Source: a phage
Direction: 5' to 3' (one strand)
Sequence record: PZ445443.1
Length of the DNA stretch: 64,000 nt
Part shown: in pieces, positions 1-64,000 of the stretch
Layout: each line of letters opens with the position of its first letter
How positions within the stretch are numbered: position 1 is the stretch's first letter
Translations under genes and position numbers: made by a program
The notes under the pieces: model-generated
The model's database searches: none
What the model saw: only the letters and a program-made list of their open reading frames with translations
What the model was told of the DNA's origin: nothing

Positions 1-486
1 GGAAGATACCTTGACGAAGTTGGTAATCAACTTGGTATTCTTAGGAATGGACTTTCAGATGCTGATTTTCGTGCCACACTAATTATTCAGCAGGCCGCAG
101 CATCAAGGGGCGGGACTCGCGAAGATGTCATCTCCACCTTGCGACAATTGTTCGGAAGAGACAATTTCGATACGTGGAAAGGAGACAACTTCAGGTTTGA
201 CATAAATATTAGAAAAACTTGCTTTGACATATTGCAGTCTATCGATCAGATCTTAGATATGCTACCATTACCTTGTCATTTGCGTCTTACAGAATCGCAA
301 GGGCAAGCTTTTGGTTTTGAAGGGGACTCTACAGCTCTTGGCTTCGGATCAGTGTGGGAAGAAAGCCAATTCGGAGTTGGTGGGCTGGCTACTTTGCTAT
401 ATGTTCCTGACGTAAGACCTGATTGGGACACCACAACCATTTATTGTGAAAGTATTACAGTAAACGCAACTAGACAGGAGGGTTAA
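1..486 (+). CDS. virion structural protein, 5'-truncated at window edge (tail/baseplate module)
   Basis: Frame is open from nt 1 and continuous with ORF 139..486; stop TAA 484-486 overlaps next ATG (TAATG); sits in tail gene block. Confidence 0.45.
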   Translation, partial: GRYLDEVGNQLGILRNGLSDADFRATLIIQQAAASRGGTREDVISTLRQLFGRDNFDTWKGDNFRFDINIRKTCFDILQSIDQILDMLPLPCHLRLTESQGQAFGFEGDSTALGFGSVWEESQFGVGGLATLLYVPDVRPDWDTTTIYCESITVNATRQEG

Positions 487-2558
487 TGGCAACAGCTGTT
501 TTTAAACCTTACCGTGATTACTCTACAATGGCTGCACAGTTTCATTACCGAACAGTTCAGGATACTGCCGTTCCTGGTAGGGATTATAATCATGTTGAGG
601 GCGATGTAACTATCCCAGTTGGGGCAACCAGTATTGAGATCCCAGTGGAAATTGTTGACAAATTACCCAACAGGTTGCCAAGAAGCTTCTTTATGGAGTT
701 TTCATCAAAATCTCAAGGAGTGATGATTGGAACACAAAGGGCGAAATGTACAATAGTTTCAGATGAGAATCTTGACAGGATATCTTGGGATACTGTTGAG
801 GAGAGAATGTTTCACCCAAGATATTGGGTTACAACCACTCAGCAGACTGAAAGTACCTGTATTGTTGCAGATAACAACTGTTGTATTAACCGTTTAGTGT
901 CAAGAACATATGGAGGTATGGCTGGGTGCATTTGGGAAACAGTTGACAAGTATGACCATTTCGGTATTGGGTTTGATGATCACTATGAGATGAGAAACAC
1001 CAAGCTTTGGTTCAGAATGTCAATAACCAACGCCAGCAACTTCTCCACTCCTGAAAAGATGATTATGACTGTAGACCTTGTTGATGGCACAATCATCTAT
1101 GTTCCTTTAGCTCAATATGCTGTCAGCATCTCAGAGGATAAAAATGTTGCAGAAATTCATATTGATTTTGAGGACTGCGTCGGGATGGACCAGAACAACA
1201 ACATGATGGGTGTTGATCCTCGGCAGGTGAGAAGGATTTTAATACCACTTATGCCTAAAGACTGGGTAAGTAATAGCACAGATCCAAGAACGGAAAATGT
1301 AGAGTGTGAGTTGCGCCTAGATCTGCTTCAGCCAGACACAGGCTGGAAAATGATGCAACTTAATAATATCCAGGTGAGAGAGCACGACGTTGGGATCTGC
1401 ACCGCATATGACGATATGTGGAACGTGTCCCCTTTAAGGGTGTTGAACAATATCAAGCGTCTGGGCTATACCGGAACCATAAACCATTATGTTGGTATGA
1501 GTCATTATTATGACTACACATGGTCAGGAACCCAATGGTCTATAAACAGAACAGGAGCGCTAAACGCTGCAGCTTATAAATGGCATGATGATTTTATGTA
1601 CAATGCCAAACGACATAACTTCGACGTTATGCAATCTGTAAGTTTTGAGCTTTTCAGCGATGCCTGCCCGTTGGAATGGACCCAAAGAGACTGGAACGAT
1701 AACTACGCTAAAACAGGGTATACACCTTGTAGCTACCTCCTGTCTCCAACCATTGAAGAGGGTATGAATTTCCTTACTGCAGTATTTAAGAATTTTGCAT
1801 CAGCCGCTATGAGAAACAACCTGCCAGTGATTATGCAGGTTGGTGAACCGTGGTGGTGGTACAATACCGATACTCGTAGACCTTGTATTTATGATTACCC
1901 TACAAAACAGGCGTTTTATGATGAGACAGGCGAGTATGCATTAGATATTGGGACTATTGACGATCCTAAAACTGGCGGTGTTTACGACAAGTATGTAGCA
2001 TTTTGTCGTGGTAAGCTTGGCGCTCGTATTGCGGCTATTTCAAAGGCAATAAAAGCACACGCTGCATCAGCTCAGATGACAGCTTTGCTGTTTTTCCCAA
2101 CCATCATGGAAACCGAGCTTACGCAAAAGCTGAACCTTGCTGACCAATATAAAAAGGAAGCAGGTGCTCTTGATTTCTTCTGCACCGAGTGCTACGATTG
2201 GGTGATGCAGGGAGGTATTGAAAAGGCAAAAGAGTCTGTAAACATACCTATCGTTAAGTTAGGTTGGCAACCGTCTGAAATACAATACCTTGCAGGGTTC
2301 GTTCCTAGTAAAGAGCTTGCTCCGGTATATGGCTACGACCCAACCAGGAATTACCAAGAATTTTTATGGAGATGTATCTGCGGAAACATGGCAACCATAG
2401 AGTATAGATACCCTGAGGTAAAACAGTATGTGTGGGCATACCCGCAAGTAATGTCTGACAGCATCACTGTTACAGCCAGAGATTCTACCGTGCTTCATAT
2501 GGGGCAGGTTGCTCTGAAAGGGTATGTAGAAGATGTTGTCCCTCCAGACTTCTCATAA
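486..2558 (+). CDS. tail/baseplate-associated structural protein (690 aa), function unknown
   Basis: 690-aa ORF; AGGAGG at 474-479; translationally coupled to upstream ORF; immediately upstream of fibre genes. Confidence 0.5.
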   Translation: MATAVFKPYRDYSTMAAQFHYRTVQDTAVPGRDYNHVEGDVTIPVGATSIEIPVEIVDKLPNRLPRSFFMEFSSKSQGVMIGTQRAKCTIVSDENLDRISWDTVEERMFHPRYWVTTTQQTESTCIVADNNCCINRLVSRTYGGMAGCIWETVDKYDHFGIGFDDHYEMRNTKLWFRMSITNASNFSTPEKMIMTVDLVDGTIIYVPLAQYAVSISEDKNVAEIHIDFEDCVGMDQNNNMMGVDPRQVRRILIPLMPKDWVSNSTDPRTENVECELRLDLLQPDTGWKMMQLNNIQVREHDVGICTAYDDMWNVSPLRVLNNIKRLGYTGTINHYVGMSHYYDYTWSGTQWSINRTGALNAAAYKWHDDFMYNAKRHNFDVMQSVSFELFSDACPLEWTQRDWNDNYAKTGYTPCSYLLSPTIEEGMNFLTAVFKNFASAAMRNNLPVIMQVGEPWWWYNTDTRRPCIYDYPTKQAFYDETGEYALDIGTIDDPKTGGVYDKYVAFCRGKLGARIAAISKAIKAHAASAQMTALLFFPTIMETELTQKLNLADQYKKEAGALDFFCTECYDWVMQGGIEKAKESVNIPIVKLGWQPSEIQYLAGFVPSKELAPVYGYDPTRNYQEFLWRCICGNMATIEYRYPEVKQYVWAYPQVMSDSITVTARDSTVLHMGQVALKGYVEDVVPPDFS

Positions 2559-2570
2559 TCAGGAGATAAA

Positions 2571-3611
2571 ATGTCAAAACCTAGTTTTCCATTAGAGATT
2601 TGGGCAGAGGAGGATCAGGTTCTGCCTAACACCCACAGACAGAACAGGCTACGCCCGATTGATGATTTGTGGAGAAAAGGTTGGGATCTTGGTCAAAAGC
2701 CATCCTGTGAAGAACTTAACTATATTTTCAATATGCTCGGAACTTGGGCAAAATACATTGCTGACGAGCAGATCCCCGCTCAAGAAGGCCGTTATCTGGT
2801 ACGTGATAATAACTTGAGCGATCTTTTGAACATCCCTGTTGCCCGTAGAAACCTTGGGATTATCACTAAGGAAGAGGCAGACGCCAGGTATGTAAAAGTT
2901 ACAGGTGATACAATGACAGGCCCCTTGGGGTTGCAACGTATCAACTTTAAAGCTGCCGAGACAGATAAGGCTTGGATAGAGACAACTATTGGCCCAGATA
3001 AGACAACTCTCGACTTTGGGTTAAGTGATAATACCGGGTCGTTTGATGATGGTGGTACATCTACAGTAGATGCGTTTCGTTGGAGATTCCAGCCAACTCA
3101 GCCGGATATTAATCCAGAGTTCACTTTGATGTACCTTAACGCGATCACGGCTAATCGTGCGCTGTTGAAAGTGGTAGGCAATGTTGAAGTTGTCGATAAC
3201 ATGAGGTGCAATAACCTTACTATCAGCAATACAGCAACATTCACCAACTGTAATGTGGCTAGTCAGTTGACGGCTGGGTCAGTATATGTTAATGGTGGTG
3301 CAAGTTGTGACAGTATGGTTGTAAGAAGCCAGCACTGTGTTGTCGGTAACAGAAATGTGGTGCGCTCCGTGAATGGAGTGACGGCTAACGGTAACGGTGA
3401 TGTAACGATCACTATCCCGCAGACAGGTGTGCAAGACATCAGAATCGGTGCAAGACTTGTGGACGGCGTTTCTGAATCTCCAATCCGCAACGGCTACGTT
3501 GTCACAGGCTGGCATTTCGGTGACAAAAAAGAGATGCGTGGTTCAACCTACTGGGCAGGACCTTTACAAAAACTTGTAAATGGTCAATGGATCACTGTTA
3601 ATTATGCATAG
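2571..3611 (+). CDS. tail fibre protein, paralog 1
   Basis: 346 aa; RBS AGGAGA; N-terminal ~200 aa and C-terminal QKLVNGQWITVNYA shared with ORF 4626..5669; followed by Tfa-like gene. Confidence 0.7.
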   Translation: MSKPSFPLEIWAEEDQVLPNTHRQNRLRPIDDLWRKGWDLGQKPSCEELNYIFNMLGTWAKYIADEQIPAQEGRYLVRDNNLSDLLNIPVARRNLGIITKEEADARYVKVTGDTMTGPLGLQRINFKAAETDKAWIETTIGPDKTTLDFGLSDNTGSFDDGGTSTVDAFRWRFQPTQPDINPEFTLMYLNAITANRALLKVVGNVEVVDNMRCNNLTISNTATFTNCNVASQLTAGSVYVNGGASCDSMVVRSQHCVVGNRNVVRSVNGVTANGNGDVTITIPQTGVQDIRIGARLVDGVSESPIRNGYVVTGWHFGDKKEMRGSTYWAGPLQKLVNGQWITVNYA

Positions 3612-3625
3612 ATCGGAGGACTAGC

Positions 3626-4210
3626 ATGAAAATACTTCAAGAGTTTAAACTTTACCAACCGGGATCTGGCGAATACCACTCCAACAAGGAAACCAAGGAG
3701 CTGACCCCTCAAGAGGTCGAGGATTACACCGCATACACTGGGTATTTTTTACGTAATGATGATGGTGATTGGTATGTGCAGTCACGAACATTACGACAAG
3801 AAAATCCAGGGTGTATCTTCCTACTTGTTGACGAGAAGGGAATTCTTAAGACATCTACAGAAGAACCTGATGCCTTATGGCCTGCTCCAGGTCTTCGTGT
3901 GGTTATCGCCAAAAAAGAAGAGGTACCAGAAAACATTATGCTTCACCACGACGCTTTGCGTTTAGTTGGTGATGGATTTGTCACAGACAATGAATTCTTT
4001 GTTCAACAGGCAGAGGGTGTCATAGAGACAGAACTTGCTTGGGCTACTGCTAGAATTGGTGCCTATCAAGACATGATTGACCTTGAATATGATCTTACTG
4101 ATGACCAGAAACGTAACATCAGAGATTTGAAAATGTACAGGGTAAAACTTCTTGAAATAGATACATCTAAAGCCCCTGACATTTTCTTCCCGGAGCGACC
4201 TACCCTCTAA
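3626..4210 (+). CDS. tail fibre assembly chaperone (Tfa/gpG-like)
   Basis: 194 aa; C-terminal LKMYRVKLLEIDTSKAPDIFFPERP fits the conserved Tfa C-terminal signature (YRV-L--ID-S-AP-I-FP--P) as recalled; sits directly 3' of a fibre gene. Confidence 0.7.
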   Translation: MKILQEFKLYQPGSGEYHSNKETKELTPQEVEDYTAYTGYFLRNDDGDWYVQSRTLRQENPGCIFLLVDEKGILKTSTEEPDALWPAPGLRVVIAKKEEVPENIMLHHDALRLVGDGFVTDNEFFVQQAEGVIETELAWATARIGAYQDMIDLEYDLTDDQKRNIRDLKMYRVKLLEIDTSKAPDIFFPERPTL

Positions 4211-4221
4211 GAGGAGGTGTT

Positions 4222-4536
4222 GTGGAGTTGGATTTGGCGGCATTGTACGGTATCTGCATGGGTACCGTTGTCCCGATCTGTGTATGGGCTTTCAACCAGT
4301 GGCACACCAAATGGAAAGGCATTTCCAAGAGGTTGGATGAGCTGGAGAAAGACCTCATCTTAGTGAAAAACAGTATGGTTACAAAAGATAGACTTGATTC
4401 CGTTATCGAGACTCGGTTAAGCAAGCTAGAGGCCGATATTAACGACCTTAAGCAGGATGTCAGGACAGATGTCTCCGGCATCCGAGCTGATGTACAAAAG
4501 ATTTTGCACATGCTCGTAGAGCATAGTAAAAGGTAA
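4222..4536 (+). CDS. small membrane-anchored coiled-coil protein (GTG start)
   Basis: 104 aa; GAGGAGG 4 nt upstream of GTG; N-terminal hydrophobic helix then charged heptad-like region. Confidence 0.4.
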   Translation: MELDLAALYGICMGTVVPICVWAFNQWHTKWKGISKRLDELEKDLILVKNSMVTKDRLDSVIETRLSKLEADINDLKQDVRTDVSGIRADVQKILHMLVEHSKR

Positions 4537-4545
4537 ACAAAGGTC

Positions 4546-4579
4546 AGAACGGAAAGGACTCCGTTCTTGCATTTTGTTC
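4546..4579 (+). terminator. rho-independent terminator
   Basis: Stem AGAACGGA/TCCGTTCT with 6-nt loop followed by TGCATTTTGTTC. Confidence 0.6.
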
Positions 4580-4625
4580 TCTAAAGTGTTAAAATAGTCC
4601 TAAGGAATTTTCTCAGGAGAACGTG

Positions 4626-5669
4626 ATGACTAAACCAGTTATCCCTCTTGATATTTGGGCCAATCAGGATGTTGTGCTTGAAAATACGGGAGAGTTGAAT
4701 AAATCTCAACCAAAAAAAGAAGAGAGATTGAAAGGTTGGGATATGACACAAAGAATGGCATGTGAAGTTGTTAACTTTGAACTTCACATGCTTTCTGCGT
4801 GGTTGAAGCATTTAACAGAAGATGTTGTCCCAGGATGGGATAATAGATTCTTAAGGGTCACTAATAATCTAGCAGACGTTCCAGACAAAGCTGCTGCACG
4901 TCAAGTTCTCAATGTATACTCACCTGAAGAAATGGACGATCTATATGTTGACAAGTCTGGAGACATAATGACTCAGACTCAAACTTTAGGTCTTCAAAGA
5001 ATCGAGTTTGCATCTGCGTCAACAGACAGTGCGGCAATATATACCACCATAACTCCAGACAAGACGACGATGGATTTCTGGATTATGGACAACATCGGTG
5101 GTGCTGACGGCACAGACCTTGATGATCCTTCTCACCAAATAGATGGGTTCCGTTGGAGATTTCAACCTTCTGGTGGGCAGCCTGTGTTTTCAGCTATGAA
5201 GCTCAATGCTATAACTGCCAACCGTGCAAGACTGGCTATCCAAGGAAATCTTGAATGCAACGATGCAAAAAGTTCCTCTGCAAATGCCAATGCGGTCACG
5301 ATACCAAGAGCCACTGTTAATGGACAACAATCCTGCGGAAGCGCTCAAATAGGTGGAAGAGTTGATTGTAACGATGAAACCGTCAGGGGCCAATATGCAA
5401 CAGTTGGTGGAAGAAACGTGGTCCGCAGGGTAAATGGTAACGGCGCAGACAGTAGCGGTAACCTTACTATCCCTATGCCTAGCAGAGGGGTTGATGATGT
5501 AAGGATAGCAAACCGTTTTAAAACCACCTACAGAGAGTCAAGAGTCTACCCTGGACATGTGATGTGCTCTGGTAACTACGCTTATAAACACCCTTATCAA
5601 GGTGATTACTGGACAGGTGCTATCCAAAAACTTGTAAATGGTCAATGGATCACTATATCTTATGCTTAA
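4626..5669 (+). CDS. tail fibre protein, paralog 2
   Basis: 347 aa from ATG 4626 (GTG 4623 also in frame); RBS AGGAGAA; conserved N-terminal domain and C-terminal AIQKLVNGQWITISYA shared with paralog 1, central region divergent. Confidence 0.7.
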   Translation: MTKPVIPLDIWANQDVVLENTGELNKSQPKKEERLKGWDMTQRMACEVVNFELHMLSAWLKHLTEDVVPGWDNRFLRVTNNLADVPDKAAARQVLNVYSPEEMDDLYVDKSGDIMTQTQTLGLQRIEFASASTDSAAIYTTITPDKTTMDFWIMDNIGGADGTDLDDPSHQIDGFRWRFQPSGGQPVFSAMKLNAITANRARLAIQGNLECNDAKSSSANANAVTIPRATVNGQQSCGSAQIGGRVDCNDETVRGQYATVGGRNVVRRVNGNGADSSGNLTIPMPSRGVDDVRIANRFKTTYRESRVYPGHVMCSGNYAYKHPYQGDYWTGAIQKLVNGQWITISYA

Positions 5670-5680
5670 AAAGAGGGTAA

Positions 5681-5947
5681 ATGAAACTAACTCAGTTTTT
5701 ATGGGGACTGGTTGCGGCATCTGATGACCCTACGAAAGTGTCCCAATCTAAGCTATGGTCGAACATAGGCATGGCGGTGATGACTGGGGTGTTTATTCAT
5801 ATGGGGTATAATGATACGCTTCCTGAATGGTATGCGTGGATATACGCGCCTTCAGTAGCTTGCCCCCAGCTTATTAGCAAATTCATCTCGCTCCGGTGGG
5901 GTTGCCAGCACCCTGACCACGTTAAAAACGAAGAGCAAAAAGCTTAA
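5681..5947 (+). CDS. hypothetical protein (88 aa) downstream of fibre paralog 2
   Basis: ORF track; RBS AGAGGG; hydrophobic central segment; no Tfa signature. Confidence 0.45.
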   Translation: MKLTQFLWGLVAASDDPTKVSQSKLWSNIGMAVMTGVFIHMGYNDTLPEWYAWIYAPSVACPQLISKFISLRWGCQHPDHVKNEEQKA

Positions 5948-5956
5948 GGAGAAATC

Positions 5957-7702
5957 ATGGCGCAAGACATGACAAGCTTTGAGCAGGCGGTAGATCAAGT
6001 AATTGTTGATTCTGAACGTTTGCACCTGATTGTCAACGGTAACGCTGTGGATGAAGTTGTCGTAGAGGATGGGACCACCATCCCTACGGTACGAAAAGCC
6101 ATGCTTGACACCCTTTATTTTAAAACGCCACCGATCCCTTGGGCGTATGGTGCATCCACAACAGTTTTTAACCAGCTGTACGAGTTTAAAGGGGACACAG
6201 GCCCTCAGTGGTGGTACGCTCCCGCAGCATCAAAATCTAACCCGGTTAGAATGCCAGCAGATCCTTCACAATCTCCAAACTGGAGATTATATACCGATTC
6301 TGCAGTAATGGCAAAATACTACGCAAAACTTAACAGTCCGAGGTTCGAAGGTGACCCGCGAGTACCTACGCCTCCAATGGACGACAAATCCGAGTCTATA
6401 GCAAACACAGAGTTTGTTGTTGACTATGTGGATAGCATATTTGAAGCCATGGAGGGAATGAAAGTTACTGTAGGGTCTTTGGTGGTAAAAGGTCTTACAG
6501 AACTTGCTAACACTATAGTTGGTGGCACACTCACCTTACATGGGCCTGTTAATGGAGCAGATTCTACTGCACGCTTCAGGAACCTAATCCTCACGGCAAA
6601 TACTTCTACACTTACTTTTGCGTGGAGTGATCCTAAGCATGCAGACTGGAGAAGCACAGAGCTGCAACCTCATGAAGTGTCCACCCACAGGGTTATAGCT
6701 GACACTATAACTTCTGGGAAACCAGTGGCTAATAATAACGATGTGCATTTTGATGGTCTAGGTAATAACTTTTTTGACTACGTGTACATTCGTGGTAATG
6801 CCATGAAGGCAGCAACCGAACCGACATTGCAGGTAGATGGAACCACCAGGGTTAAGAACCTTGAGGTGACAGGCACTGTTACAGGGATAACCTACTCTGT
6901 CGATGGCACCATGATTTACCCTAGCTATATTGAAAGCACTGGGGACGCATTAATAAATGGTGATTTAGAAGTTGGCGGATCTGTAGTTATTCGAGGTACA
7001 GCCTCTATCCAAAACATAGCTCTGAATACCCTAAGAGTCAATGAGCGTGCAACTTTTGAGGGGGAAGGGCTTACAGCCAACAAAGGTGTAATTACCGAGC
7101 TGACAACCACTACTTTAACTGCAACAACTGCAAACTCTGAAAACTGCAACGTTACCAGAAACTTGCAGGTAAATGGAGATGTTAGTTTAAACGCAGCAGG
7201 GACGGGCACCACCTACCTTCACAACCTTGAAATATCCGGCACAGTGACTGGGTGGCTGCCAGACTTCTCTAATGTCAACTTTGTTTGTAATGGCATTAAC
7301 TCCAGTGGCAAGATAACCACCTCTCAAGAAATTGAGGCGGGTAAAACCATTACTGCCCCTACTTTCCACGCAGGAAAGGTAGATTTTGATTTAGAGGAGG
7401 TTGACGCGTCCAGTGGGACATGGACACCTAACGGGCAGGCCAGTATGTATGTTGTCCACGCGAAAGGGGATTTTACAATAGGACAATGGCCTGGTACATC
7501 AGCGGAAGATAAACCTTATCCATTCACTGCGGTTATCTATGTCATTCAGGATGCTGTAGGTCACAACGTGACTTTGCACGATAAGTATGCTATCCTGTCG
7601 GCAACGCCTGTTATTAATAACAAGGCTAATAGTGTTACCTTGCTGCAATTAACATATTGTGGTGTTGGTGATATCGTAGACGTAGTAATTGCACAACGTT
7701 AA
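5957..7702 (+). CDS. tail fibre / tailspike-like protein (581 aa)
   Basis: RBS AAGGAG; Thr/Gly/Asn/Val-rich beta-type repeats typical of fibre shafts; within fibre block. Confidence 0.6.
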   Translation: MAQDMTSFEQAVDQVIVDSERLHLIVNGNAVDEVVVEDGTTIPTVRKAMLDTLYFKTPPIPWAYGASTTVFNQLYEFKGDTGPQWWYAPAASKSNPVRMPADPSQSPNWRLYTDSAVMAKYYAKLNSPRFEGDPRVPTPPMDDKSESIANTEFVVDYVDSIFEAMEGMKVTVGSLVVKGLTELANTIVGGTLTLHGPVNGADSTARFRNLILTANTSTLTFAWSDPKHADWRSTELQPHEVSTHRVIADTITSGKPVANNNDVHFDGLGNNFFDYVYIRGNAMKAATEPTLQVDGTTRVKNLEVTGTVTGITYSVDGTMIYPSYIESTGDALINGDLEVGGSVVIRGTASIQNIALNTLRVNERATFEGEGLTANKGVITELTTTTLTATTANSENCNVTRNLQVNGDVSLNAAGTGTTYLHNLEISGTVTGWLPDFSNVNFVCNGINSSGKITTSQEIEAGKTITAPTFHAGKVDFDLEEVDASSGTWTPNGQASMYVVHAKGDFTIGQWPGTSAEDKPYPFTAVIYVIQDAVGHNVTLHDKYAILSATPVINNKANSVTLLQLTYCGVGDIVDVVIAQR

Positions 7703-7713
7703 TATATATCTAA

Positions 7714-7739
7714 CCGCTCCTGACGGGGCGGTTTTCTTA
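7714..7739 (+). terminator. rho-independent terminator
   Basis: Stem CCGCTCC/GGGGCGG (one GU pair), loop TGAC, then TTTTCTTAT. Confidence 0.5.
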
Positions 7740-7752
7740 TCTGGAGAACACA

Positions 7753-10700
7753 ATGCTTCCAATCCCTTTGCTAAAACTTGGTCGTCATTTCCTCGATAAG
7801 AGGGGTGGAATTAAGGAACTTGCTGTTCTGTCATACCCAATAGACAACAGTGATGGTACAAGCAACACAGTATCCTATGTAAATAGCTTAGCTATACTTT
7901 TTGATGATGGTCAGCTTAATATTACTGGCTATAATAGGTTCGGAGAGTGTCGGACTGGAGATCTTGATACAATAAACTATCCTAATGAGGCAGCTTGGAA
8001 CGTAGACCATGTTTGGAGAGCTGACCGTGCATTTGTAATCCGCACATTCGATAATAAATTTTTCTATATTGGTTGCACAGCTGGTCTTATCGGATCGGAG
8101 GCAGCAGGTGGAAACGATGTTTGTGTCAGAGAGTGGACACCTTTGCCGGAACAGATCGTAACAGGGTTGCATTTGGACACCCATCCTGAGAGACTTGTTG
8201 AAGTAATGGGTGGCGTAAACAATACCGTGTGGGTAATTGCTGCACCAGAGGCTGATGGTATGCTTCACCTGTACGGCTCTGGCAATAATACTTACGGCTC
8301 TCTTCATGTTGACAAAAGTCAACACGCTACTCCAGTTAAGATCGGTGAAACATCTGAAAGTCCAGAGACAGGTCCTTGGAAAAATCCAAGAATTAATTGT
8401 GAAGTTCATGACAACTCGGTTATTTTTGGTGGTCCTAACGGATTCTGGATTGCAGGTTACGACTTTCTGAGAAATAACAGTAGAAACGACCTTGTTTGGC
8501 CTCCTGTGCAGATTACTCGTAACGATTTGAGGGGCATTCCTGCAGATGAGGAGTGGAAAGGGTTTATGTGTGGTCCTAACGGGGCAGTAATTGCTACACA
8601 GAGGATGCATAGACCCGATGACCAGCAGCTTGTTAACGTATTTTATGGTCAAAACATTTGGGGAGATGATACATGGCGGGAACTGAATATCACCTACACC
8701 CATGAGGTAATGATGGCTCGTGGGTACGGCACAAGTGGCATTTTCTTCAATAATGGCACTAAGCAGTATCGTGGGTTCTCTCGCAACTTATGTAATGATA
8801 TTGGTGCACAATCTGCAAACAATAGTCCTAGGGCCGATTTTATCCACTATCAAGCTCTTGCTACAGCTAAATATGTTGAGCAACGCCTGCCAGTCAGCTG
8901 GACAGAGAGTGTTTATTTCCAAGGCATCCACAGAGAAGGTTTCTTAGGTACCTTTACTGTTGTTAATGGTAAACTTTGGTGGTCAGGTATCCCAAGGGGA
9001 AGTTTTACAGGATCTAATAACCTCTTTGGCGGCAGACTTAACAGCCAAGGGTTCACAGAGATTCCGGAGAATTGGTATAAAAATGTCCCGGTAGACAGTT
9101 GGGGTGTTGAGGATATTTTCGACGTTAACGGTGTTAGCAGCGTTAGCAATATTTACATTGGTGACACGGTCAAGATGAAATTGAAGCCTCAGCCAGAGGG
9201 GGCTACGTTCATTATTGACAAGATTGAACTGGTAAATGCTGCAGGCACGGTTGTTACAGATGCAAATTACCAATTCTCCACCAACTGGAACCACGGAGGG
9301 GCCAATGAAGTTGTTGTCACCCAGTATAACAGAAATGTTAACAGACGTGGCCTGTACTCTGTAAAAATAACCTATCATGACAAGCATGGCACAGGCAGAA
9401 CCCATACGACAAGGACTTTGAACTGGAACACCATAGTTCCTGCGTACCCGTCTGATGGTAAATGGCATACTGTCGGTAGAAACAAACAGTTCCATGTTAA
9501 TGATACTGTATACTTTGGGCTGAATGGGACCCAGCCTGCAGTAGAAGGGGATACATCGTATATGGTCAGACTCCACAGAATGGATGCTGGATCAGTCACT
9601 TATGATGTGACCCAAGAGATCTACGATCAAAGACGCGCCACGTATGACAATATTGTGAAAACACAAGCCTTGTGGGAGTTCAATCCTAATGGCAAGGGTG
9701 GTAAAATGTTGCAGGTTAATGAGCAGAACGGAACGTCGTTGACTGTTCACGAACACCCAGACCCTTGGCCTGATCCTGGAAAACCTCACCCAGGAGCTCG
9801 TACACTGAAAATTGTCAGCCATGATGCAGGGTATTTCGGAATACGCTGGGAAGCTACAGTAAGATATGTCGACGGGACAACAAACAACATAGGGATTACA
9901 CTTGGCGGCACTAGTGAAGATAACTCGCTGAAAATTGCCTACACGCCCAGAGGTATCTCTATTGATAATATGGATGTTGTTCGCAATGGTTACGGCGATG
10001 TGAATGTCAAAGTTACTCTTGGCGAACATCTTGGTGGGGAAAGGATCATCATGTATGCCTTTGATCATGATCCACGCACCAATGGAACTTATGCAAATCA
10101 GGCATGGAGTTACCTGATAAATGCACCTGAGCCGAATACTAAAGAGTTCTACTATGGTATGAAGCGAGATGTGTGCAAGAAAACAGGAACACATGACTGG
10201 ATTGCTATCTGCGTTAAAGATGAGCGCACAGCTTGGGATGAGCCTGTTAACAGATGGTTCATAGGTATTCCTACCAGAAGTGATAAGTATGTCGCAGAAT
10301 ATATTGTATGCATGGGCGGTACCAACCTAAACATGTGTTGGAACGAAGATGTAAACAAATACTCTGATTATGACTATATGAGGGATTACTCTTGTAATTT
10401 GTGGTTTAACCAAACTACAGGTTACCCTCCAAGACAGGCGAGAGTAAACCCTGCAATCTTCACAGACACGCAGGTTTTCTTGACAAAACAGGCCAACGAG
10501 GTCCAGACCTTCAAGAACAAATACGACCCTAATAAGTGGTTCTATAACTGCTATGGGGCATTTTTCTGGGGACCTGGAGAATTACCTGGTGGTGGCTCTT
10601 GTTTTGAGGCTGCAACTTACGCCAGTGACAGATTTATGGGCCAGGTCAAGAAATACAAGATAATTCCAGGGCCTGAAACTTTAGGCAACGCTGTCGACCC

Positions 10701-13209
10701 CTATATCATCATGAGTGATCTAAGATCGAACATGGATGGAACATCCATATCTATGCAAGTTCCGGTAACAAACGGATACAAGCGTGTTGTGATGATCATT
10801 AAGTGCGATCTGATAGGTAAGCAAGTTCTTGCAGAGAACGGAACTTCCACCCACCTATTTGAGACTGCTCTGCACTATCAGTTTGCTGATTCACCTTTTG
10901 CAGGGGATAAGAGAATATCTGACACAGACGCTGTGCGATGCAAGAAATTTATGCTAGGTGGTGGGTGGTGGTGGTATGAATTTGACTTAACAGACAAATT
11001 CACCGACACGTCTAAAGTAGTGACGGGGCTTCGTCTAGACCTTGGCGAAAACATGCACAAAAGTGTTTGTGATGGCACCTACGGTGACCCAACAATCTAC
11101 TTAAAGTATGTCTCTTTTGAGCACCCAGAGGATGTTGTTTATGGTCCAAAACTGAGACTGTTTGGCAATTGGATTGCTAAAGACAGGGTAGGTATGGGCA
11201 AGAAGGTAAGAGGCTTCTTAATGGATGCAGGTACAGAGGACATGCTAGTCAATGCAGTGTGGCCTGAATTACCTGGGACTCAGTGGAACAACTCAGCCAA
11301 ATCTATAAACTGGTTCAATATCCACAGGGCTATGTGGACAACCAACTGTTACCTGTGGAAAGAGCTGAATGACGGCGCTTTCGGGTTCACAGGCGGCAGA
11401 AGAATGGCAATCATTTGCTGGACAACGTTGCAAAGATGTTATGACCATGACTACGAGATTGGAGGTAGGGCATGGAAAAATATTAGGGATAGAATCATAA
11501 CCAACTTTGCAGATCCTAACGGTGGTGGAGCGTATGGCTTCGACTGCAGCAGGCTCATCCATTTGAACGGATCCTCTGCCTACAAGAAAGAAGGTTACTC
11601 TGGGTCTATGATAGAATGGGGCCTGGTGAAAGATGCTCGCGTGCTGATGGGTCAACAACTTGCTGCTGCAATAGGTCCTAATGCAGTGCAATCTGTTAAA
11701 CCTGCGTGGTTTGATATCCCATTGTGGTCATCCGGTACACCAGGAACTGCTGCAATCAACCCTACCACGGGGGATCTGGAAATCTCTTGGGAGGACTTGA
11801 AGCAGGTTGGAGGCTGGGATAAAACAGGGTATCAGGTCCAGTGGTGGAGGGCTGACGGATCTTTAGCCGCTGATGAGTTTGTTAAGGACAATTTCTACAC
11901 TATGTCCTCTGCAAAAGCACAGGAATTGTTCGGTCAGGCAACTCCGTCAACGATCACCATGTCTATGTGCTGTAAAGACAACAGGACTGGAGCTTTGGGG
12001 CCAAGGGTTGCTAAAGTTTTCTCAGGTATTAAATGGAATCTACCTGTCCAAAGTATTTCATGGAAGCAAATAGGTGATAACAAGCTGCTGGTTACCCCTG
12101 CCTGTCAGTTCAACGCAACTCTTAACGTTGATCCTGCTGTTGCGGCAAACTCAGCTAAAGCTTCTGACTTCTCTGTGTCTAACACTGCTATGGCAGATGT
12201 TAGGAAGATTGACACGCTGAACGCCAGAATTACCTGTAAAAACACTTATGGCACATTCCAAATCATCAACAACTTCACAGATGCTGATTCTAAGGTAGTG
12301 AGGACAGCAAGCCAGACTCTGAGTTTAGGAACTCTGGCCTATGCGGCCCTGATCACCGAGCAGTCGGCAACACTCCAAGGAGGTGGTGTAGGCAAGTCCA
12401 TTGCAACACCTGTGTGGAAGCCAAATGAGTGGGTTGTGTTTGATTTGACTGTGGACTTCTCCAGCGATAATAACTGGACATGGGTAAGGAATTGTTTGTC
12501 ACAATTGATGGGAGGTCCAAGCTCCGTTAGTGATAGTCACGACTCTACTGACCCGAGTGTGTTCCAGGTAGGTAAAACTCACCCAGAGACTGGAGAAACG
12601 TTGCCTGACAGGAAGTATGCGTTGGTTTGCATCTCTTACGGGAAGGCAGATGTCACCTTCTCAGGGACACACACTTATAACGGAACCTACAATTTCTCAA
12701 GGAAGTATAGTCTCAAAGCAGGGAACATTATAGACGAGGTTGGTGCACTGTATAATCCTGGCAACGGCATAGGGATTGTGGGTGGTCAACTGCAGATGCA
12801 GGAACCTTCTATTACCCCTTCCAACGTATCTGGGATTAGAAAGACTTGGGAAAGTAGCAATACCAACATTGCAACAGTGGATGCTACCACAGGACTGGTA
12901 ACATTTAAAGCTACTGGGAATGTCACCATAAAGTTTGTAGTTACAGATGATGCAGGCCGCAAAACGTCCTCAACATCATTCACTGTCAAACAGATGGCAC
13001 CTCAGTGGTTTATTTGGGAAGGAAATCCTCTTGACGGGGCCTACCCTAGACCTGCAGGAACGTCTAATATGAGGGTCTTTACCGGTCCGGTAATGAACAA
13101 TCCGACCACAACCACCAACCCTACATTTTTGGTGCTTACATACCTGAAATTATTGGCCTACCAAGGAACCAGATACAACTGCTTTTCGGAGCAGGTGTTG
13201 ATGGTCTAG
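7753..13209 (+). CDS. large tail fibre / host-specificity protein (1818 aa) with C-terminal Ig-like (Big_2-type) segment; 3' end probably frameshifted
   Basis: 1818-aa ORF; Big_2-like stretch TWESSNTNIATVDATTGLVTFKATGNVTIKFVVTDDAGRKTSS; a -1 frame continues to 13379. Confidence 0.65.
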   Translation: MLPIPLLKLGRHFLDKRGGIKELAVLSYPIDNSDGTSNTVSYVNSLAILFDDGQLNITGYNRFGECRTGDLDTINYPNEAAWNVDHVWRADRAFVIRTFDNKFFYIGCTAGLIGSEAAGGNDVCVREWTPLPEQIVTGLHLDTHPERLVEVMGGVNNTVWVIAAPEADGMLHLYGSGNNTYGSLHVDKSQHATPVKIGETSESPETGPWKNPRINCEVHDNSVIFGGPNGFWIAGYDFLRNNSRNDLVWPPVQITRNDLRGIPADEEWKGFMCGPNGAVIATQRMHRPDDQQLVNVFYGQNIWGDDTWRELNITYTHEVMMARGYGTSGIFFNNGTKQYRGFSRNLCNDIGAQSANNSPRADFIHYQALATAKYVEQRLPVSWTESVYFQGIHREGFLGTFTVVNGKLWWSGIPRGSFTGSNNLFGGRLNSQGFTEIPENWYKNVPVDSWGVEDIFDVNGVSSVSNIYIGDTVKMKLKPQPEGATFIIDKIELVNAAGTVVTDANYQFSTNWNHGGANEVVVTQYNRNVNRRGLYSVKITYHDKHGTGRTHTTRTLNWNTIVPAYPSDGKWHTVGRNKQFHVNDTVYFGLNGTQPAVEGDTSYMVRLHRMDAGSVTYDVTQEIYDQRRATYDNIVKTQALWEFNPNGKGGKMLQVNEQNGTSLTVHEHPDPWPDPGKPHPGARTLKIVSHDAGYFGIRWEATVRYVDGTTNNIGITLGGTSEDNSLKIAYTPRGISIDNMDVVRNGYGDVNVKVTLGEHLGGERIIMYAFDHDPRTNGTYANQAWSYLINAPEPNTKEFYYGMKRDVCKKTGTHDWIAICVKDERTAWDEPVNRWFIGIPTRSDKYVAEYIVCMGGTNLNMCWNEDVNKYSDYDYMRDYSCNLWFNQTTGYPPRQARVNPAIFTDTQVFLTKQANEVQTFKNKYDPNKWFYNCYGAFFWGPGELPGGGSCFEAATYASDRFMGQVKKYKIIPGPETLGNAVDPYIIMSDLRSNMDGTSISMQVPVTNGYKRVVMIIKCDLIGKQVLAENGTSTHLFETALHYQFADSPFAGDKRISDTDAVRCKKFMLGGGWWWYEFDLTDKFTDTSKVVTGLRLDLGENMHKSVCDGTYGDPTIYLKYVSFEHPEDVVYGPKLRLFGNWIAKDRVGMGKKVRGFLMDAGTEDMLVNAVWPELPGTQWNNSAKSINWFNIHRAMWTTNCYLWKELNDGAFGFTGGRRMAIICWTTLQRCYDHDYEIGGRAWKNIRDRIITNFADPNGGGAYGFDCSRLIHLNGSSAYKKEGYSGSMIEWGLVKDARVLMGQQLAAAIGPNAVQSVKPAWFDIPLWSSGTPGTAAINPTTGDLEISWEDLKQVGGWDKTGYQVQWWRADGSLAADEFVKDNFYTMSSAKAQELFGQATPSTITMSMCCKDNRTGALGPRVAKVFSGIKWNLPVQSISWKQIGDNKLLVTPACQFNATLNVDPAVAANSAKASDFSVSNTAMADVRKIDTLNARITCKNTYGTFQIINNFTDADSKVVRTASQTLSLGTLAYAALITEQSATLQGGGVGKSIATPVWKPNEWVVFDLTVDFSSDNNWTWVRNCLSQLMGGPSSVSDSHDSTDPSVFQVGKTHPETGETLPDRKYALVCISYGKADVTFSGTHTYNGTYNFSRKYSLKAGNIIDEVGALYNPGNGIGIVGGQLQMQEPSITPSNVSGIRKTWESSNTNIATVDATTGLVTFKATGNVTIKFVVTDDAGRKTSSTSFTVKQMAPQWFIWEGNPLDGAYPRPAGTSNMRVFTGPVMNNPTTTTNPTFLVLTYLKLLAYQGTRYNCFSEQVLMV

Positions 13210-13379
13210 CCACTTTTGGGTACAGTGACAACATTGATGCAGCCAGAAGCTCGGGTTGGATTGGATTTAAGTTTCAGTGGAACCCTGGTGGTAGAACATT
13301 AGGTCTTGCAAGCATAGGTGTTATGCTACCTGGTAACCAGCAATACCATCTCGAAGCTTATACAAACTTCCCTAGTTAA
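13068..13379 (+). other. start-less open frame (-1 relative to 7753..13209), likely the true C-terminus of the large fibre protein
   Basis: 103 sense codons with no ATG/GTG/TTG start; TAA at 13377-13379 lies just before terminator; joins the main frame with a one-base change in the T5 run 13126-13130. Confidence 0.4.
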
Positions 13380-13388
13380 CAGGAGGAA

Positions 13389-13425
13389 AATAAAAAGGGG
13401 CCAAACGGCCCCTTTCTTTTTATAA
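13389..13425. terminator. bidirectional rho-independent terminator between convergent transcription units
   Basis: AAAAAGGGGCCaaacGGCCCCTTTCTTTTT: GC stem flanked by A-tract and T-tract; separates + tail genes from - strand genes. Confidence 0.7.
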
Positions 13426-13626
13426 TTAGTAATATTCCCAACACGACCCATCTTCAGACGGCTGGACACGCTTACCTTCATGATCGACATAGGTGTAACC
13501 ACAGCCTTCACAGATAACAGGTGCCGCATAACCTTCCTTCCACTGCTTCTCCGTGATCAATCCTTTCAGATCTCCGCAGTCACGACCAAACAACTCTTCA
13601 GAACAGTCTTTACAAAAATCAGCCAT
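13426..13626 (-). CDS. small zinc-ribbon protein (CxxC...CxxC)
   Basis: 66 aa; CKDC and CEGC cysteine pairs. Confidence 0.5.
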   Translation of the reverse strand: MADFCKDCSEELFGRDCGDLKGLITEKQWKEGYAAPVICEGCGYTYVDHEGKRVQPSEDGSCWEYY

Positions 13627-13692
13627 CTCTATCAGTCTCCATATTTAACCAATCTATATTACATATTGCCGAAGAAACAGTATTTCATTTCA

Positions 13693-13911
13693 TCACAGAT
13701 CTCCAACAACTTCCCAAATACCCCAGTGAGCATCTATATCCTTGATAAAGTATCTTTCTCCACGGTTTGTCCACACACCTACCCCAACTTTACCATCTAT
13801 CCCATTGTATACATCTGCCTCATACTCTTTGCCCGGTGTAAAGTGTACACCCATCATAAGGGCTGTTATTCCGTTAGGATTTTTAAATTTAACAAATTTT
13901 ACTTTGCTCAT
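13693..13911 (-). CDS. hypothetical small protein (72 aa)
   Basis: ORF track; GKEY...IKD pattern resembles the small paralog family seen elsewhere in the window. Confidence 0.5.
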   Translation of the reverse strand: MSKVKFVKFKNPNGITALMMGVHFTPGKEYEADVYNGIDGKVGVGVWTNRGERYFIKDIDAHWGIWEVVGDL

Positions 13912-13912
13912 A

Positions 13913-14242
13913 TTACTTAATCCTTGCAGTTACAGTAGCGCTATACCCCATATAGTTATGAGACATAAAGAATGTAAGCCCTTTAAGTTCAGGATTCTTT
14001 CTAAGAAATCGTTTCAATTTTCGAATGCAATTAACACCATGATCATAGTTTGAGAAATTAAATTTAATACCCTGCTCCATCATAGTGCACACTTCTTCAT
14101 GGGTATGCCATTGTCTATCGTGGTCACAAAACCAGTAACCAATACCTTCTTTTTCTTGGATATGCAACCCCCAAAATACTTTATGCATTGGATATTTTGG
14201 TTTTCTACCATGATAATGTAGTTTAATATTCACATGTGCCAT
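13913..14242 (-). CDS. hypothetical protein (109 aa)
   Basis: ORF track; tightly packed with neighbouring - strand genes; TTGACA-N18-TATTCT promoter-like sequence upstream on - strand. Confidence 0.5.
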   Translation of the reverse strand: MAHVNIKLHYHGRKPKYPMHKVFWGLHIQEKEGIGYWFCDHDRQWHTHEEVCTMMEQGIKFNFSNYDHGVNCIRKLKRFLRKNPELKGLTFFMSHNYMGYSATVTARIK

Positions 14243-14411
14243 TTTTTGTTACTCCGTTCTGTATCTGTGATAATGAGAATAGCAAACTGGGGTGTGTGCT
14301 GTCAACAACATTTTTTAAGCGTTTTGGGGAAGTTTTTTGAAAGGTGGGTGTAATCACAAGAGAGGGTGGAGTTATTGAAGGCACAGGCCTCGTTTGAGGC
14401 CTTAAATTCTA

Positions 14412-14792
14412 TTATGACACTTTGACATAGCGCTCTGACAGGGCTGGAAAGCCAAAAGCAGTACCTATACTACCGTACGCTACCCACCATTGAAGTTCAT
14501 CGTGACACCATTTTCCGATCAGGAAGGTGCTGGGGTAGCGGGTCAGTATTTTGGCATAAGCTTTAGGGTCTGCATCTTCTGGGATAATGATACTTGGAAC
14601 ATCTTTGTTATGACCACAGCAGCAGTTTAGAGTTTTCAATCCTGCCGCCCATAGACTCATGATAGGCTTAACCATGCACTTATCAAGGCACACACGTTTT
14701 TTGCCGTCACGGAGCTTTTTAGGCACATCAACGATAACATTTTGATGCTTGGCACCTTTCACTTTCCAATTATAGGATTTACACTTGCACAT
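14412..14792 (-). CDS. hypothetical Cys-rich protein (126 aa)
   Basis: ORF track; CCCGHN cysteine cluster; no confident family assignment. Confidence 0.45.
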   Translation of the reverse strand: MCKCKSYNWKVKGAKHQNVIVDVPKKLRDGKKRVCLDKCMVKPIMSLWAAGLKTLNCCCGHNKDVPSIIIPEDADPKAYAKILTRYPSTFLIGKWCHDELQWWVAYGSIGTAFGFPALSERYVKVS

Positions 14793-14819
14793 TTAATCAG
14801 TCTCCATCTAGAAAGCAAT

Positions 14820-14993
14820 ACTTTACTTAAAATCTTTGTCACCTATTACGATTGCACGAATCCACTCATTGTGATGTTCAATGGCGGCAAGGCGTAACAT
14901 AATGCAGTGATTGTCATTACTAAACACGGTGCGGTAAGCTTTAGCAGCACCATGATATAACTTCCACATCAGGTAATGATATCTTCGCCTCAT
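14820..14993 (-). CDS. hypothetical small protein (57 aa, below ORF-track cutoff)
   Basis: ATG with GGAG 9 nt upstream; fills gap between flanking - strand genes. Confidence 0.3.
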
Positions 14994-14998
14994 GGCTC

Positions 14999-15469
14999 TT
15001 ACTCCGGTTCAGGATCTGGGTAATCTTCAATAATAAAAGGCCATCCGTTCCGCTTAGCCTCAGACTTATACTCGATCTCCTTCATTGCAAACTCTAACTG
15101 ATTTTTAGCCGGAATACATGCCGGAGAATCATCAATCCAAATATCTGGGTAGATATCAAACTGCGCCAGATAGGCTGCCTTCTGAACACCTCCAGTATAA
15201 AACACACCAACATCAAGCTCCTTGCGCCAATACTCAATGTCTACATTGTCTTGAGTAATGAATCGGAAAGTCACAAGGTAGACTGTCCACCCCTCCTTCT
15301 TCAGATCCCTGATCAGGCGGGAGAAGATGAAAGGGCTCGCATTAAATGTTCCATCAAAGTCAATGGCAATGATGTGTGTGCCGTGGCGTGTCTCATATGG
15401 ATTGCTTGTGGTAAGATTGCTGTAGTTAAAAGGGACCTCTTCCCCGCAGTAGCTGTAGTCCATATTCAC
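14999..15469 (-). CDS. HAD-superfamily phosphatase (nucleotidase-like)
   Basis: 156 aa; IAIDFDGT matches HAD motif I (DxDGT). Confidence 0.6.
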   Translation of the reverse strand: MNMDYSYCGEEVPFNYSNLTTSNPYETRHGTHIIAIDFDGTFNASPFIFSRLIRDLKKEGWTVYLVTFRFITQDNVDIEYWRKELDVGVFYTGGVQKAAYLAQFDIYPDIWIDDSPACIPAKNQLEFAMKEIEYKSEAKRNGWPFIIEDYPDPEPE

Positions 15470-15741
15470 ACCTTCTCGTTGATAAATTTACGGGCGGTTT
15501 GGTGAGTTGTTTCTGCTGTCTTCAGAATGATATTAATTTTATCGTCAAGATCATTCATCTCAGCAGTTAATTCAGGAATCTCTCCGGCATGCATGGTGAA
15601 ATCATACATAGACATGCCCAGAATCTCATTGATTCGGCGGTTGCATTCTGCAGCACGCTGGTTCATTTTCCAAGCCAACACCAGAGCCTCTTGCGTAGCC
15701 TCCAGTGCAAAGTCTAATACGTCAGCTTCTTCTTTCGTCAT
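15466..15741 (-). CDS. hypothetical protein (91 aa)
   Basis: ORF track; overlaps downstream gene start by 4 nt. Confidence 0.45.
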   Translation of the reverse strand: MTKEEADVLDFALEATQEALVLAWKMNQRAAECNRRINEILGMSMYDFTMHAGEIPELTAEMNDLDDKINIILKTAETTHQTARKFINEKV

Positions 15742-15796
15742 CTCAGTCTCTCTTGTTGTATTGTTAGTAGGTGCATGAACACCTTATATCTCACTT

Positions 15797-16363
15797 TTAT
15801 TCAAACTGCAATAGCAAGTCCACCACCGCGCTAGGTCTGTCAACAAATTCCCCAGGTCCACATGCCCACAGAGGGTATCCGTCCACATACCGCCAAATCC
15901 AACCTGCAGTGTGGAGTTCGAGCAGGGCAGTACCGTCCTTACTGTCAACCACTCTTTCCCACAGTGTTGGGCAGCGAAGCTTGAGAATCGGATCACCTCC
16001 CTTATACCCGTCCATGTAGATACCCATTGCAAAGTTCAGCATCATCTTTTTGTGCACTGATCTCTTACTGAGGGTGCTCATCACTTCCTCTTTGTGAATG
16101 TTTGTAAGCTTCTCTTTGGCTACCCACAGATCGTTGCAACCATTGTTCAGCAGATCTTCCAGACACTTGATCCGGAGGTCGTGAATGTCTTTGTCGTGTA
16201 CCGTTGGCACAGGGTCGTAGCGGTATAGCACTGTTGATACAAGGTTGCTCGGGTGTGGGTCTGACAGCAACCCATAACCCCAATACTCTTCTGTATCTGA
16301 AAGGACAAGACACCCAATGTCTCTGTCAAGCTTTCCTGTGTTGTAAGCCACATTGACCGCCAT
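15797..16363 (-). CDS. hypothetical protein (188 aa)
   Basis: ORF track; no recognisable motif. Confidence 0.5.
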   Translation of the reverse strand: MAVNVAYNTGKLDRDIGCLVLSDTEEYWGYGLLSDPHPSNLVSTVLYRYDPVPTVHDKDIHDLRIKCLEDLLNNGCNDLWVAKEKLTNIHKEEVMSTLSKRSVHKKMMLNFAMGIYMDGYKGGDPILKLRCPTLWERVVDSKDGTALLELHTAGWIWRYVDGYPLWACGPGEFVDRPSAVVDLLLQFE

Positions 16364-16365
16364 GA

Positions 16366-16611
16366 CTATAGCTCCACTAGCAAAGTGCTTTCAAAGTGCC
16401 GTTCATGCAGACCGTTGTAAGGGACCACTTCCACAACACCATCACGGACATACGGGGCCATCATAGTGGTATAATCTCCAAACGGGTTGGTATTGTCACT
16501 AACCACAACCACCTTCTGCCCTTCCTTGGCAGAGTGCCAAATAGATCTACACTTCATCAGGTGTTCGAGAGCTCCAGGTAAAATTTTGTTACGTTCTTTA
16601 CGGGTCTTCAT
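16366..16611 (-). CDS. hypothetical small protein (81 aa), possible member of tandem paralog array
   Basis: ORF track; GQKVVVV segment resembles G-x-VV motif of downstream paralogs. Confidence 0.45.
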   Translation of the reverse strand: MKTRKERNKILPGALEHLMKCRSIWHSAKEGQKVVVVSDNTNPFGDYTTMMAPYVRDGVVEVVPYNGLHERHFESTLLVEL

Positions 16612-17057
16612 AACAGATATAGCTCCTTATGAAAGTGGTCTTTTAATTTCTCACTGAGAAACTTCTTGATACCTTCCTCTAAAGTGTTTTCGATGTAGTC
16701 CAGCTTAACTGCTTCGATGGACATATCATAGATTGCCAGCTCTAAGCTGTCAAGTCCCATCATAGCATGAACCATAAGATTTTCATCTTCAGATACATTC
16801 AGGGGACTTCCTATAACATCTGGAGGCAGAATAGTTTCCCAATTATTCTGGGTGGTAGTTCTCCCGCCATCTACTTTACGGCGCAGTTCGAATGTGTTCT
16901 TAGTGTAGAACACTTCATAAGAAACGATACGACTGTCACTCTCATAATAAACGAAGTTCAGGTAGGAGCCTAGCCGCAGTCGGCAAACTTCCACCCCAAA
17001 CCATTGTTTCTTATAAGAATTCAGGCTAATGCTGTCGCATTCACGTTTGCTCAACAC
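16608..17057 (-). CDS. hypothetical protein (149 aa)
   Basis: ORF track; start overlaps upstream stop. Confidence 0.5.
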   Translation of the reverse strand: MLSKRECDSISLNSYKKQWFGVEVCRLRLGSYLNFVYYESDSRIVSYEVFYTKNTFELRRKVDGGRTTTQNNWETILPPDVIGSPLNVSEDENLMVHAMMGLDSLELAIYDMSIEAVKLDYIENTLEEGIKKFLSEKLKDHFHKELYLL

Positions 17058-17073
17058 GGCTATCTCCTTTTTG

Positions 17074-17307
17074 TTAATCTTCGTAAATCAGGATTTCTGC
17101 TTTAGGTTTTCGTGCTTTCAGGTCCAGCTCTATCCAGTGCACCATAGCTGTTTCAAGAAAAACAGCTTGGATGCATCCGTCCTCAGCGTGCCCCACCAAC
17201 ATAACGAGATCTTCACCTTCGTCATCTGCATCACGAACATAAAGAATCTCTCCAGATTCGAAGTCTTTCACAACCTGATTGCTAGATAATTTTCGAATTT
17301 TTGCCAT
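17074..17307 (-). CDS. small paralog family protein (77 aa)
   Basis: ORF track; same length class and hydrophobic/acidic pattern as the three 87-aa paralogs. Confidence 0.5.
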   Translation of the reverse strand: MAKIRKLSSNQVVKDFESGEILYVRDADDEGEDLVMLVGHAEDGCIQAVFLETAMVHWIELDLKARKPKAEILIYED

Positions 17308-17308
17308 A

Positions 17309-17572
17309 TCAGAAACCCTCTAAAAAGCTCTTGTAGAAAACAATCTCAGTATCCACACCAGTCACAATCTTGTCGTTCCTGATTTCATCGGTAAGATAGG
17401 TGTCAAAACGCAGAACCTGTGTGGTGTTGTCACACATCCACTCAGCTGTGACCATTGCGAAAATCTTAGCATCTTCATTATCTGGTGTGAATGTTACCAC
17501 CTCACCGCACTTAAACTTTTCGATAGGCTGAGTGTTAGCTTTCGGTTCTGCGATAGTGATTTTTGTGGTCAT
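17309..17572 (-). CDS. small paralog family protein (87 aa)
   Basis: ORF track; CGEVV motif shared with neighbour; ATGA start/stop overlap. Confidence 0.55.
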   Translation of the reverse strand: MTTKITIAEPKANTQPIEKFKCGEVVTFTPDNEDAKIFAMVTAEWMCDNTTQVLRFDTYLTDEIRNDKIVTGVDTEIVFYKSFLEGF

Positions 17573-17835
17573 TATTCTCCTCCTTCTTTTGAATAGCTTG
17601 TCTCTCCAAGGATGGTAATTTTGGTGTCAAGCTCTGTAACTTTCATGTTTGGCGGCAGATCGTACAACTCATTATTTTCTAAATCGAACCCCCACACACA
17701 ATGTTCTCCTGTTTTGACAATCATAACTATGTTTTGAATACCGTCTCCGTCGCAACTTACCACGGTCCCACACGGAAAACTGTCTGCACGCTTTTTGTTC
17801 TTCACCTTAGAATTGAATACAATGCTAGTAGCCAT
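17572..17835 (-). CDS. small paralog family protein (87 aa)
   Basis: ORF track; MAT...KK...CGTVV...VK...FDL...LP...V-E-D...ILGE aligns with neighbour. Confidence 0.55.
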   Translation of the reverse strand: MATSIVFNSKVKNKKRADSFPCGTVVSCDGDGIQNIVMIVKTGEHCVWGFDLENNELYDLPPNMKVTELDTKITILGETSYSKEGGE

Positions 17836-18098
17836 TATTGTTCCTCCACCATAACTTCGCCAAGAATTTCTATGCAGGCATCCATTTCTGTAACAACCAA
17901 ACTGTGAGGTAGTTCTACAAACACCTTTCTGAACAGGTCAAATACCCCAACATATATGTTTGCAGGATGTGATTTTACAACAAGTGCTGTATTCACATCC
18001 CCAAGTTCATCAACAAACATCACCACAGCGCCTGGAGCTACTGAGGACAGATACTTCTTAGTTTTACGGTTTGATGCAAATTTTAACTCTGTTGCCAT
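17835..18098 (-). CDS. small paralog family protein (87 aa)
   Basis: ORF track; MAT...KK...GAVV...VK...FDL...LP...V-E-D...ILGE aligns with neighbour. Confidence 0.55.
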   Translation of the reverse strand: MATELKFASNRKTKKYLSSVAPGAVVMFVDELGDVNTALVVKSHPANIYVGVFDLFRKVFVELPHSLVVTEMDACIEILGEVMVEEQ

Positions 18099-18113
18099 AA
18101 ATAACCTCCTCTC

Positions 18114-19574
18114 TTACTTAGCGTACTCGATTAATTCCACAGTTTTCCCAAAGCTCGGGATATAATTTTTATTATACCCTTCAGTGAGGACCCATAGAGT
18201 ATCGTACTTTTTCCACTTGTTGTCAACAGCCTTTTGTTCAAAGTTATGCTCAAAGTATAGGTCGGTCAGGACGATGACATCTTTTGCATTCGGTATGTTG
18301 GCATCCAGATACTCGAACACGCAAGCAGCTGTTGTGCCCCATGTTGAGTGGACCTCATAGTTGATCATCTCGTCTATGTTGCCGCGAGTGTATACTTTAA
18401 CCTCTCCAACCTCAGTTGACCAACAGAACATTGTAACCTTAAACTCTTTATACAGATTGCACAATCCGGTGATTTCATTGAACATTTTCTTTAAAGTTCT
18501 CTGAGAGATCGAGCCAGAAACGTCTAAAGCCACCACAATATCTATAGTGTTTTCCGGATTACGACCAGGAACAATAACGTGCTGGTTCTTGTTTATAGCC
18601 CCAACTTTTCGCATTGTGCTGGTCAAAGACCCAGATCGGCGACCAGGTTTTCTGTAGGTCAGTTCGGCCTTTCTTTTAGACAACATGCGTTGCTTAATGA
18701 TGTCTATATAGTTGATTACAGGCTTACCTCTGTTCTTGACAAACTCACGCACCGCCTCAGGGCAACGGCCTCCGGACGCTTGCATTGCTGCCTCCAGCAT
18801 ATCGCCAGAGTCCTGCATGGCCTGATCTTTATCAGATTGGCTGATTACAGGTTGTGGCTGATCATACCCCATAGCCTTTCCAAGATTATCACTGGTGCCA
18901 CCATTCCCACTCATGTGATCATCGGTTTGTCGCTTATCACCTTGAGAGTTCTCACCTTTACCGCTCTTACTTTTACCGTTATTCTGATCTCTTTGCTTAT
19001 CAAGAACTGCATAAACGTTCTCAGCAATCCATCCATGAAACTTCATGTCGCAGTAGCAGCTGGCTAAGAAGCCAAAAGGCTTACCTTTCACGAACGTAGT
19101 GCTTTTCCCCTTCGGGAAGAAAACACAAGGAGGTTTGCTAAAGTCAACCACAAGGCCTGTGTTGATAACGTGATCACAAGCAATATTGAACAGTTCCGGC
19201 TCAAAGCTTTTACCACGGACCAGGTGATCACAGATAATATGCCCCACCTCATGTGACAGAAGGAAGGCCACCTCTTTCACAGATTTTGGGGAATAGAAAA
19301 CTTCAGCCATCTCAAACTGCTCGTCAGTTAGAGAAGCCTTAAGAATAGCCTTGCGTTCATCAGCCAATCCCATAATGAACTCAGGACTGTAATAGATGCG
19401 TTTATGGTCGGTTGCCATGGTGGAGCACCATGTGTGGTTTTCTACGAACTGCAACCCTGACAGTAGTGTGCCATAAAACGGCAGCTTTTCAAGGAGATAC
19501 ATACGTGCAGCCTGCAACATTCTCAGGGCATCATCTTTCTGTGAGGTAATGATTTCTGAACTTCTGCTATCCAT
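18114..19574 (-). CDS. VWA-domain protein with N-terminal metallopeptidase-like domain (HExxH)
   Basis: HEVGHIICDH zinc-binding motif; VVALDVSGSI MIDAS-type motif; ATG at 19574 with GGAG 5 nt upstream (ORF track starts at TTG 19595). Confidence 0.7.
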   Translation of the reverse strand: MDSRSSEIITSQKDDALRMLQAARMYLLEKLPFYGTLLSGLQFVENHTWCSTMATDHKRIYYSPEFIMGLADERKAILKASLTDEQFEMAEVFYSPKSVKEVAFLLSHEVGHIICDHLVRGKSFEPELFNIACDHVINTGLVVDFSKPPCVFFPKGKSTTFVKGKPFGFLASCYCDMKFHGWIAENVYAVLDKQRDQNNGKSKSGKGENSQGDKRQTDDHMSGNGGTSDNLGKAMGYDQPQPVISQSDKDQAMQDSGDMLEAAMQASGGRCPEAVREFVKNRGKPVINYIDIIKQRMLSKRKAELTYRKPGRRSGSLTSTMRKVGAINKNQHVIVPGRNPENTIDIVVALDVSGSISQRTLKKMFNEITGLCNLYKEFKVTMFCWSTEVGEVKVYTRGNIDEMINYEVHSTWGTTAACVFEYLDANIPNAKDVIVLTDLYFEHNFEQKAVDNKWKKYDTLWVLTEGYNKNYIPSFGKTVELIEYAK

Positions 19575-19584
19575 TAAAACTCCA

Positions 19585-19605
19585 GAAGGGGCCAATGGCC
19601 CCTGT
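19585..19605 (-). terminator. intergenic GC hairpin (terminator/attenuator or processing site)
   Basis: AGGGGCCAaTGGCCCCT palindrome between two - strand genes. Confidence 0.35.
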
Positions 19606-19607
19606 CA

Positions 19608-20648
19608 TTATTTAACGTGTTTGAAAATACCTGCCAACTCGGTCATTGTCATGCGGGTGGTCTTCATAAGATCTGTCATAGCTTTCTCCATAATTGGAGA
19701 TACTACCATAAAGTTTCCTTTAGTGAAACCTTTATTCCAGTCGGTCACCAACAGTGGTTTAAGTCCAGCTCCGAGACGTTCACCAGTTAAAGCACAGCAT
19801 TTGCGAATATACGAACTCTTAAATTGGCTGAACGACAGATCAACTTTCATACCTGCATCGTAGAACGTTTGACAATAGAAAGTGTAAGCCTTAGCAATCT
19901 CAACATCATCAGGCAGTGCAGGAACCTCTTCTGCAATCCCCTCTTCGACCTCCTGAGGCTCTTTTTCCTCTTCAGAGTTCTGTTCTTCAACTTCTTCTGT
20001 CACAGTCTCGTTCACGATGTCTGAAATGTGTTTGTTGGCTGCACGATCAGCCATGAAATTTTTAAAGTCCTGCATTGGTGACATATCTTCTTCCTCTTCG
20101 TCAAATAGTGCTAGTTTATCTTCTTCTGTCCCGTATTGCAAGATGAAATCTTCAAAAGTATAATCACCTTTCAATTTCTCCATACGCTCTTCGCTCAGGT
20201 GGAGCATCATCTGCTGGACAATTTTTCGATCAGTTTTGTCTTTAATCAGGATTGCAGTCTTTTTATCTACCAGACAGTCTTTCAGAGCATTGCACCTCAA
20301 CCCTACCACACAACAATTGTCAATTGCGTAAGGGCCTTCATCATCTATACGCTCCAAAGATGGGTAGAAAGGATTCCCCAGCCCGTTTTCATCTGTGTGC
20401 ATGTCAAAAGGTATAAGGGTATAGTCGCATACTCCATCTCCTAAAAGTTTTTTACCAAATAGGAGGTATTCTTCCCATGACAGGTCGAACTCTATATCTC
20501 GTTTCCGTGCGTTATTCTGTTTGCGTCTATATTTTTTGAGCAAGCGCTCTAACTCTTCTGGTGTATAATATTTTTCAAGATTCATGAGTCGTCTCTCGTG
20601 CTCTGTAAGTGAAGAAATCGTATCAATTGTCTCAACAGATGTCAACAT
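19608..20648 (-). CDS. hypothetical protein with acidic central region (346 aa)
   Basis: ORF track; ATG at 20648 (track uses TTG 20651); Glu-rich low-complexity segment. Confidence 0.5.
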   Translation of the reverse strand: MLTSVETIDTISSLTEHERRLMNLEKYYTPEELERLLKKYRRKQNNARKRDIEFDLSWEEYLLFGKKLLGDGVCDYTLIPFDMHTDENGLGNPFYPSLERIDDEGPYAIDNCCVVGLRCNALKDCLVDKKTAILIKDKTDRKIVQQMMLHLSEERMEKLKGDYTFEDFILQYGTEEDKLALFDEEEEDMSPMQDFKNFMADRAANKHISDIVNETVTEEVEEQNSEEEKEPQEVEEGIAEEVPALPDDVEIAKAYTFYCQTFYDAGMKVDLSFSQFKSSYIRKCCALTGERLGAGLKPLLVTDWNKGFTKGNFMVVSPIMEKAMTDLMKTTRMTMTELAGIFKHVK

Positions 20649-20658
20649 CAAAAACGTG

Positions 20659-20687
20659 TTGACTTTACTCTAACTCTACAATATAGT
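20659..20687 (+). promoter_or_regulatory. sigma70-type promoter for the + strand replication module
   Basis: TTGACT (20659-20664), 17-nt spacer, TATAGT (20682-20687); in divergent intergenic region 41 nt before ATG 20728. Confidence 0.6.
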
Positions 20688-20727
20688 GCACCCATTCGAA
20701 AGAAAACTAACATAGGAGCACTTACTT

Positions 20728-21627
20728 ATGGCAAATCTTAACAGTTTTAGTACGCGGTGGAAACAGGACATAACAACCAATCTTTCAGCTGGGGACATCC
20801 TTTCTGCAATTTACGAGGCTTTAGATGATAAAGCTACTTCAAAAGCGGTTTGTACCAACCCGCTAATTCCTGTAGTGATGAAGGTTATTGAGCGTAGATT
20901 GGTATCTGGGTCTGATAAGTGGACATATTTAGATAATGAAGGACACACCTATTCCAATGGGTACGTCGATATAAAAGTAGAATACGCGGTATCATACCGC
21001 CGGAGCGGTTCTGTAACTTTCAACTTCTCTGGAGGTTTTCGATCTCTGGCTACCTCACCTTTTGTTTCCTCAGAGGAGAAGTATGAGCTGCCATTTCTTT
21101 GGATGATGGCTAACGCGACAGGAAAAACCCCCGTTAGCATCCGAGTAAAATACAACTACAACGGATCTAGTAAGATCTATGCCGAAAGTGTCTCAGCAAG
21201 TTTTTATTTTGTGATGGGGGATGGAATCCTCAAACATATAAAGATGTGCGATATGCATGATGTTATAAATGAAGTGACTGATAAGAATGTTCTAGTGAAA
21301 GACCTCAACAATTTTTATACACCCGGAGACTATTACGTCAGCCGTCCACTGTGCATCTTTAATGCCGCACACCCTCTAGGTGAGTATTTGATCGCCAATA
21401 GCGATATTGCCAATAACCGCTTCGAGGTAGCAAGAGTTCAGAATGAGGTATTGACATCTTGCAAGAGCGGTGATAAGTTTACCGAAGAAGAGATGGGTGT
21501 TTTAGAAATGATGGGATATAAGTGCAGCCTTTGGGTAGATGAGGTGTTTAATGATTGCATCTGTGGACAGGATATTTACCCATTAAAGAAGTATACTGAT
21601 ACAAGTTTAATTTATGCGAGGGTTTGA
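20728..21627 (+). CDS. hypothetical protein (299 aa)
   Basis: ORF track; AGGAG RBS. Confidence 0.55.
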   Translation: MANLNSFSTRWKQDITTNLSAGDILSAIYEALDDKATSKAVCTNPLIPVVMKVIERRLVSGSDKWTYLDNEGHTYSNGYVDIKVEYAVSYRRSGSVTFNFSGGFRSLATSPFVSSEEKYELPFLWMMANATGKTPVSIRVKYNYNGSSKIYAESVSASFYFVMGDGILKHIKMCDMHDVINEVTDKNVLVKDLNNFYTPGDYYVSRPLCIFNAAHPLGEYLIANSDIANNRFEVARVQNEVLTSCKSGDKFTEEEMGVLEMMGYKCSLWVDEVFNDCICGQDIYPLKKYTDTSLIYARV

Positions 21628-21923
21628 CTATGATGAAGGCATGTGGTAATGTATATTACGTCGGTGAACATGTTCAGGCAGACAGTGTGTGGAAATCTAT
21701 TAAGTCCACCACTGACGATGCCTTTCTGAGTGGACTATGTTTCCCCAATCCGGGAGACATCCTCCCTCATCCTGGAGATTTTGTTGTCAACAAGATGGAC
21801 GGTTATACCGTGTGCCTGATGGTTGAAAAAATCTTTTTAGACACTAGACACAATCACCGTCTTGTGTTAAAATTTCAAGAATGTAAAATGACAATTGCCA
21901 AAGGAGACCTTACCGATGTCTAA
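21624..21923 (+). CDS. hypothetical protein (99 aa)
   Basis: ORF track; ATGA overlap with upstream gene. Confidence 0.5.
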   Translation: MTMMKACGNVYYVGEHVQADSVWKSIKSTTDDAFLSGLCFPNPGDILPHPGDFVVNKMDGYTVCLMVEKIFLDTRHNHRLVLKFQECKMTIAKGDLTDV

Positions 21924-22272
21924 AGTTACTTATCGTGCAGCTATTTACTGCAATGAACACCCAATCAACAATGATGGTCACTGCCTTTTTAAAGAAAATC
22001 AGTTGGGATGTATTGTCCTCCCTGATGAAGGGAAAGGTTATCTGATTGCATTGACAGGGTTTGAACCTGAAGCTCTGGAAGCCAATCTGGACTACCTGGT
22101 AGAAGAGGGTGCTGCAGACCTGGTTGCCAATGGCTTCTCCATAAGCCTTGACGAAGTGGAGCGCTTCATGGGCAATTACCGTGTAGTGCGTGAGTTTACT
22201 ATCGAGGTGGAAACTCCAGAGTGGGGTAGCCATGAAACTAATGCCGAAGAAAAAGAAGAGGAGGTAGAATAA
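21916..22272 (+). CDS. hypothetical acidic protein (118 aa)
   Basis: ATG 21916 with AAGGAG 9 nt upstream; acidic C-terminus. Confidence 0.45.
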   Translation: MSKVTYRAAIYCNEHPINNDGHCLFKENQLGCIVLPDEGKGYLIALTGFEPEALEANLDYLVEEGAADLVANGFSISLDEVERFMGNYRVVREFTIEVETPEWGSHETNAEEKEEEVE

Positions 22273-22529
22273 TGAAAGTGCAGATCTTGACTAATGCCGA
22301 GAAGATGTTTATTGAAGATACACCTTTTGAAGCTGGTGAGCTCCAGTTCATTTATTTTGTTGACTTAGATAAGGTGTTCCCTGCACTGAATCTTGGTCTG
22401 GATGAAGTTCCTCATAAGGTTTTGTGCCAAGTTGTTCGTGCATTAGCGGCAGATGGGGAGTTCCACACCCTTGAAGATGTCCAGACCTACGGGTATCTTG
22501 AACTACAACGAGAAGAAGAGGTGGACTGA
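22272..22529 (+). CDS. hypothetical protein (85 aa)
   Basis: ORF track; TAATG coupling. Confidence 0.5.
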   Translation: MKVQILTNAEKMFIEDTPFEAGELQFIYFVDLDKVFPALNLGLDEVPHKVLCQVVRALAADGEFHTLEDVQTYGYLELQREEEVD

Positions 22530-22531
22530 TA

Positions 22532-22912
22532 ATGGCCCGGTGGAAGACAACAGTTGACCTTCATGATCAGTGGTTAGGACGCATCACTGAAGACGGGAAG
22601 CTAGTGGAGTGGGACAATAAGCATGTTAGCGAGTTGGCAAGTATTGTGGCTGGCAAGTTACGCTCCAAGTTCCCTGAACAACTGGATCCTGATAGTTCAA
22701 AGTTCGATCCTGAGTTGGAGGATGTTGTATACTACTTCGACACCGTTGATGACTACGACGCGTGGTTTGCAGCACGGGAGCTTTACCCACAAGGCTCTGC
22801 TATGCGTCAGATGGAAGAAGATTATCCTCCGTGTGAGCAATTCAATAGTGCAATGACTTGCCTCTATGATTGGGCAGATAAGAACCTTGTCTGGATTCGG
22901 ACTGCATTTTAG
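22532..22912 (+). CDS. hypothetical protein (126 aa)
   Basis: ORF track. Confidence 0.5.
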   Translation: MARWKTTVDLHDQWLGRITEDGKLVEWDNKHVSELASIVAGKLRSKFPEQLDPDSSKFDPELEDVVYYFDTVDDYDAWFAARELYPQGSAMRQMEEDYPPCEQFNSAMTCLYDWADKNLVWIRTAF

Positions 22913-22956
22913 TGGGCAGGAATGGCGGCAAGGATGCTGCTTAAGGAGTAGTAGAG

Positions 22957-23226
22957 ATGTTATACCAGCAATATGAACTTCGTGCAGAAAAAGAGTTAAA
23001 TTTTGACAAAGATATTCACAGATATTATTATGGGAAAGTTAGAGGGCAAGCAAGAAAGTGTACTCCAACACTCTTTTATGCCAGCAGACGACTAGCGCCA
23101 GAAGAGGCAACAGCAGAAAGGGTTGCGTACAACTGGAGAGTCACGTATGATATTGACAGATCCGATGTGATATCTGTTTTGGAAAACTTTGAAAACACTT
23201 ACACACAAGTAGAGGACTTTTACTAA
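22957..23226 (+). CDS. hypothetical protein (89 aa)
   Basis: ORF track; RBS AAGGAG. Confidence 0.5.
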   Translation: MLYQQYELRAEKELNFDKDIHRYYYGKVRGQARKCTPTLFYASRRLAPEEATAERVAYNWRVTYDIDRSDVISVLENFENTYTQVEDFY

Positions 23227-24410
23227 TGTCAAGAAACGTATTCGAAAGTGGTCAAATCACTGTCCGTGAGTTGCCAGCTATTATTCAGTTTGCCCAACGT
23301 CATAGCCGATCTGTCCTAATTTTGGGACCAATGGGTGTGGGTAAAAGCCAGGTGATGAAGCAGATCGCTGATAATATGTTCGGTGAGCGAGATGACAACC
23401 TTGTTGACGTGCGACTGTCAGATAAAGATCCTGCCGACTTATCTGGGCTACCTATCCCTGTAGAGGCGGATGGAACTACACGTACAGTGTTTGCAATTCC
23501 AGAATTTTGGCCTGCGGATCCTGACTGGAGCGGAATTATCTTTCTGGATGAGCTCACTCATGCAGATAACTACCTGCAAAAGGTTGCAATGCAAATTATG
23601 CTTGACCACAAGTGCGGTACCTATGCATTCCCTAAGGGTTCTGTTTTTGTGGCTGCTGGTAACCGTTCTACAGATGGTGCGGTTCTTTCGGCGCTCGAAG
23701 CCCCTCTGGCTAACCGTTTTATCATTGTAGAGGTTACAAGCAATGCAGAGGTGTTTATTGAGGACTACGCATTCCTTAATGGGGTGCACTCCTCTGTAAT
23801 TGGATATCTGAAAAGAGTTCCATCAGCTATCGATAATTATGAGGCCATGGCTGAGATTAATTGTCCATCTTTTGCCACACCGCGATCTTGGGTTGCTGCA
23901 TCTGATATCTTGCACGATTTTGACAGCGGTATTATTTCTGACGCTATGGCCCGTGTTCTTCTGCAAGGTGCTATTGGTCACACTGCAGCGGTAGAGATCT
24001 GGACATACCACACCAAGAAACGCAATTTACCTGAAATCGGTCGGATTATGGCAGGTGGTTGCAAAGAATACGTAGGTCCTAAGCAGCCAGACATTTTGTG
24101 GATTCTTGGATCTGAAGGTTGTATCGCTATTCGTAATATGATGGAAAATGCAAGTATCTCAGACGAAGATCTTGTCAGCTGCGTGGCAAACTTCCTCGAT
24201 TTCCTTTGGGAAAACTTCAAGGACGAGAACCGAGATTTTGTATTCTCAGTCTTTATGGCGATGATGAAACCTAATGCCTTAGGAAATGCCTTGCTTATCG
24301 GCAAAGGGCGTGACAAGATTGTTGCTCAGCTGATCAAAGCATACCCAAACCTGATGAAGATTGTAAAAGAGTTTGGTGAAGAGTTTAGCGCCATTTTGGC
24401 TAAAGCTTAA
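23226..24410 (+). CDS. AAA+ ATPase (MoxR/CobS-like)
   Basis: Walker A GPMGVGKS; Walker B-like IIFLDELTHAD; size and organisation typical of MoxR-type ATPases that pair with VWA proteins. Confidence 0.7.
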   Translation: MSRNVFESGQITVRELPAIIQFAQRHSRSVLILGPMGVGKSQVMKQIADNMFGERDDNLVDVRLSDKDPADLSGLPIPVEADGTTRTVFAIPEFWPADPDWSGIIFLDELTHADNYLQKVAMQIMLDHKCGTYAFPKGSVFVAAGNRSTDGAVLSALEAPLANRFIIVEVTSNAEVFIEDYAFLNGVHSSVIGYLKRVPSAIDNYEAMAEINCPSFATPRSWVAASDILHDFDSGIISDAMARVLLQGAIGHTAAVEIWTYHTKKRNLPEIGRIMAGGCKEYVGPKQPDILWILGSEGCIAIRNMMENASISDEDLVSCVANFLDFLWENFKDENRDFVFSVFMAMMKPNALGNALLIGKGRDKIVAQLIKAYPNLMKIVKEFGEEFSAILAKA

Positions 24411-24419
24411 GGGGGTTGT

Positions 24420-24800
24420 ATGGCTAAAGTAGGTAAGCGGGGAAACTACCTGGTGGTATTGACCGAGGAGCCGGAGAAGGAGTACGAATGCAGCTCCACT
24501 TGCGTGATCGATATCCGAGAAAAAGATGTAGATGAAATCTGGTTTAAAATATTGGACGCTTGCGACAGCAGTGATTATTTCTTCATCTATGTCAACGATA
24601 AGGCTGGGTTCTTCCATGACGACGGAGAGTTGCCGTATGAAATCTATGAACTTGTAGAGGCTTGCCATCGTGGAGATGCGGAGTTGTTTGGCTTACGGCT
24701 GAAAAGCGGTAAATTCTTCTATCAAGATGAGTGCATGAATCTTCATAACTTTGTAGAGGGAACTTGCAACGATGGAGAGATTTTGGCACACTACGATTAA
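24420..24800 (+). CDS. hypothetical protein (126 aa)
   Basis: ORF track; RBS AAGGGGG. Confidence 0.5.
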   Translation: MAKVGKRGNYLVVLTEEPEKEYECSSTCVIDIREKDVDEIWFKILDACDSSDYFFIYVNDKAGFFHDDGELPYEIYELVEACHRGDAELFGLRLKSGKFFYQDECMNLHNFVEGTCNDGEILAHYD

Positions 24801-24812
24801 TTTCTAAGACCT

Positions 24813-24841
24813 CCCCCGCTTCGGCGGGGATTTTCTATTTG
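24813..24841 (+). terminator. rho-independent terminator
   Basis: CCCCCGC-TTCG-GCGGGGG stem-loop followed by ATTTTCTATTT. Confidence 0.65.
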
Positions 24842-24849
24842 GAGTTATT

Positions 24850-25350
24850 GTGAAAATTAAGATCTTTGCTATTATTTTGAGCGCATTTTTATCGCTGCCT
24901 GTTGTTGCAGCACCAAAACAAAAAGTATACCATACTTGCAAGCCATCAGATACTAAGGAAAACATTCTAGCATGCAATATCTACAGGGAAGCTAGAGGGG
25001 ATGGCACGATGGGTATGCTGGCATCTGGGTTTGCCACCCTAAACAGGAAATCTCACCCCAAATACCCAGACACCATAAGAAAGATTGTCTACCAACCTAA
25101 CCAGTTTTCGTGGACAAACCACGGCAAAACTTTTAAGGTGACAGAAAAAGATTCATGGGATCACGCTAAAAGTCTTGCAAAGATGCTTCTAAAGGTCTAT
25201 AATAACAACCATGTTGCATACATGGCTATGGATATAACAGGTGGAGCAACACACTACCATACAACCAAAGTACGACCGAAATGGGCAAAAAAGATGCAGA
25301 GGACAGCTCAATTCGGGAGCCATATCTACTACAAGGAGCGCAATAAATGA
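24850..25350 (+). CDS. secreted cell-wall hydrolase, SleB/CwlJ-like (GTG start)
   Basis: N-terminal signal peptide MKIKIFAIILSAFLSLPVVAAP; NIYREARGDG...LNR...QPNQFSW matches SleB-type hydrolase pattern; GGAG 6 nt upstream of GTG. Confidence 0.65.
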   Translation: MKIKIFAIILSAFLSLPVVAAPKQKVYHTCKPSDTKENILACNIYREARGDGTMGMLASGFATLNRKSHPKYPDTIRKIVYQPNQFSWTNHGKTFKVTEKDSWDHAKSLAKMLLKVYNNNHVAYMAMDITGGATHYHTTKVRPKWAKKMQRTAQFGSHIYYKERNK

Positions 25351-27329
25351 TTGTAAACAGTAATGAAACTAAAGCAGTGCTAACCGGAAATATGGAGGTC
25401 ACCAGGGGCTCAATTTCTCTGAACAAAGAGACTTTTGGGCTAATCATTAAAGGGATTTACGAAGATAAGGTGCTGGCAAGCTGCCGTGAACCAATCTTCA
25501 ACGCTGTAGACTCCCATGTTGAGTCTGGACGGGGTGATGTACCGATCATCATTCACTCTCCTACAGACCTTGAACCATACTTCTTTGTGCAGGACGTTGG
25601 ATTGGGCATGTCAGAAGAGATGGTCCGCAACACGTTCATGAACCTTGGAGAGTCAACCAAGCGCAACAGTAACGCTCTGGTAGGTAATAAAGGTGTTGGT
25701 TCAAAGGCTCCGTTCAGCATGGTGGACACTTTCGATGTTATCAGTGTGCACAATGGTGTTGAAAGCACATATCTATTGTTCTTGGATCAGGGTATCCCAA
25801 ACGTTACCAAGATCCGCGAGCGGAAGACTGAAGAGCACAACGGGGTAAAAGTTCAGTTTCATGTTAAGAAAGAGCATGTCCTGAAATATCGCACTGCTAT
25901 TGCATCGTGCTTACGCTATGCGAAGTTTCCGTTCACCGTCACCGATCCCATGACCAGTAAGATGTTAGAAGGTGACAAGGTTGAGGCACAGTATCATTAC
26001 GAGAAGGATGGCTGGAAAATGACCATCCTGAAAGGTTATACCAGTTCTGATGAGAGCCGTGTTGTGATGGGTCACCAACCTTACCGCTCTAAGTTCCTGG
26101 AGACATTGACCGATTACCCTGCAATCTGCGTGGAAATTCCTATCGGGGATTGCAATATTAACCCTGGGCGTGAATGGACCATTGAGGGCCATGACGACGG
26201 TGGATTCCAGGATCGCCTGGAGGCCTTTGTTAAAGAAGGTATACGTCTTCGCGGGGCAGAAGTTGTTGCAGAACTGGAGACGGCAAAAACCTCAGCAGAA
26301 GCACGTGAAATGATGAAGAATAGTGGGGTGTTCGGACACATCTTCGGCAAAAACTTTATGTGGAACCGTTGGGAAGAAACAGGGCTTGGCGACTTAGGCG
26401 ATTGTGAAATTTTCGCTGGCGGCTTAAATAAAGGCCGCATAGGCTATGCTCGTTACGGAAAGTCGGAGTTCTTACGAGGTGTATACCTTGTATTTAACGA
26501 CGGAGACGGCAAATATAACCGAAATAAGTGTAACTACTTAAGCGAGATCACCGGACGCAACGTTTTCTATTGCCGTAACACGGATCTGGTGGAAGAGTTT
26601 AAAGAAGCGGCACACCACCCGTTCTTTGCAGATACGGTCAAATTGTTATCAGAGCTCCCTCGCCGACCTGCGAAGAAAGGTGAAACAAAAACTCATTACG
26701 AGCCAGGTTATTGGGTTAAAAAGCTTGAGAAGGATGGTTACTTCCGTCGTGAACGTATTACTAAGGCAGAGTTCAAGAAGATTAAGCACTGCATTCCTTA
26801 TGAGGGTGATATCCAACGTGGAAGTTGTTGGCTGGGACAGCTGAGTAACATCTACCAGCAAAATTATGACCGTGTGCGTGCGGCACTCCAGATTCCTGAA
26901 GGGGAAGACCTGTACCTGGTATCAGAATCCCGTCTGCTTTGGACTAATCCTGATTGCCAGTATGTTACAGAGAAAAATGTGGAACATTTGTTGAAAGAGG
27001 ACGCCTGGAAATTCTTACTGACTCGCGCAGCAAATGAAACTTCATATGACAGCCTGTATAGACAATTAGGGAAAATTATCCCCATGCAGGATTTTGGAAA
27101 TTATCGGCCACATTTCCACAAGTGGGAAGGTAACACCGCGTGGAAGCACAGTGAGCTAAATCATCGTGCCAAAATCTTAATCGCCAACCGGGTTAAGTGC
27201 GGGAAGGCCTATATTGCAAGATTGGAAAAGAAATATCCACTTTTGAAGCATGTGGGCTTGAAATATTGGGACACTCCTGCTATGATTGAATACCGTGAAC
27301 TGATCGATACAAAGAATAACATCAAATAA
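25347..27329 (+). CDS. rIIA: rIIA-like protein (GHKL-type ATPase fold)
   Basis: 660 aa; N-terminal NAVDSH...QDVGLGMS...GNKGVGSKAPF resembles T4 rIIA as recalled; adjacent to rIIB-like gene. Confidence 0.65.
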   Translation: MIVNSNETKAVLTGNMEVTRGSISLNKETFGLIIKGIYEDKVLASCREPIFNAVDSHVESGRGDVPIIIHSPTDLEPYFFVQDVGLGMSEEMVRNTFMNLGESTKRNSNALVGNKGVGSKAPFSMVDTFDVISVHNGVESTYLLFLDQGIPNVTKIRERKTEEHNGVKVQFHVKKEHVLKYRTAIASCLRYAKFPFTVTDPMTSKMLEGDKVEAQYHYEKDGWKMTILKGYTSSDESRVVMGHQPYRSKFLETLTDYPAICVEIPIGDCNINPGREWTIEGHDDGGFQDRLEAFVKEGIRLRGAEVVAELETAKTSAEAREMMKNSGVFGHIFGKNFMWNRWEETGLGDLGDCEIFAGGLNKGRIGYARYGKSEFLRGVYLVFNDGDGKYNRNKCNYLSEITGRNVFYCRNTDLVEEFKEAAHHPFFADTVKLLSELPRRPAKKGETKTHYEPGYWVKKLEKDGYFRRERITKAEFKKIKHCIPYEGDIQRGSCWLGQLSNIYQQNYDRVRAALQIPEGEDLYLVSESRLLWTNPDCQYVTEKNVEHLLKEDAWKFLLTRAANETSYDSLYRQLGKIIPMQDFGNYRPHFHKWEGNTAWKHSELNHRAKILIANRVKCGKAYIARLEKKYPLLKHVGLKYWDTPAMIEYRELIDTKNNIK

Positions 27330-27339
27330 GGAGACCAAG

Positions 27340-28545
27340 ATGATTTTCATCTACGAACATTTCAAAACTCGTAAAGAAGCACGTGACCGCCGTGCAGAAC
27401 TTGAGAAGAAGGGTTTCACATGTGCCATTGAGAAAGGCGACACAACCTGGACACTGGCAGTTGGTGCCCCAGAGTTGTTCGATCCTGACCGTGACAGCGT
27501 CTGCTACACCCGTGAGGATTTTGAAACCCGTGAAGAGGCCCGTTTATTTAGATATGGGCTGGAAGATAACGGTAAGTACGCCATGATCTTAGACTTAGGC
27601 GAAGGTTCCGTTAAACGTTGGGGCGTGGTATACCCACTGTGTGTTGTTCACGGTGTGGGGTTTACTGGGGTAGCAATCAAGTCAGAAGAACCTTTAGTAG
27701 AAGTCAAAGATCCGGTGCTGGAAGTGGTGAGCAGTGTGTCTCAGCAACAGACTCGAAGCATCGAGCCTTTGGTAGTTATTTGCGGGGAACTCCTCCAGAT
27801 CACCTGCAACGAAGGAATTTTTGAAATTCGCCGCAGCGAAAGTGAGGAAGTTTACCAGAAAGTCTTCGACCATATCTCTGTTCAGGAATATGATGAGGCA
27901 ATTGGTGAAATCCTTGTCTGGCTGGAACGCAAGAATGAGTTCACCACACTTGCAGACAACCTGATCATGAAAGATGGTAAGCTCTACTACTACGGTGTAG
28001 AGATGCGATCCACCATTGCAAAGAAAATTGAGAAAGATTATGCAGACGGAACGCTGGATGACCGCTATGTGAAATTCCTCGTTCGCCTGCTACGCAATCC
28101 TTCTGCAAAATCTGTAAACATGCTCTACGATTTTATGCAGGCCAATGATATTCAGATTGCAGAAGATGGTCGAATCATTTGCTACAAAGGGGTTCAGTTT
28201 AACGGCAGCAAGTGGGTGGATTGGCACAGTGGTAAAGTCCCACAATACCAAGGTGCTTTTGTATCCATGCCTCGTAACTTTGTAGAGGATGATCCTGAAG
28301 CTGCGTGCTCCTATGGCTTACACTGCGCCAGCAAAGAGTATGCAAAGAGCTACGGCACTGTAATGACTGTCATGGTTGACCCTGCAGATGTAGTTAGTGT
28401 GCCATATCAACACAATAGCGCTAAGTGCCGTGCATGCCGCTATGAGATTGTGGTAGCTCCGGAAGCACGCAAAGATGGAGACCCTATTGAATATGTAGTT
28501 GATCGTGACGGTAACACTATCGACATTCTTTACGAGGAGGCGTAA
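27340..28545 (+). CDS. rIIB: rIIB-like protein
   Basis: 401 aa; FLVRLLRNPSAKSVNMLYDFMQANDIQIAEDG and GLHCASKEYAKSYG...VDPADVVSVP...NSAKCRACRYEIV resemble conserved rIIB blocks as recalled; follows rIIA. Confidence 0.6.
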   Translation: MIFIYEHFKTRKEARDRRAELEKKGFTCAIEKGDTTWTLAVGAPELFDPDRDSVCYTREDFETREEARLFRYGLEDNGKYAMILDLGEGSVKRWGVVYPLCVVHGVGFTGVAIKSEEPLVEVKDPVLEVVSSVSQQQTRSIEPLVVICGELLQITCNEGIFEIRRSESEEVYQKVFDHISVQEYDEAIGEILVWLERKNEFTTLADNLIMKDGKLYYYGVEMRSTIAKKIEKDYADGTLDDRYVKFLVRLLRNPSAKSVNMLYDFMQANDIQIAEDGRIICYKGVQFNGSKWVDWHSGKVPQYQGAFVSMPRNFVEDDPEAACSYGLHCASKEYAKSYGTVMTVMVDPADVVSVPYQHNSAKCRACRYEIVVAPEARKDGDPIEYVVDRDGNTIDILYEEA

Positions 28546-29915
28546 TGGAAAAAGGGCAGTATGATGTAGGCACAGATGCTGCCCTCGTTGCAATCATGAG
28601 CGGTGAGAATGTCTTCGTTTCAGGACCTGCAGGTTGTGGGAAGACGTATCTCATCAACATGATCCAGTCAATGTATGGAGACTCTTGCATAACGGTTGCC
28701 CCGACAGGGGTAGCCGCTTTAAACGTTAATGGAGCAACAGCACACCGAACCTTCGATCTTGCAGCAGGTGTGAGCATGGAGTCAGACTGGACCGCAATAA
28801 GGGCAAAAACAGCAAAGCCTTTGAAAAGCAAGGCATTTACCATCCTAATTATCGATGAAATCTCTATGATCCGTGCTGATAAGTTTATAGAGATGGATAG
28901 GAAACTTCGCTTCCTTCGAAAAAATGACAAACCTTTCGGAGGCATACAGGTCATATTGTTTGGCGACTTTTACCAGGCACCTCCTGTTGTCTCTTCTATG
29001 GAGAAGGAAGCCTACTTCAACTTCTACCATACGGACCTGTGTTGCTATACCGAATCTTGGAAAGAGCTTGACCTCCACAACATAGCCCTAGTAGATCAGT
29101 TCCGACAGGAGTCTATTCGATTTGCCACAATGCTCAACTGTGTTCGTGAAGGTCGCCGCATAAAAGAGGTTGTAGCAGAACTTAATGCTCGCTGTTACAA
29201 AGGTGGTGTACCAACAGATGCTCTCACAATTTGCGCCACCAACAAACAAGCAGAGGAAGTGAACAGAAGGTTCTATGATGCCATCAACGCCCCAGAGAAG
29301 GTATACACTGGGGAAATGAAGGGTAAGTTTCCCTCCACCCTGCCAGTTGAGCAGGAGATGAAGTTGAAAATTGGCATGAAAGTTATGATAACCGCCAACG
29401 ATGTTGACCCGACGCACAAAGTACCTTATTATGTTAACGGAACACGTGCCACAATTGTTAAATTTAAGAACAAGGCGGTGGTGGTAGAGCTTGAAGATGG
29501 AACACAGGTTGACATAGAGCAGAGGTTGTGGGAGAATAACGAGTATAAGCCCTCTCAGAGATACAACATTGCAGAAAGGAAGATGGAGAAGTTTATAGAG
29601 AGGGTGGTGATTGGGTCATACAAGCAACTTCCTCTAAAATCTGGGTACGCCGTAACATCTCATAAAAGTCAAGGACTTACGCTAGATTGTTACAACCTAG
29701 ACCTTGGAAAGAACGGAGCTTTCTCTCCTGGGATGACGTATGTTGCTTTGAGTCGAGTTAAGACAATACAAGGAATAAACTTGTTGCGTCCACTAAGAGA
29801 AGTTGACATTATTGTTGACCCGCGAGTCGTAGAGTTTTACAATACAACATTCCCTGACTTAGACAAAATTGTCAGGAAAGATTTTGAAACCAGAGCTGAA
29901 GAGGGGGACGTATGA
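28545..29915 (+). CDS. Pif1/RecD-family DNA helicase
   Basis: Walker A GPAGCGKTY; IIDEISM; FGGIQVILFGDFYQAPPV matches the Pif1 signature. Confidence 0.75.
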   Translation: MEKGQYDVGTDAALVAIMSGENVFVSGPAGCGKTYLINMIQSMYGDSCITVAPTGVAALNVNGATAHRTFDLAAGVSMESDWTAIRAKTAKPLKSKAFTILIIDEISMIRADKFIEMDRKLRFLRKNDKPFGGIQVILFGDFYQAPPVVSSMEKEAYFNFYHTDLCCYTESWKELDLHNIALVDQFRQESIRFATMLNCVREGRRIKEVVAELNARCYKGGVPTDALTICATNKQAEEVNRRFYDAINAPEKVYTGEMKGKFPSTLPVEQEMKLKIGMKVMITANDVDPTHKVPYYVNGTRATIVKFKNKAVVVELEDGTQVDIEQRLWENNEYKPSQRYNIAERKMEKFIERVVIGSYKQLPLKSGYAVTSHKSQGLTLDCYNLDLGKNGAFSPGMTYVALSRVKTIQGINLLRPLREVDIIVDPRVVEFYNTTFPDLDKIVRKDFETRAEEGDV

Positions 29916-30253
29916 GTTTGTGGAGAAATATAGTTAACTACGTGTGTGGCAATCCAACTCCTGAAGAGAAGGATGTTGTGATTCACGATTTTACTAAAAG
30001 ATCTCGTGAAAAAGATCTACTGCTAACAAAGGTGACTGATAAAGATCCTGCAGTAGGGGACTGGGCAGGTTTTGCGTTCACATCGGACAAATACACCTTT
30101 AACAAAGGTGACTATCTTGTTGTGGATTTTAACGAGGACATCGAGGGTGCTGAACCTTACTATCAGACCCTTATTGTTGCAGGGTGTGTTGATCTCTCTG
30201 CAGGCATGCACAGTTTGATTCTTTTTGAGCTTGACTCTGAAGACCTTCAGTAG
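29912..30253 (+). CDS. hypothetical protein (113 aa)
   Basis: ORF track; ATGA coupling to helicase gene. Confidence 0.5.
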   Translation: MSLWRNIVNYVCGNPTPEEKDVVIHDFTKRSREKDLLLTKVTDKDPAVGDWAGFAFTSDKYTFNKGDYLVVDFNEDIEGAEPYYQTLIVAGCVDLSAGMHSLILFELDSEDLQ

Positions 30254-30270
30254 TAAGATGTGAGTCTAAA

Positions 30271-30288
30271 GGGGAGGCACTCCTCCCC
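30271..30288 (+). promoter_or_regulatory. intergenic GC stem-loop (no U-tract)
   Basis: GGGGAGG-cact-CCTCCCC between two + strand genes. Confidence 0.3.
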
Positions 30289-30315
30289 ACAAAAAACTAG
30301 GGAGAGCACCAAACG

Positions 30316-31641
30316 ATGAGCAAAACCAAATTAGAACTAACCTGGATAGGTAAAAACGAGCGCAAAAAGTTAGAGCCGCACATTTTGTTAGAAGATTCTA
30401 GCAAGTCTTACCACAGCCAGAAAGTGACCGAAAACGATATTTTTGATAATAAACTGATTTTTGGAGATAACTTATTAGCATTGAAGGCGCTAGAGCAAGA
30501 GTATGCAGGCAAAGTGAAGTGTGTTTACATAGACCCACCATTCAATACTGGAAGGGCTTTTGAGCACTACGATGATAGCCTAGAGCATTCCATTTGGCTG
30601 GGCTTAATGAGGGATAGGTTAGAAATAATTCGTAATCTTCTAAGTGATGATGGGGTAATATTCGTTCACTTAGATGATTGCGAAATGGCGTATTTAAAAG
30701 TTTTGATGGACGAGATTTTTGGTCGTGCAAATCAGTTAAATACCATATCGATGACCACAAATTCCCCTTCGGGATTTAAGGCAACAGGAGCCACAGTTTT
30801 CTCCACAGCAAACTTTTTGCTTGTATATGCAAAAGATCGCACCCAGAAACCGCTTAACAAAATCTATATACCTAAAGGGTATGATACAGGATATAACAAA
30901 TACCTATTAAACCCGGATGACCATTATAAAAATTGGACGTGGTGCGGTATTGCCGATGCGTTTGCAAAGGCCAATGGCTATAAAGATGCAAAAGAAGCCA
31001 AGAAAAAACTTCCTGACACATTCGATGATGAATTAGCACAATTCGCAATTGATAATGCAGAACGTGTATTTCAATCTGTTGCAATTGGTGGTGGTGCTAA
31101 AATAAAGAGAAAAGAAACTATCGAGAAGTCAAAGAAAGATAGGGATAAGGTCTATGTACATCCAAATGAGGATATTGAAGGATTTTATATCGCAAATGGT
31201 AGGCAAATGGTCTTTTACTCCAATAGGCTTTTGGAAATTGACGGGAAAATGCAACCTGCGGAACTAATAACTGATGTTTGGACAGACATTAGTTGGAATG
31301 GAATAGCAAATGAAGGCGGCGTTAGTTTCAAAAATGGGAAAAAACCAGAAGCGCTTTTGAAGCGGATTTTCGAAATGTGTACGCGAGAAGGTGATTTGGT
31401 ATTGGATTCATTTGGTGGTTCGGGAACTACTGCTGCTGTAGCTCACAAGATGAAAAGACGTTGGATCTCAATCGAGCTAGGTGATCATTGTCATACCCAT
31501 ATTATTCCGCGCTTGGAAAAAGTGATCGATGGTGAAGATCAAGGTGGTATTTCTGAGTCTGTAAACTGGCAAGGTGGTGGTGGTTTCCGTTATTACAAAC
31601 TTACCCCGACCTTAATTGCGAAAGATAAGTCTGATCAATAA
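30316..31641 (+). CDS. DNA methyltransferase (N6-adenine or N4-cytosine, beta-class)
   Basis: Motif IV VYIDPPFN precedes motif I LDSFGGSGTT. Confidence 0.8.
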   Translation: MSKTKLELTWIGKNERKKLEPHILLEDSSKSYHSQKVTENDIFDNKLIFGDNLLALKALEQEYAGKVKCVYIDPPFNTGRAFEHYDDSLEHSIWLGLMRDRLEIIRNLLSDDGVIFVHLDDCEMAYLKVLMDEIFGRANQLNTISMTTNSPSGFKATGATVFSTANFLLVYAKDRTQKPLNKIYIPKGYDTGYNKYLLNPDDHYKNWTWCGIADAFAKANGYKDAKEAKKKLPDTFDDELAQFAIDNAERVFQSVAIGGGAKIKRKETIEKSKKDRDKVYVHPNEDIEGFYIANGRQMVFYSNRLLEIDGKMQPAELITDVWTDISWNGIANEGGVSFKNGKKPEALLKRIFEMCTREGDLVLDSFGGSGTTAAVAHKMKRRWISIELGDHCHTHIIPRLEKVIDGEDQGGISESVNWQGGGGFRYYKLTPTLIAKDKSDQ

Positions 31642-31654
31642 AGAGTACAATCAA

Positions 31655-31960
31655 ATGATGAAACGTTATAAACCATACACTTTTGAAATCGATTTCGAAC
31701 TTGACGATATGTTCACTGTGGAAGCTCAGGCAGTTGTCCAGTTGCCAGACCCAGAGTGCCGTGATTCTGATGTTGACTATTATGGATTTAGACAGATCAC
31801 TGATGTGCATGTTTACCACAACGGCGAAGAGATTGACTTCCACCAACTGCCAAACGCTGTGCGCCACTCAATTTACAAACGTGCAGCCCGTGAACTAGAG
31901 TCCTATCTGGATGCAGCTACAACAGCGGCTGCATTTGCTGAAGAAGTAGGAGGTTTCTGA
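31655..31960 (+). CDS. hypothetical protein (101 aa)
   Basis: In-frame ATG downstream of methyltransferase stop; ORF-track start 31616 would overlap the methyltransferase gene. Confidence 0.4.
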   Translation: MMKRYKPYTFEIDFELDDMFTVEAQAVVQLPDPECRDSDVDYYGFRQITDVHVYHNGEEIDFHQLPNAVRHSIYKRAARELESYLDAATTAAAFAEEVGGF

Positions 31961-32355
31961 TGATTACAGGTGTGAAGGTTATCCAATACCACTTAACCAA
32001 ATTGGAAGATGCTGAAAAAGAGCTTGCAGAAGTTCTGAACAGCGGGTATACTTTTCTATCATGCGCCTGCTCAGACACCTACGTTGTGTGGACACTTATC
32101 CGGAAGGAAGATCCTGCAGGGATCTTGGTGCCAAATCCTAAGATTATTAGTGAGGTGGATGACTACTCTCAGGACGGCCTGCCAGAAGGTTGGGAAGTAT
32201 GGGAAGGTGGTGAAAACCCTGCACCAGGTAAGTGGGTAAAATACAAACTACGTAGCGGTGCACAGTACGCTGACTACTCTGATGACCTAGACTGGAGTCA
32301 TTCTTCACCAGGATCATCTGCAAGTTCATATGATATCGTAGCTTTTCAGGAATAA
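31960..32355 (+). CDS. hypothetical protein (131 aa)
   Basis: ORF track; TGATG coupling. Confidence 0.5.
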   Translation: MITGVKVIQYHLTKLEDAEKELAEVLNSGYTFLSCACSDTYVVWTLIRKEDPAGILVPNPKIISEVDDYSQDGLPEGWEVWEGGENPAPGKWVKYKLRSGAQYADYSDDLDWSHSSPGSSASSYDIVAFQE

Positions 32356-32367
32356 GGAGAAGAAGGT

Positions 32368-32850
32368 ATGTCAGATTTTATGTGGAAAGTAGGTTACGCA
32401 ACCCCTGAAATGTGTGAGGCTTGCTTTGTTAAAATAGGCCGCGAGGATATCGACAAAGTGATCCTTAAGTTTCGTGATGTGGCTGTGATCGGCAACCGAG
32501 TGCTTAAGCACTTAAAGAATCTGAAGCTCACCAAAAAGAAGTTCTTCGGACTTTTCGAAGAGAAGGTTGATGCTTGGACTCATTGCATTCAGGAAGCCAA
32601 ATCTCACTACAGTGCCATCGTTACTCCAGAACGGGTAGCAAAGATGGAAGGATTCATCAACAGCACAGAATTTGAGTGCCTAAAGGCTGCCCTTGATAGC
32701 TATCCAAAGTGCCTCAAACACCTTGACAAGTATGCAGAAAAGGATGGTGAAATGTATCTCACCCTGGACGCATATTATGAGATGCAAGAAATTTTAAATT
32801 TAGATTTGACATTGGTATCCACCGAGTATACAATAGGTATCCGGGTTTAA
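32368..32850 (+). CDS. hypothetical protein (160 aa)
   Basis: ORF track; RBS AAGGAG. Confidence 0.5.
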   Translation: MSDFMWKVGYATPEMCEACFVKIGREDIDKVILKFRDVAVIGNRVLKHLKNLKLTKKKFFGLFEEKVDAWTHCIQEAKSHYSAIVTPERVAKMEGFINSTEFECLKAALDSYPKCLKHLDKYAEKDGEMYLTLDAYYEMQEILNLDLTLVSTEYTIGIRV

Positions 32851-32856
32851 CACTAG

Positions 32857-32884
32857 GCCCTGCCCGAAAGGGTGGGGCTTTTTG
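32857..32884 (+). terminator. rho-independent terminator (copy 1 of a repeated hairpin)
   Basis: GCCCTGCCC-GAAA-GGGTGGGGC followed by TTTTT; same hairpin recurs at 43631. Confidence 0.65.
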
Positions 32885-32901
32885 CATTAGGAGACAGCAA
32901 A

Positions 32902-33666
32902 TTGAAATTTATCTACAAAGAACACTACCACAAAGGTGTTGTGTGGAGTCTATTTGACGGGTCTGGTGGTGCAGTCATTGACTGGGCAAAAGCTGGGTAC
33001 CTGTGCCTGTGCTTTAATGCAGAAGGTGCTGATCACGGCAGTTATGCAGAGGTTATAACCGATCATCCCAACATTCACTATGTGGATTATTGGATTGACC
33101 CATGGTTCCCTCAGGAAACTTTTTGCATGTACCCAGCTCCAGACTTTATTCTTGCATTTCCTCCGTGCACGCATTTAGCGGTATCAGGTGCTGCACATTT
33201 TAAGAAAAAGCTGGCTAAGGACCCCATGATCCAAATTAATGCTGTAAAGGATGCTCGGGTTGCGGAAGAGCTGGGAGAGATTTACGATTGCCCGTGGCAT
33301 GTAGAGAATCCTGTGGGTGTTATGTCCACACTGTGGCGTAAACCTGATTACCGTTTTCATCCTTCTGACTATGGTGGGTATTTACCGGAGGATGATGTAA
33401 ACCCTTGGTTTCCTGAATTTATAGCTCCACGTGATGCCTATCCAAAAATAACTTGCGGCTGGATAGGTAATGGATTTATAATCCCGCCCACAAAACCTGT
33501 CCCGCAAATAGTTGACGCGGTTAGCGGGTATTCCATGCAACACGCCAAGCTGGGTGGAAAGAGTGCAAGAACGAAGATGATTCGAAGCCTCACACCACGT
33601 GGCTGGGCAAAAGCCGTATTCCTGGCAAACGAGCCTGTAGTAAGGAGCAGAATTAATGGGAAGTAA
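32902..33666 (+). CDS. DNA (cytosine-5) methyltransferase-like protein, short form (TTG start)
   Basis: LFDGSGG (motif I-like), FPPCTHLAVSG (PC motif IV-like), HVENPVG (ENV motif VI-like); AGGAGA 7 nt before TTG 32902; track GTG 32872 lies inside terminator hairpin. Confidence 0.5.
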   Translation: MKFIYKEHYHKGVVWSLFDGSGGAVIDWAKAGYLCLCFNAEGADHGSYAEVITDHPNIHYVDYWIDPWFPQETFCMYPAPDFILAFPPCTHLAVSGAAHFKKKLAKDPMIQINAVKDARVAEELGEIYDCPWHVENPVGVMSTLWRKPDYRFHPSDYGGYLPEDDVNPWFPEFIAPRDAYPKITCGWIGNGFIIPPTKPVPQIVDAVSGYSMQHAKLGGKSARTKMIRSLTPRGWAKAVFLANEPVVRSRINGK

Positions 33667-35734
33667 ATTTATGGCATCTGCATACAACCGTTTCGGTGAG
33701 CCAAACCCGAAAGCAACTAAGTATAAAAGTGGGGGAAGTGTGAAACGAGACTATCGTGATGAAAAAGAAGTTGAAACTGTAGAGACTGTTTTAGAAAATA
33801 CTAAAATTGTCCCTGTCCCACAACAAAATATCGGTCTGATGGCTGCACAATATTTTGGTGTGCGATCAGCATTGTCACAAGAAGACGGTGTGACAGTCAC
33901 TGCAACATATTTCCCATATTACGACCGCTACGGAAATCTGTCCGGTTTCAAAAAGCGTGACTGGACGATTCCTAAAGAGCAAAGGGGCCATTTCTCAGTT
34001 GTTGGCATAGTAAAGGCTAACTCTCAGATGTTTGGGCAAAAGCTGTGTGCATCTTCCAACAACCGTAAGCAAATTAACGTTTGTGAGGGGGAAGGTGATG
34101 TTATTGCAGCATGGCAGGCTGCATATCAGATACAAGTAAAAGGGATTCTCACCAACGCTAAAGCCCCGGCAAAGGTGAAGCAGTGGGCTAAAGAGGTCCA
34201 GGACGGGATCGACGCAGTTATCAACGGTGGTGATCTGGCAGGAAAACCCTGCCTGCCTTTTGTTGGAATTAACTGTGGATGTGCAAACGCAGTAGATACT
34301 TTTGCAAACAATGAGAAGTTTATCCGTAGCTATGGAACAGTTGTGCTGGCAATGGATAACGATGCAGCTAACGAGGTAGAGAAGCAAAAACACGTCATTA
34401 AAGGTGTTGAGGCCACGCACAATATCGCAGCATTTTTGATGGCCGATAACGTTTACCACGTAGAATACCCTGGTGAAGTAAACGACCCTGACGGTGTAAA
34501 AGATATCCGAGACATGCTGAAGGCTAAAAAGCTGGAAGATATTGTCAACATGTTCCGGCACCCTGTTAAATATGTGCCTGATGCTGTGTCGGATTTAGAA
34601 GACTTCTCTATCGAGTCTTTGCGGAAAAAGACTTCCAACGGGGTAGATATCAGCGCAGAGTTCCCAAAACTGCAAAAAATGCTAAAAGGCTTGCACAAAG
34701 GGACACTCGTAATGCTTACAGGTCCGTCAGGTGGCGGTAAAACAACCGTAGCTAAAAAACTGGAACACTGTATTGCAAGATACCTAATGGACCCGACATG
34801 TCCGAAGGCCGATGACTACGAAGAGGATGATCGTCTATGCATGATCCATCTTGAGGAGGACCCAGAGGAAGCAATTAACTCCTTGTATGCAAACCAGTTA
34901 GGGTTTGATGTTAAAGAGTTTGTTGAAGATCCTAGCCAGTTTTTAACTGATCAAGAACACGCAGAGATTCACCAATCATGGGCAAAAGCTGGAAAAATCA
35001 AAGTGTTCAAACATTTCGGATCTATTCCGGTGGACGAGTTGATTACTAAGCTTAAGCAAATGGTTTGCCTGTACCATTGTCGTTATATTGTACTGGATCA
35101 CCTGTCCATGGTAATTTCAGGGCTTAATGTTAAGGATGAGCGAAAAGAACTGGACATGGCTATGACCCAACTGGCTGCGTTTTGTAAGCAGTTTAACGTG
35201 TTTATCTTGGTGATCGCTCACCTCAAACGTACAGAGATTGTGCCTCCTAAGGACAAGGATGGTAACCCGTTACCTTTCTGGTATCCTGTGCGAAAAGAGA
35301 ATTTGCGAGGATCGGCGGGGCTTGAACAGTTGAGTTGGGTAGTCATAGGTGTCGAGGCCGAAGAAATGGTGGATCGTTCTCGTGGACGTGTCCGTCTGGT
35401 AGGTCTTAAAAACCGTCCAGCAAAAGCTCTAGGTATTGCTGACACTTTGGTTATGGACCCGCACACAGGTAAGTTCCATGATGCCAGTAATTGGTACTGG
35501 GACAAAGAAATGCAAATGTTTACAGATGGAGAAGGTGGGGAGGTTGTTTGGAGACCTCAGGCTATGTTTGAGGATCAGGAGCATGCAGTTGTAGAAACAC
35601 CTATGGGCAAGGTTGTGGCTGATAAGGTTGTAACTCCTACTGTTAAGCCTGTTGACACGCAGGAAGAACTCCAGTACGATGATCCGTCCTCTGACCATGT
35701 TCCTGGTTTTGAGGATGATGAAACACCTTTTTAA
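33656..35734 (+). CDS. primase-helicase (Toprim primase fused to DnaB/gp4-like helicase)
   Basis: Toprim-like CEGEGD and AMDNDAAN; Walker A GPSGGGKTT; RBS AAGGAG. Confidence 0.8.
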   Translation: MGSKFMASAYNRFGEPNPKATKYKSGGSVKRDYRDEKEVETVETVLENTKIVPVPQQNIGLMAAQYFGVRSALSQEDGVTVTATYFPYYDRYGNLSGFKKRDWTIPKEQRGHFSVVGIVKANSQMFGQKLCASSNNRKQINVCEGEGDVIAAWQAAYQIQVKGILTNAKAPAKVKQWAKEVQDGIDAVINGGDLAGKPCLPFVGINCGCANAVDTFANNEKFIRSYGTVVLAMDNDAANEVEKQKHVIKGVEATHNIAAFLMADNVYHVEYPGEVNDPDGVKDIRDMLKAKKLEDIVNMFRHPVKYVPDAVSDLEDFSIESLRKKTSNGVDISAEFPKLQKMLKGLHKGTLVMLTGPSGGGKTTVAKKLEHCIARYLMDPTCPKADDYEEDDRLCMIHLEEDPEEAINSLYANQLGFDVKEFVEDPSQFLTDQEHAEIHQSWAKAGKIKVFKHFGSIPVDELITKLKQMVCLYHCRYIVLDHLSMVISGLNVKDERKELDMAMTQLAAFCKQFNVFILVIAHLKRTEIVPPKDKDGNPLPFWYPVRKENLRGSAGLEQLSWVVIGVEAEEMVDRSRGRVRLVGLKNRPAKALGIADTLVMDPHTGKFHDASNWYWDKEMQMFTDGEGGEVVWRPQAMFEDQEHAVVETPMGKVVADKVVTPTVKPVDTQEELQYDDPSSDHVPGFEDDETPF

Positions 35735-35792
35735 TGTTTAACAAAGAGTGGGAGGGGTAGTACAACCGCCTCCCCTTTAAGGAGAACTGTAT

Positions 35793-38570
35793 ATGAGCAT
35801 GTGGTCTTTCGATTTTGAGTCATCCGGTTTGCTGGAAGACCCAGATCTTTATTATCACTGCGGCCTGTTTAAAGAGCTGAATAAGAACCGTTTTATGCTG
35901 TTCCTTCCTCTAAATGACCGCACACACTACTCCGAGGAGGATATAGAGAAGGCTAAGAACTTTATTCTGGCAAAGAAAACTCTTTATAAAGATTTTGAAG
36001 TTCGCATAGCAGATTTTTCGGAGTTAGAAGGTTGGCTTACAGGCAATTCCGACTGGTCACCAACAGCTTTGAACTGCCATAACTGCTACAGTTATGACTT
36101 TATGCTGATGGAAAGATTATCCGGTATTCATTTTGATATGTTCCGTGATCCTAAATGCATGGGGACTATCAACGACCACCAGGTCAACCTGTTTGATACG
36201 TTGGCGATGAGCCGAATCTTATGGCCTGATCGCCCTTTACCAAAAGGTTGTCCGGACTCTGTATTCAACCCGGTTACTAAGAAAATGCAGCCTGTCGGTC
36301 CTCACGGCCTTATGGCATGGGGCTACGCCCTTGGTAACCAGAAAGTTCAAATTGATGACTGGCGCGATCTTCCGTTGTGGAAGTATGTGGATCGTGTATT
36401 CGAGGACGTTATCATCCAGGAGCTGCTCTGGAAAGAGCTGGTAGCGGAATCAAAAGGTGTATTCTACGGCAAATCTGACATGCAGAACTTTATGTACGAT
36501 CCTGCCAAAGAGAAGCCGAAAGGGTTCAAGAAGATCACCTGGAAGAACGCATTACGCCGAGGCATGCTGCAGCACTTCCTGATGGAGCTGCAGGCCCGTC
36601 AGGGTGTGTATTTTGACATAGATGGGGCTATTGCTTTACGTGACCGTTGCGATGCGTGGATGAAAGAAATCGCTGATCGTGTTGAACCGCAACTACCTTT
36701 AAAAGAGCTGTCAATGTCTCAGCGGCCCAAGTTCCCTGAAAAGCCGTTTAACCAAGATGGGACAATCTCCAATAATGGTTGGAAATGGTTAAAAGATAAG
36801 CTTGGCTATCCTGTAGATATGAGCGCTTTAGAGTTCAAAGCCCCGCCTAAGCGAGCATTTACCTCTACAGGAGATGTCAGTAAGATGGGGATAAAATGGT
36901 GTGAAGAGATGGGCTGCAAAGACCCCGATAAGATGGCTGATTTCTTGAGAGGCTATATTAAGGGCACCTCCACACCACAACCTTTACCTAAAGAGCTAAT
37001 GGATCAGGCAATAAGTGATCTACAGCAGAAGCGAATGCCGGACTGCAAGATACCTATGAAAATCAGCAACCAGGACGACATTAAGCGATACCTGATCAGT
37101 GCTGGTTGGCTTCCGACAATGTGGAGAACTAAGGATGTAACTAAAGACAGCAAGAAGAAAGCTCTACCTGATGCAGATGTTGATGCACGAGTATATGCAT
37201 ATATGGACGAGCTTTTAGAGTCAGAGTATTGTGACCTGATTATCAACTTCTGGAACAAAACTGATGCTAAGTTCCAGACAACCGTGCACAAGTTCCGAAG
37301 CTTTCCTAACTCCGAAAGGATTAAAAAGGAAGTATTCGGGAAAATACGTAGAAAAGCTAGGGCACTTATTACTTCTCCGCAACTGAAAGATACGTTTGGA
37401 CACCTATGCCCTAATCTTGAAAAATTGAACGGAGAGATGGCTAAAGATATCGTCTTGTGGTTATCATTGCGAAACCGCAGATCGGTACTTGATCCAATCA
37501 AGGAGGATAAGGTTGATACTGGTCTTCTTAATCACCCACGTTTGAAGATTGACCATAAGCTTCCTGCTAAAAGTTCTGGGTTAACAAACACTTCCCGACA
37601 GAAACACAGTATTTGTGCAAACATGCCTAAACCATCTCCTAAAGTGGTTATGGGTAAAGAGATGCGTAGTCTGTGGGGTGTTCCTCCAGGATACTTTGAG
37701 ATCGGTATTGACGGGTCCAACTTAGAGCAGCTTATCGGGGCTTGGGGTGCCTTTGAGTTCGACAACGGCCTGTATTACGATGTTGTAAGTAACGGGGACG
37801 CACACCAAAACAATGCTGAGGCATATACAAAAGTAGCAGGTAGAGAGGTGTCTCGTAACGACGGTAAACCTATCACGTATGGGGTTATGTATGGGGCACA
37901 AAAAGATAAAGTTGCAGATATGCTGGACATCTCTCCAGAGTTGGGACAAAGGGTAATCGATGCACTCTGGGATGCCAACCCTGGTCTTAAGGGGCGTAAA
38001 GAAGATCTGGAGAAATTCTGGGAAGCAACGGGTAAGAAGTTTATCTACTCTTTTGATGGTCATGCTATCTGGACCCGATCTAAACACTCTTTACTTAATG
38101 CATACCAACAAAATGGCGGCGCATCGTTGTGTGACTTAGTTGGGATACTCATGCACCATCAAATGGTGAAGCGTGGGTGGTACGATGAAGGTGTTCGTCG
38201 TATTATCTATTACCATGACGAATATCAGCTTCAAGTCCCTGACACACCGAAGTATAAGACTGTGTACACCTTCGACACAATCGAAGAACTGGAAGCATTT
38301 AAGGCAGAGCAGGAGGCCAAACTTCATGTGTTCGACGGTCATAAGTACAAAAAGGCACGCAAGGATGAGGACGGAAACGAAGTGGTTGACAGAGACGGAA
38401 ACACGGTGTACGATCCTATCCTGAACGATGACGGAAAGCTTGAACTTATCTGGAGCCCTGTGGGTGAAATGGTGGTGCATTGCTTCTGGCAAGCTTCTAA
38501 AATGATGGGCGTCCCGTTCCAGATCACAGGTGAATACCTGTGTGGTCGTAATTGGGGTGATTGTCACTAA
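35793..38570 (+). CDS. DNA polymerase, family A, with 3'-5' exonuclease domain
   Basis: 925 aa; Exo I-like FDFES; motif B-like KPITYGVMYG; motif C-like YHDEYQ; RBS AAGGAGA. Confidence 0.85.
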   Translation: MSMWSFDFESSGLLEDPDLYYHCGLFKELNKNRFMLFLPLNDRTHYSEEDIEKAKNFILAKKTLYKDFEVRIADFSELEGWLTGNSDWSPTALNCHNCYSYDFMLMERLSGIHFDMFRDPKCMGTINDHQVNLFDTLAMSRILWPDRPLPKGCPDSVFNPVTKKMQPVGPHGLMAWGYALGNQKVQIDDWRDLPLWKYVDRVFEDVIIQELLWKELVAESKGVFYGKSDMQNFMYDPAKEKPKGFKKITWKNALRRGMLQHFLMELQARQGVYFDIDGAIALRDRCDAWMKEIADRVEPQLPLKELSMSQRPKFPEKPFNQDGTISNNGWKWLKDKLGYPVDMSALEFKAPPKRAFTSTGDVSKMGIKWCEEMGCKDPDKMADFLRGYIKGTSTPQPLPKELMDQAISDLQQKRMPDCKIPMKISNQDDIKRYLISAGWLPTMWRTKDVTKDSKKKALPDADVDARVYAYMDELLESEYCDLIINFWNKTDAKFQTTVHKFRSFPNSERIKKEVFGKIRRKARALITSPQLKDTFGHLCPNLEKLNGEMAKDIVLWLSLRNRRSVLDPIKEDKVDTGLLNHPRLKIDHKLPAKSSGLTNTSRQKHSICANMPKPSPKVVMGKEMRSLWGVPPGYFEIGIDGSNLEQLIGAWGAFEFDNGLYYDVVSNGDAHQNNAEAYTKVAGREVSRNDGKPITYGVMYGAQKDKVADMLDISPELGQRVIDALWDANPGLKGRKEDLEKFWEATGKKFIYSFDGHAIWTRSKHSLLNAYQQNGGASLCDLVGILMHHQMVKRGWYDEGVRRIIYYHDEYQLQVPDTPKYKTVYTFDTIEELEAFKAEQEAKLHVFDGHKYKKARKDEDGNEVVDRDGNTVYDPILNDDGKLELIWSPVGEMVVHCFWQASKMMGVPFQITGEYLCGRNWGDCH

Positions 38571-38586
38571 TGTAAACTATCAACAC

Positions 38587-38904
38587 ATGGAAGTGTTGTT
38601 GAGCAAAGAGGAGACTTTTATGGTAGTAGAACCAACAAAAACATTTACATCCATGACTATCCCTGTTATTATGCAGGTGGAGTGTGTTCAGGTATCTCAA
38701 GTGTGGCCAGGCACTAAAATCCCAACAGGGCCTGATTTCTTTCAGGTTGGGAAAGTGTACAATGTCTGGAAGGCACCAGATTGTCACCCTTTCATTAAAG
38801 ATGACCGTGGAATGCTGTGGTATCTTGGAAATGATTTGACACTGCACCTTGGGAATGCTATTATTGCAGTATTCAGACTTAACAAGAAGGAGACTGATCA
38901 ATGA
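38587..38904 (+). CDS. small paralog family protein (105 aa)
   Basis: FFQVGKVYNV...IKDDRGMLWYL aligns with the two downstream paralogs; start uncertain (GTG 38530 also possible). Confidence 0.45.
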   Translation: MEVLLSKEETFMVVEPTKTFTSMTIPVIMQVECVQVSQVWPGTKIPTGPDFFQVGKVYNVWKAPDCHPFIKDDRGMLWYLGNDLTLHLGNAIIAVFRLNKKETDQ

Positions 38905-39128
38905 CGACTTTGGTTAAAGCTACCTTTGTAGAAGAAAAGATGACAGACCTGTCATTCTTTAAAGAAGGAAAGACCTACGAGGTTTATTACGATAAAGCTC
39001 GTGCAAACAAGATGATTAAAGACGAGGAAGGGATTGCCTGGTTTATCTCCCATCTGGCAAACGGTGAGTATCATATCTACGGAACCACCCTGCTTGCCAA
39101 GTTTGTAGCTGTTGAAGAGGACCTATGA
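38901..39128 (+). CDS. small paralog family protein (75 aa)
   Basis: FFKEGKTYEV...IKDEEGIAWFI; RBS AAGGAG; ATGA coupling. Confidence 0.55.
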   Translation: MTTLVKATFVEEKMTDLSFFKEGKTYEVYYDKARANKMIKDEEGIAWFISHLANGEYHIYGTTLLAKFVAVEEDL

Positions 39129-39319
39129 AAGTAAAGTATCTGGCTGAGGGCATGAGTAGGTATTTCACCCTTGGTGAAGAATATTGGCCCTTTACAAGCA
39201 ACGGCGATGTCTACGTGAAAGATAATTTCGGCACGCCGTGGTTTCTGCACTCTAATGGGCTGGGATACTCCATTTACTGCGGTGCAGTGAACAACACAAC
39301 TCTTGCAGAGTTCGTTTAG
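39125..39319 (+). CDS. small paralog family protein (64 aa)
   Basis: YFTLGEEYWPF...VKDNFGTPWFL; ATGA coupling. Confidence 0.55.
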   Translation: MKVKYLAEGMSRYFTLGEEYWPFTSNGDVYVKDNFGTPWFLHSNGLGYSIYCGAVNNTTLAEFV

Positions 39320-39329
39320 AGGAGGTAGG

Positions 39330-39701
39330 ATGTTAGTAAAAGGTACCCACACAGTCAAACAACGTATTGAAGTTGAGATTGATGATTGTGAGCTGAAGCA
39401 TATTTTACGGTCATGCTCCAACGTTTTGCTCCTTAGTATTCTTCAGGAGCGAGCGGAGAACGAGTTCTTAAATGCATTGGCAGGCCGTCCCGGTGACTTC
39501 TGTGTGCGTAAGCGTGGTGACAACAAGTCATGGTTGTGGGAAATCGATGCCGACTGGGATTACCACAAAAATGAGGGTATAGATGAGCCTATTCGTGAAC
39601 TGACTGACAAAGAGATTCAGATGTACAATGAAGTTTGTCATTGGGCAACACGCCAACAAATTTACCTAGACCCTGTGTGGCTGATTGAAAATAGCCATTG
39701 A
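39330..39701 (+). CDS. hypothetical protein (123 aa)
   Basis: ATG 39330 with GAGGAGG upstream. Confidence 0.5.
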   Translation: MLVKGTHTVKQRIEVEIDDCELKHILRSCSNVLLLSILQERAENEFLNALAGRPGDFCVRKRGDNKSWLWEIDADWDYHKNEGIDEPIRELTDKEIQMYNEVCHWATRQQIYLDPVWLIENSH

Positions 39702-39777
39702 CAAGAAGTAAGATTAGATATAAGATGCTTCGCACAAACAGAGTGTTGATTTTTAAATAACTAAGGAGACTGCTAAG

Positions 39778-40032
39778 ATGAAAATTACTTTGAAGTCAGA
39801 ATGCGTTGCAAATGACCGAGCTTTTAAAGATTGCACAGTCGGTGCAATTTATGAAGCAGAGTTTTGTGAGAACCCTCTGGTAAAAGCCCTCCTGGAAGAA
39901 GGGGCCCCTTTATCACAAGAAGAGATCGATGAGCTGGAAAACTCAGCACAGTGCCTTACCTTTAAAGATGATGAAGGAGACTCTGTATGGTGCACTGTTA
40001 ATGAAGTAGTTTTTGTAAAACCTGAACATTAA
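39778..40032 (+). CDS. small paralog family protein (84 aa)
   Basis: FKDCTVGAIYEAE...FKDDEGDSVWCTV; RBS AAGGAGA. Confidence 0.55.
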   Translation: MKITLKSECVANDRAFKDCTVGAIYEAEFCENPLVKALLEEGAPLSQEEIDELENSAQCLTFKDDEGDSVWCTVNEVVFVKPEH

Positions 40033-40035
40033 TAC

Positions 40036-40064
40036 TTGACAACAGTGATGGGGCCTAATATAAT
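40036..40064 (+). promoter_or_regulatory. sigma70-type promoter with -10 flanked by GGGCC/GGCCC inverted repeat
   Basis: TTGACA (40036-40041), 17-nt spacer, TATAAT (40059-40064); inverted repeat GGGCC...GGCCC brackets the -10. Confidence 0.5.
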
Positions 40065-40095
40065 GGCCCTATCAAAACGAAAGGGGACCACAGCA

Positions 40096-40356
40096 ATGAC
40101 CAAACAATACCAACGAATTAAAGCCAAGGTTAAGCCAGACTATCTGGAGAAAGACTTTGCTTTTCGGGACTGCACAGCCGACAAAGTTTACACAGGGGCT
40201 GTCCTGTTGAACGATAAACTTGAAGTAGATGTGCTGGGTAAAGAGGCCGTTATCGAGGATGACAACGGTGACTGTGTTTTCTGCACCACACGGGAGCTAG
40301 AAGTCTTAGAATACTTCGGTGAAATCTTCAACTCTTTAGACGACGAGGAAGCGTGA
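40096..40356 (+). CDS. small paralog family protein (86 aa)
   Basis: FRDCTADKVYTGA...EDDNGDCVFCTT parallels ORF 39778..40032; ATG 40096 downstream of promoter (track start 40036 lies in promoter). Confidence 0.5.
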   Translation: MTKQYQRIKAKVKPDYLEKDFAFRDCTADKVYTGAVLLNDKLEVDVLGKEAVIEDDNGDCVFCTTRELEVLEYFGEIFNSLDDEEA

Positions 40357-40745
40357 TGAAAAATATTTGGGATATTGATATCTTTGAAGCCTCTAAGCTT
40401 GACGGTGCTGATGGAGTTATTATGGTGTCTGATGGCAAGGCAACACTAACTTCCGGAGATATCATCTATGCCTTGGACGAGCTGGCGCTTCTGAAATCTA
40501 CCGGTAACACTTTAGAGGAGCGTCTTCAAGGCTTCGCCTTCAAAGAAGGCACAAATACAGCCATGATGTGCACCACACGGACAGTTCAGGTGGGTAACGG
40601 TGTCTATATGATCATTGCTGTGTGTCCTAAATTCAGCAACGTCAACAAAGATGATGCTGACGCTGTCAACGATGTGGTTGTTCTCTTCGTGGGTGACGCT
40701 ATGGCAGACCTGATGAATGCAGGAGAAGCGGCAAATGAAGACTGA
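40353..40745 (+). CDS. hypothetical protein (130 aa)
   Basis: ORF track; ATGA coupling. Confidence 0.5.
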   Translation: MMKNIWDIDIFEASKLDGADGVIMVSDGKATLTSGDIIYALDELALLKSTGNTLEERLQGFAFKEGTNTAMMCTTRTVQVGNGVYMIIAVCPKFSNVNKDDADAVNDVVVLFVGDAMADLMNAGEAANED

Positions 40746-41037
40746 AAACATTACCCCAGCAGGGTTCTTAAAAGTATACCGTGAACTGCTATATACTACA
40801 GAGGACAGTGTTCTAGAGTATCCAGAATATCTTTTGCTGTATAAGTATCTACAGGAAGCTGGTGAAAATCTGCCAGTTAGTGCAGAAGGCGGTCCGAACT
40901 GGGTATACAGCGCATGGAGAAAGGTTGACATTCTCCCAGATCCAGGTAAAGATATGGTAGTTTGGCAGCTTATCAACAACATCGGGATTCCAATCTTTGA
41001 TGAAGCTGTTAAAATCTATTTTGAACTTGACGATTAA
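40735..41037 (+). CDS. hypothetical protein (100 aa)
   Basis: ATG 40735 with AGGAGAA upstream, overlapping upstream stop. Confidence 0.45.
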   Translation: MKTENITPAGFLKVYRELLYTTEDSVLEYPEYLLLYKYLQEAGENLPVSAEGGPNWVYSAWRKVDILPDPGKDMVVWQLINNIGIPIFDEAVKIYFELDD

Positions 41038-41054
41038 TATCAGGAGACCTTAAG

Positions 41055-41300
41055 ATGACTGAAGTAGTTGCTCGCGCAGGACAGAAAGTACGTTGTGTTG
41101 AAGTAGGTTTTGGTGGCAAAGGGTGTCAAAACTTGACTCAAGGTAAGGAATACGCTGTTATTTCTGGTGGTGGCGACGAAAGTATTGTGTTCGAGGGCCA
41201 CATCCTGGATGCTGAAAACTTTGAAATCTTTGACGACGATGGGGATCCAATCACCTGCCTGCTGGACGGGAATTGGGGAACTTTCGAAGTGATTGGCTAA
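41055..41300 (+). CDS. small paralog family protein (81 aa)
   Basis: GKEYAV...FDDDGDPITCLL; RBS AGGAGA. Confidence 0.55.
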   Translation: MTEVVARAGQKVRCVEVGFGGKGCQNLTQGKEYAVISGGGDESIVFEGHILDAENFEIFDDDGDPITCLLDGNWGTFEVIG

Positions 41301-41383
41301 CAAATACCTATTGTAATTTGCAGAAGGGGATGCTAAAATAGTGTCTCCTTCTATGTTGTTCAAATAAAATCGGAGATTCCATA

Positions 41384-41749
41384 ATGGAACAAATGAACGA
41401 TCAAGCGTCGGTTGCGATGAACGAGCAAGAACAACCTCAAGAATTTTTCTTAGGGTTAAGTAAAGATCAAGTGTCTCTTCTACTAGTGCTTTCTTCTTTC
41501 ATGGGAAGACTTCAGGAGCTCACACAACAACCAGAGGCTGAACAATTATTTCAAGCTCTGCGTGAAGAAGAAAAATATCGTCGTTTGGACTATGCCTTAG
41601 GTTGGGTAGCTCAACAACGAGATATGCTGATGGCCCTCTCTGGGACCACAAGTTTTGCAATGGGGCTGTTGGCTCAAGTTCAGGACAAATTAATTCAAGC
41701 AGGGTTTGCACACACGGCAAACACTAACGAAGAACAAGGAGACAAATAA
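41384..41749 (+). CDS. hypothetical protein (121 aa)
   Basis: ORF track; RBS GGAGA. Confidence 0.5.
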   Translation: MEQMNDQASVAMNEQEQPQEFFLGLSKDQVSLLLVLSSFMGRLQELTQQPEAEQLFQALREEEKYRRLDYALGWVAQQRDMLMALSGTTSFAMGLLAQVQDKLIQAGFAHTANTNEEQGDK

Positions 41750-43020
41750 TGAGCGTTATTCAACAATTCGCTAACCCGATGAATCCGCGTGAAACTGTTT
41801 TACTGGCTCACGGCATGATTAAACGTGTCAGCATCAAGCCTATCAAAGGTGCTGATCCTACAACAGGTATTAAAACCACTGTGTGGCAAGGTAAGAAAAT
41901 TGAATCCAGCCACACCATCTCTTTACTGATTTCTGAACTGGATTCCTCTGATAACCTGCTTCAAGGTGGTGAAGAAGTCTGGATCAGTATGGGTGATAAA
42001 CTGCTTAAACCGGGTCATCAAGACTCTGTCTCTGTTAAAATTGATGACAAGTGGGAAACCGTAACACCGGGATGGATCGTAAATATCCCTTTGAAGGCAA
42101 ACGAGCATAACGGTAAGACCTATTACAAAGGCTCACTGGCTAAGATGGTCAAGCTGGGTGCAGGAGAGGCTCCAGCAGCGACTCAGCAGCAAAAACAGCA
42201 ACAAGGTGCACAATCACAAGGCCAGAAGCAGAAACCTCAGCAGAATGCCAATCAGGACGTTTTACGCATCTATGGTGATGTGACTCAGATTGTTGGCAAC
42301 GTGGTTACTGTTAATGACCACAAGATTGGCGAAGGTGCTATGGTTGTCACTGATGAGCAGCTTAAAGACCTGGTGGTAGGTGGTCGTGTTGCAGCCATTG
42401 TTGACAAAGACACCGGAAACATTATCAGTGGTTTCAAAGCCTATCCACCTAAGGCAGAGAACGGCACCCAAGGCTCTGGTGGCAAGCGTAAATCCTCTTA
42501 CGACCCTATTGGTGTGGAGACGGGACATAGCATCAATGCGTTGCAAATCATCCTAGATCGCGGGTTTAAGGTGGACGACCCACTAAGCGTGGCTAAAACA
42601 CTGCACGTAGTCACCATTGAGCTTAAGAAAGAGTATGCTCAAGCCACCAACCGAACTGAAGATGAAGTAGGTGCCAGTGTCGGTAATGCGGTGTTGAACG
42701 CTTGTCGCCGTATTGACAAGAAAACGAAAGTTGATGATTTTGCAGCGGCAATTACTGCAGAAGCAAAAGATGTCTTGACTAATCTGGCTGAGCCGTTGTA
42801 CGATTGGATCAAGAACGGTGCTGGGTCCACTGACCATCAAGAACCTCAAGCTGCCAAACAGGAAGCTGCTTCACAGCAAAATACTGTAGACGCTCCTCCT
42901 GTAAATGACGAGGAAGATGACCCGATGGGTCAGAATCCGGCGCAGTATGACTTCTGTGATGACATACCTTTCGCTCCGGTAGGTTTGCAATATGGCAAAA
43001 GTAGAATCCACGCATTGTAA
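41749..43020 (+). CDS. putative ssDNA-binding/replication protein with SSB-like acidic DDIPF motif near C-terminus
   Basis: 423 aa; Gln-rich linker; ...DFCDDIPF resembles the E. coli SSB C-terminal tip but is followed by 15 more residues; in replication module. Confidence 0.4.
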
Positions 43021-43615
43021 GAGGTGCATCAAGTGCGGAGAGGTGAAAGACCTCTCCGAGTTCTACAAACACCAAAAGATGTCTGACGGTCATCTTAATA
43101 AGTGCAAAGAGTGTTGCAAGAAGGCCAGTAGGGAGGCTGACCAATTTTCCTACGACTCTTCAGAAAAAGGTGTAATACGCGTGCTGTACAAGGCTCAAAA
43201 GTGCAACAGCAAGCAAAGAGGTCACCCGCCTCCGACTTACACCAAAAAAGAGTTTAAGGAGTGGCTATACCTAAACGGTTACAAAGAGTTGTATGATCAA
43301 TGGGTAGCCAGCGGATACGACAAAAGGAAAAAGCCTTCTTGTGACAGGATAGATGATTTCAAAGGGTACTCTTTTGATAATATCCGTTTAACGACTTGGG
43401 GAGAAAATAAAGACAAGCAGACAGAGGATATTCTGTTGCATAGAAGCACCAGCGGTAGACGGTGTAAAAATGTAAGGAGGCTGGACATGAATGGCAACGT
43501 TCTTAAAGAATGGGTGTCCCACAACTCTTGTAGAAGAGAAACCGGAATATGTGTTGATTACTACATTCATGAAAAAATTCCAGCCCCAGATGGATACCTC
43601 TATGAATACTTTTAG
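42992..43615 (+). CDS. HNH-like (homing-type) endonuclease
   Basis: N-terminal Cys/His cluster CKRCIKCGE...KH...[10 protein letters not shown]; basic C-terminal region; overlaps 3' end of upstream gene. Confidence 0.45.
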
Positions 43616-43630
43616 CACCTAACTAACATA

Positions 43631-43659
43631 GCCCTGCCCGAAAGGGTGGGGCATTTTTG
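43631..43659 (+). terminator. rho-independent terminator (copy 2 of repeated hairpin)
   Basis: GCCCTGCCC-GAAA-GGGTGGGGC then ATTTTTGT; matches hairpin at 32857. Confidence 0.65.
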
Positions 43660-43677
43660 TATAAGGAGATCTGAAAA

Positions 43678-44094
43678 ATGACATTAGAAGATATCATTGT
43701 TAAGCCTGAGAACTATGACCAATACAACCTGTCAACTCAATCTGTAGACCTTGGATGCGCCACGGTCAGTGCGTGGCTGGTTAACGGAAAAGAGCTGGAT
43801 AAATGCTTAGAAGCTCACATGTCTATTAACAAGTTTCTGGATGAAAATACTCACTGGCTTGATGGTGCAGGCGTATATGCTTCATGGTTGGAGAGTATGG
43901 GATTCGACTACCAATCTGAAGAGGGGTGGTGGAGCTATTTAGCTATCTGTCCAGAGACGCTACAATGCTTCATGAAATATTCTGAAGATTTGGAGTACCG
44001 GGCGGTGGTTGATAGTGCTATTGCCCGTTATAGCCGTAAACCTTTTTCCCACGACATTAAAACTGTGGAAGAATTTGTTGAAGTTTTCTGTTGA
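43678..44094 (+). CDS. hypothetical protein (138 aa)
   Basis: ORF track; RBS AAGGAGA. Confidence 0.5.
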   Translation: MTLEDIIVKPENYDQYNLSTQSVDLGCATVSAWLVNGKELDKCLEAHMSINKFLDENTHWLDGAGVYASWLESMGFDYQSEEGWWSYLAICPETLQCFMKYSEDLEYRAVVDSAIARYSRKPFSHDIKTVEEFVEVFC

Positions 44095-44190
44095 CATAGA
44101 TTGAAAGGTGTGCAATTATAACTTCATAGAACGGGAGGACGTGATGAACGAAGAAAACTGGGATGTATAACTAACAGGAGGCCACTGCCC

Positions 44191-44388
44191 ATGATTTATC
44201 GAATCCGTGTAAGAGAAGATGCACCAGGCTGTTACTTTGACTGGCGTGGGTGGTGGTTTCTCCACCCAATGGATGGACTCACAGATAGAATGCTGGATGC
44301 TGCCCTTTACACAGATACCGACATAGAATATAATCTCTATCTGAAGGACGGTATAGATAACGGCCTGTTTGAAGCAATTCCTGCGTAA
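44191..44388 (+). CDS. hypothetical protein (65 aa)
   Basis: ORF track; RBS AGGAGG. Confidence 0.45.
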   Translation: MIYRIRVREDAPGCYFDWRGWWFLHPMDGLTDRMLDAALYTDTDIEYNLYLKDGIDNGLFEAIPA

Positions 44389-44456
44389 GAGACTGTGATA
44401 GCTATGTTTTATGATCTTCCTGTAGCGCCACCACCTGTTGAACCCGGAGAACTAAG

Positions 44457-44882
44457 ATGATCTATGAAATGCCAAAACTGATTCGTGACGATGCCCAAAA
44501 CGCTCACACCATTATTATGGGCAAACGCATGGATATTATTTGTCATAAAGATTTCTGGGAAGGAAGTTACTTCACAGAGTATTTTGGTAAACTGGACAAT
44601 GGTCTGCTGATCCAGTTCTACACCGATGCGGAAAACAACATTACCTGGGAGTTCGAAACTGAAGATGTCCATAAACTTTTCACCTTCCTCGGTATTAAGG
44701 TTAAGGCCAAGTTTGAAGAAGGTGAGTGCGACGATTGTGGATTTTATGAGGTAACAGATTTCTACCTTCCTAGCGGTAAGAACCTTTACTATGAAAGCCA
44801 CTTCGGTAACTCCAATATGCCACAGTGCTGGACTGAGTTTTTTGAAATTGCGGAAGAGGAGCTGGCTTACCGTGATTATTGA
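44457..44882 (+). CDS. hypothetical protein (141 aa)
   Basis: ORF track; RBS GGAGAA. Confidence 0.5.
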   Translation: MIYEMPKLIRDDAQNAHTIIMGKRMDIICHKDFWEGSYFTEYFGKLDNGLLIQFYTDAENNITWEFETEDVHKLFTFLGIKVKAKFEEGECDDCGFYEVTDFYLPSGKNLYYESHFGNSNMPQCWTEFFEIAEEELAYRDY

Positions 44883-45330
44883 TACTGTGGAGGGAGATTT
44901 AATCTCCCTTTTTAAGATCGGTGCTGGTCACCTGATCCACGGTTGTAACTGCTTCCACACAATGGGCAAGGGTATAGCAAAACAGATTGCCCGTGAGTTT
45001 CCTCAAGCACTGTCAGCCGACAAAGAGACTAGATACGGTTGCCTAAGTAAACTGGGTGCGTTCTCCCGATGGGAGCACTTATCTCCGATAGGTATTGTCT
45101 ACGGAATCAATCTATATACCCAGTTCTACCCAGGACCTAATGCTGAGTATTTCTCAATCCTGAAAGGCTTTGAGCTAGTCAATGAAGTATTCAGCGGATC
45201 GACTTTACCATTCTACATCCCTAAGATCGGGTGCGGCATAGGCGGTTTGAAGTGGGAACACGTAGAGGACGTTATCAACCTTGCCACTTTCGACATAGAT
45301 ATTGTCGTGGTGGAGTACAAAAAGTGTTGA
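44872..45330 (+). CDS. macro-domain protein (ADP-ribose binding/processing)
   Basis: HGCNCFHTMGKGIA and IPKIGCGIGGL resemble macro-domain glycine-rich motifs; GTG 44872 with GAGGAG upstream (track start 44791 overlaps upstream gene). Confidence 0.55.
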   Translation: MIIDTVEGDLISLFKIGAGHLIHGCNCFHTMGKGIAKQIAREFPQALSADKETRYGCLSKLGAFSRWEHLSPIGIVYGINLYTQFYPGPNAEYFSILKGFELVNEVFSGSTLPFYIPKIGCGIGGLKWEHVEDVINLATFDIDIVVVEYKKC

Positions 45331-45384
45331 CGACCATCTTCTGAGGTGATATAGTTTCCACGACAACTAAGAGAGGAGAGCACT

Positions 45385-45555
45385 GTGGAGACTAAAATCT
45401 TAATTCTTGCTGTGGTAGATACAACCGAAGGAGCTATATTCGAATCTGCAGGAGGGTATTTCTACCTACCATACGGAAAAAGAACTTCCGAGCCAAGTAA
45501 AGATTCAATCCTCAAAGTGTTCCCGTGTGCTTTCTGGCTGGAGATTTTGGTATAA
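45385..45555 (+). CDS. hypothetical small protein (56 aa, below ORF-track cutoff)
   Basis: GTG with strong AGAGAGGAGAG upstream; fills a 250-nt gap. Confidence 0.3.
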   Translation: METKILILAVVDTTEGAIFESAGGYFYLPYGKRTSEPSKDSILKVFPCAFWLEILV

Positions 45556-45581
45556 GATTGCAGAGGATTTGGGAGAGAATT

Positions 45582-45776
45582 ATGAGAAACAAGAAAGAAC
45601 TTTACTCTGGTGAGTGGATCAACGATCAACAGGTGGGAGAGGTAACCTGCTTCCGATGTTTTACCAGGTACAATCTTAAAACTGCACCAAAAAGTGTTCC
45701 AAAGACTGACGGTTACTACATAAAAGAACCTCATTGCCCAAAATGTAAATGCCGATTGTACTGGAGCAATCTGTAA
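45582..45776 (+). CDS. small zinc-ribbon protein (64 aa)
   Basis: CFRC...CPKCKC cysteine pairs; ATG 45582 with GGGAGAG upstream. Confidence 0.45.
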   Translation: MRNKKELYSGEWINDQQVGEVTCFRCFTRYNLKTAPKSVPKTDGYYIKEPHCPKCKCRLYWSNL

Positions 45777-45780
45777 GAGG

Positions 45781-45808
45781 TTGACATCTGAAAACTGCAG
45801 TGTATAAT
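45781..45808 (+). promoter_or_regulatory. sigma70-type promoter
   Basis: TTGACA (45781-45786), 16-nt spacer, TATAAT (45803-45808). Confidence 0.6.
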
Positions 45809-45839
45809 ATACGCATAAACTAACAGAGGGCGATGTATT

Positions 45840-46031
45840 ATGGTAATTTTTAACCGGGATGGTATCATAGTTAGACAGCACCCGTTCCTTGAATACTATC
45901 AAATTGAGCAATGGTGCTACGGGGATTGCAGTCACTCCTATGGGCAAAGTTGGGGATATCGTACAGTTTTTGAATCCACAGACCTTGACAAAGTAAAACA
46001 GAAAGTTTTAGAACTTCTTAACAACAAGTGA
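45840..46031 (+). CDS. hypothetical protein (63 aa)
   Basis: ORF track; 30 nt downstream of promoter. Confidence 0.5.
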   Translation: MVIFNRDGIIVRQHPFLEYYQIEQWCYGDCSHSYGQSWGYRTVFESTDLDKVKQKVLELLNNK

Positions 46032-46041
46032 GTATCGTGCC

Positions 46042-46374
46042 ATGGTAACATTGGAAAGACGTAAAGCTATTGCCGCCACACTGGCAGACATCTTTTGGGA
46101 TTGTAATTTAAAATCTACCCGAAATTGTGGTGCATCTGTAGATGTATTATTCCCACGGCCTACTATTGTTGCAATGGGCAACCTGCTCGATGTGGTATAT
46201 GGAGCATGGGACAAGGAAGGTGGATTCTATATCTGGCAACCTGACTACGGGACTTGGAAAGAGGTTAGTGGTTCTTCGGACTTCACTCCTGCAGTGGCTA
46301 AAATGGATGGCTGGAAAATCTATGTCGGTAACGACATGGAACTGAAAGGCGAAATTGTTTACTGGTTACCTTAA
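46042..46374 (+). CDS. hypothetical protein (110 aa)
   Basis: ORF track. Confidence 0.5.
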   Translation: MVTLERRKAIAATLADIFWDCNLKSTRNCGASVDVLFPRPTIVAMGNLLDVVYGAWDKEGGFYIWQPDYGTWKEVSGSSDFTPAVAKMDGWKIYVGNDMELKGEIVYWLP

Positions 46375-46395
46375 GAAAGTCCAGGAGATAAAGTT

Positions 46396-46641
46396 ATGAA
46401 CAAAGGGTGGACATTTGTAGACGGCGTTAAAAACATGCCTCTAGGAAAGTATATTGTAGCCATGGCAGATGAGAATGGCAAGGTGGATTTCGGAGTTTGC
46501 GAGGTTGTTCTTGCAGGATCTGGTGACTATGCTCACAAAACTGGGATAATTAACGGTCATTTCTACTTTGATTACAACCCTGTTGTGGCGTATATGGCTA
46601 TGCCAGAGTTAGAGCTCCCAAAGGAGGGTGCAGATGTTTAA
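46396..46641 (+). CDS. hypothetical small protein (81 aa)
   Basis: ORF track; RBS AGGAGA. Confidence 0.5.
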   Translation: MNKGWTFVDGVKNMPLGKYIVAMADENGKVDFGVCEVVLAGSGDYAHKTGIINGHFYFDYNPVVAYMAMPELELPKEGADV

Positions 46642-46831
46642 GCTTAAATCTGCATGGAACATCGCTGTAGGGGACGAGATCCGCATCCCAGGTGGAAAGA
46701 CCATTATGAAGATATCACGTATCGAGTATGAAGGTGATCGTGTATTTCATATCTTTGCAGAAGATGGTCGAGAAATTTATATACAGGCAGGCTCTCACAT
46801 CTATATCCGTAAGAAAGGGGACGACAAATGA
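46634..46831 (+). CDS. hypothetical small protein (65 aa)
   Basis: ATG 46634 with AAGGAGGG 5 nt upstream. Confidence 0.5.
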   Translation: MFKLKSAWNIAVGDEIRIPGGKTIMKISRIEYEGDRVFHIFAEDGREIYIQAGSHIYIRKKGDDK

Positions 46832-47160
46832 CAGAGATCATCGTTTCAACTGCAGGGTATGTATTCCTGACAATCATTGCGCTGGCTATTCTGGTGGCGG
46901 TGTATGGATTTGTTATCCTGCCTATTCTTGAGACATTTAGTTTGTGTCGGTGTTGGAGAAAAGCTTACGGACCACAACCGTGGAAAGACTGGTTCCATTT
47001 GGTGCGTATAGCGTTCTCTTATGCCTATGACCACTCCAGCAGTGCATGCGTAACCGGGTACCATGCCTACAACTGGAACTGGGAAGGTGTGGGAAGGTGG
47101 ACTGTTACAAAAACTATACCCTTGCGTTTATATAAAGGAAAGAACAAACTGGGCACCTGA
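46828..47160 (+). CDS. predicted membrane protein (110 aa)
   Basis: ORF track; hydrophobic segment VFLTIIALAILVAVYGFVILPIL; ATGA coupling. Confidence 0.5.
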   Translation: MTEIIVSTAGYVFLTIIALAILVAVYGFVILPILETFSLCRCWRKAYGPQPWKDWFHLVRIAFSYAYDHSSSACVTGYHAYNWNWEGVGRWTVTKTIPLRLYKGKNKLGT

Positions 47161-47164
47161 TATT

Positions 47165-47700
47165 TTTAAATTGCCAAGTTGCCAGAAATCAGGAGAATTT
47201 CTAAAATGGATTTTCTCCTGATATTTTGAACACATAGATATTTTAAAATTCTTAGAAAATCAGAAAATGGATCGAAAACTAAAATGGATTTTTTCAACAC
47301 AGGCGCGGAAAATTGTGCCAATCTATCTAGCCGTTTGCACCATATTCGAGATCACCGTTCCAGATTTCCTACACATACACACCTCTCCACCATACCTTTC
47401 TCCACTCACTCTTAGTGATTTATGACGGAAAACCCATCACTATCTTGAAGTTGCGGTGCAGTTTTCCAAGTACTCGATCTGTTTTTCGTTTCAAAGATTG
47501 AATTTTCTGAAAATTTTTCTCGATAAATTTCTCAGTACTCGATCTGTTTTTCGTTTTCTGAATCGGATTTTCTGGAAATCGTTCCGGCTCTCGACCTGAA
47601 ATTTTTGGGGACGAAATCGATTTTTCGTTTTCAGAAATGGATTTTTAAAATTTCTATATAGGAATATTTTAGTGGATACTATTTTATAGGAAATTGTTAC
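47165..47700. repeat. AT-rich non-coding region with inverted and direct repeats (origin-like)
   Basis: Inverted repeat TCAGGAGAA/TTCTCCTGA (47189-47221); 23-bp direct repeat AGTACTCGATCTGTTTTTCGTTT at 47469 and 47534; recurring AAAATGGAT and TTTCGTTTTC motifs; no ORF. Confidence 0.45.
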
Positions 47701-47759
47701 GGAGGGTAATTAGCGTGCTAATTAAATTTATTAAATGTGAGGAGTTCTCATTTAGAATT

Positions 47760-48110
47760 TTGAATGATAATCATTCTCGTTTGCAGAATAACGGGCAGGC
47801 CCGGTGATTGTCTCCCGGCCCCTGTTGCCCCGGCTTGTTATTATAGTATCACACAGGACAAAGAAAGCAAGGATTTTTTGCATAAATTTTTAAATGATAA
47901 TGATAACCGTTCTCATTTTATGCAGCGCCCATCCCCGGTGGTTGTCTCCCCCGTCACCGGTGCCTGCCGTCCTTTCGATAGGTATATTGTGCTACCTGGC
48001 GGGGCCGCTGTCAACACCTTTCAAAAAAAAAATTATAACCAGGTGCGCCCACTGCCAGTACCTGGCGGGGCCAACCTGGCAGGTCCGCGCTATAAAGTGA
48101 ACAGATGAAG
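47760..48110. repeat. two related GC-rich structured elements in an AT-rich intergenic region
   Basis: Both units share AATGATAAT...TTCTC-TTT-GCAG...CCGGTG-TTGTCTCCC; further TGGCGGGGCC repeats at ~47998 and ~48062; track ORF 47764..48108 is Pro/Gly-rich and coincides with the repeats. Confidence 0.35.
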
Positions 48111-48302
48111 AAGAGGTACATAAATGAAAGGTAATATGATCCCCTGGAAAATGTAGCTATTAATGACGCTGAGGCTATCGCCCTGGTTGAAAAGGCTATG
48201 GCGGGAGCGTTGGAACATAAAGAAGAGTACGAAAAAATGATGGTTAACCTGGCAGGGGCGGCGGCTGGAGAATTCTGCCCAAAAAATAATTTTAACTAAT
48301 GG

Positions 48303-48331
48303 TTGACAGCTCGGACAGTTCTTGTTATTCT
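48303..48331 (+). promoter_or_regulatory. sigma70-like promoter (weak -10)
   Basis: TTGACA (48303-48308), 17-nt spacer, TATTCT. Confidence 0.35.
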
Positions 48332-48383
48332 TATCCTCGCAAGGTGAACAACACCACACTAATTAACAGAGAGGATAAAAATC

Positions 48384-48581
48384 ATGAACGCCTACGGAAT
48401 CAAAGTACGTCGCAGCACTCGCCAGGTGGTCACCGATCAAATGGTTTGCCGGGTGGATGTAACCATCAACAACGGGCAAGGCCTTTATAAATTTCGTCGC
48501 GGTCATAGCTATACCCTGCAACAGCTTAACCGTTGCTCCCTGACAAAAGGTCAGATCAACCACTGGTTTAATAAAAAATAA
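48384..48581 (+). CDS. early small protein (65 aa)
   Basis: ORF track; RBS GAGGA. Confidence 0.5.
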   Translation: MNAYGIKVRRSTRQVVTDQMVCRVDVTINNGQGLYKFRRGHSYTLQQLNRCSLTKGQINHWFNKK

Positions 48582-48584
48582 ATA

Positions 48585-48613
48585 TTGACATGTGGTCTGA
48601 CACAAAATATACT
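48585..48613 (+). promoter_or_regulatory. sigma70-type promoter
   Basis: TTGACA (48585-48590), 17-nt spacer, TATACT (48608-48613). Confidence 0.6.
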
Positions 48614-48645
48614 GAAATCACAAAAGACACTAAGAGGATAAAATC

Positions 48646-49044
48646 ATGAAAACCACAACCTTTAATTTTGATAATGCCGACTTCTCTTTTTCTGATGTTA
48701 AAAGCTGCCGCCGTGATCGCGGATTCTACAAGGCCTATAATCTGGTGGGCCTGGACGATGACAATAATTTGCACGAAGTAGCTGAGATCCGGTATTATGC
48801 CGCCGCCAGCGGTAACACTCATTACTGTGTATTTTGGATTCACGACAACAAGAACAATAAGTACGGTTATACTGGCGGCAAGGCGAGCGGTCACGGTTAT
48901 GATAAAGCCAACGCTGCACTTGAAAGCGCATTAAGTGCCATGGGAATCACTGCCGACGGCTGGATCTATGAAGAAGAGTTTTTGGCGGCACTTGCTAACC
49001 ACTTGGGCTATAAAAAGCACATTGTAACATGCGCCCACGAATAA
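48646..49044 (+). CDS. early protein (132 aa)
   Basis: ORF track; RBS AAGAGGA. Confidence 0.55.
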   Translation: MKTTTFNFDNADFSFSDVKSCRRDRGFYKAYNLVGLDDDNNLHEVAEIRYYAAASGNTHYCVFWIHDNKNNKYGYTGGKASGHGYDKANAALESALSAMGITADGWIYEEEFLAALANHLGYKKHIVTCAHE

Positions 49045-49058
49045 AAAAAAAAAAATTA

Positions 49059-49086
49059 TTGACACGCTGCAAAATTCAAGTAAACT
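49059..49086 (+). promoter_or_regulatory. sigma70-type promoter
   Basis: TTGACA (49059-49064), 16-nt spacer, TAAACT (49081-49086); preceded by A-tract. Confidence 0.55.
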
Positions 49087-49096
49087 AGGCACAAAA

Positions 49097-49114
49097 GGCG
49101 GGAAACATCCCGCC
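49097..49114 (+). promoter_or_regulatory. conserved 5' leader hairpin (GGCGGG-loop-CCCGCC)
   Basis: GGCGGGaaacatCCCGCC ~11 nt after the -10 and before the SD; related copies at 49770, 51619, 55721. Confidence 0.45.
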
Positions 49115-49131
49115 AACACAGAGGAAAAGCT

Positions 49132-49527
49132 ATGAATAAGAACGTACGCCGCATCATGAACGAACTGGCAAACGATGAAAAAATTATTGACATGCATTTG
49201 GTCAACATTTGCCGCCGTTGTGTAACATATAACAACCGCGCCGCAAAAGCGCGTGAGATGAACGCAAAAGGCACCTTAAAGCCCTTTCAGGTGGTTGTAA
49301 AATCTATAACTAATGCAGCAGGCCAGGCGCATGATCACAACAACGAGAGCACTAATATTGATCCGTCTTACGTAATGAAACGGATCCGGACTTGCAAGAA
49401 TAAAGAGCAGGTGTATAACGTCATAGATTGGCTTGATTCCATGGGCGACGTGGTTTATAATAGGTTTTCTGCAGCTATCGAGATCCAGCTTGACAGGTTG
49501 GACGGGAAAGTACTAAAAACTTATTAA
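49132..49527 (+). CDS. early protein (131 aa)
   Basis: ORF track; RBS AGAGGAAAAG. Confidence 0.55.
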   Translation: MNKNVRRIMNELANDEKIIDMHLVNICRRCVTYNNRAAKAREMNAKGTLKPFQVVVKSITNAAGQAHDHNNESTNIDPSYVMKRIRTCKNKEQVYNVIDWLDSMGDVVYNRFSAAIEIQLDRLDGKVLKTY

Positions 49528-49530
49528 GCT

Positions 49531-49575
49531 TATTTTTAGATGGCCTTGACTCCAGGGCCATCAATAAAGTAAACT
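49531..49575 (+). promoter_or_regulatory. repeated 45-bp hairpin/promoter element, copy 1
   Basis: TATTTTTAGATGGCCTTGACTCCAGGGCCATCAATAAAGTAAACT; inverted repeat GATGGCC/GGCCATC encloses TTGACT; TAAACT 18 nt downstream as candidate -10. Confidence 0.5.
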
Positions 49576-49608
49576 AACCACAGTTAAGCGGAAAAGGGGG
49601 GCTTGAAG

Positions 49609-49728
49609 ATGAGTACTACACGCCAACACACAAAGGTAACTATTATCGTTTGCATCATTGGTTACATCCTGGCGCAAATGTTGATGGGTAGCGCCAATGA
49701 TTTCGCAAAATTTTTCTTAAACTTTTAA
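49609..49728 (+). CDS. small hydrophobic protein (39 aa, below ORF-track cutoff)
   Basis: ATG 49609 with AAAAGGGGGG upstream; MSTTRQHTKVTIIVCIIGYILAQMLMGSANDFAKFFLNF; downstream of element copy 1. Confidence 0.4.
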   Translation: MSTTRQHTKVTIIVCIIGYILAQMLMGSANDFAKFFLNF

Positions 49729-49756
49729 TTGACAAGCTAACTTAAATCAGTATAAT
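49729..49756 (+). promoter_or_regulatory. sigma70 consensus promoter
   Basis: TTGACA (49729-49734), 16-nt spacer, TATAAT (49751-49756). Confidence 0.65.
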
Positions 49757-49809
49757 ACTAAGCACATAAACGGGAAAACTTCCCAGAACACACAAAAGGA
49801 GAAAACATT

Positions 49810-50160
49810 ATGAATACTTCCATCACTATGACCACCGAAGAAAAAGCCCTGCAGATCGCCGCTCTGAAAAAACAGATTGCAGAACTGGAAGACAAGATCG
49901 ACAATTTTGAAATCGACGAAGACAAATACGATGATAAATATGATGAATGGTTGGACGAGATCCACGGCGAAATTATGATCGGTTGTATCTCTTTCCTCCC
50001 TTCACGTATCCTTAGGGAGCTGGATCCTATCGCTTACCGTTGCGGCTTTAGCGATTATATTGATAGCCTAGATATTGAAGATGACGAAGAATACCAGGAA
50101 TTGCAGACAGAGCTTGAAGAAGCAAAAGAAGAGCTTGCAGAACTGGAAGAAAACGAGTAA
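49810..50160 (+). CDS. early acidic coiled-coil protein (116 aa)
   Basis: ORF track; RBS AAAGGAGAA; Glu/Asp-rich heptad-like sequence. Confidence 0.55.
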   Translation: MNTSITMTTEEKALQIAALKKQIAELEDKIDNFEIDEDKYDDKYDEWLDEIHGEIMIGCISFLPSRILRELDPIAYRCGFSDYIDSLDIEDDEEYQELQTELEEAKEELAELEENE

Positions 50161-50163
50161 ATT

Positions 50164-50208
50164 TATTTTTAGATGGCCTTGACTCCAGGGCCATCAATAA
50201 AGTAAACT
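50164..50208 (+). promoter_or_regulatory. repeated 45-bp hairpin/promoter element, copy 2
   Basis: Near-identical to copy 1; TTGACT 50179-50184, TAAACT 50203-50208; starts right after upstream stop codon. Confidence 0.5.
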
Positions 50209-50249
50209 TTACACTGTTAACACTGAACTAATACAGAGGAGTTAAAACC

Positions 50250-50495
50250 ATGGCAGCACTAATCACCAAATATTATGCCCCTACCAACACCAAAAGCGCC
50301 CGTATCATGGTAAAAGGCTTCGGACGTAAAAAGGTTTACACCTGGGATTATTCCCTAGACATGGAAGACAACTACACCAACGCAATGACCGATTTTATTA
50401 ATGAACTAAATAAGCAGATCTTGACAAGTTATAAAGTGACAGATATTGCTTATATAGGTGAAGGCGGGATCTGTTTTGTGGGCATTGTGAAATAG
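50250..50495 (+). CDS. early small protein (81 aa)
   Basis: ORF track; RBS AGAGGAG. Confidence 0.55.
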   Translation: MAALITKYYAPTNTKSARIMVKGFGRKKVYTWDYSLDMEDNYTNAMTDFINELNKQILTSYKVTDIAYIGEGGICFVGIVK

Positions 50496-50496
50496 T

Positions 50497-50540
50497 TATT
50501 TTTTCGGTGGTCCTGGCTGCAGGGCCATCTATAAAGATAA
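50497..50540 (+). promoter_or_regulatory. degenerate copy of the hairpin/promoter element
   Basis: TTTTCGGTGGTCCTGGCTGCAGGGCCATCTATAAAG: keeps the GGGCCATC arm and A/T-rich 3' part but lacks TTGACT. Confidence 0.3.
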
Positions 50541-50569
50541 TTTATTAACACCATGAAAGGAGAAAGTAC

Positions 50570-50923
50570 ATGATCAGCGGGGCTAGTTTTATTATTGGCG
50601 CTATTGCTACGGCTTTAATTGTAAACAAGATCCAGGATAAAAAGGAAAGAGGAAGTACCGCCCTTGCAGAATATCCATTTTGGACATTTAACGATAACGA
50701 AGATTATATTATAAAGTATAAAAATAAAGAGGGTGACCAAGTAACACCGCGACCGATCCCAGCTTACAAGATGCAGGAAACACTATACCGCCTGGAGGCG
50801 GGGGGCGCAAAAATTGTAGACTTTTGGGGATACGACCACACAGATCAGGAAGTTATAAAGCGCCGTATCCGGGCTATTCAGGCCAATATTGAAGTTAGCA
50901 AGGGGGGAATATATGAAAATTAA
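50570..50923 (+). CDS. early membrane-anchored protein (117 aa)
   Basis: ORF track; RBS AAAGGAGAAAG; N-terminal hydrophobic helix ISGASFIIGAIATALIV. Confidence 0.5.
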   Translation: MISGASFIIGAIATALIVNKIQDKKERGSTALAEYPFWTFNDNEDYIIKYKNKEGDQVTPRPIPAYKMQETLYRLEAGGAKIVDFWGYDHTDQEVIKRRIRAIQANIEVSKGGIYEN

Positions 50924-51110
50924 TTTCGAGAAAATTGTAAAGCGCCCTCATGATTCCGAAGAGCTGCCAGAACGCCGCCAGCGTAACAATAAACTGAATA
51001 AGCCAAAAAGGTTTGGGAAGATCTGGCGTAATCATTATGATCGTAAATTGCCCGGCCTACTTTTGGAGCGTGAACGACAGGCAGAACGATACCGCCATAA
51101 AGACAAATAA
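50913..51110 (+). CDS. early basic small protein (65 aa)
   Basis: ATG 50913 with AAGGGGGG upstream; Arg/Lys-rich. Confidence 0.45.
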   Translation: MKINFEKIVKRPHDSEELPERRQRNNKLNKPKRFGKIWRNHYDRKLPGLLLERERQAERYRHKDK

Positions 51111-51116
51111 CAACCA

Positions 51117-51146
51117 ACGCCCAGCCATTGTGCGGGGCTTTTTATT
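51117..51146 (+). terminator. putative terminator (short stem + T-tract)
   Basis: GCCC...GGGC short stem followed by TTTTTATTTC. Confidence 0.35.
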
Positions 51147-51268
51147 TCTATCCTACGAATAGCGCCCCTGGTTGGCCCTGTAAGCGCCAAAAAGGCCCCC
51201 ACCTATGCAATCGCCCCCTTTAACCTGAAAACATCGCCCAGGGCCGTTTCATGGCGTTAAAAATATCA

Positions 51269-51296
51269 TTGACATCGTCAACAGGTTAGCTATACT
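51269..51296 (+). promoter_or_regulatory. sigma70-type promoter
   Basis: TTGACA (51269-51274), 16-nt spacer, TATACT (51291-51296). Confidence 0.6.
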
Positions 51297-51328
51297 AACC
51301 ACATCAAAGAGAGAAAGGAGTAAACGCC

Positions 51329-51601
51329 ATGCGTAAATTAAAAAATTTTGATAAAGTTGATGTTATCCTGAATAATTTTTACTACTGCAACAACAAGGCT
51401 ATTTGGTGGCGTGATAGTTCCACCGATAAAGTCAGGGCGCGCTTTCTTCAGGGGCACTGGCAAGGCCGCCCGGTGATTAAAATCATGGGGCAATTGGTAG
51501 CGTTTAAAAATTGCCGCCGTGTTGATGACGTTGAGGAGATTTTAAACATTTTGCGCCACAATAATTTAAAAAAAATAGTGTTGACAAGTAAGCCTCAATA
51601 A
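51329..51601 (+). CDS. early protein (90 aa)
   Basis: ORF track; RBS AAAGGAG. Confidence 0.5.
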   Translation: MRKLKNFDKVDVILNNFYYCNNKAIWWRDSSTDKVRARFLQGHWQGRPVIKIMGQLVAFKNCRRVDDVEEILNILRHNNLKKIVLTSKPQ

Positions 51602-51609
51602 GTATACTT
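51581..51609 (+). promoter_or_regulatory. sigma70-type promoter (overlaps 3' end of upstream gene)
   Basis: TTGACA (51581-51586), 17-nt spacer, TATACT (51604-51609); followed by leader hairpin GGCGGGaaaactTCCCGCC (51619-51637). Confidence 0.6.
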
Positions 51610-51665
51610 AAACACACAGGCGGGAAAACTTCCCGCCACTAACAAAGAAAATAGGAGAAAATATC

Positions 51666-52289
51666 ATGACCACCGTTAACATTACCGCAGGTTACAATTT
51701 ATCTTTCGACGTGCTGACCGACGAACAAAAAGAAAAAGCCGTTGAAATGGTCCGCGAAAGAGAAGAACACAGCGGGGATAACTTTTTTGCAGAAAGTGTA
51801 ATTGAATACTATAAAGAATATGTTTTTCCAGAGTATGGCCTTGAAGATACCGAAGTACATTGGTCAGGCTTTTGGTGCCAGGGTGACGGCGCGTCAATCA
51901 GTGCTGAAAACGTGGATTTAGAAAAATTTTTGCGTAAAGTAAAGGCCCTGACCAAGTTCCGATCAATTCGTCACTTGTTCGGCACAATGCACGATGGCGA
52001 GTTATCAGCCAGTGTTGAACGCGACAAGTACAGCCATTACAGCCATGAAAACACTGTAAGCGGGTACATTGATACCACTTGGCTAGATCTGACCGCCAAA
52101 CAAGAAAACAAAGTTGAAGAGCTGGAAGAGCTGATCACCGAGACGGTACGGGAGCTATCCCGCAAGGTTTACGTAGACCTGGAGGAGGCCTATCTTGAAC
52201 AGTTTACTACCGAAAACCTGATCGGCCTTATTGAAGCCAATGATTGGCGGTTTGATGTGGATGAATATGGGGAGATGAGTTTTTCATAA
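51666..52289 (+). CDS. early protein (207 aa)
   Basis: ORF track; RBS AGGAGAA. Confidence 0.55.
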   Translation: MTTVNITAGYNLSFDVLTDEQKEKAVEMVREREEHSGDNFFAESVIEYYKEYVFPEYGLEDTEVHWSGFWCQGDGASISAENVDLEKFLRKVKALTKFRSIRHLFGTMHDGELSASVERDKYSHYSHENTVSGYIDTTWLDLTAKQENKVEELEELITETVRELSRKVYVDLEEAYLEQFTTENLIGLIEANDWRFDVDEYGEMSFS

Positions 52290-52297
52290 ATAAAGTG

Positions 52298-52325
52298 TTG
52301 CAATAATCTAAAAACCTGCTATATT
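52298..52325 (+). promoter_or_regulatory. sigma70-like promoter
   Basis: TTGCAA (52298-52303), 16-nt spacer, TATATT (52320-52325). Confidence 0.45.
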
Positions 52326-52378
52326 AAAACTCAAGGGGCGAGATGACTTGCCCCACACAAAACAAAGAGGATAACATC

Positions 52379-52759
52379 ATGAAAAACACCACCAAGGCCA
52401 TTGACACCGTTATGTTTAACCTGGTTACATTCCGTGAAGATATGAAAGATCTTCCACGTGAAACAGTGTGCGACCATATCGAAAACTATCGCAAACTTAT
52501 TAAAGAATTGCCATTGAAACGAGATCAGTACGCGGCTAACGCCATGCTTAACGCCATGATCAAAAAGATGATTCAGTGTGATTTAACTCTGGCCTATGAT
52601 TATGCAGGTGGTCGTTTTGCAGTATACAATCAGCCCGTGCCTGGTATGAGCACCACCGAAGAATTGCACGCGCTCAATCTAAAACAAGATGTGTGGGATA
52701 GTATGCCCCGCGTGGTGGTATGGGTAGAAAGCGGAAAGATTTACGGCGATAATTTTTAA
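52379..52759 (+). CDS. early protein (126 aa)
   Basis: ATG 52379 with AAGAGGA upstream (track start 52343 lacks RBS). Confidence 0.5.
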   Translation: MKNTTKAIDTVMFNLVTFREDMKDLPRETVCDHIENYRKLIKELPLKRDQYAANAMLNAMIKKMIQCDLTLAYDYAGGRFAVYNQPVPGMSTTEELHALNLKQDVWDSMPRVVVWVESGKIYGDNF

Positions 52760-52770
52760 TCAGGTAACAG

Positions 52771-52798
52771 GCGGCGGCATATTTGCCGCCTTATTGTT
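52771..52798 (+). terminator. rho-independent terminator
   Basis: GGCGGC-atattt-GCCGCC followed by TTATTGTT. Confidence 0.55.
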
Positions 52799-52826
52799 AA
52801 TCAGAACTGTAAAAGAGGTACATAGA

Positions 52827-53198
52827 ATGGAATTTATCATTTTGGCTATATTAGTTGCCTTGTTTAACGCCTGGATCGCTGGCAAGATGGGTAGATCCGC
52901 CTTTTTATGGTTTATTATATCTATCTTCCTGGGAGTGGTTGCAACTATTGTATTGGTTATCCTTGCAATTGTTGACAAGGGGAATAATAGAAAGGGTAAA
53001 GTATTTTCAGACCTGTACGACGCTCAAACGTTTGTCAACGCCTATTATAGTGATCTTCCAGTCTCCCTACGTTGCAGCCTTGCACAACAGGTTTTCGATG
53101 AAGCTAAAACCAGAGATCACGCCCATGAGATTTGTTTAACTGAGGCGGATCGCCTATTTGAGAGGAATAGAAAATATGTGGACCAGCCGTTTAAATAA
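52827..53198 (+). CDS. early membrane protein (123 aa, two predicted TM helices)
   Basis: ATG 52827 with AAGAGG upstream; MEFIILAILVALFNAWIAG...FLWFIISIFLGVVATIVLVILAIV. Confidence 0.5.
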   Translation: MEFIILAILVALFNAWIAGKMGRSAFLWFIISIFLGVVATIVLVILAIVDKGNNRKGKVFSDLYDAQTFVNAYYSDLPVSLRCSLAQQVFDEAKTRDHAHEICLTEADRLFERNRKYVDQPFK

Positions 53199-53397
53199 TG
53201 CCACGTTAATTAACCCCTTTAGTGAAGATTTGAAGCCAGCCGCCTGGCGTGATGGATTCAATAACGAAAGCTTTATTTTCAGGCCTGATCTTAAGGAATT
53301 TTATAACAATGGATCGAACAACGACAGAGATAATTTTTCTTGTAATGTGCGTGGTGATAATACTCCTGGGGGCCATTGCAAACCACGTCACTGCTAA
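53176..53397 (+). CDS. hypothetical small protein (73 aa); frame choice uncertain
   Basis: ATG 53176 with GAGAGGAA upstream; competes with overlapping ORF 53249..53434 in another frame. Confidence 0.3.
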   Translation: MWTSRLNNATLINPFSEDLKPAAWRDGFNNESFIFRPDLKEFYNNGSNNDRDNFSCNVRGDNTPGGHCKPRHC

Positions 53398-53417
53398 CAG
53401 GAGGGAAGGGGGAGACG

Positions 53418-53537
53418 ATGACACCCAAGGATAAGCCCCGCACCGATAAGGCGCGCCGTGTTATGGTATGGCTTGAGATCATCGCCCTTGAAATATTGTT
53501 AGGCGTAGGGATGTATTTTATCGCTGTAAGTAACTGA
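53418..53537 (+). CDS. small hydrophobic protein (39 aa, below ORF-track cutoff)
   Basis: ATG 53418 with GGAGGGAAGGGGGAG upstream; MTPKDKPRTDKARRVMVWLEIIALEILLGVGMYFIAVSN; followed by terminator. Confidence 0.4.
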   Translation: MTPKDKPRTDKARRVMVWLEIIALEILLGVGMYFIAVSN

Positions 53538-53541
53538 TAAC

Positions 53542-53581
53542 GGCCCCCGATCCCTGGGGGCCTAACTTTTTAATTTTTTTT
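53542..53581 (+). terminator. rho-independent terminator
   Basis: GGCCCCC-gatccct-GGGGGCC followed by TAACTTTTTAATTTTTTTT. Confidence 0.6.
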
Positions 53582-53679
53582 CTCCCTGGGTGTTGCAATC
53601 CGATCCAGAATATGGATAATAACAATCAACGGGGAGACACTCCCCACCGCACAGACAAAGTTCCAAAAGGAGAAACAAA

Positions 53680-53880
53680 ATGAGCAATAATATCCGCGTT
53701 ATTAACTTCAAAAAAGAAGAAAAAATTGCTGTACTGGTTGATGGTCAAGAAATCTTCAAGGGCGATTATGAAGATCATCAAACGGCGATTAGTATCACTC
53801 GCGTGATTGGTTACCATAATTTCTACCCCCAAGGCGCTGAGGCAGCAGTTAAACGAATCAAAGAGATTGTAGGCCTGTAA
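53680..53880 (+). CDS. early small protein (66 aa)
   Basis: ORF track; RBS AAAAGGAGAAA. Confidence 0.55.
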   Translation: MSNNIRVINFKKEEKIAVLVDGQEIFKGDYEDHQTAISITRVIGYHNFYPQGAEAAVKRIKEIVGL

Positions 53881-53884
53881 AATT

Positions 53885-53929
53885 TATTTTTAGATGGCCT
53901 TGACTCCAGGGCCATCAATAAAGTAAATT
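53885..53929 (+). promoter_or_regulatory. repeated 45-bp hairpin/promoter element, copy 3
   Basis: TATTTTTAGATGGCCTTGACTCCAGGGCCATCAATAAAGTAAATT; TTGACT 53900-53905, TAAATT 53924-53929; starts right after upstream stop. Confidence 0.5.
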
Positions 53930-53964
53930 TAAACCCTGTTAAAATACCACGCAGTTAACAAGGA

Positions 53965-54273
53965 GTGATAGACATGTTTATCCAGGCTAATAATCTTTAT
54001 TTCTTTGATGGTCAGATCGTAGATGGTGTGGAAGTGGAGATCACCGGGTGCCCTGGCGGTCAGGCTATGACTTTCCGGAATAATGCCTTTGATGATTCTC
54101 ATATCGTTATGAAAATGGAAGTTACGAAGCTGGACGACAAGAAAGCACTCATTGACTATTCTGTGAAAGATCATCCAGACTACCACATGATCTATGGTGA
54201 TTTGTGCATTGTTGACCGTGACAAGGTAGGCGGCATTGTGATCGCTATTGTGAACGATGTTTTCTCAAACTAA
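53965..54273 (+). CDS. early protein (102 aa)
   Basis: ORF track; RBS AAGGAG. Confidence 0.55.
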   Translation: MIDMFIQANNLYFFDGQIVDGVEVEITGCPGGQAMTFRNNAFDDSHIVMKMEVTKLDDKKALIDYSVKDHPDYHMIYGDLCIVDRDKVGGIVIAIVNDVFSN

Positions 54274-54290
54274 TTTCAGCAGGTGATTTT

Positions 54291-54641
54291 ATGAAAGTCA
54301 AACTATATTACCTTAATGAGCTTAACCCCCTTGCCCAGGTCCGCGCCCTGGCTAATACCTTGATTTGTGAGAAATCTGTATATTGTGTTGAGCTTAACGC
54401 CATGCGTGAACGTCTCAAAGGTGGTTACTTTGACATCCATGCTGCAATCAACGGCCTGAATATGGAATTTATACGCCTACGTAACAGCCGCCGGAATCTG
54501 GCAAGAATGGAACAAGATCCGGCCCACCTTCGTAAACTGGTTATTGAAAATCATCTGATGTTCAATGCCGAGGGTGATTATTACCATTTTAACCGCAAAC
54601 GTTGGTACCGTGGCGGCAATACAGACAAGGATGCAAAATAA
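54291..54641 (+). CDS. early protein (116 aa)
   Basis: ORF track; weak RBS. Confidence 0.5.
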   Translation: MKVKLYYLNELNPLAQVRALANTLICEKSVYCVELNAMRERLKGGYFDIHAAINGLNMEFIRLRNSRRNLARMEQDPAHLRKLVIENHLMFNAEGDYYHFNRKRWYRGGNTDKDAK

Positions 54642-54677
54642 GGCCCCTAGCAGGGCCTGCAGCGATATAATCACATA

Positions 54678-54711
54678 AAGGCCATGCAACCGCATGGCCT
54701 TTATTATTTTG
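54678..54711 (+). terminator. rho-independent terminator
   Basis: GGCCATGC-aacc-GCATGGCC followed by TTTATTATTTT; a second hairpin AGGCCC...GGGCCT lies just upstream. Confidence 0.6.
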
Positions 54712-54758
54712 GCGTTACAACGGCATACGGAGCGCTTAAAAATTTTTTAAATAAGTAC

Positions 54759-54787
54759 TTGCATCATGTCCGACAATATGGATAATA
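54759..54787 (+). promoter_or_regulatory. sigma70-like promoter
   Basis: TTGCAT, 17-nt spacer, ATAATA. Confidence 0.4.
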
Positions 54788-54845
54788 AGAGTTGTCGAAG
54801 GGGCTATGCCTCCAATCATTAACCGGATAGATAGGAGTTAAAATC

Positions 54846-55130
54846 ATGGCTATTGTTACCGCTGGTGATGTAGTAGAAATGGAAGCAAAATACTTAAAAA
54901 CTGGTATGCATATCCTACGCAACGATCTTGAACTGGTCCTGACAATGGTTGACTATAACCCAGGGCAAGATTATCCAAGTGTTGACTACTTTTTTGAGTA
55001 TGTCGATGAAGAGCTAAAAGAGGATGAGGCCTACTGCGGAGAATTCTGCAACTACTTTTGCCCTGACGAGGTTGTAAAAGTTATCTACCAACCTGGCGTA
55101 CCTTTCCCGCTACACGCTATCAATAAATAA
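54846..55130 (+). CDS. early protein (94 aa)
   Basis: ORF track; RBS TAGGAG. Confidence 0.55.
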   Translation: MAIVTAGDVVEMEAKYLKTGMHILRNDLELVLTMVDYNPGQDYPSVDYFFEYVDEELKEDEAYCGEFCNYFCPDEVVKVIYQPGVPFPLHAINK

Positions 55131-55185
55131 ACCTGGCGGGGCCGAAAAGGCCCCCAATTATGAAAATAAAGAGAGGCAAATCATC

Positions 55186-55419
55186 ATGATGGAACAAATT
55201 AAACGCGCCGAGGCTATTAATGGCAACGTGATCTATTTTGTCAGCAAAAACGAAAAAGGCGTACCCTATGCGGCGGTAATAGTACAGCCTGACGGCGATT
55301 ATTGGTGCACTGTGTACGGCGCTTATTCTTTTGGGCGTCCAGTGCATGATAAAATTTTGAAAGTAGCGAACCCTACCGGGAAAAATATCACAGCAGAAAA
55401 ATTTTTTGAAAATAGTTGA
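55186..55419 (+). CDS. early small protein (77 aa)
   Basis: ORF track; RBS AGAGAGG. Confidence 0.5.
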   Translation: MMEQIKRAEAINGNVIYFVSKNEKGVPYAAVIVQPDGDYWCTVYGAYSFGRPVHDKILKVANPTGKNITAEKFFENS

Positions 55420-55443
55420 CACGACCATATAAGACTGTAGTAT
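55416..55443 (+). promoter_or_regulatory. sigma70-like promoter
   Basis: TTGACA (55416-55421), 16-nt spacer, TAGTAT. Confidence 0.5.
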
Positions 55444-55496
55444 ATAAATCAAAGGGGGGCAACAAGCCCCACCAACCACAAAGAGGATAAAAAATC

Positions 55497-55676
55497 ATGG
55501 CTATTATTGCAAAGACTGAGATCGTAGGCTTAGATTCTATTCTTCTCGCATATGAGGAAGCTATAGAAATGTATGTGGTTTCCTATGGTGAATATATCCG
55601 TGAATATAAATCTATTGATCTAGCTTTTGAATGTTATATTCGCCAGGTCAATAAAGCATATGATGATTATCGTTAA
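55497..55676 (+). CDS. early small protein (59 aa, below ORF-track cutoff)
   Basis: ATG 55497 with AAGAGGA upstream; promoter and GC hairpin in leader. Confidence 0.45.
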   Translation: MAIIAKTEIVGLDSILLAYEEAIEMYVVSYGEYIREYKSIDLAFECYIRQVNKAYDDYR

Positions 55677-55682
55677 AATAGT

Positions 55683-55710
55683 TTGACAACAGTCAACAAT
55701 CTGGTAAAGT
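55683..55710 (+). promoter_or_regulatory. sigma70-like promoter
   Basis: TTGACA (55683-55688), 16-nt spacer, TAAAGT; followed by leader hairpin GCGGGAatactTCCCGC (55721-55740). Confidence 0.45.
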
Positions 55711-55758
55711 GTACTACATAGCGCGGGAATACTTCCCGCCATTAATGAGGATAATTTA

Positions 55759-55896
55759 ATGAAAACTTTCAACGCAACAGTCTCGACAATTGGTTATATT
55801 ATTACAGTACAAGCCGTGGATCTGGTAGCAGCAGCAAACAAGATTAAAAAGATGATTCCGCCAGGCAGTGAATTTTCCGTTTGGAAAGTAAAATAA
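55759..55896 (+). CDS. early small protein (45 aa, below ORF-track cutoff)
   Basis: ATG 55759 with GAGGA upstream; MKTFNATVSTIGYIITVQAVDLVAAANKIKKMIPPGSEFSVWKVK. Confidence 0.4.
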   Translation: MKTFNATVSTIGYIITVQAVDLVAAANKIKKMIPPGSEFSVWKVK

Positions 55897-55899
55897 ATC

Positions 55900-55927
55900 T
55901 TGACAATAGTTTATTACTTGATAGACT
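55900..55927 (+). promoter_or_regulatory. sigma70-like promoter
   Basis: TTGACA (55900-55905), 16-nt spacer, TAGACT. Confidence 0.5.
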
Positions 55928-56094
55928 GTATTTCGTAGGGCGGGGCAATAAGGCAACGCCCATTAATGATGGTAGAATCATGTTAGATAAAATTTTCACG
56001 GTTGTAGTAGTTGGCCTGGCATTATAGGTTGGAGTGGTTGCAACTATGGCTAACATGATCCTATCTTCCCATGGTATCGGTTAAGGTGAATCAA

Positions 56095-56310
56095 ATGATC
56101 ACGAATAAGACAGGTAAAACGGAATTCTTGCGCGGCTTGCAGATCGGCAAGCCAGAGATCTGGTATTGCACTAAAACACCACGTGACGAAATGAAAGACT
56201 TCACCGCCACGCTGCAACGGGTAAAGATATCCATCACGCAGAAAAAGGCCTTGATAGTGGTGGAAGGTGAGATCCCTCAAACCGTTGTTATAGTTGAGCG
56301 TACAGCATAG
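56095..56310 (+). CDS. early small protein (71 aa)
   Basis: ATG 56095 with AAGGTG upstream (track start 56071 lacks RBS). Confidence 0.45.
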   Translation: MITNKTGKTEFLRGLQIGKPEIWYCTKTPRDEMKDFTATLQRVKISITQKKALIVVEGEIPQTVVIVERTA

Positions 56311-56401
56311 TTTAATTTATAGCGATACCTGAAAATTAACCAATAAATCATAAACAGGCGGTTACCGCCGCCTTAAACGTAGCAGAAAGAGGCTAGACAC
56401 A

Positions 56402-56686
56402 ATGAAAAAGATGATCGCAGTAGTTGCCCTGGTTGTTGGACTTAATGCACCTGTAATGGCTAAAGAGCTGGCAAAAGAGGTTAATCTAACGGATATCCAT
56501 GCCGTCAATCAAATCGGGGTTACTTATCGCTTATGCCTTGCCGCTAAAACTTTTAATGACGGTACAACAGAGTACTACGGATTCGAAGGTATCCGGTGCG
56601 GTGAGCTTGCTCGCGACCTTAAGGAAGATCCAGACCTGGAAGATCTGCCCATCACCGTAAACGGTAAAGCTTACGTAAACCGTTAA
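56402..56686 (+). CDS. early secreted/periplasmic protein (94 aa) with cleavable signal peptide
   Basis: MKKMIAVVALVVGLNAPVMA-KE signal peptide without lipobox Cys; RBS AAGAGG. Confidence 0.6.
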   Translation: MKKMIAVVALVVGLNAPVMAKELAKEVNLTDIHAVNQIGVTYRLCLAAKTFNDGTTEYYGFEGIRCGELARDLKEDPDLEDLPITVNGKAYVNR

Positions 56687-56688
56687 CC

Positions 56689-56823
56689 ATGAGAAAGATA
56701 ATCATCACCTTGGGGATTGTGGCGGGATCGCTGGCGCTCTTTCCCCTTATGGTTAGGTATGTGCTGATCAGTATTGTCCTGGTAGTCAGTGATCTATTGG
56801 AAACGGTTGGCACCTTGTTTTAA
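56689..56823 (+). CDS. small hydrophobic protein (44 aa, below ORF-track cutoff)
   Basis: ATG 56689 2 nt after upstream stop (coupling); MRKIIITLGIVAGSLALFPLMVRYVLISIVLVVSDLLETVGTLF. Confidence 0.35.
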   Translation: MRKIIITLGIVAGSLALFPLMVRYVLISIVLVVSDLLETVGTLF

Positions 56824-56835
56824 AGAGCGGTAAAA

Positions 56836-57027
56836 ATGAATATCGAACAAGTTAGAAAAGTATTAGCGGTACTGCGTTATCATAATCATAGAAAGGTCAT
56901 AGACGATCCTGATTATGTTGATTCAAGCCTGGAAGGGGATACACTACAAGCTATAAGTAACATGCAAGAATTGCTAAAGCGCATGACAGAGAAAAACCGA
57001 CCGGACTACATAGGCGAAAAAATATAA
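56836..57027 (+). CDS. early small protein (63 aa)
   Basis: ORF track. Confidence 0.5.
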   Translation: MNIEQVRKVLAVLRYHNHRKVIDDPDYVDSSLEGDTLQAISNMQELLKRMTEKNRPDYIGEKI

Positions 57028-57043
57028 TATTTATAAACTACAA

Positions 57044-57080
57044 AACAGGGCTTGCAATGGTCCTGTTTTTTGTTATACTT
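57044..57080 (+). terminator. putative terminator
   Basis: ACAGG...CCTGT stem followed by TTTTTTGTT. Confidence 0.45.
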
Positions 57081-57155
57081 GTTTCACGGCAGGCACCTGG
57101 CGACGGGTGGAGACAATCACCGGGCCTGCCTGTCATATAAGAACTATAAAAACCG

Positions 57156-57184
57156 TTGACATCTGCCATGGGGTGGGGTAACAT
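57156..57184 (+). promoter_or_regulatory. sigma70-like promoter
   Basis: TTGACA (57156-57161), 17-nt spacer, TAACAT. Confidence 0.5.
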
Positions 57185-57238
57185 TTATCTTGAAGGGGCA
57201 AAAGTGCCCACACAACAACCAGGAGAGAGGAAAACACT

Positions 57239-57511
57239 ATGTCAAGCTGGATTAATCAAGAAGTCGAATCACGTTTTAATGCTATTTGGGATCTCATCGA
57301 AAAAGAGGACGGAACATCAAGCCCCTACCTCAACAATTTGGAATTCCATTTTGTGGAAGCGATGAACGCAGAACATGATCACGAAGGTGGCGCGGATGAG
57401 TTCGCTAAAGGTTATGGCTTTAACAATGCCAACGAAATGATCGAGGCGGTAGTACTCCAGGCTGAGGAAGATTATCAATTAAAAACGCTTGAATTCTGCC
57501 GCCATAAGTAA
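57239..57511 (+). CDS. early protein (90 aa)
   Basis: ORF track; RBS GGAGAGAGG. Confidence 0.55.
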   Translation: MSSWINQEVESRFNAIWDLIEKEDGTSSPYLNNLEFHFVEAMNAEHDHEGGADEFAKGYGFNNANEMIEAVVLQAEEDYQLKTLEFCRHK

Positions 57512-57571
57512 TAAGATAATGACACGGGCCAAAAGGCCCACTAATCAGAACCGCACAAAGAGGTAAACATC

Positions 57572-57835
57572 ATGAAACGTCTTGACCAGCTCAAACTAGT
57601 TCAATATATGGCTTATCGTGTTCTTGAAGTCCAGAAAGGTAGCAAAAAAGAGGTTTGCGAGAAAGCTTATAAGATCTTTACCCGCAAAAAAGATGACTGG
57701 ATGCTACGCCAGACCAAAAAAGCCGATATACTGGGGTACCTGGAAGAAGAGATCCGCCTTGAAGAACAAGAAGAGATCCGCCGTAGTGAGGCAGATTATC
57801 AGGCAGCTTGGGAAAACTGGATGAGCAACAAATAA
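57572..57835 (+). CDS. early basic protein (87 aa)
   Basis: ORF track; RBS AAGAGG. Confidence 0.5.
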   Translation: MKRLDQLKLVQYMAYRVLEVQKGSKKEVCEKAYKIFTRKKDDWMLRQTKKADILGYLEEEIRLEEQEEIRRSEADYQAAWENWMSNK

Positions 57836-57902
57836 TACAACAAGTTACATGGTCAGGGGGGCAATAAAGCCCCTTGATCGCATGAAAATTATGCTATCTC
57901 TG

Positions 57903-57931
57903 GTTGACAGGGATCGGCAGTTTTGCTATAT
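57903..57931 (+). promoter_or_regulatory. sigma70-type promoter
   Basis: TTGACA (57903-57908), 17-nt spacer, TATATT (57926-57931). Confidence 0.55.
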
Positions 57932-57981
57932 TCTTTTTTAAAGGGAAGTTGTAAGAAAATTAACTAAGAGGTAAAAACACC

Positions 57982-58401
57982 ATGAATATTAAATCTGATA
58001 ATCCGGCATATAGCTTTGATAACGCTTTTTGTCACGGTCCGGCGGCGAAAGGTTTTGAAATTGATGGTAAACTAGTTATTGTCAATGTTGACGGGGAAGA
58101 GGTTGCAGTGTATCCGGTGGCAGACGTTAAAAGCCGTTTACAATGCCGCATCGATGTTACCGCATATCAGCTTGATCCGGTCCGCGTAGTCTCCCTGGTC
58201 CTGGAGGAAGAAATCAAAGCAATGCACCACAGCAATAAGTTTATCGGTGACGCGCAAGATAATATGAAGGTATGCCGCTATAAAGTTAATGAAGTGCTTA
58301 AAGAATATGGATTTAAGGATCTGATGATCAAACGTGATGAAAAATTTCGTTATCGTAACGACCTGGCAAATCGAATCTATGAAATATACGAATCATTATA
58401 A
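57982..58401 (+). CDS. early protein (139 aa)
   Basis: ORF track; RBS AAGAGG. Confidence 0.55.
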   Translation: MNIKSDNPAYSFDNAFCHGPAAKGFEIDGKLVIVNVDGEEVAVYPVADVKSRLQCRIDVTAYQLDPVRVVSLVLEEEIKAMHHSNKFIGDAQDNMKVCRYKVNEVLKEYGFKDLMIKRDEKFRYRNDLANRIYEIYESL

Positions 58402-58420
58402 TTTTTTAACTGAATTATCA

Positions 58421-58445
58421 AGGGGCTTAGGCCCCTTTCTTTTTG
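58421..58445 (+). terminator. rho-independent terminator closing the early cluster
   Basis: AGGGGC-ttag-GCCCCT followed by TTCTTTTT. Confidence 0.65.
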
Positions 58446-59039
58446 TCTGCTCTTCCCCTACCATAAACGGCCATACATGGCAAGTGGAATAATTGACGAG
58501 CCATCAATCCCACACACTGTACAAATATACATGTAAAATAACTATTGCATAACTTTTCATTGTGTGGTAGCAGGGCCATTTTTACACGTTTTTCCTTCCA
58601 AAATTGCACGTAATGCAGCATTTGCACAAAATTTAACCTGATGCATATCTTCAATAGCTTGTCAACAACTAAAAATCTTTATAAGTCATACACTTACATA
58701 ACTACAAAAGCGTTTTCTACGTGAAAAATCGAGTATAACTATAGCCGCCAGACCTCAGAATTTACGTACGCTCGACATTCTATAGCCTGCTAAGCATTTA
58801 TTCCAACCATAGAATAACGGAATAGTCAATACCTGCATAAAATAATTATTCGTGTAAACTGCATAACATAAATCGGCCCAGGTGTCAACATTTTTCGTAA
58901 ACAGTCCGAAATTATCACTATGAGTTATCATAAACAGGGAAATCTTTAGTCGTCTAATGTTTACTGTACATTACTATACTGACTGGAATCATTAGATGAC
59001 TAAGAGAAAGATAAGAAATAATTAACAATACAATTATTT

Positions 59040-59345
59040 TATCTGTAACAATAAGGCAACTATGCAAACGAATGGCATGGCGCGACGGAGTCGCGACATA
59101 ATATAAAAGCAGTAACCATCACCCCCGTGATAGTTTGTCTGCAAACTATTAATCAGATCATAGTTGCCTTGTATTTAGTTAATCATGACATAACAAGCAA
59201 GGCAACTATAGATCTGCTAATAGTTGCCCTGCTTTTATATTATGTCATAGAAACACCCGAAGGGGTGACCAAAGGTCACCTGGCATGGCCAGTGAAAGAT
59301 TATTAACTTGCTAATAGTTATCATGCAAACGAATGGCATGGCTGA
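59040..59345. repeat. palindrome-rich segment bounded by a 20-bp direct repeat
   Basis: ATGCAAACGAATGGCATGGC at 59062-59081 and 59323-59342; palindromes CGCGACggaGTCGCG, GATAGTTTGtctgCAAACTATT, GGCAACTAT...ATAGTTGCC, GGTGACCaaaGGTCACC; long-range inverted repeat GACATAATATAAAAGCAG / CTGCTTTTATATTATGTC. Confidence 0.45.
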
Positions 59346-59350
59346 TTATC

Positions 59351-59490
59351 GGTGTGTAAACAGTCAATCATGTAAATGGTTAGCATGTGAACAATCAGGA
59401 ATGTAAACAATCCAGTGTGTAAACTAATAGGTGTGTAAAAGTGTCATGTTGTGTCAGTTAGGTCACATTATGTCATATTGTGTCAGACAA
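59351..59490. repeat. iteron-like array of TGTAAAC / TGTCA(G/T) short repeats
   Basis: GTGTGTAAACAG, CATGTAAATGG, CATGTGAACAA, AATGTAAACAA, GTGTGTAAACTA, GTGTGTAAAAG at ~16-bp spacing, then TGTCAT/TGTCAG repeats. Confidence 0.45.
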
Positions 59491-60012
59491 GTTTTTCTCC
59501 TCTTTGTCAAGTGCTGCATGAAAAATTTACAATCTGGTATGGTAGCATTTTTGCGGCCCTGTTTACATTCAGGGGTGTATGTATAATCCTTGTTGTGTGG
59601 GCGTTTAGACGTCTGGACGGTCAGAAGTCTGCAGGTTAATATCTAATCTATTGGCTGCTAACTATATCCCACACAAATAGTAAGAAATATGATTGTTATA
59701 TGCGTAAACTGTAACTCATGTTATCAATCCCTGTATGTATCGCCAGTGGTGCGCATAATGGGTATTATGTTAAATTGCCCGTAATGATAAAGGTTCTCAC
59801 AATGATAGGTATTCTCATTCACCCCCACAAAATAGATTGCAAATGTTGTGCCACTGTGTGAACGGCCTAGCCTATTAATTTGCCTCACTGCCTCGATATT
59901 TGAGAATTGTTATAAGAATGAGAAGTATTCCCATTTCGTCCGCCTGGCAGCACTCCTGTAGGTCAGGTCAAAATCGTGGTAGAACTGGACCTGTTCAGAT
60001 ATTTCTGGCTGA

Positions 60013-61202
60013 CTCTTCAGGTCTGTGTGGGAAAAGCCAACCTCTCCGGCGGGGCAGGGGATAGGTCAATTAAAAAATTTACGTGGTGTATGAAGCGCTC
60101 TTCAGGTAAGGCAGGTATTATGGGATGAAACCCTCTTCAGGCAATGATATTTGTGGGTGTGATATTTGCTGGAAAGCCAGATATGACGGGACTCCCGGCG
60201 GGGCAGGGGTGGTACAGACAGGGAAAATATGAAGGATGTGGTTGGGTAGATTGATCAGACAGGTAGAGTATGGAATATGTTACAAGTATGTTAAATATGG
60301 AGGTTGAATATCTGTAGGATTTGTGTGTAAAATCAAAGACTTAAGTGGTGTTGTGGTATTTTCTATAAATAATTCAAGTTTAATAGGTGATATTTGTCTC
60401 TATCCGCTTTGTGTGGTAAACAGATTCAGATGAGATTGGTTTACAAGTGTATACATAATATACAAATTAAAGATACAAGAAACCCCCCTCCCCCTTCGGC
60501 TACCATTCACCTTTTCCTCTGACTGGTACTTAAACACTTATTCAGACTCTTCAGGTTATCACCTATATATCATATGGCAGTGACTGGTGTCCTCCGGCCC
60601 CTCTTTCGTCACCCGTCCGCTTCGCCATGCTAATGCCATAGCCAATGGTTCGGTTGTTCACCCTGTTCACTCAGGTGTATCTCCATACCCCTTCAAACCG
60701 AAGAGAACAGAAAACCCGAATTACTCGGTAAAAGAAAAGAGAAGAACTTAATTTTATCAGGATAGGCAAGAATGTCAAGGCATGACTGCTCACTAAACAA
60801 GCAAACAGTCATGTGTGGGAGGTAAGTGATTGTGGTGGTAGGAAATTTAGTTGAAAGATGTGTTATAGGTGCTTCCAGCACTTTAGCCGGGCAGCTAATT
60901 GTGTGTCAGTCCAGCGGTTCATCCTCTACTTCACTGAAATCAATGTTCATGGTCTCCTCCCAACCATCGATCTCAGCACAAGAGTGGAGTTCTTTAGGGT
61001 TTACTCCCAAAGCCTCAGCAACAGAGTCTATATTTAACACCTCTGGCAGGTATGATTCATCAAATTCAAGGTAAATCAGGCCACGAGTGTTGTCAGCCCC
61101 ACCAAATATTTCTATCTTCATGAAATCTCCTCTGGAAATGAGAGTGTGAACAGGGTTTTATGCGTTCCAATACGCTGGAATTATACACGTTTGCCTCTTC
61201 AG
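60013..61202. repeat. dispersed CTCTTCAGG 9-mers (5 copies) and two copies of CTC(C)CGGCGGGGCAGGGG
   Basis: CTCTTCAGG at 60013, 60098, 60133, 60547, 61194; CCGGCGGGGCAGGGG at 60046-60060 and 60195-60209. Confidence 0.4.
60906..61121 (-). CDS. hypothetical acidic small protein (71 aa)
   Basis: ORF track; ATG 61121 with GAGGAG 6 nt upstream. Confidence 0.5.
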   Translation of the reverse strand: MKIEIFGGADNTRGLIYLEFDESYLPEVLNIDSVAEALGVNPKELHSCAEIDGWEETMNIDFSEVEDEPLD

Positions 61203-61242
61203 GCCATGCTTTAGCATGAGGAACCTGTGTGGGCTCGGTGCT

Positions 61243-61656
61243 TCATAGTCTACCACCTCTGAACTCTTCGTGCTCAGGCATAATAGAGAACCAGATATCT
61301 ACGATGTCTCCCCACGTTAGGTCATCAGCCTCAGGATCTACCTGGAGCGAAGATGGAGAATCTTCAGAATCGAAGTTTTCCTCTTTCACTGGCTCAGCCA
61401 AGGGACATATAGCCACTCCTTTGGATGTCTCTTCAGATGCATGTGTGTTTATCATGTTCCACCCGTGAGTATTCCGGCAACAGCCACTATGGACGTAATG
61501 ATCATCAGAATCACCACCAAAACCTCTGACAATGTTTTCATTGTGTATCCCATATTCTCCAAACGATGTGTGGATACTATCACTGGAGCGACAATGTGTC
61601 AACAGAAACGCCGCGAGGGTTTGGTTAAAATCCGAGCGTATGGTGATTTGGGTCAA
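61243..61656 (-). CDS. hypothetical protein (137 aa); start uncertain
   Basis: ORF track; TTG start without clear RBS; competing + strand ORFs are Ser-rich and less plausible. Confidence 0.35.
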   Translation of the reverse strand: MTQITIRSDFNQTLAAFLLTHCRSSDSIHTSFGEYGIHNENIVRGFGGDSDDHYVHSGCCRNTHGWNMINTHASEETSKGVAICPLAEPVKEENFDSEDSPSSLQVDPEADDLTWGDIVDIWFSIMPEHEEFRGGRL

Positions 61657-61759
61657 AACGGACGTGCGTTCTCGCTACGCTCGAAATATAGAGTTGTTTG
61701 CAGGAAGCTCTTAAACGCTCTGTAATGAGATTAACTACCCAAGGTATGCAATCGTGCAC

Positions 61760-61790
61760 CAGATAAAGAAAAGGACGCCACAGAGCGTCC
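61760..61790 (-). terminator. rho-independent terminator (- strand)
   Basis: GGACGC-cacaga-GCGTCC with T-rich run on - strand. Confidence 0.5.
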
Positions 61791-61815
61791 TAGGTGTCTT
61801 AAATTTGATATTTTG

Positions 61816-62115
61816 CTATACCCACGAGGGCTTATCAAGATTGGAGTAGCTGAAAGGTGTCAAAAGGTGACTGTCAAAATCTCTCAAACTATCCAAATCT
61901 TTTTCCTCGTCCTGACACCATCTGTGCCTACATTTATTGTTGTAGTGCATGGAATGCATAGCGTTCTGCAACTTAACAGGCACAAGTGATTCAGGAGTAG
62001 ATAGTATTGTAGGGTATGCCAGAACCACCTCAAACAGTGGAAACACATCGAAACTAAAGTCTACCTCTGCAGAGGTTGATGGCATATAGGAGTATTTAGC
62101 CGCCTTTGTAGACAT
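61816..62115 (-). CDS. hypothetical protein (99 aa)
   Basis: ATG 62115 with GAGGTGG upstream (track start GTG 62127). Confidence 0.45.
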   Translation of the reverse strand: MSTKAAKYSYMPSTSAEVDFSFDVFPLFEVVLAYPTILSTPESLVPVKLQNAMHSMHYNNKCRHRWCQDEEKDLDSLRDFDSHLLTPFSYSNLDKPSWV

Positions 62116-62123
62116 AATCCACC

Positions 62124-62450
62124 TCACACAGGTTTGATAATACCTTCACCGAATAACTCTTCATATCTAATCTTATCCGGATCCCACTCCTGGATAATTT
62201 CGAAGACAATATCCAACCCAGGAATAATCACTTCTCCAGTGTCAAGTTTGGCAAGAACAAAACCAGAAGGCTGAATGGTTTCCCAGTTGCGACGATTGGA
62301 ATAGAAGACCTCGAAAATATCACCGACCTTGATCTGTTGATCAAGATGTTCAAGATTCTCTTTCATATAGACGCAGCGGATTTTTCGTGCAGGCCATAGA
62401 CCACCTGCATCACGTTCATTTAGCTCTTTCACAGTGATTGGCATTCTCAT
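62124..62450 (-). CDS. hypothetical protein (108 aa)
   Basis: ATG 62450; track start 62501 would put a perfect GC hairpin in codons 2-8. Confidence 0.45.
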   Translation of the reverse strand: MRMPITVKELNERDAGGLWPARKIRCVYMKENLEHLDQQIKVGDIFEVFYSNRRNWETIQPSGFVLAKLDTGEVIIPGLDIVFEIIQEWDPDKIRYEELFGEGIIKPV

Positions 62451-62475
62451 AGCTGGTTCCTTTTGCAAATAGTGA

Positions 62476-62500
62476 AAGAGGGGCCGTAGCCCCTCTGCCA
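62476..62500 (-). terminator. GC hairpin, putative terminator/attenuator (- strand)
   Basis: AGAGGGGC-cgta-GCCCCTCT just downstream of - strand gene 62503..62808. Confidence 0.4.
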
Positions 62501-62502
62501 TA

Positions 62503-62808
62503 TTATTCTACAGAGCGTTTGAACAGAATGTCTGCCTCAGACATGTGCTCAACCTCTTCTTCAATCTTAGCGCGACGTTTTTCAGCTTCGTAGCGGATAT
62601 CAAACTCTGTAGCCACCAAAGATTTGATGAATTTAGGAGAATACAGATGATCCTGCTTCTCAACAAGAATGATATCCTTGATGGCATCTTTCAAATCTTT
62701 AATCTGAAGCTGGAGTTCCACCAGTTCTTCAATTGTTTTGCGAAGGCGATCACGTTCTGCAGTGTCAGAAGGAAGAGAGGTGAACAGTTCAACTTTAGAT
62801 TTAGCCAT
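62503..62808 (-). CDS. hypothetical coiled-coil protein (101 aa)
   Basis: ORF track; ATG 62808 with AAGGAG upstream; charged heptad-like sequence. Confidence 0.55.
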   Translation of the reverse strand: MAKSKVELFTSLPSDTAERDRLRKTIEELVELQLQIKDLKDAIKDIILVEKQDHLYSPKFIKSLVATEFDIRYEAEKRRAKIEEEVEHMSEADILFKRSVE

Positions 62809-62836
62809 AGTAAGAGTCTCCTTATGTTGTTTTAAA

Positions 62837-63088
62837 TTAACGTTCTACAAAAATACCGTTCAGTTCAATAACCAGGAATTTCTGGTCTTCACTATCGTCT
62901 CGTGCCAACACCTCACAGACGTATCGGTCATCCCCATCATCATCGCAGTCAAATACAAGACTGAGGACTTTATCATGATAAACCTTCGCCACTATCGCCT
63001 CGTAAGTATTGCCGATTGTGAATCCAAGATAATCTCCAATGCATTTGACAACAACATGATCGCCAGCATTCAAGTCAATCTTCGTCAT
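62837..63088 (-). CDS. small paralog family protein (83 aa)
   Basis: ATG 63088 with AAGGGG upstream; GNTYEAIV...FDCDDDGDDRYVCEV matches the G-x-x-Y ... DDDGD ... C pattern of the + strand paralogs. Confidence 0.5.
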   Translation of the reverse strand: MTKIDLNAGDHVVVKCIGDYLGFTIGNTYEAIVAKVYHDKVLSLVFDCDDDGDDRYVCEVLARDDSEDQKFLVIELNGIFVER

Positions 63089-63243
63089 TACTGCGCCCCT
63101 TGGGTAATAATACTGTATGTAAAACTTTAACCAGAGATGTGAATAACGCCCCAAAACACACCGATAGCGCTAAAACAGACAAGGCCATCATTAAAGCTTC
63201 AGTAAAATCAGTCACCCCTCACCTCTTGTTAGTCACTATACTG

Positions 63244-63507
63244 TCATTTATCCTTGCCGTCAAGAACTTTTTTAAATCTTTCAGGGATATCGCCTGTTCT
63301 TAGATAGCTCATGACCTCACAAGGTTCCCACTTAAATTTCTTACAAAGCAGGGCGGCTGAGATTGTTTCATTGCGAAAAGAAAGGATATTAATATCCCAT
63401 TCTGAGAACCCCAACTTCCGAAGGGTAGCTACAGAAATCCTCACCGCAACCCAGCAGCAAAAACATGCAACAAACGCCACTGCTATAACCCACATCAGGA
63501 TGTTCAT
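63244..63507 (-). CDS. small membrane protein (87 aa)
   Basis: ATG 63507 with GAGGTG upstream; N-terminal hydrophobic helix WVIAVAFVACFCCWVAV. Confidence 0.5.
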   Translation of the reverse strand: MNILMWVIAVAFVACFCCWVAVRISVATLRKLGFSEWDINILSFRNETISAALLCKKFKWEPCEVMSYLRTGDIPERFKKVLDGKDK

Positions 63508-63596
63508 ACAAGCACCTCACTGAAATACAAGACACAGTGTTAAGGTTACTGACCAGCAAATAATTAACAGTGCCGTTGCAACCTTGGCAAGATTTA

Positions 63597-63884
63597 TCAT
63601 AGTGCCTCTAAGATTTCATATCCTTCGGGTCGGAATACAAGCCACTCCGTGGCTCCGTTTGGTCGATACGCTTTATACAGAACAACCTGATCTCGGCACA
63701 TGCACATAGCTACATAGTTTTCATCCACACCTGCAGCCTGCATTGCAGCTTCTTCTCCGGCAACTGCTTTGCTTACAACCTCCTTGGTAGGCAGGTGTGC
63801 GATCAGCTCGTCACCATCATTAATTCCAAAATGACTGAGTTCTCCATTGGTATCTTTAATCTTAATCTTAACCAGATCTTTCAT
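63597..63884 (-). CDS. hypothetical protein (95 aa)
   Basis: ATG 63884 with GGAGGA upstream. Confidence 0.5.
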   Translation of the reverse strand: MKDLVKIKIKDTNGELSHFGINDGDELIAHLPTKEVVSKAVAGEEAAMQAAGVDENYVAMCMCRDQVVLYKAYRPNGATEWLVFRPEGYEILEAL

Positions 63885-64000
63885 TAGTCTTCCTCCAGGT
63901 TCAAAGGCCCTAAGATTTCATATGCCAGATTAGAAGTTACCAGAGGGTCTTCTGCATCTTTAGTATTGTACCACCCGTGAATAACCAGAGTCCCACTTTG
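63884..64000 (-). CDS. hypothetical protein, 5'-truncated at window edge; C-terminus resembles ORF 63597..63884
   Basis: Open - strand frame ending TAA at 63884-63886 (TAATG overlap with next gene); C-terminal ...LAYEILGPL parallels ...EGYEILEAL. Confidence 0.4.
   Translation of the reverse strand, partial: QSGTLVIHGWYNTKDAEDPLVTSNLAYEILGPLNLEED

What the first reader, a model, noticed from the sequence alone, without database searches (positions are those of the whole stretch)
58450..60900. 2.4-kb non-coding region dense in palindromes, direct repeats and an iteron array
After the early cluster comes a long ORF-poor region holding: a 20-bp direct repeat ATGCAAACGAATGGCATGGC (59062, 59323) bracketing at least five palindromes; a long-range inverted repeat GACATAATATAAAAGCAG / CTGCTTTTATATTATGTC; six or more TGTAAAC-type iterons at ~16-bp spacing (59351-59440) followed by TGTCA(G/T) repeats; and two copies of CTC(C)CGGCGGGGCAGGGG (60046, 60195). 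This is far more structure than a terminator or promoter needs and suggests a multi-site control region, perhaps genome terminus, partition-like site or regulator array.
Basis: seen in the sequence. Interest (0 to 1): 0.6.

Follow-up and report, generated by a model that had tools for sequence, protein, structure and literature searches.

The report
Genome-end region of rV5-like phage
This 2.5-kb gene-free stretch is where the linear DNA of an rV5-like E. coli phage begins and ends: it holds the 459-bp terminal repeat, flanked by arrays of short repeats and a large conserved hairpin-forming palindrome that probably direct cutting, packaging or copying of the genome ends.

Summary
The repeats are real. 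The window is a Vequintavirus (rV5-like E. coli myophage), and 58402-60905 is a gene-free gap between two convergent gene clusters. No ORF in it has a coding signature.

The gap holds the virion DNA ends. Exact 459-bp and 458-bp direct terminal repeats (DTRs) of phages HdK5 and YN3 map to window 59486-59944. At least eight GenBank records start or end at those two positions. Short DTRs are published for this genus.

The TGTAAAC array (15-16-bp period) and TGTCA array (about 10-bp period) abut the left DTR boundary. All 21 relatives compared have both arrays, with very different copy numbers. I verified that T7 likewise has short-repeat arrays next to its terminal repeat.

The 18-nt inverted repeat is the outer stem of a 152-nt compound palindrome. 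Counterparts in Mydovirus and Seunavirus phages show compensatory changes, and the same strand always folds better.

Most of the gap is more conserved than the flanking genes. It includes an invariant sigma-70 promoter pointing at the DTR.

Verdict: this is a genome-terminus (concatemer-junction) region. The "genome terminus" guess is supported; "partition site" is not. How the arrays and the palindrome act (terminase recognition, end duplication, origin or RNA) is inferred, not shown.

The parts
58420..58445 (+). Intrinsic terminator that closes the left (+ strand) gene cluster, whose last gene ends at 58401
   Evidence: GC hairpin plus T-run. It corresponds to terminator t164 of rV5 and is annotated as a terminator in phages Murica, Alma and HdK5.
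58446..59045 (.). Non-coding spacer next to the virion right end (window orientation). It is moderately conserved and contains imperfect inverted repeats at 58510-58567 and 58946-59003.
   Evidence: No ORF here has a coding signature.
59062..59081 (+). Copy 1 of the 20-bp direct repeat ATGCAAACGAATGGCATGGC, which resembles the array A unit
   Evidence: family D11. Unchanged in all 21 sequences.
59095..59246 (-). Compound palindrome: an 18-bp perfect outer stem, a long inner hairpin built on ATAGTTGCC / GGCAACTAT sites (59160, 59201, 59220; a fourth site at 59055) and a GC-rich side hairpin (59114-59135). The - strand folds better than the + strand.
   Evidence: z -8.8 to -10.3; - strand -73.3 versus + strand -65.7 kcal/mol. 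98-100% conserved in 21 relatives. Positional counterparts in Mydovirus and Seunavirus show compensatory changes and the same strand bias.
59249..59299 (.). Dispensable cassette with two hairpins (CACCCGAAGGGGTG and GGTGACCAAAGGTCACC). Present in about half of the relatives.
   Evidence: clean presence or absence. An 88% match occurs in 13-kb phage-like E. coli plasmids. It is a 75% inverted copy of 61382-61432.
59323..59342 (+). Copy 2 of the 20-bp direct repeat. It sits at the head of array A.
59351..59440 (+). Array A: six (Y)GT(A/G)AAC(A)(G/A)T units at a 15-16-bp period. Copy number varies strongly between phages.
   Evidence: Relatives have 1-11 units, and 64 of 82 spacings are 15 or 16 bp. 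Insertions and deletions come in multiples of about 15 nt.
59441..59485 (+). Array B: four (A/G)TGTCA units at about a 10-bp period. The last unit ends exactly at the terminal-repeat boundary (TGTCA|GACAAG).
   Evidence: Relatives have 2-7 units. All 21 arrays, and YN3, end in TGTCA immediately before the repeat.
59486..59944 (+). Direct terminal repeat (DTR), present once in this collapsed or concatemer-like sequence. The virion left end starts at 59486 and the right end stops at 59944.
   Evidence: The exact 459-bp (HdK5) and 458-bp (YN3) terminal repeats map here. Record ends of Pr121LW, bov11CS3, bov25_3, EdH4, ECP2309 and Aya fall on these boundaries. Almost no gaps across the 21-sequence alignment, and matches of about 457-460 bp (of 459) in nearly all listed records. 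Literature.
59945..60010 (+). Variable zone immediately right of the terminal repeat. Relatives carry one or two roughly 33-nt modules starting GCAGCACTCC.
60013..60555 (+). Non-coding block next to the virion left end. It holds four CTCTTCAGG motifs (60013, 60098, 60133, 60547) and two CCGGCGGGGCAGGGG copies (60046, 60195).
   Evidence: CTCTTCAGG: 4 of the 6 copies in the window are here. The G-rich 15-mer: both copies in the window are here.
60490..60744 (-). Ultra-conserved non-coding segment downstream of the conserved promoter. It is either a candidate unstructured transcript or a DNA-level site.
   Evidence: About 14 variable columns in 250 nt, against about 30 per 50 nt in the flanking gene. 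Not coding. No folding signal, z about -0.3. No Rfam match.
60751..60778 (-). Sigma-70 promoter TTGACA-N16-TGATAAAAT, firing toward the terminal repeat
   Evidence: 11 of 12 matches plus an extended -10. Both hexamers are unchanged in 21 of 21 sequences while the spacer varies. It has the same form as the rV5 promoters listed.

Best explanation
The region is the genome-terminus (concatemer-junction) region of a Vequintavirus.

Layout on virion DNA. The segment 59486-59944 is present at both ends of the linear molecule as a direct terminal repeat (DTR). In replicating or assembled DNA it is present once, between the two unique ends:
- 58402-59485 is the non-coding tail of the right end.
- 59945-60905 is the non-coding head of the left end.

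Proposed mechanism, by analogy with T7-type phages (inferred):
1. Terminase or an accessory end-binding protein recognises repeated sites next to the repeat. These are array B (TGTCA, about 10-bp period, so all sites face the same side of the helix) and array A (GTAAAC type, 15-16-bp period).
2. It cuts at the two fixed boundaries, TGTCA|GACAAG and GTCCGCC|TGGCAG.
3. The single junction copy of the repeat is duplicated by strand-displacement or hairpin-primed synthesis.

The 152-nt compound palindrome lies 240 bp outside the repeat. It acts as a folded single strand, either DNA or RNA of the strand that runs 5' to 3' from the repeat toward the palindrome. Its role is in end duplication, priming or replication.

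What is shown and what is inferred:
- Shown: the position of the terminal repeat (by homology to mapped relatives); the non-coding nature of the gap; conservation of the arrays as arrays; covariation and strand bias of the palindrome; the conserved promoter.
- Inferred: which protein binds the arrays, and what the palindrome does.
For: Position of the terminal repeat:
- HdK5 carries an exact 459-bp repeat at both record ends. It aligns without gaps to 59486-59944.
- YN3, from an independent laboratory, carries an exact 458-bp repeat with the same boundaries.
- At least eight records start or end at one of the two boundaries.
- Korf et al. 2019 report 458-bp terminal redundancies for EdH4 and HdK5.
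- KPP-1, of the same subfamily, has a 514-bp repeat typed as T7-like by PhageTerm.
- The window holds a single copy with both flanks contiguous.

The arrays:
- All 21 aligned relatives keep array A then array B, ending in TGTCA at the boundary. Unit sequence and copy number differ (A 1-11 units, B 2-7).
- The repeat itself has almost no insertions or deletions across the 21 relatives.
- T7, checked here, has its 160-bp terminal repeat followed by about twelve CCTAAAG-type units at a 13-bp period, further units before the right-hand copy, and a leftward host promoter A0 beside the repeat.

The palindrome:
- Mydovirus and Seunavirus phages have the same layout: a gap between convergent clusters, a similar motif at the KPP-1 repeat end and its aligned position in the others (CTTGACA.GAG.AGA...TTGT), and a perfect 18-21-nt inverted repeat 164-183 nt apart.
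- In their alignment, 15 of 68 pairs carry compensatory changes. Shuffles give 5.8 +/- 1.7 (0 of 500 reach 15), and slid controls give at most 3.
- In all seven elements tested, the strand running from the repeat toward the palindrome folds better, by 6-17 kcal/mol.

Constraint on the region:
- The non-coding blocks are more conserved than the neighbouring genes.
- No ORF in the gap behaves as coding.
Against: - No reads or end-mapping data exist for this isolate. The termini are placed by homology at about 96% identity.
- One paper on another Vequintavirus reports a PhageTerm call of headful packaging with partial permutation. That conflicts with fixed ends, although the same paper also reports a DTR.
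- Nothing shows that terminase binds arrays A or B. Their strong variability between near-identical phages is unexpected for an essential recognition site and could simply reflect replication slippage.
- As far as I know, the function of the analogous T7 arrays is itself unestablished.
- Only the left side of the repeat has fine short-unit arrays. The right side has 33-nt modules.
- Homology of the window's palindrome to the Mydovirus/Seunavirus element is weak in a structure-aware search: E 0.07-0.15, on the opposite strand to that implied by the flanks, and the window's own copy was not among the reported hits.
- Within Vequintavirus the palindrome is almost invariant, so the covariation evidence comes from the sister genera.
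- The claim that those loci are inverted relative to the window rests on an annotation note, a short motif and weak BLAST hits. A direct protein comparison of the flanks found nothing.
Confidence: 0.75

Rival explanations
1. The palindrome, the ATAGTTGCC sites and the GTAAAC array form an origin of replication. Initiator-binding iterons sit beside an easily melted AT-rich stretch, or the hairpin is a strand-specific priming signal. The terminal repeat merely lies next to it.
For: - The arrays look like iterons, and there are four inverted ATAGTTGCC sites unique to this region.
- The surrounding DNA is AT-rich, at 38-39% G+C.
- Cumulative GC skew peaks here. The rV5 authors noted the same skew change while searching for the origin.
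- The hairpins are strand-specific, as in single-strand initiation signals.
- An ATAGTT(A/G)C palindrome recurs in the same region in the other genera.
- From memory: T7 secondary origins lie near its ends.
Against: - The skew switch coincides with the switch in transcription direction, as the rV5 authors themselves said.
- There is no DnaA box, even allowing one mismatch, anywhere in 58402-60905.
- No initiator-like gene is adjacent.
- The array period of 15-16 bp with a 7-9-bp core and copy numbers from 1 to 11 is unlike classical 17-22-bp iterons.
- Array B ends exactly at the cleavage position, which points to end formation.
- This reading does not exclude the main explanation.
Confidence: 0.2
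2. The region is chiefly a locus for non-coding RNAs. One is a structured RNA of about 170-220 nt made from the palindrome on the - strand. Another is a roughly 250-nt RNA made from the conserved promoter at 60778-60751. The repeats are by-products.
For: - The promoter hexamers are unchanged in 21 of 21 sequences, with an ultra-conserved non-coding stretch downstream.
- The palindrome shows compensatory changes and G-U-type strand asymmetry.
- A conserved TTGACA...TGCTCAA motif lies about 100 nt upstream of the palindrome, on the better-folding strand, in Mydovirus and Seunavirus.
- Terminator-like hairpins occur on the - strand at 59135-59114 and 59267-59254.
Against: - No Rfam family matches, even at E up to 1.
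- The block downstream of the promoter folds no better than shuffled sequence.
- No convincing promoter lies upstream of the palindrome in the window.
- The upstream motif in the other genera has spacing that does not fit sigma-70.
- No transcriptome for the genus turned up in one literature search.
- This reading does not explain why the arrays abut the repeat boundary.
Confidence: 0.2
3. The gap is a passive buffer between convergent transcription units. It holds terminators and decayed gene remnants, and its repeats have no function.
For: - The flanking clusters converge on the gap.
- There is a terminator at 58420-58445, and terminator-like hairpins occur inside the gap.
- One cassette (59249-59299) looks like a copy of the 5' part of a nearby gene.
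- Annotators place different small ORFs in the gap.
Against: - Most of the gap is more conserved than the flanking genes. Some stretches have 0-5 variable columns per 50 nt, against about 30 in the flanking gene.
- The layout is kept across genera with compensatory changes.
- The terminal repeat maps inside the gap.
Confidence: 0.04
4. The arrays are a partition (centromere-like) site bound by a ParB-like protein.
For: Only the general resemblance of repeated short sites to centromere arrays.
Against: - The phage belongs to a strictly lytic group with linear DNA bearing terminal repeats.
- The eight flanking proteins tested have no Pfam domain. PHROGs assigns seven to families of unknown function and one to a transcriptional regulator.
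- The arrays are tied to the terminal-repeat boundary.
Confidence: 0.02

Closest known systems
Bacteriophage T7 concatemer junction (160-bp terminal repeat with flanking short-repeat arrays SRL/SRR, promoters A0, phiOL and phiOR, and a hairpin processing intermediate)
   Same: - A short exact direct terminal repeat, present once at the junction.
- Fixed ends.
- Arrays of short direct repeats directly next to the repeat. I verified this in T7: about twelve CCTAAAG-type units at a 13-bp period from bp 161, with further units before the right-hand copy.
- A host-type promoter pointing toward the genome end beside the repeat (A0 at bp 224; compare 60778-60751 here).
- Several hundred bp of non-coding DNA at each end.
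- A hairpin DNA form has been linked to duplication of the repeat (summary in PMC4281155).
   Different: - There is no sequence similarity.
- The host phage is a 137-kb myovirus with no phage RNA polymerase.
- The repeat is three times longer.
- There are two different array types (16-bp and 10-bp periods), on one side only, and their copy number varies strongly between close relatives.
- The palindrome is a 150-220-nt multi-branch element conserved across a subfamily.
- The flanking genes are transcribed toward the ends.
- About 1 kb of ultra-conserved non-coding DNA lies on each side.
Published Vequintavirinae termini (EdH4 and HdK5 458 bp; Gotham 459 bp; KPP-1 514 bp) and the 'non-coding' box on the rV5 genome map
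   Same: It is the same locus. The rV5 paper drew this gap as 'non-coding', between ORF163 and ORF164. The terminal repeats of HdK5 and YN3 map onto 59486-59944.
   Different: The papers I could read give only the repeat length, or note the gap. None links the gap to the termini, and none describes the arrays, the compound palindrome, the conserved promoter or the cross-genus conservation.
Terminase recognition arrays beside cleavage sites (lambda cosB R sites; P1 pac hexamer repeats). Recalled from established literature, not tested here.
   Same: Several short repeated sites lie immediately next to the position where terminase cuts. A helical-phase spacing of about 10 bp, as in array B, would suit cooperative binding or wrapping.
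   Different: - Those systems make cohesive ends (lambda) or start headful packaging (P1), not terminal repeats.
- Their site numbers are fixed, whereas copy number here ranges from 2-7 and 1-11.
- Binding by a small terminase subunit is untested here.
Strand-specific single-strand initiation signals and hairpin-primed replication elements (phage G4 complementary-strand origin, plasmid ssi sites, parvovirus terminal hairpins). Recalled; a functional analogy only.
   Same: A 100-200-nt multi-hairpin element whose pairing is kept by compensatory change and that folds better on one strand.
   Different: - There is no sequence or family relationship.
- The element is internal, 240-310 bp from the repeat, not at the extreme end.
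- No flip/flop isomers appear among the 21 isolates.

Membership tests
Short-DTR (T7-type) phage genome terminus / concatemer junction | The same exact sequence is present as a direct repeat at both ends of virion DNA | tested here: met
   Met by homology. HdK5 (459 bp) and YN3 (458 bp) carry exact repeats at both record ends, and these map to 59486-59944 at 95-96% identity. This isolate's own virion DNA was not examined.
Short-DTR (T7-type) phage genome terminus / concatemer junction | Fixed, non-permuted ends (every virion starts at the same base) | not testable with these tools
   This needs reads or end mapping. The literature supports it for Gotham and KPP-1. One report of a PhageTerm headful call for BpE1AUH disagrees. 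Eight records share identical end positions.
Short-DTR (T7-type) phage genome terminus / concatemer junction | A single copy of the repeat joins the right-end and left-end unique sequences in concatemeric or collapsed assemblies | tested here: met
   The window has one copy, with both flanks continuous. Most of the 119 records likewise have one copy at an internal position.
Short-DTR (T7-type) phage genome terminus / concatemer junction | Arrays of short direct repeats adjoin the terminal repeat (a T7 feature, not universal) | tested here: met
   Arrays A and B abut the left boundary in 21 of 21 relatives. The right side has only 33-nt modules. The T7 arrays were verified.
Short-DTR (T7-type) phage genome terminus / concatemer junction | A terminase of the DTR-generating type that recognises the junction | not tested
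Iteron-type replication origin | Three or more directly repeated initiator sites (typically 17-22 bp) beside an AT-rich unwinding element, with a cognate initiator gene nearby | tested here: inconclusive
   Repeats are present, but the units have a 7-9-bp core at 15-16-bp spacing and copy number ranges from 1 to 11. The flanking ORFs have no recognisable domains.
Iteron-type replication origin | Host DnaA boxes (for DnaA-dependent origins) | tested here: not met
   None of the 28 window matches to TTATCCACA (at most 1 mismatch) lies in 58402-60905.
Known structured RNA families (Rfam 15) | A match to a curated covariance model | tested here: not met
   No match at gathering thresholds across the window. 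No match at E up to 1 in 58350-61000. No tRNA or tmRNA.
Partition (parS/centromere) site | Cognate ParA/ParB genes and plasmid-like maintenance | tested here: inconclusive
   The eight flanking proteins have no Pfam hit. PHROGs gives unknown function for seven and a transcriptional regulator for one. The whole genome was not searched. The lytic, terminal-repeat lifestyle argues against this reading.

The most novel reading that the evidence does not exclude
The compound palindrome (59095-59246) is a previously undescribed strand-specific folded element conserved throughout the Vequintavirinae. It acts either as a structured non-coding RNA transcribed outward from the genome end, or as a single-stranded DNA hairpin that primes duplication of the terminal repeat or lagging-strand synthesis.

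The adjacent hypervariable arrays read as -35-like hexamers on that same strand (TTTACA every 16 bp, TGACA every 10 bp). They would form a tunable loading platform for terminase, RNA polymerase or an end-binding protein.

Together these would define a mode of end formation distinct from T7 for a large group of therapeutic myophages.
Probability: 0.3. Interest if true: 0.6.

Novelty: new member of a known kind. Interest (0 to 1): 0.42.

Why it matters
rV5-like phages are among the E. coli phages most often isolated for therapy and biocontrol. Even so, their records are deposited with arbitrary start points, and this 2.5-kb gap is annotated either as empty or with spurious small ORFs.

Placing the physical ends at 59486 and 59944 explains the long-noted 'non-coding' box. 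It gives a rational coordinate origin for about 120 genomes.

It also identifies the cis-acting DNA that engineered or rebooted genomes must keep: the terminal repeat, the arrays, the palindrome and the conserved blocks.

How a single junction copy of a terminal repeat becomes two is still understood mainly from T7. A second, unrelated lineage with clear candidate elements makes that question testable in a new system. Those elements are a covariation-supported hairpin 240-310 bp outside the repeat and variable repeat arrays ending exactly at the cut site.

Tried and rejected
1. Known RNA families. Rfam found nothing at gathering thresholds over the window, or at E up to 1 over the region. ARAGORN found no tRNA or tmRNA.

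2. Hidden genes. Thirteen ORFs in the gap were tested for integrity and codon-position bias in 21 relatives, and none behaves as coding. The 35-aa ORF at 60563-60670 has mostly changes at codon positions 1 and 2, and its stop codon is not conserved.

3. Structured RNA downstream of the conserved promoter. The fold is no better than shuffles on either strand.

4. The promoter-like site inside the repeat (59504-59533). The final T of its -10 hexamer is lost in most relatives, so I rejected it.

5. DnaA boxes. None in the region.

6. Mimicry of host sequence. The right-hand block has no match in 5,426 E. coli genomes. The left block matches only through the 52-nt cassette.

7. More divergent relatives for covariation within the genus. 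Scans of viral and metagenome contigs with two invariant motifs returned four loci (two apparently the same 137,418-bp contig), all holding both exact motif copies.

8. Direct homology between the window and KPP-1. BLASTN gave only 20-37-nt matches (E 0.001 or weaker), and the flanking ORFs show no protein similarity.

9. A covariance model built from the Mydovirus/Seunavirus palindromes. It hit the Vequintavirus palindrome only weakly, at E 0.07-0.15. Homology of that element across genera therefore rests on position, architecture and partial arm similarity.

10. Transcriptome literature for the genus. None found.

11. One script failed because the locus files were not yet synchronised. One attempt used tblastx, which is not installed.


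Full report
**Identity and setting**

The window is from a Vequintavirus (rV5-like E. coli myophage). Region 58400-60950 matches about 120 phage records at 90-96% identity, and nothing outside this genus at the nucleotide level.

The region is a gap between two convergent gene clusters:
- The + strand genes end at 58401, followed by a terminator at 58420-58445.
- The - strand genes end at 60906.

The rV5 genome paper drew this gap as a grey box labelled 'non-coding'. It noted a GC-skew change there while looking for the origin, attributed the skew change to the switch in transcription direction, and gave the gap no function. It predicted no promoter inside the gap.

- the 20-bp direct repeat (59062 and 59323, 100% identical);
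- the 18-nt perfect inverted repeat (59095-59112 and 59229-59246);
- six GTAAAC-type units spaced 16, 15, 16, 16, 16 bp (59355-59440);
- four TGTCA units at about a 10-bp period (59442-59485);
- two copies of CCGGCGGGGCAGGGG (60046 and 60195).

Several motifs are confined to this 2.5 kb within the 64-kb window. ATAGTTGCC occurs 4 times here and nowhere else, as does GTGTGTAAA. CTCTTCAGG has 4 of its 6 copies here.

I tested thirteen ORFs in the gap against a 21-sequence alignment:
- Most are interrupted in relatives.
- None shows an excess of third-position changes. The flanking genes do, at 51/47/71 and 8/6/27 variable sites by codon position.
- The one ORF with a plausible ribosome-binding site (60563-60670) changes mainly at codon positions 1 and 2, and its stop codon is unique to the window.

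**The decisive lead: the genome ends are here**

In the BLAST tables, five records from different laboratories start or end at query position 1087, which is window 59486. Korf et al. [quoted passage not shown]

I fetched both ends of the HdK5 record. It carries an exact 459-bp direct repeat, which aligns without gaps to window 59486-59944 at 95.9% identity. YN3, from an independent laboratory, carries an exact 458-bp repeat with the same boundaries: GACAAG... at one end and ...GTCCGCC at the other.

Other records also place an end on one of these two positions: Pr121LW, bov11CS3, bov25_3, ECP2309 and EcoIv14a_Aya. [quoted passage not shown] KPP-1, in the sister genus Mydovirus, has a 514-bp repeat typed as T7-like by PhageTerm.

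One paper reports a PhageTerm headful call for a further Vequintavirus. I treat that as the minority result.

The window therefore reads through a collapsed or concatemer-type junction:

right-end unique DNA (to 59485) | terminal repeat (59486-59944) | left-end unique DNA (from 59945)

Array B ends exactly at the left boundary of the repeat (TGTCA|GACAAG), and array A precedes it.

In all 21 sequences aligned, the segment between the second 20-bp repeat and the terminal repeat has the same plan. They cover the species V5, FFH2, murica, slur16 and APECc02, several unclassified phages and two IMG/VR contigs.
- First come GTAAAC-type units. Of 82 spacings, 64 are 15 or 16 bp.
- Then come TGTCA units. 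Of 54 spacings, 30 are 9-11 bp, and most of the rest are double that.
- The array always ends in TGTCA at the boundary.

Unit sequences and copy numbers differ widely: 1-11 A units, 2-7 B units, and segment lengths of 106-219 bp.

This is the most variable part of the whole region. The other variable spots are a zone just right of the repeat, where relatives carry one or two 33-nt modules starting GCAGCACTCC, and a 50-nt cassette at 59249-59299. The terminal repeat itself has almost no insertions or deletions in the 21-sequence alignment, and nearly all listed records match over 457-460 bp of the 459-bp query.

Both boundaries fall at the centre of small odd palindromes, TGTC-A-GACA and GCC-T-GGC. 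I read this directly from the sequence.

**Comparison with T7, tested rather than recalled**

In the T7 record, the 160-bp terminal repeat is followed from bp 161 to 340 by about twelve CCTAAAG-type units at a 13-bp period. Similar units precede the right-hand copy. A leftward E. coli promoter (A0) is annotated 64 bp beyond the repeat.

The layout of terminal repeat, adjoining short-repeat arrays, an end-directed host promoter and several hundred non-coding bp at each end is therefore shared. No sequence is shared. The T7 model of concatemer processing, including a hairpin-containing intermediate, is summarised in PMC4281155.

**The palindromes are one conserved folded element**

The 18-nt inverted repeat is the outer stem of a 152-nt compound palindrome. 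It has:
- a long inner hairpin built on ATAGTTGCC / GGCAACTAT sites;
- a GC-rich side hairpin.

It folds far better than shuffled sequence, with z = -8.8 as DNA and about -10 as RNA. It is 98-100% conserved in the 21 relatives, which is more than the adjacent protein-coding genes. That near-invariance leaves no room to detect covariation within the genus.

The non-coding terminal region of KPP-1, however, has nucleotide homologues in 65 records of Mydovirus and Seunavirus. The KP12 record starts exactly at the reported start of the KPP-1 repeat. KPP-1, PVP-SE1, 4MG and GAP31 show a gap between convergent clusters; only one flank of KNP2 was fetched. All five, including KNP2, share two features:
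- a motif like the one at the KPP-1 repeat end, CTTGACA.GAG.AGA...TTGT|. Its boundary position is known only for KPP-1, and it resembles the reverse complement of the window's repeat start;
- a perfect 18-21-nt inverted repeat with arms 164-183 nt apart, lying 260-330 nt outside that end.

Aligned, these five give a four-branch consensus structure with 95% of cells paired. Fifteen of 68 pairs carry compensatory double changes. Column shuffles give 5.8 +/- 1.7 (0 of 500 reach 15), and partner columns slid by 1-3 positions give at most 3.

The pairing also contains G-U-type pairs on one strand. Across all seven elements folded, the better-folding strand is the one that runs 5' to 3' from the terminal repeat toward the palindrome:
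- For the window and rV5, the - strand is better by 7.6 and 12.6 kcal/mol.
- For the five others, the + strand of the fetched locus is better by 6-17 kcal/mol.

This agreement depends on the five other loci being inverted relative to the window. The support for that is indirect:
- The PVP-SE1 record notes that gp183 resembles rv5_gp167.
- The repeat-end motif fits the inverted orientation.
- Weak reverse-strand BLAST hits lie inside the repeat.

Such strand bias points to a single-stranded functional form, RNA or single-stranded DNA, rather than a symmetric duplex binding site.

There are three caveats:
- A covariance model built from the five sequences hits the Vequintavirus palindromes only at E 0.07-0.15, and on the + strand.
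- The internal order of the hairpins differs between the groups.
- Direct protein comparison of the flanks found nothing.

**The right half**

From 60490 to 60744 the sequence is almost invariant, with about 14 variable columns in 250 nt. It lies downstream of a - strand promoter, TTGACA-N16-TGATAAAAT. The promoter's hexamers are unchanged in all 21 sequences while its spacer varies, and in one case the spacer is rewritten at 18 nt. The promoter has the same form as the rV5 early promoters listed by Kropinski et al..

The promoter fires toward the terminal repeat. The downstream block is non-coding, folds no better than shuffles, matches no Rfam family and has no match in E. coli genomes. It is either an unstructured early RNA or a DNA-level site. 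I could not decide which.

**Mechanism proposed**

Shown:
- The region holds the terminal repeat and both cut positions (by homology).
- It is non-coding and strongly constrained.
- The arrays persist as arrays.
- A strand-biased folded element lies 240-310 bp outside the conserved repeat end across three genera.

Inferred:
- Terminase or an accessory protein loads on the phased TGTCA and GTAAAC sites.
- It cuts at TGTCA|GACAAG and GTCCGCC|TGGCAG.
- The single junction copy of the repeat is duplicated by displacement or hairpin-primed synthesis, as proposed for T7.
- The palindrome takes part in that step or in priming of replication.

Rivals:
- An origin of replication and an RNA locus are not exclusive of this picture, and each keeps about 0.2.
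- A passive buffer is contradicted by the conservation.
- A partition site has no support.

**Novelty and score**

The terminal repeat of the genus and the existence of the gap are already published. The following appear to be undescribed in the literature I could search:
- the link between the gap and the termini;
- the arrays ending at the cut site;
- the covariation-supported palindrome;
- the conserved repeat-end motif;
- the end-directed promoter.

The kind of system, a short-repeat terminus with flanking repeats, is known from T7. I therefore rate this a new member of a known kind, of moderate interest (0.42). It is useful for annotating and engineering these therapeutic phages, and as a second system for studying how terminal repeats are duplicated.

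Noticed in passing
window 59249-59299; NZ_CP035869.1 10646-10697 (L025 1501-1552): The dispensable two-hairpin cassette is present in about half of the Vequintavirus relatives. It also occurs, at 88% identity over 52 nt (E 4e-8), in a 1.1-kb non-coding stretch of 13.3-13.7-kb circular E. coli 'plasmids'. One of these, pE275a_13, encodes a major capsid protein, a tape measure protein, a baseplate protein and HTH proteins, with no annotated terminase or portal. It looks like a tiny phage-like or satellite-like replicon sharing a cis element with these phages.
   Followed up: partly
window 59249-59299 versus 61382-61432: The same cassette is a 51-nt, 75%-complementary inverted copy of the 5' part of the 70-aa gene at 61243-61455. 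In one reading frame it gives ETPEGVTKGHLAWPVK, against ETSKGVAICPLAEPVK in the gene. This suggests a gene-fragment origin, or a shared embedded element.
   Followed up: partly
L018 (phage I29, ON286975.1), insertion after window 60062: I29 carries a 592-nt chimeric palindromic insertion. It consists of 60065-60272, then the inverted segment 60272-60208, then 59728-60052. The junction is at the 17-nt inverted repeat 59728-59744 / 60208-60224. This is either a snap-back or template-switch product, or an assembly artefact near the genome end.
   Followed up: partly
GenBank MG0656xx records (for example MG065653, MG065654, MG065666): Nineteen records named 'Campylobacter phage' are 90-96% identical to this E. 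coli Vequintavirus region. The host is probably mis-assigned, or the preparations were contaminated or mixed.
   Followed up: no
window 60013, 60098, 60133, 60547 (also 61199); L022 about 2597: The motif CTCTTCAGG occurs four times to the right of the terminal repeat, out of six copies in the 64-kb window. It also appears inside the reported KPP-1 repeat (locus 2517-3030), near one end. It could be a further protein-binding site shared across genera.
   Followed up: no
window 60046-60060 and 60195-60209; window 60480-60491 (- strand): There are G-rich tracts here: GGCGGGGCAGGGG twice on the + strand and GGGGGAGGGGGG on the - strand. In most relatives the first copy instead reads CCCCTCCGGCGGCGGGGAGGGG, a GC hairpin with a T-rich tail on the - strand. 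These could be terminators or G-quadruplex-forming sequences.
   Followed up: no
window 62503-62808 (- strand): This 101-aa protein, about 1.6 kb from the region, matches PHROG 639 (transcriptional regulator, E 1e-21). It is a candidate binder of the repeated sites. The other seven flanking proteins have no assigned function.
   Followed up: no
L022 3127-3150; L031 1657-1678; window 59160-59228: The palindromic motif ATAGTT(A/G)C...G(T/C)AACTAT recurs near the terminal repeat in Mydovirus, Seunavirus and Vequintavirus. In the first two it lies between the palindrome and the repeat, and in the window it lies inside the palindrome. It may be a conserved operator-like site.
   Followed up: partly

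What the first reader, a model, noticed from the sequence alone, without database searches (positions are those of the whole stretch)
60013..61202. Five dispersed copies of the 9-mer CTCTTCAGG within 1.2 kb
CTCTTCAGG occurs at 60013, 60098, 60133, 60547 and 61194, all in one orientation, spanning the end of the non-coding region and the start of the - strand gene block. Five copies of a 9-mer in 1.2 kb is far above chance, so it is a candidate recognition site for a regulator, nuclease or packaging factor.
Basis: seen in the sequence. Interest (0 to 1): 0.4.

Follow-up and report, generated by a model that had tools for sequence, protein, structure and literature searches.

The report
Oriented 9-mer array beside phage genome end
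A 9-base word (CTCTTCAGG, or CCTGAAGAG on the other strand) is repeated five times, always pointing the same way, in the DNA just before the 459-bp terminal repeat that marks the physical end of this rV5-like coliphage genome. The same word clusters at the same place in related phage genera, so it is probably a protein-binding signal for cutting and packaging the genome or for controlling transcription into the end.

Summary
It is the most clustered 9-mer both in the window and in the whole genome of phage rV5.

The window is a Vequintavirus (rV5-like myovirus). Its 459-bp direct terminal repeat (DTR) maps to 59486-59944. Read toward the DTR, the motif is CCTGAAGAG, and the copies lie 68, 153, 188, 602 and 1250 nt before the DTR boundary.

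- All five copies are kept in nearly all of 14 GenBank relatives and in an 81-86 %-identical metagenomic relative.
- CCTGAAG[A/T]G also clusters, in the same orientation, upstream of the DTR in Mydovirus KPP-1 and Seunavirus PVP-SE1 and 4MG, where the flanking DNA and genes are not alignable.
- Certrevirus CR3, whose genus is reported as headful-packaging, has no such array in its terminal gap.

My best reading (about 0.4) is a terminus-proximal recognition array for the packaging or junction-processing machinery. It resembles the CCTAAAG repeats that flank the terminal repeat of phage T7.

The main rival (about 0.25) is an operator for promoters that read toward the DTR, because some copies overlap the -35/spacer of sigma70-type promoters.

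No binding protein is identified, and none of this has been tested experimentally.

The parts
60013..60021 (-). Motif copy e (CCTGAAGAG read on the - strand, toward the DTR). It is the closest copy, 68 nt from the DTR boundary. It is preceded by CCCACACAGA and by the C-rich element.
   Evidence: invariant in 15 genomes while the bases on either side vary
60098..60106 (-). Motif copy d, 153 nt from the DTR. It shares a 20-nt context (ATGAARCSCTCTTCAGGYAA) with copy c.
   Evidence: mutated in 2 of 15 genomes (FV3 and PMBT16)
60133..60141 (-). Motif copy c, 188 nt from the DTR. It overlaps a promoter-like site on the - strand, TTGCCT-16-CATAAT (60144-60117).
60547..60555 (-). Motif copy b, 602 nt from the DTR, inside the near-invariant 300-nt block.
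61195..61203 (-). Motif copy a, 1250 nt from the DTR, in the intergenic DNA upstream of - strand gene 60906-61121. On the - strand it reads CCTGAAGAG-N9-TATAAT.
61429..61437 (-). One-mismatch copy (TCTGAAGAG), inside or at the start of the - strand gene 61243-61455. It lies next to a degenerate copy of the 45-nt hairpin element.
59486..59944 (.). 459-bp direct terminal repeat, i.e. the physical genome ends. In the virion DNA the genome starts at 59944 reading leftward and ends at 59486.
   Evidence: The records of bov11CS3, bov25_3, YN3 and Pr121LW start exactly at these boundaries, and ECP2309 carries the segment at both ends. The literature gives 458-459 bp terminal repeats (PMC7471380, PMC6563267).
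59945..59999 (.). Indel-rich hypervariable junction between the DTR boundary and motif copy e. As a result, the distance from the motif to the cut varies by up to about 55 bp between strains.
60046..60060 (-). C-rich element (CCCCTGCCCCGCCGG on the - strand), first of two copies. A similar element (CCCCTCCCCCGCCCGGAGGG) precedes the DTR in 4MG, PVP-SE1 and KPP-1.
60195..60209 (-). C-rich element, second copy.
60751..60778 (-). Near-consensus sigma70-type promoter (TTGACA-16-TG-TAAAAT) reading toward the DTR, at the head of the near-invariant block 60480-60780.
60480..60780 (-). Block that is almost invariant across 15 genomes. It has no ORF above 45 aa and no Rfam match. It is a candidate cis-element or non-coding transcript and contains motif copy b.

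Best explanation
The five co-oriented CCTGAAGAG sites are binding sites for a sequence-specific DNA-binding protein. They mark the unique DNA immediately upstream of the terminal repeat at each genome junction in the replicating concatemer.

The most likely role is recognition of the junction by the packaging machinery, either the small terminase subunit or an accessory factor. The fixed orientation would give polarity. The large subunit would then cut at the conserved DTR start (GGCGGACG here, AGACGGACA in other genera), tens to hundreds of bp away.

Promoters that read toward the DTR, notably the conserved one at 60778, may transcribe or open the junction, as phiOR does in T7.

Shown: the position next to the DTR, the single orientation, the conservation, and the recurrence in other DTR-bearing genera.

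Inferred: that a protein binds the sites, which protein it is, and that the purpose is packaging.
For: 1. The DTR is 59486-59944 (PMC7471380; PMC6563267). The copies lie 68, 153, 188, 602 and 1250 nt from its boundary, all on one side and all in one orientation, with none inside the DTR or beyond it.

2. Conservation. Only 3 of 45 motif columns vary across 15 genomes, against 24 % of columns in the surrounding non-coding DNA (Fisher p = 0.002). Bases directly beside the 9-mer vary. All five copies are exact in L020, a relative only 81-86 % identical.

3. Recurrence without alignable flanks.
- KPP-1 (DTR 116316-116829 per PMC9862379) has CCTGAAG[A/T]G at locus 1690, 1742 and 2700, all upstream of the DTR, and none in 12 kb sampled elsewhere.
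- PVP-SE1 has 4-5 copies within 380 nt of its terminal gap, out of 5-6 in 58 kb.
- 4MG has 3 copies, one about 60 nt before the putative DTR start.
- CCTGAAG is the top k-mer shared by the pre-DTR DNA of all four genomes: 15 copies against 0 in reverse.

4. Natural control. Certrevirus is reported as circularly permuted with headful packaging (PMC7344957). CR3 has no array in its terminal gap.

5. Precedent. T7 carries co-oriented CCTAAAG repeats around its 160-bp terminal repeat, CCTAAAGAG 78 nt before the right repeat, and phiOR reading toward it. The T7 packaging signal Pac comprises PacB, bound by the small terminase subunit, and the cut site PacC (PMC9860248). The SPP1 pac site contains direct repeats (PMC4737164).
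Against: - No protein is identified. The neighbouring genes have no Pfam domains.
- The distance from the nearest copy to the cut varies by up to about 55 bp between strains.
- Copy number and position differ between genera. PVP-SE1 lacks the DTR-proximal copy that 4MG has.
- Several copies in KPP-1, 4MG, CR3 and this window sit in promoter or terminator modules, which fits a transcriptional role.
- The motif columns are not significantly more conserved than their own +-9-nt flanks (p = 0.15).
- T7 terminase proteins show no BLAST similarity to rV5, so the T7 parallel is an analogy only.
- In SF6/SPP1 the pac repeats turned out not to be preferred by the small terminase DNA-binding domain (PMC4737164).
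Confidence: 0.4

Rival explanations
1. The sites are operators for a phage-encoded transcription regulator. The regulator binds at about -31 to -23, over the end of the -35 hexamer and the start of the spacer. It controls a small set of promoters in the last ~1.3 kb of the genome that read toward the DTR. The copies without a promoter would be auxiliary or decayed sites.
For: - KPP-1 and 4MG have TTGACCTGAAG[A/T]G-N10-TATACT directly upstream of a gene. KPP-1 2700 has TTGACC-17-TATTCT.
- Window copy a is CCTGAAGAG-N9-TATAAT upstream of gene 60906-61121. Copy c is TTGCCT-16-CATAAT.
- CR3 copies have CCTRAAGWG-GCRRACCTGT..ATAACT, one of them followed by an RBS and ATG.
- A highly conserved gene of a regulator family (phrog_639) lies 1.3 kb away at 62503-62808.
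- In KPP-1, 4MG and PVP-SE1 the motif also sits in the loop of the terminator just upstream, giving a terminator-plus-promoter cassette.
Against: - None of the 25 annotated canonical rV5 promoters carries the word.
- Copies b, d and e here, and most PVP-SE1 copies, lack a usable -10.
- The copies nearest the DTR have no downstream gene.
- The promoter scan finds no excess of promoter-like sites in the region: 14 against 9.8 expected.
- This reading does not explain why the gap array is present in the DTR genera and absent in headful CR3.
Confidence: 0.25
2. The sites are iterons of a replication origin placed next to the genome end, bound by a phage initiator protein.
For: - They are asymmetric 9-mers in one orientation, like DnaA boxes or iterons.
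- The cumulative GC skew peaks at 60-61 kb, and the rV5 paper notes a skew change here (PMC3606486).
- An AT-rich tract lies at 60340-60480.
- A strong promoter reads into the region.
- T7 has secondary origins at phiOL and phiOR near its ends (their role as origins is from general knowledge).
Against: - The spacing is irregular (35, 85, 414 and 648 nt), not a tandem array.
- The skew change coincides with the switch in transcription direction (PMC3606486).
- A more iteron-like repeat region exists at 47160-47760.
- The replication genes are T7-like (rV5 annotation), and that kind of system does not use iterons (general knowledge).
Confidence: 0.1
3. The element acts in RNA. Transcripts running toward the DTR carry CCUGAAGAG as a processing, stability or protein-binding site.
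For: - Every copy, including the four in-gene copies in rV5, is in the sense orientation relative to local transcription.
- In KPP-1, 4MG and PVP-SE1 one copy forms the loop of a terminator hairpin, GGGAGCC-UGAAGA-GGCUCC-UUUU.
- A strong promoter at 60778 would transcribe copies b to e.
Against: - There is no Rfam match down to E = 5.
- Folding of the conserved block is no better than folding of shuffled sequence (z = +0.7).
- The window copies share no common local structure.
- The sense bias of the in-gene copies is explained by their coding for Pro-Glu-Glu.
Confidence: 0.1
4. The copies have no function of their own. They are leftovers of local duplications, of shuffled terminator-promoter cassettes, or of decayed coding sequence.
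For: - Copies c and d share a 20-nt context, and copy e and the 61429 near-copy share 24 nt at 75 %.
- KPP-1 appears to have duplicated the promoter module on either side of four small genes.
- The same 9-mer encodes Pro-Glu-Glu in four rV5 genes.
- A small hairpin element has inserted at copy a in L020.
Against: - The exact 9-mer is preserved while its flanks diverge. All five copies are kept in an 81-86 % identical relative.
- It is independently enriched in three further genomes from two other genera, with unrelated flanks, always in one orientation and on one side of the DTR.
Confidence: 0.1

Closest known systems
Short co-oriented repeats (CCTAAAG) flanking the 160-bp terminal repeat of phage T7 (SRL/SRR of Dunn and Studier; names from memory), together with the T7 PacB/PacC packaging signal
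   Same: - Both are short-DTR genomes, and PhageTerm classes KPP-1 as T7-type (PMC9862379).
- Both have a 7-9-nt word repeated in a single orientation in unique DNA next to the repeat.
- The words are nearly identical: CCTAAAG against CCTGAAG. T7 even has CCTAAAGAG 78 nt before its right repeat, compared with 68 nt here.
- CCTAAAGAG also occurs in the PVP-SE1 and CR3 clusters.
- In both, a promoter reads toward the repeat (phiOR; 60778 here).
- A repeat-like word overlaps the -35 of an early promoter in the same register: T7 A1 TTGACTTAAAG, KPP-1 TTGACCTGAAG.

   Different: - T7 has many more copies (11 at the left end and 5 at the right), on both sides of the repeat and inside it. Here they lie on one side only and none is inside.
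- T7 gp18 and gp19 have no BLAST similarity to rV5.
- T7 uses its own RNA polymerase.
- The function of the T7 repeats is itself not established, to my knowledge.
Terminase small-subunit recognition repeats in pac/cos sites (lambda cosB R sites, SPP1 pacL/pacR boxes, P1 pac hexamers)
   Same: Multiple short sequence repeats lie within a few hundred bp of the terminase cut site. In SPP1 the pac region also spans promoters (PMC4737164).
   Different: No binding or genetic evidence exists here, and the small terminase of these phages is not identified. The spacing is looser (35-650 nt). For SF6/SPP1 the repeats were shown not to drive binding of the DNA-binding domain (PMC4737164).
Promoter-early stem-loop (PeSL) cassettes of T4-type phages (from memory: Arbiol et al. 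2010)
   Same: In KPP-1 and 4MG a terminator hairpin followed by a sigma70 promoter forms a ~90-nt module that is nearly identical between genera. In KPP-1 it brackets a block of small accessory genes. Both halves carry the 9-mer.
   Different: PeSLs are scattered through hyperplastic regions and are not tied to a genome end. Here the word is confined to the pre-DTR DNA, and most window copies are neither hairpins nor promoters.
T4 middle promoters (MotA box centred at -30)
   Same: At copies a and c, and in KPP-1, 4MG and CR3, the word occupies about -31 to -23 upstream of a TAnnnT-like -10.
   Different: There are only a handful of sites and they are all local. There is no MotA or AsiA homologue, according to the rV5 paper's search of T4 factors (PMC3606486). 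Some of the sites keep a canonical TTGAC -35.

Membership tests
T7-type terminal-repeat-flanking short repeat arrays | Lies in unique DNA immediately adjacent to a short direct terminal repeat | tested here: met
   The DTR is 59486-59944. The copies begin 68 nt from its boundary.
T7-type terminal-repeat-flanking short repeat arrays | All copies in one orientation | tested here: met
   5 of 5 here. Across four genomes, 15 CCTGAAG against 0 reverse complements in the pre-DTR DNA.
T7-type terminal-repeat-flanking short repeat arrays | Repeat unit CCTAAAG | tested here: not met
   The unit here is CCTGAAGAG, a 6 of 7 match to the T7 heptamer. Exact CCTAAAGAG is seen only in PVP-SE1 and CR3.
T7-type terminal-repeat-flanking short repeat arrays | Arrays on both sides of the repeat and inside it | tested here: not met
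   No copy with 2 or fewer mismatches stands out inside the DTR or to its left. KPP-1 has one reversed copy inside its DTR.
T7-type terminal-repeat-flanking short repeat arrays | Homologous terminase (gp18/gp19) | tested here: not met
   tblastn and blastp of T7 gp18, gp18.5 and gp19 against rV5 give no hit below E = 0.08.
Terminase recognition (pac/cosB-type) site | Located within a few hundred bp of the terminase cut | tested here: met
   Three copies lie within 200 nt of the DTR boundary.
Terminase recognition (pac/cosB-type) site | Bound by the small terminase subunit and required for packaging | not testable with these tools
   This needs EMSA or footprinting and mutant or plasmid-transduction assays.
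Sigma70-type promoter | -35 and -10 hexamers with 16-18 nt spacing at each copy | tested here: inconclusive
   Only copy c passes the consensus scan. Copy a has a perfect TATAAT but a poor -35. Copies b, d and e fail. Copies in KPP-1 and 4MG pass.
Replication-origin iterons | Regularly spaced tandem repeats next to an AT-rich unwinding element | tested here: not met
   The spacings are 35, 85, 414 and 648 nt. The Tandem Repeats Finder tool was not run.
Known RNA families (Rfam 15) | Covariance-model match | tested here: not met
   No match at E <= 5 on either strand of 58500-61600.

The most novel reading that the evidence does not exclude
CCTGAAGAG in rV5-like myoviruses and CCTAAAG in T7-like podoviruses are versions of one terminus-proximal signal. 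Phages with short direct terminal repeats and T7-like replication modules would use it to mark concatemer junctions for processing and repeat duplication. That would be a shared 'end code' spanning unrelated virion types, read by proteins too diverged to recognise by sequence.
Probability: 0.1. Interest if true: 0.75.

Novelty: new member of a known kind. Interest (0 to 1): 0.45.

Why it matters
Vequintaviruses are widely isolated and are used in E. coli phage cocktails, yet how their 459-bp terminal repeats are recognised, cut and duplicated is unknown. The rV5 genome paper simply labels this 2.6-kb gap 'non-coding'.

A conserved, oriented 9-mer array beside the cut site gives a concrete target that can be mutated. 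It could help to:
- define the packaging signal, which is needed for engineered or non-replicating transducing particles;
- identify the missing small terminase or regulator by DNA-affinity capture;
- test whether the long-unexplained CCTAAAG repeats of T7 have a general role.

Tried and rejected
- Rfam scan of 58500-61600 at E <= 5: nothing.
- Hammerhead-like reading of CUGAAGAG: rejected, because no GAAA/helix partners lie on the same strand and Rfam found nothing.
- Folding of the conserved block on both strands: no better than shuffled sequence.
- A small protein gene in the gap: no convincing ORF.
- A general phage promoter element: rejected, because the 25 annotated rV5 promoters lack the word.
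- Scan of IMG/VR for paired motifs (CCTGAAGAG-N15-45-CCTGAAGAG): swamped by coding repeats and uninformative.
- The search for related loci with the 71-aa neighbour: only 3 loci, though one of them (L020) proved useful.
- Using the conserved regulator gene to locate the terminal gap in other genera: it is not syntenic there. The gaps were found instead from the published KPP-1 DTR coordinates and from gene maps.
- Homology between genes flanking the gap in this window and in KPP-1: none by tblastx or BLASTP.
- T7 terminase homology: none.
- Pfam on ten neighbouring proteins: no domains.
- Literature search for the 9-mer together with these phages: nothing.
- Literature search for the T7 repeat arrays: nothing in the open-access library.

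Full report
**1. The observation**

It also occurs once on the - strand at 29960. That is six copies against 0.63 expected from dinucleotide shuffles, and none of 100 shuffles reached six.

It is the only 9-mer with five copies within 1.2 kb in the window and in the full 137,947-bp genome of phage rV5. None of 100 second-order Markov simulations gave any 9-mer with four copies in 1.2 kb.

In rV5 the word occurs nine times. Five are in this cluster. The other four are scattered and are in-frame CCT GAA GAG (Pro-Glu-Glu) codons in the sense strand of genes. Near-copies are not enriched in the region, so the copies are sharp rather than a degenerate family.

**2. Where it is**

The window is a Vequintavirus (rV5-like E. 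coli myovirus). Its closest relative is phage nimi at 97 %, and 121 phage records match.

Genes on the + strand end at 58401 and genes on the - strand end at 60906. The 2.5 kb between them is the region the rV5 paper drew as a grey box labelled 'non-coding' (PMC3606486).

Several database records start or end inside it:
- bov11CS3, bov25_3 and YN3 begin exactly at window 59944, reading leftward.
- Pr121LW begins at 59486.
- ECP2309 carries 59486-59944 at both ends.

This matches the published 458-459-bp terminal repeats of Vequintavirus phages Gotham, EdH4 and HdK5 (PMC7471380; PMC6563267). So 59486-59944 is the direct terminal repeat (DTR).

In virion orientation, which is the window's - strand, the motif reads CCTGAAGAG. 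It lies in the unique DNA just before the right-hand DTR copy, with 68, 153, 188, 602 and 1250 nt between each copy and the boundary. No copy lies inside the DTR or on its other side.

**3. Conservation within the genus**

I aligned the window with 14 GenBank relatives that are 88-95 % identical to it across the gap. Copy d is altered in FV3 and PMBT16, and copy a in ECP26. All other copies are intact, while the bases directly flanking copies c, d and e vary.

Three of 45 motif columns vary, against 233 of 961 in the right-hand non-coding DNA (Fisher p = 0.002). Against the motif's own +-9-nt flanks (13 of 90) the difference is not significant (p = 0.15).

A more divergent IMG/VR relative, L020, is 81-86 % identical over the region and keeps all five copies exact and co-oriented.

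The alignment also shows three other things:
- The DTR is better conserved than its surroundings.
- Both DTR boundaries abut indel-rich hypervariable DNA. The distance from copy e to the cut therefore varies by up to about 55 bp.
- 60480-60780 is almost invariant.

That invariant block has no credible ORF and no Rfam match. It begins with a near-consensus sigma70 promoter on the - strand (TTGACA-16-TG-TAAAAT, 60778-60751) that reads toward the DTR.

**4. Other genera**

*Mydovirus KPP-1.* The DTR was determined from reads as 116316-116829 (PMC9862379). It lies in the same kind of gap between converging gene blocks. The flanking genes show no tblastx or BLASTP similarity to those here. Even so:
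- CCTGAAGAG occurs at locus 1690 and 1742, and CCTGAAGTG at 2700. All three are upstream of the DTR and co-oriented.
- One reversed copy lies inside the DTR.
- None occurs in 12 kb sampled elsewhere in that genome.

*Seunavirus PVP-SE1.* CCTGAAG[A/T]G occurs at 16665, 16693, 16717 and 17045, with CCTAAAGAG at 16796. These all fall within 380 nt of the terminal gap. They account for 4 of 5 matches (5 of 6 with the looser pattern) in 58 kb.

*Seunavirus 4MG.* There are copies at 12498, 12550 and 13973. The last is about 60 nt before a sequence homologous to the KPP-1 DTR start.

An unbiased comparison of the pre-DTR DNA of the four genomes puts CCTGAAG first among shared repeated 7-mers, at 15 copies against 0 in reverse. 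CACACAA comes second at 14 against 0, and it often lies 2-25 nt upstream of the motif.

The junctions share a syntax:
- a C-rich element (CCCCnCCCCGCC(C)GGAG);
- sometimes AAATATC;
- then CCTGAAGAG;
- then 55-70 nt;
- then a DTR that starts RG(A/C)CGGAC.

*Certrevirus.* The genus is reported as circularly permuted with headful packaging (PMC7344957). In CR3 the equivalent gap has no array. There is one CCTAAAGAG at its edge and two copies further in, among the small genes. This is a single negative case, but it points the way the packaging reading predicts.

**5. What the copies overlap**

Some copies sit in transcription signals.

- In KPP-1 and 4MG a ~90-nt module is nearly identical between genera. 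It consists of a terminator hairpin whose loop is the motif (GGGAGCC-TGAAGA-GGCTCC-TTTT), followed 52 nt later by TTGACCTGAAG[A/T]G-N10-TATACT upstream of a gene.
- KPP-1 2700 is TTGACC-17-TATTCT and reads toward the DTR.
- In the window, copy a is CCTGAAGAG-N9-TATAAT upstream of gene 60906-61121. Copy c is TTGCCT-16-CATAAT.
- CR3 copies show a similar layout.

In all of these the word occupies about -31 to -23, a position where a bound protein would interfere with or replace -35 recognition.

Against a purely transcriptional role:
- Copies b, d and e, and most PVP-SE1 copies, lack a -10.
- The copies nearest the DTR have no gene downstream.
- None of 25 annotated canonical rV5 promoters contains the word.

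**6. Comparison with T7**

I checked the T7 record directly.

- CCTAAAG occurs 11 times in the first 340 bp: three inside the 160-bp repeat and eight just beyond it.
- It occurs five times in the last 270 bp.
- All copies have one orientation.
- CCTAAAGAG lies 78 nt, and CATAAAGAG 144 nt, before the right repeat.
- phiOR, 550 nt upstream, reads toward that repeat.
- The A1 promoter has TTGACTTAAAG, the same register as TTGACCTGAAG in KPP-1.

The T7 packaging signal Pac is described as PacB, bound by the small terminase gp18, plus the cut site PacC (PMC9860248).

The resemblance in word, orientation, position and accompanying promoter is striking. It is still only an analogy:
- T7 gp18 and gp19 have no BLAST similarity to anything in rV5.
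- T7's arrays lie on both sides of the repeat and inside it.
- The role of the T7 repeats is, to my knowledge, unresolved.
- In SPP1/SF6, pac-site repeats were shown not to be what the small terminase DNA-binding domain prefers (PMC4737164).

**7. Verdict**

The enrichment is real and selected, and it is tied to the DNA just upstream of the terminal repeat in at least three genera.

| Reading | Confidence |
|---|---|
| Oriented protein-binding array that marks the concatemer junction for the packaging or end-processing machinery | about 0.4 |
| Operator for promoters reading toward the DTR | about 0.25 |
| Origin iterons | about 0.1 |
| RNA-level element | about 0.1 |
| Functionless duplication | about 0.1 |

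The first two readings are not mutually exclusive. In SPP1 the pac site overlaps promoters.

I found no paper that mentions the word in these phages. I rate it a new member of a known kind (repeat arrays beside phage genome ends), of moderate interest, with simple decisive experiments available.

Noticed in passing
window 60480-60780: About 300 nt that are almost invariant across 15 Vequintavirus genomes, more conserved than the neighbouring genes. There is no ORF above 45 aa and no Rfam hit. The block starts with a near-consensus sigma70 promoter on the - strand (TTGACA 60778-60773, 16-nt spacer, TG, TAAAAT 60756-60751) that reads toward the DTR. It is a candidate non-coding transcript or cis-acting element.
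   Followed up: partly
window 59080-59485 and 59945-59999: Both boundaries of the 459-bp terminal repeat abut indel-rich hypervariable DNA, with strain-specific insertions of 25-56 nt on the right side. The repeat itself is better conserved than its surroundings.
   Followed up: partly
window 59348-59486: On the other side of the DTR there is a different repeat set: GTGTGTAAA and TGTAAAC, three copies each. TGTCATRTTGTGTCAG occurs twice (59442 and 59471), and the second copy ends exactly at the DTR boundary 59486.
   Followed up: no
window 47160-47760: A second repeat-rich non-coding stretch of about 600 nt. It has three 47-nt repeats spaced 65-74 nt apart, several AAAATGGATTTT units, a dip in G+C, and two Fur-box-like sequences just downstream (15/19 at 47760, 16/19 at 47896). 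It looks more like an iteron-type origin or regulatory region than the finding does.
   Followed up: partly
window 59256-59299; 61382-61432; locus L020 2882-2927: A ~45-nt double-hairpin element (CCCGAAGGGGTGACCAAAGGTCACCTGGCATGGCCAGTGAAAGA) lies left of the DTR. A degenerate inverted copy lies next to the near-motif TCTGAAGAG at 61437. In the IMG/VR relative L020 a copy is inserted immediately after motif copy a, with AAGAG duplicated at the junction. It may be a small mobile or recombination-prone hairpin.
   Followed up: partly
window 59945-60905 (- strand); L027, L148, L152 pre-DTR DNA: CACACAA/CCACACA is a second co-oriented k-mer shared by the pre-DTR DNA of all four DTR-bearing genomes (14 copies against 0 in reverse). 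It often lies 2-25 nt upstream of CCTGAAGAG.
   Followed up: no
window 59934-59944; L027 ~3017; L148 ~17216; L152 ~14037: The first bases of the terminal repeat are similar across genera: GGCGGACGAAA here, and AGACGGACA in KPP-1, PVP-SE1 and 4MG. This suggests a conserved terminase cut-site sequence. T7's repeat also contains ACGGAC at positions 12-17.
   Followed up: no
L149 12617-13221; L027 3995; L148 18308: Fur-box-like sequences, matching up to 16 of 19 positions of GATAATGATAATCATTATC, recur in the terminal non-coding gaps of CR3, KPP-1 and PVP-SE1. The window's DTR has only weak versions (13/19 at 59780 and 59798).
   Followed up: no
rV5 record 58027-61929 (L023 8027-11929), outside the window: rV5 has the gene order 89-aa ORF, two Rz-like spanins, large terminase. 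This mirrors T7's gp18 (89 aa), gp18.5/18.7, gp19. BLAST shows no sequence similarity, but the 89-aa ORF is a candidate for the unidentified small terminase.
   Followed up: partly
phage database records MG0656xx: About 19 records labelled 'Campylobacter phage' (UNVERIFIED) are 90-98 % identical to this E. coli Vequintavirus region. They are probably mislabelled or are contaminant coliphages.
   Followed up: no
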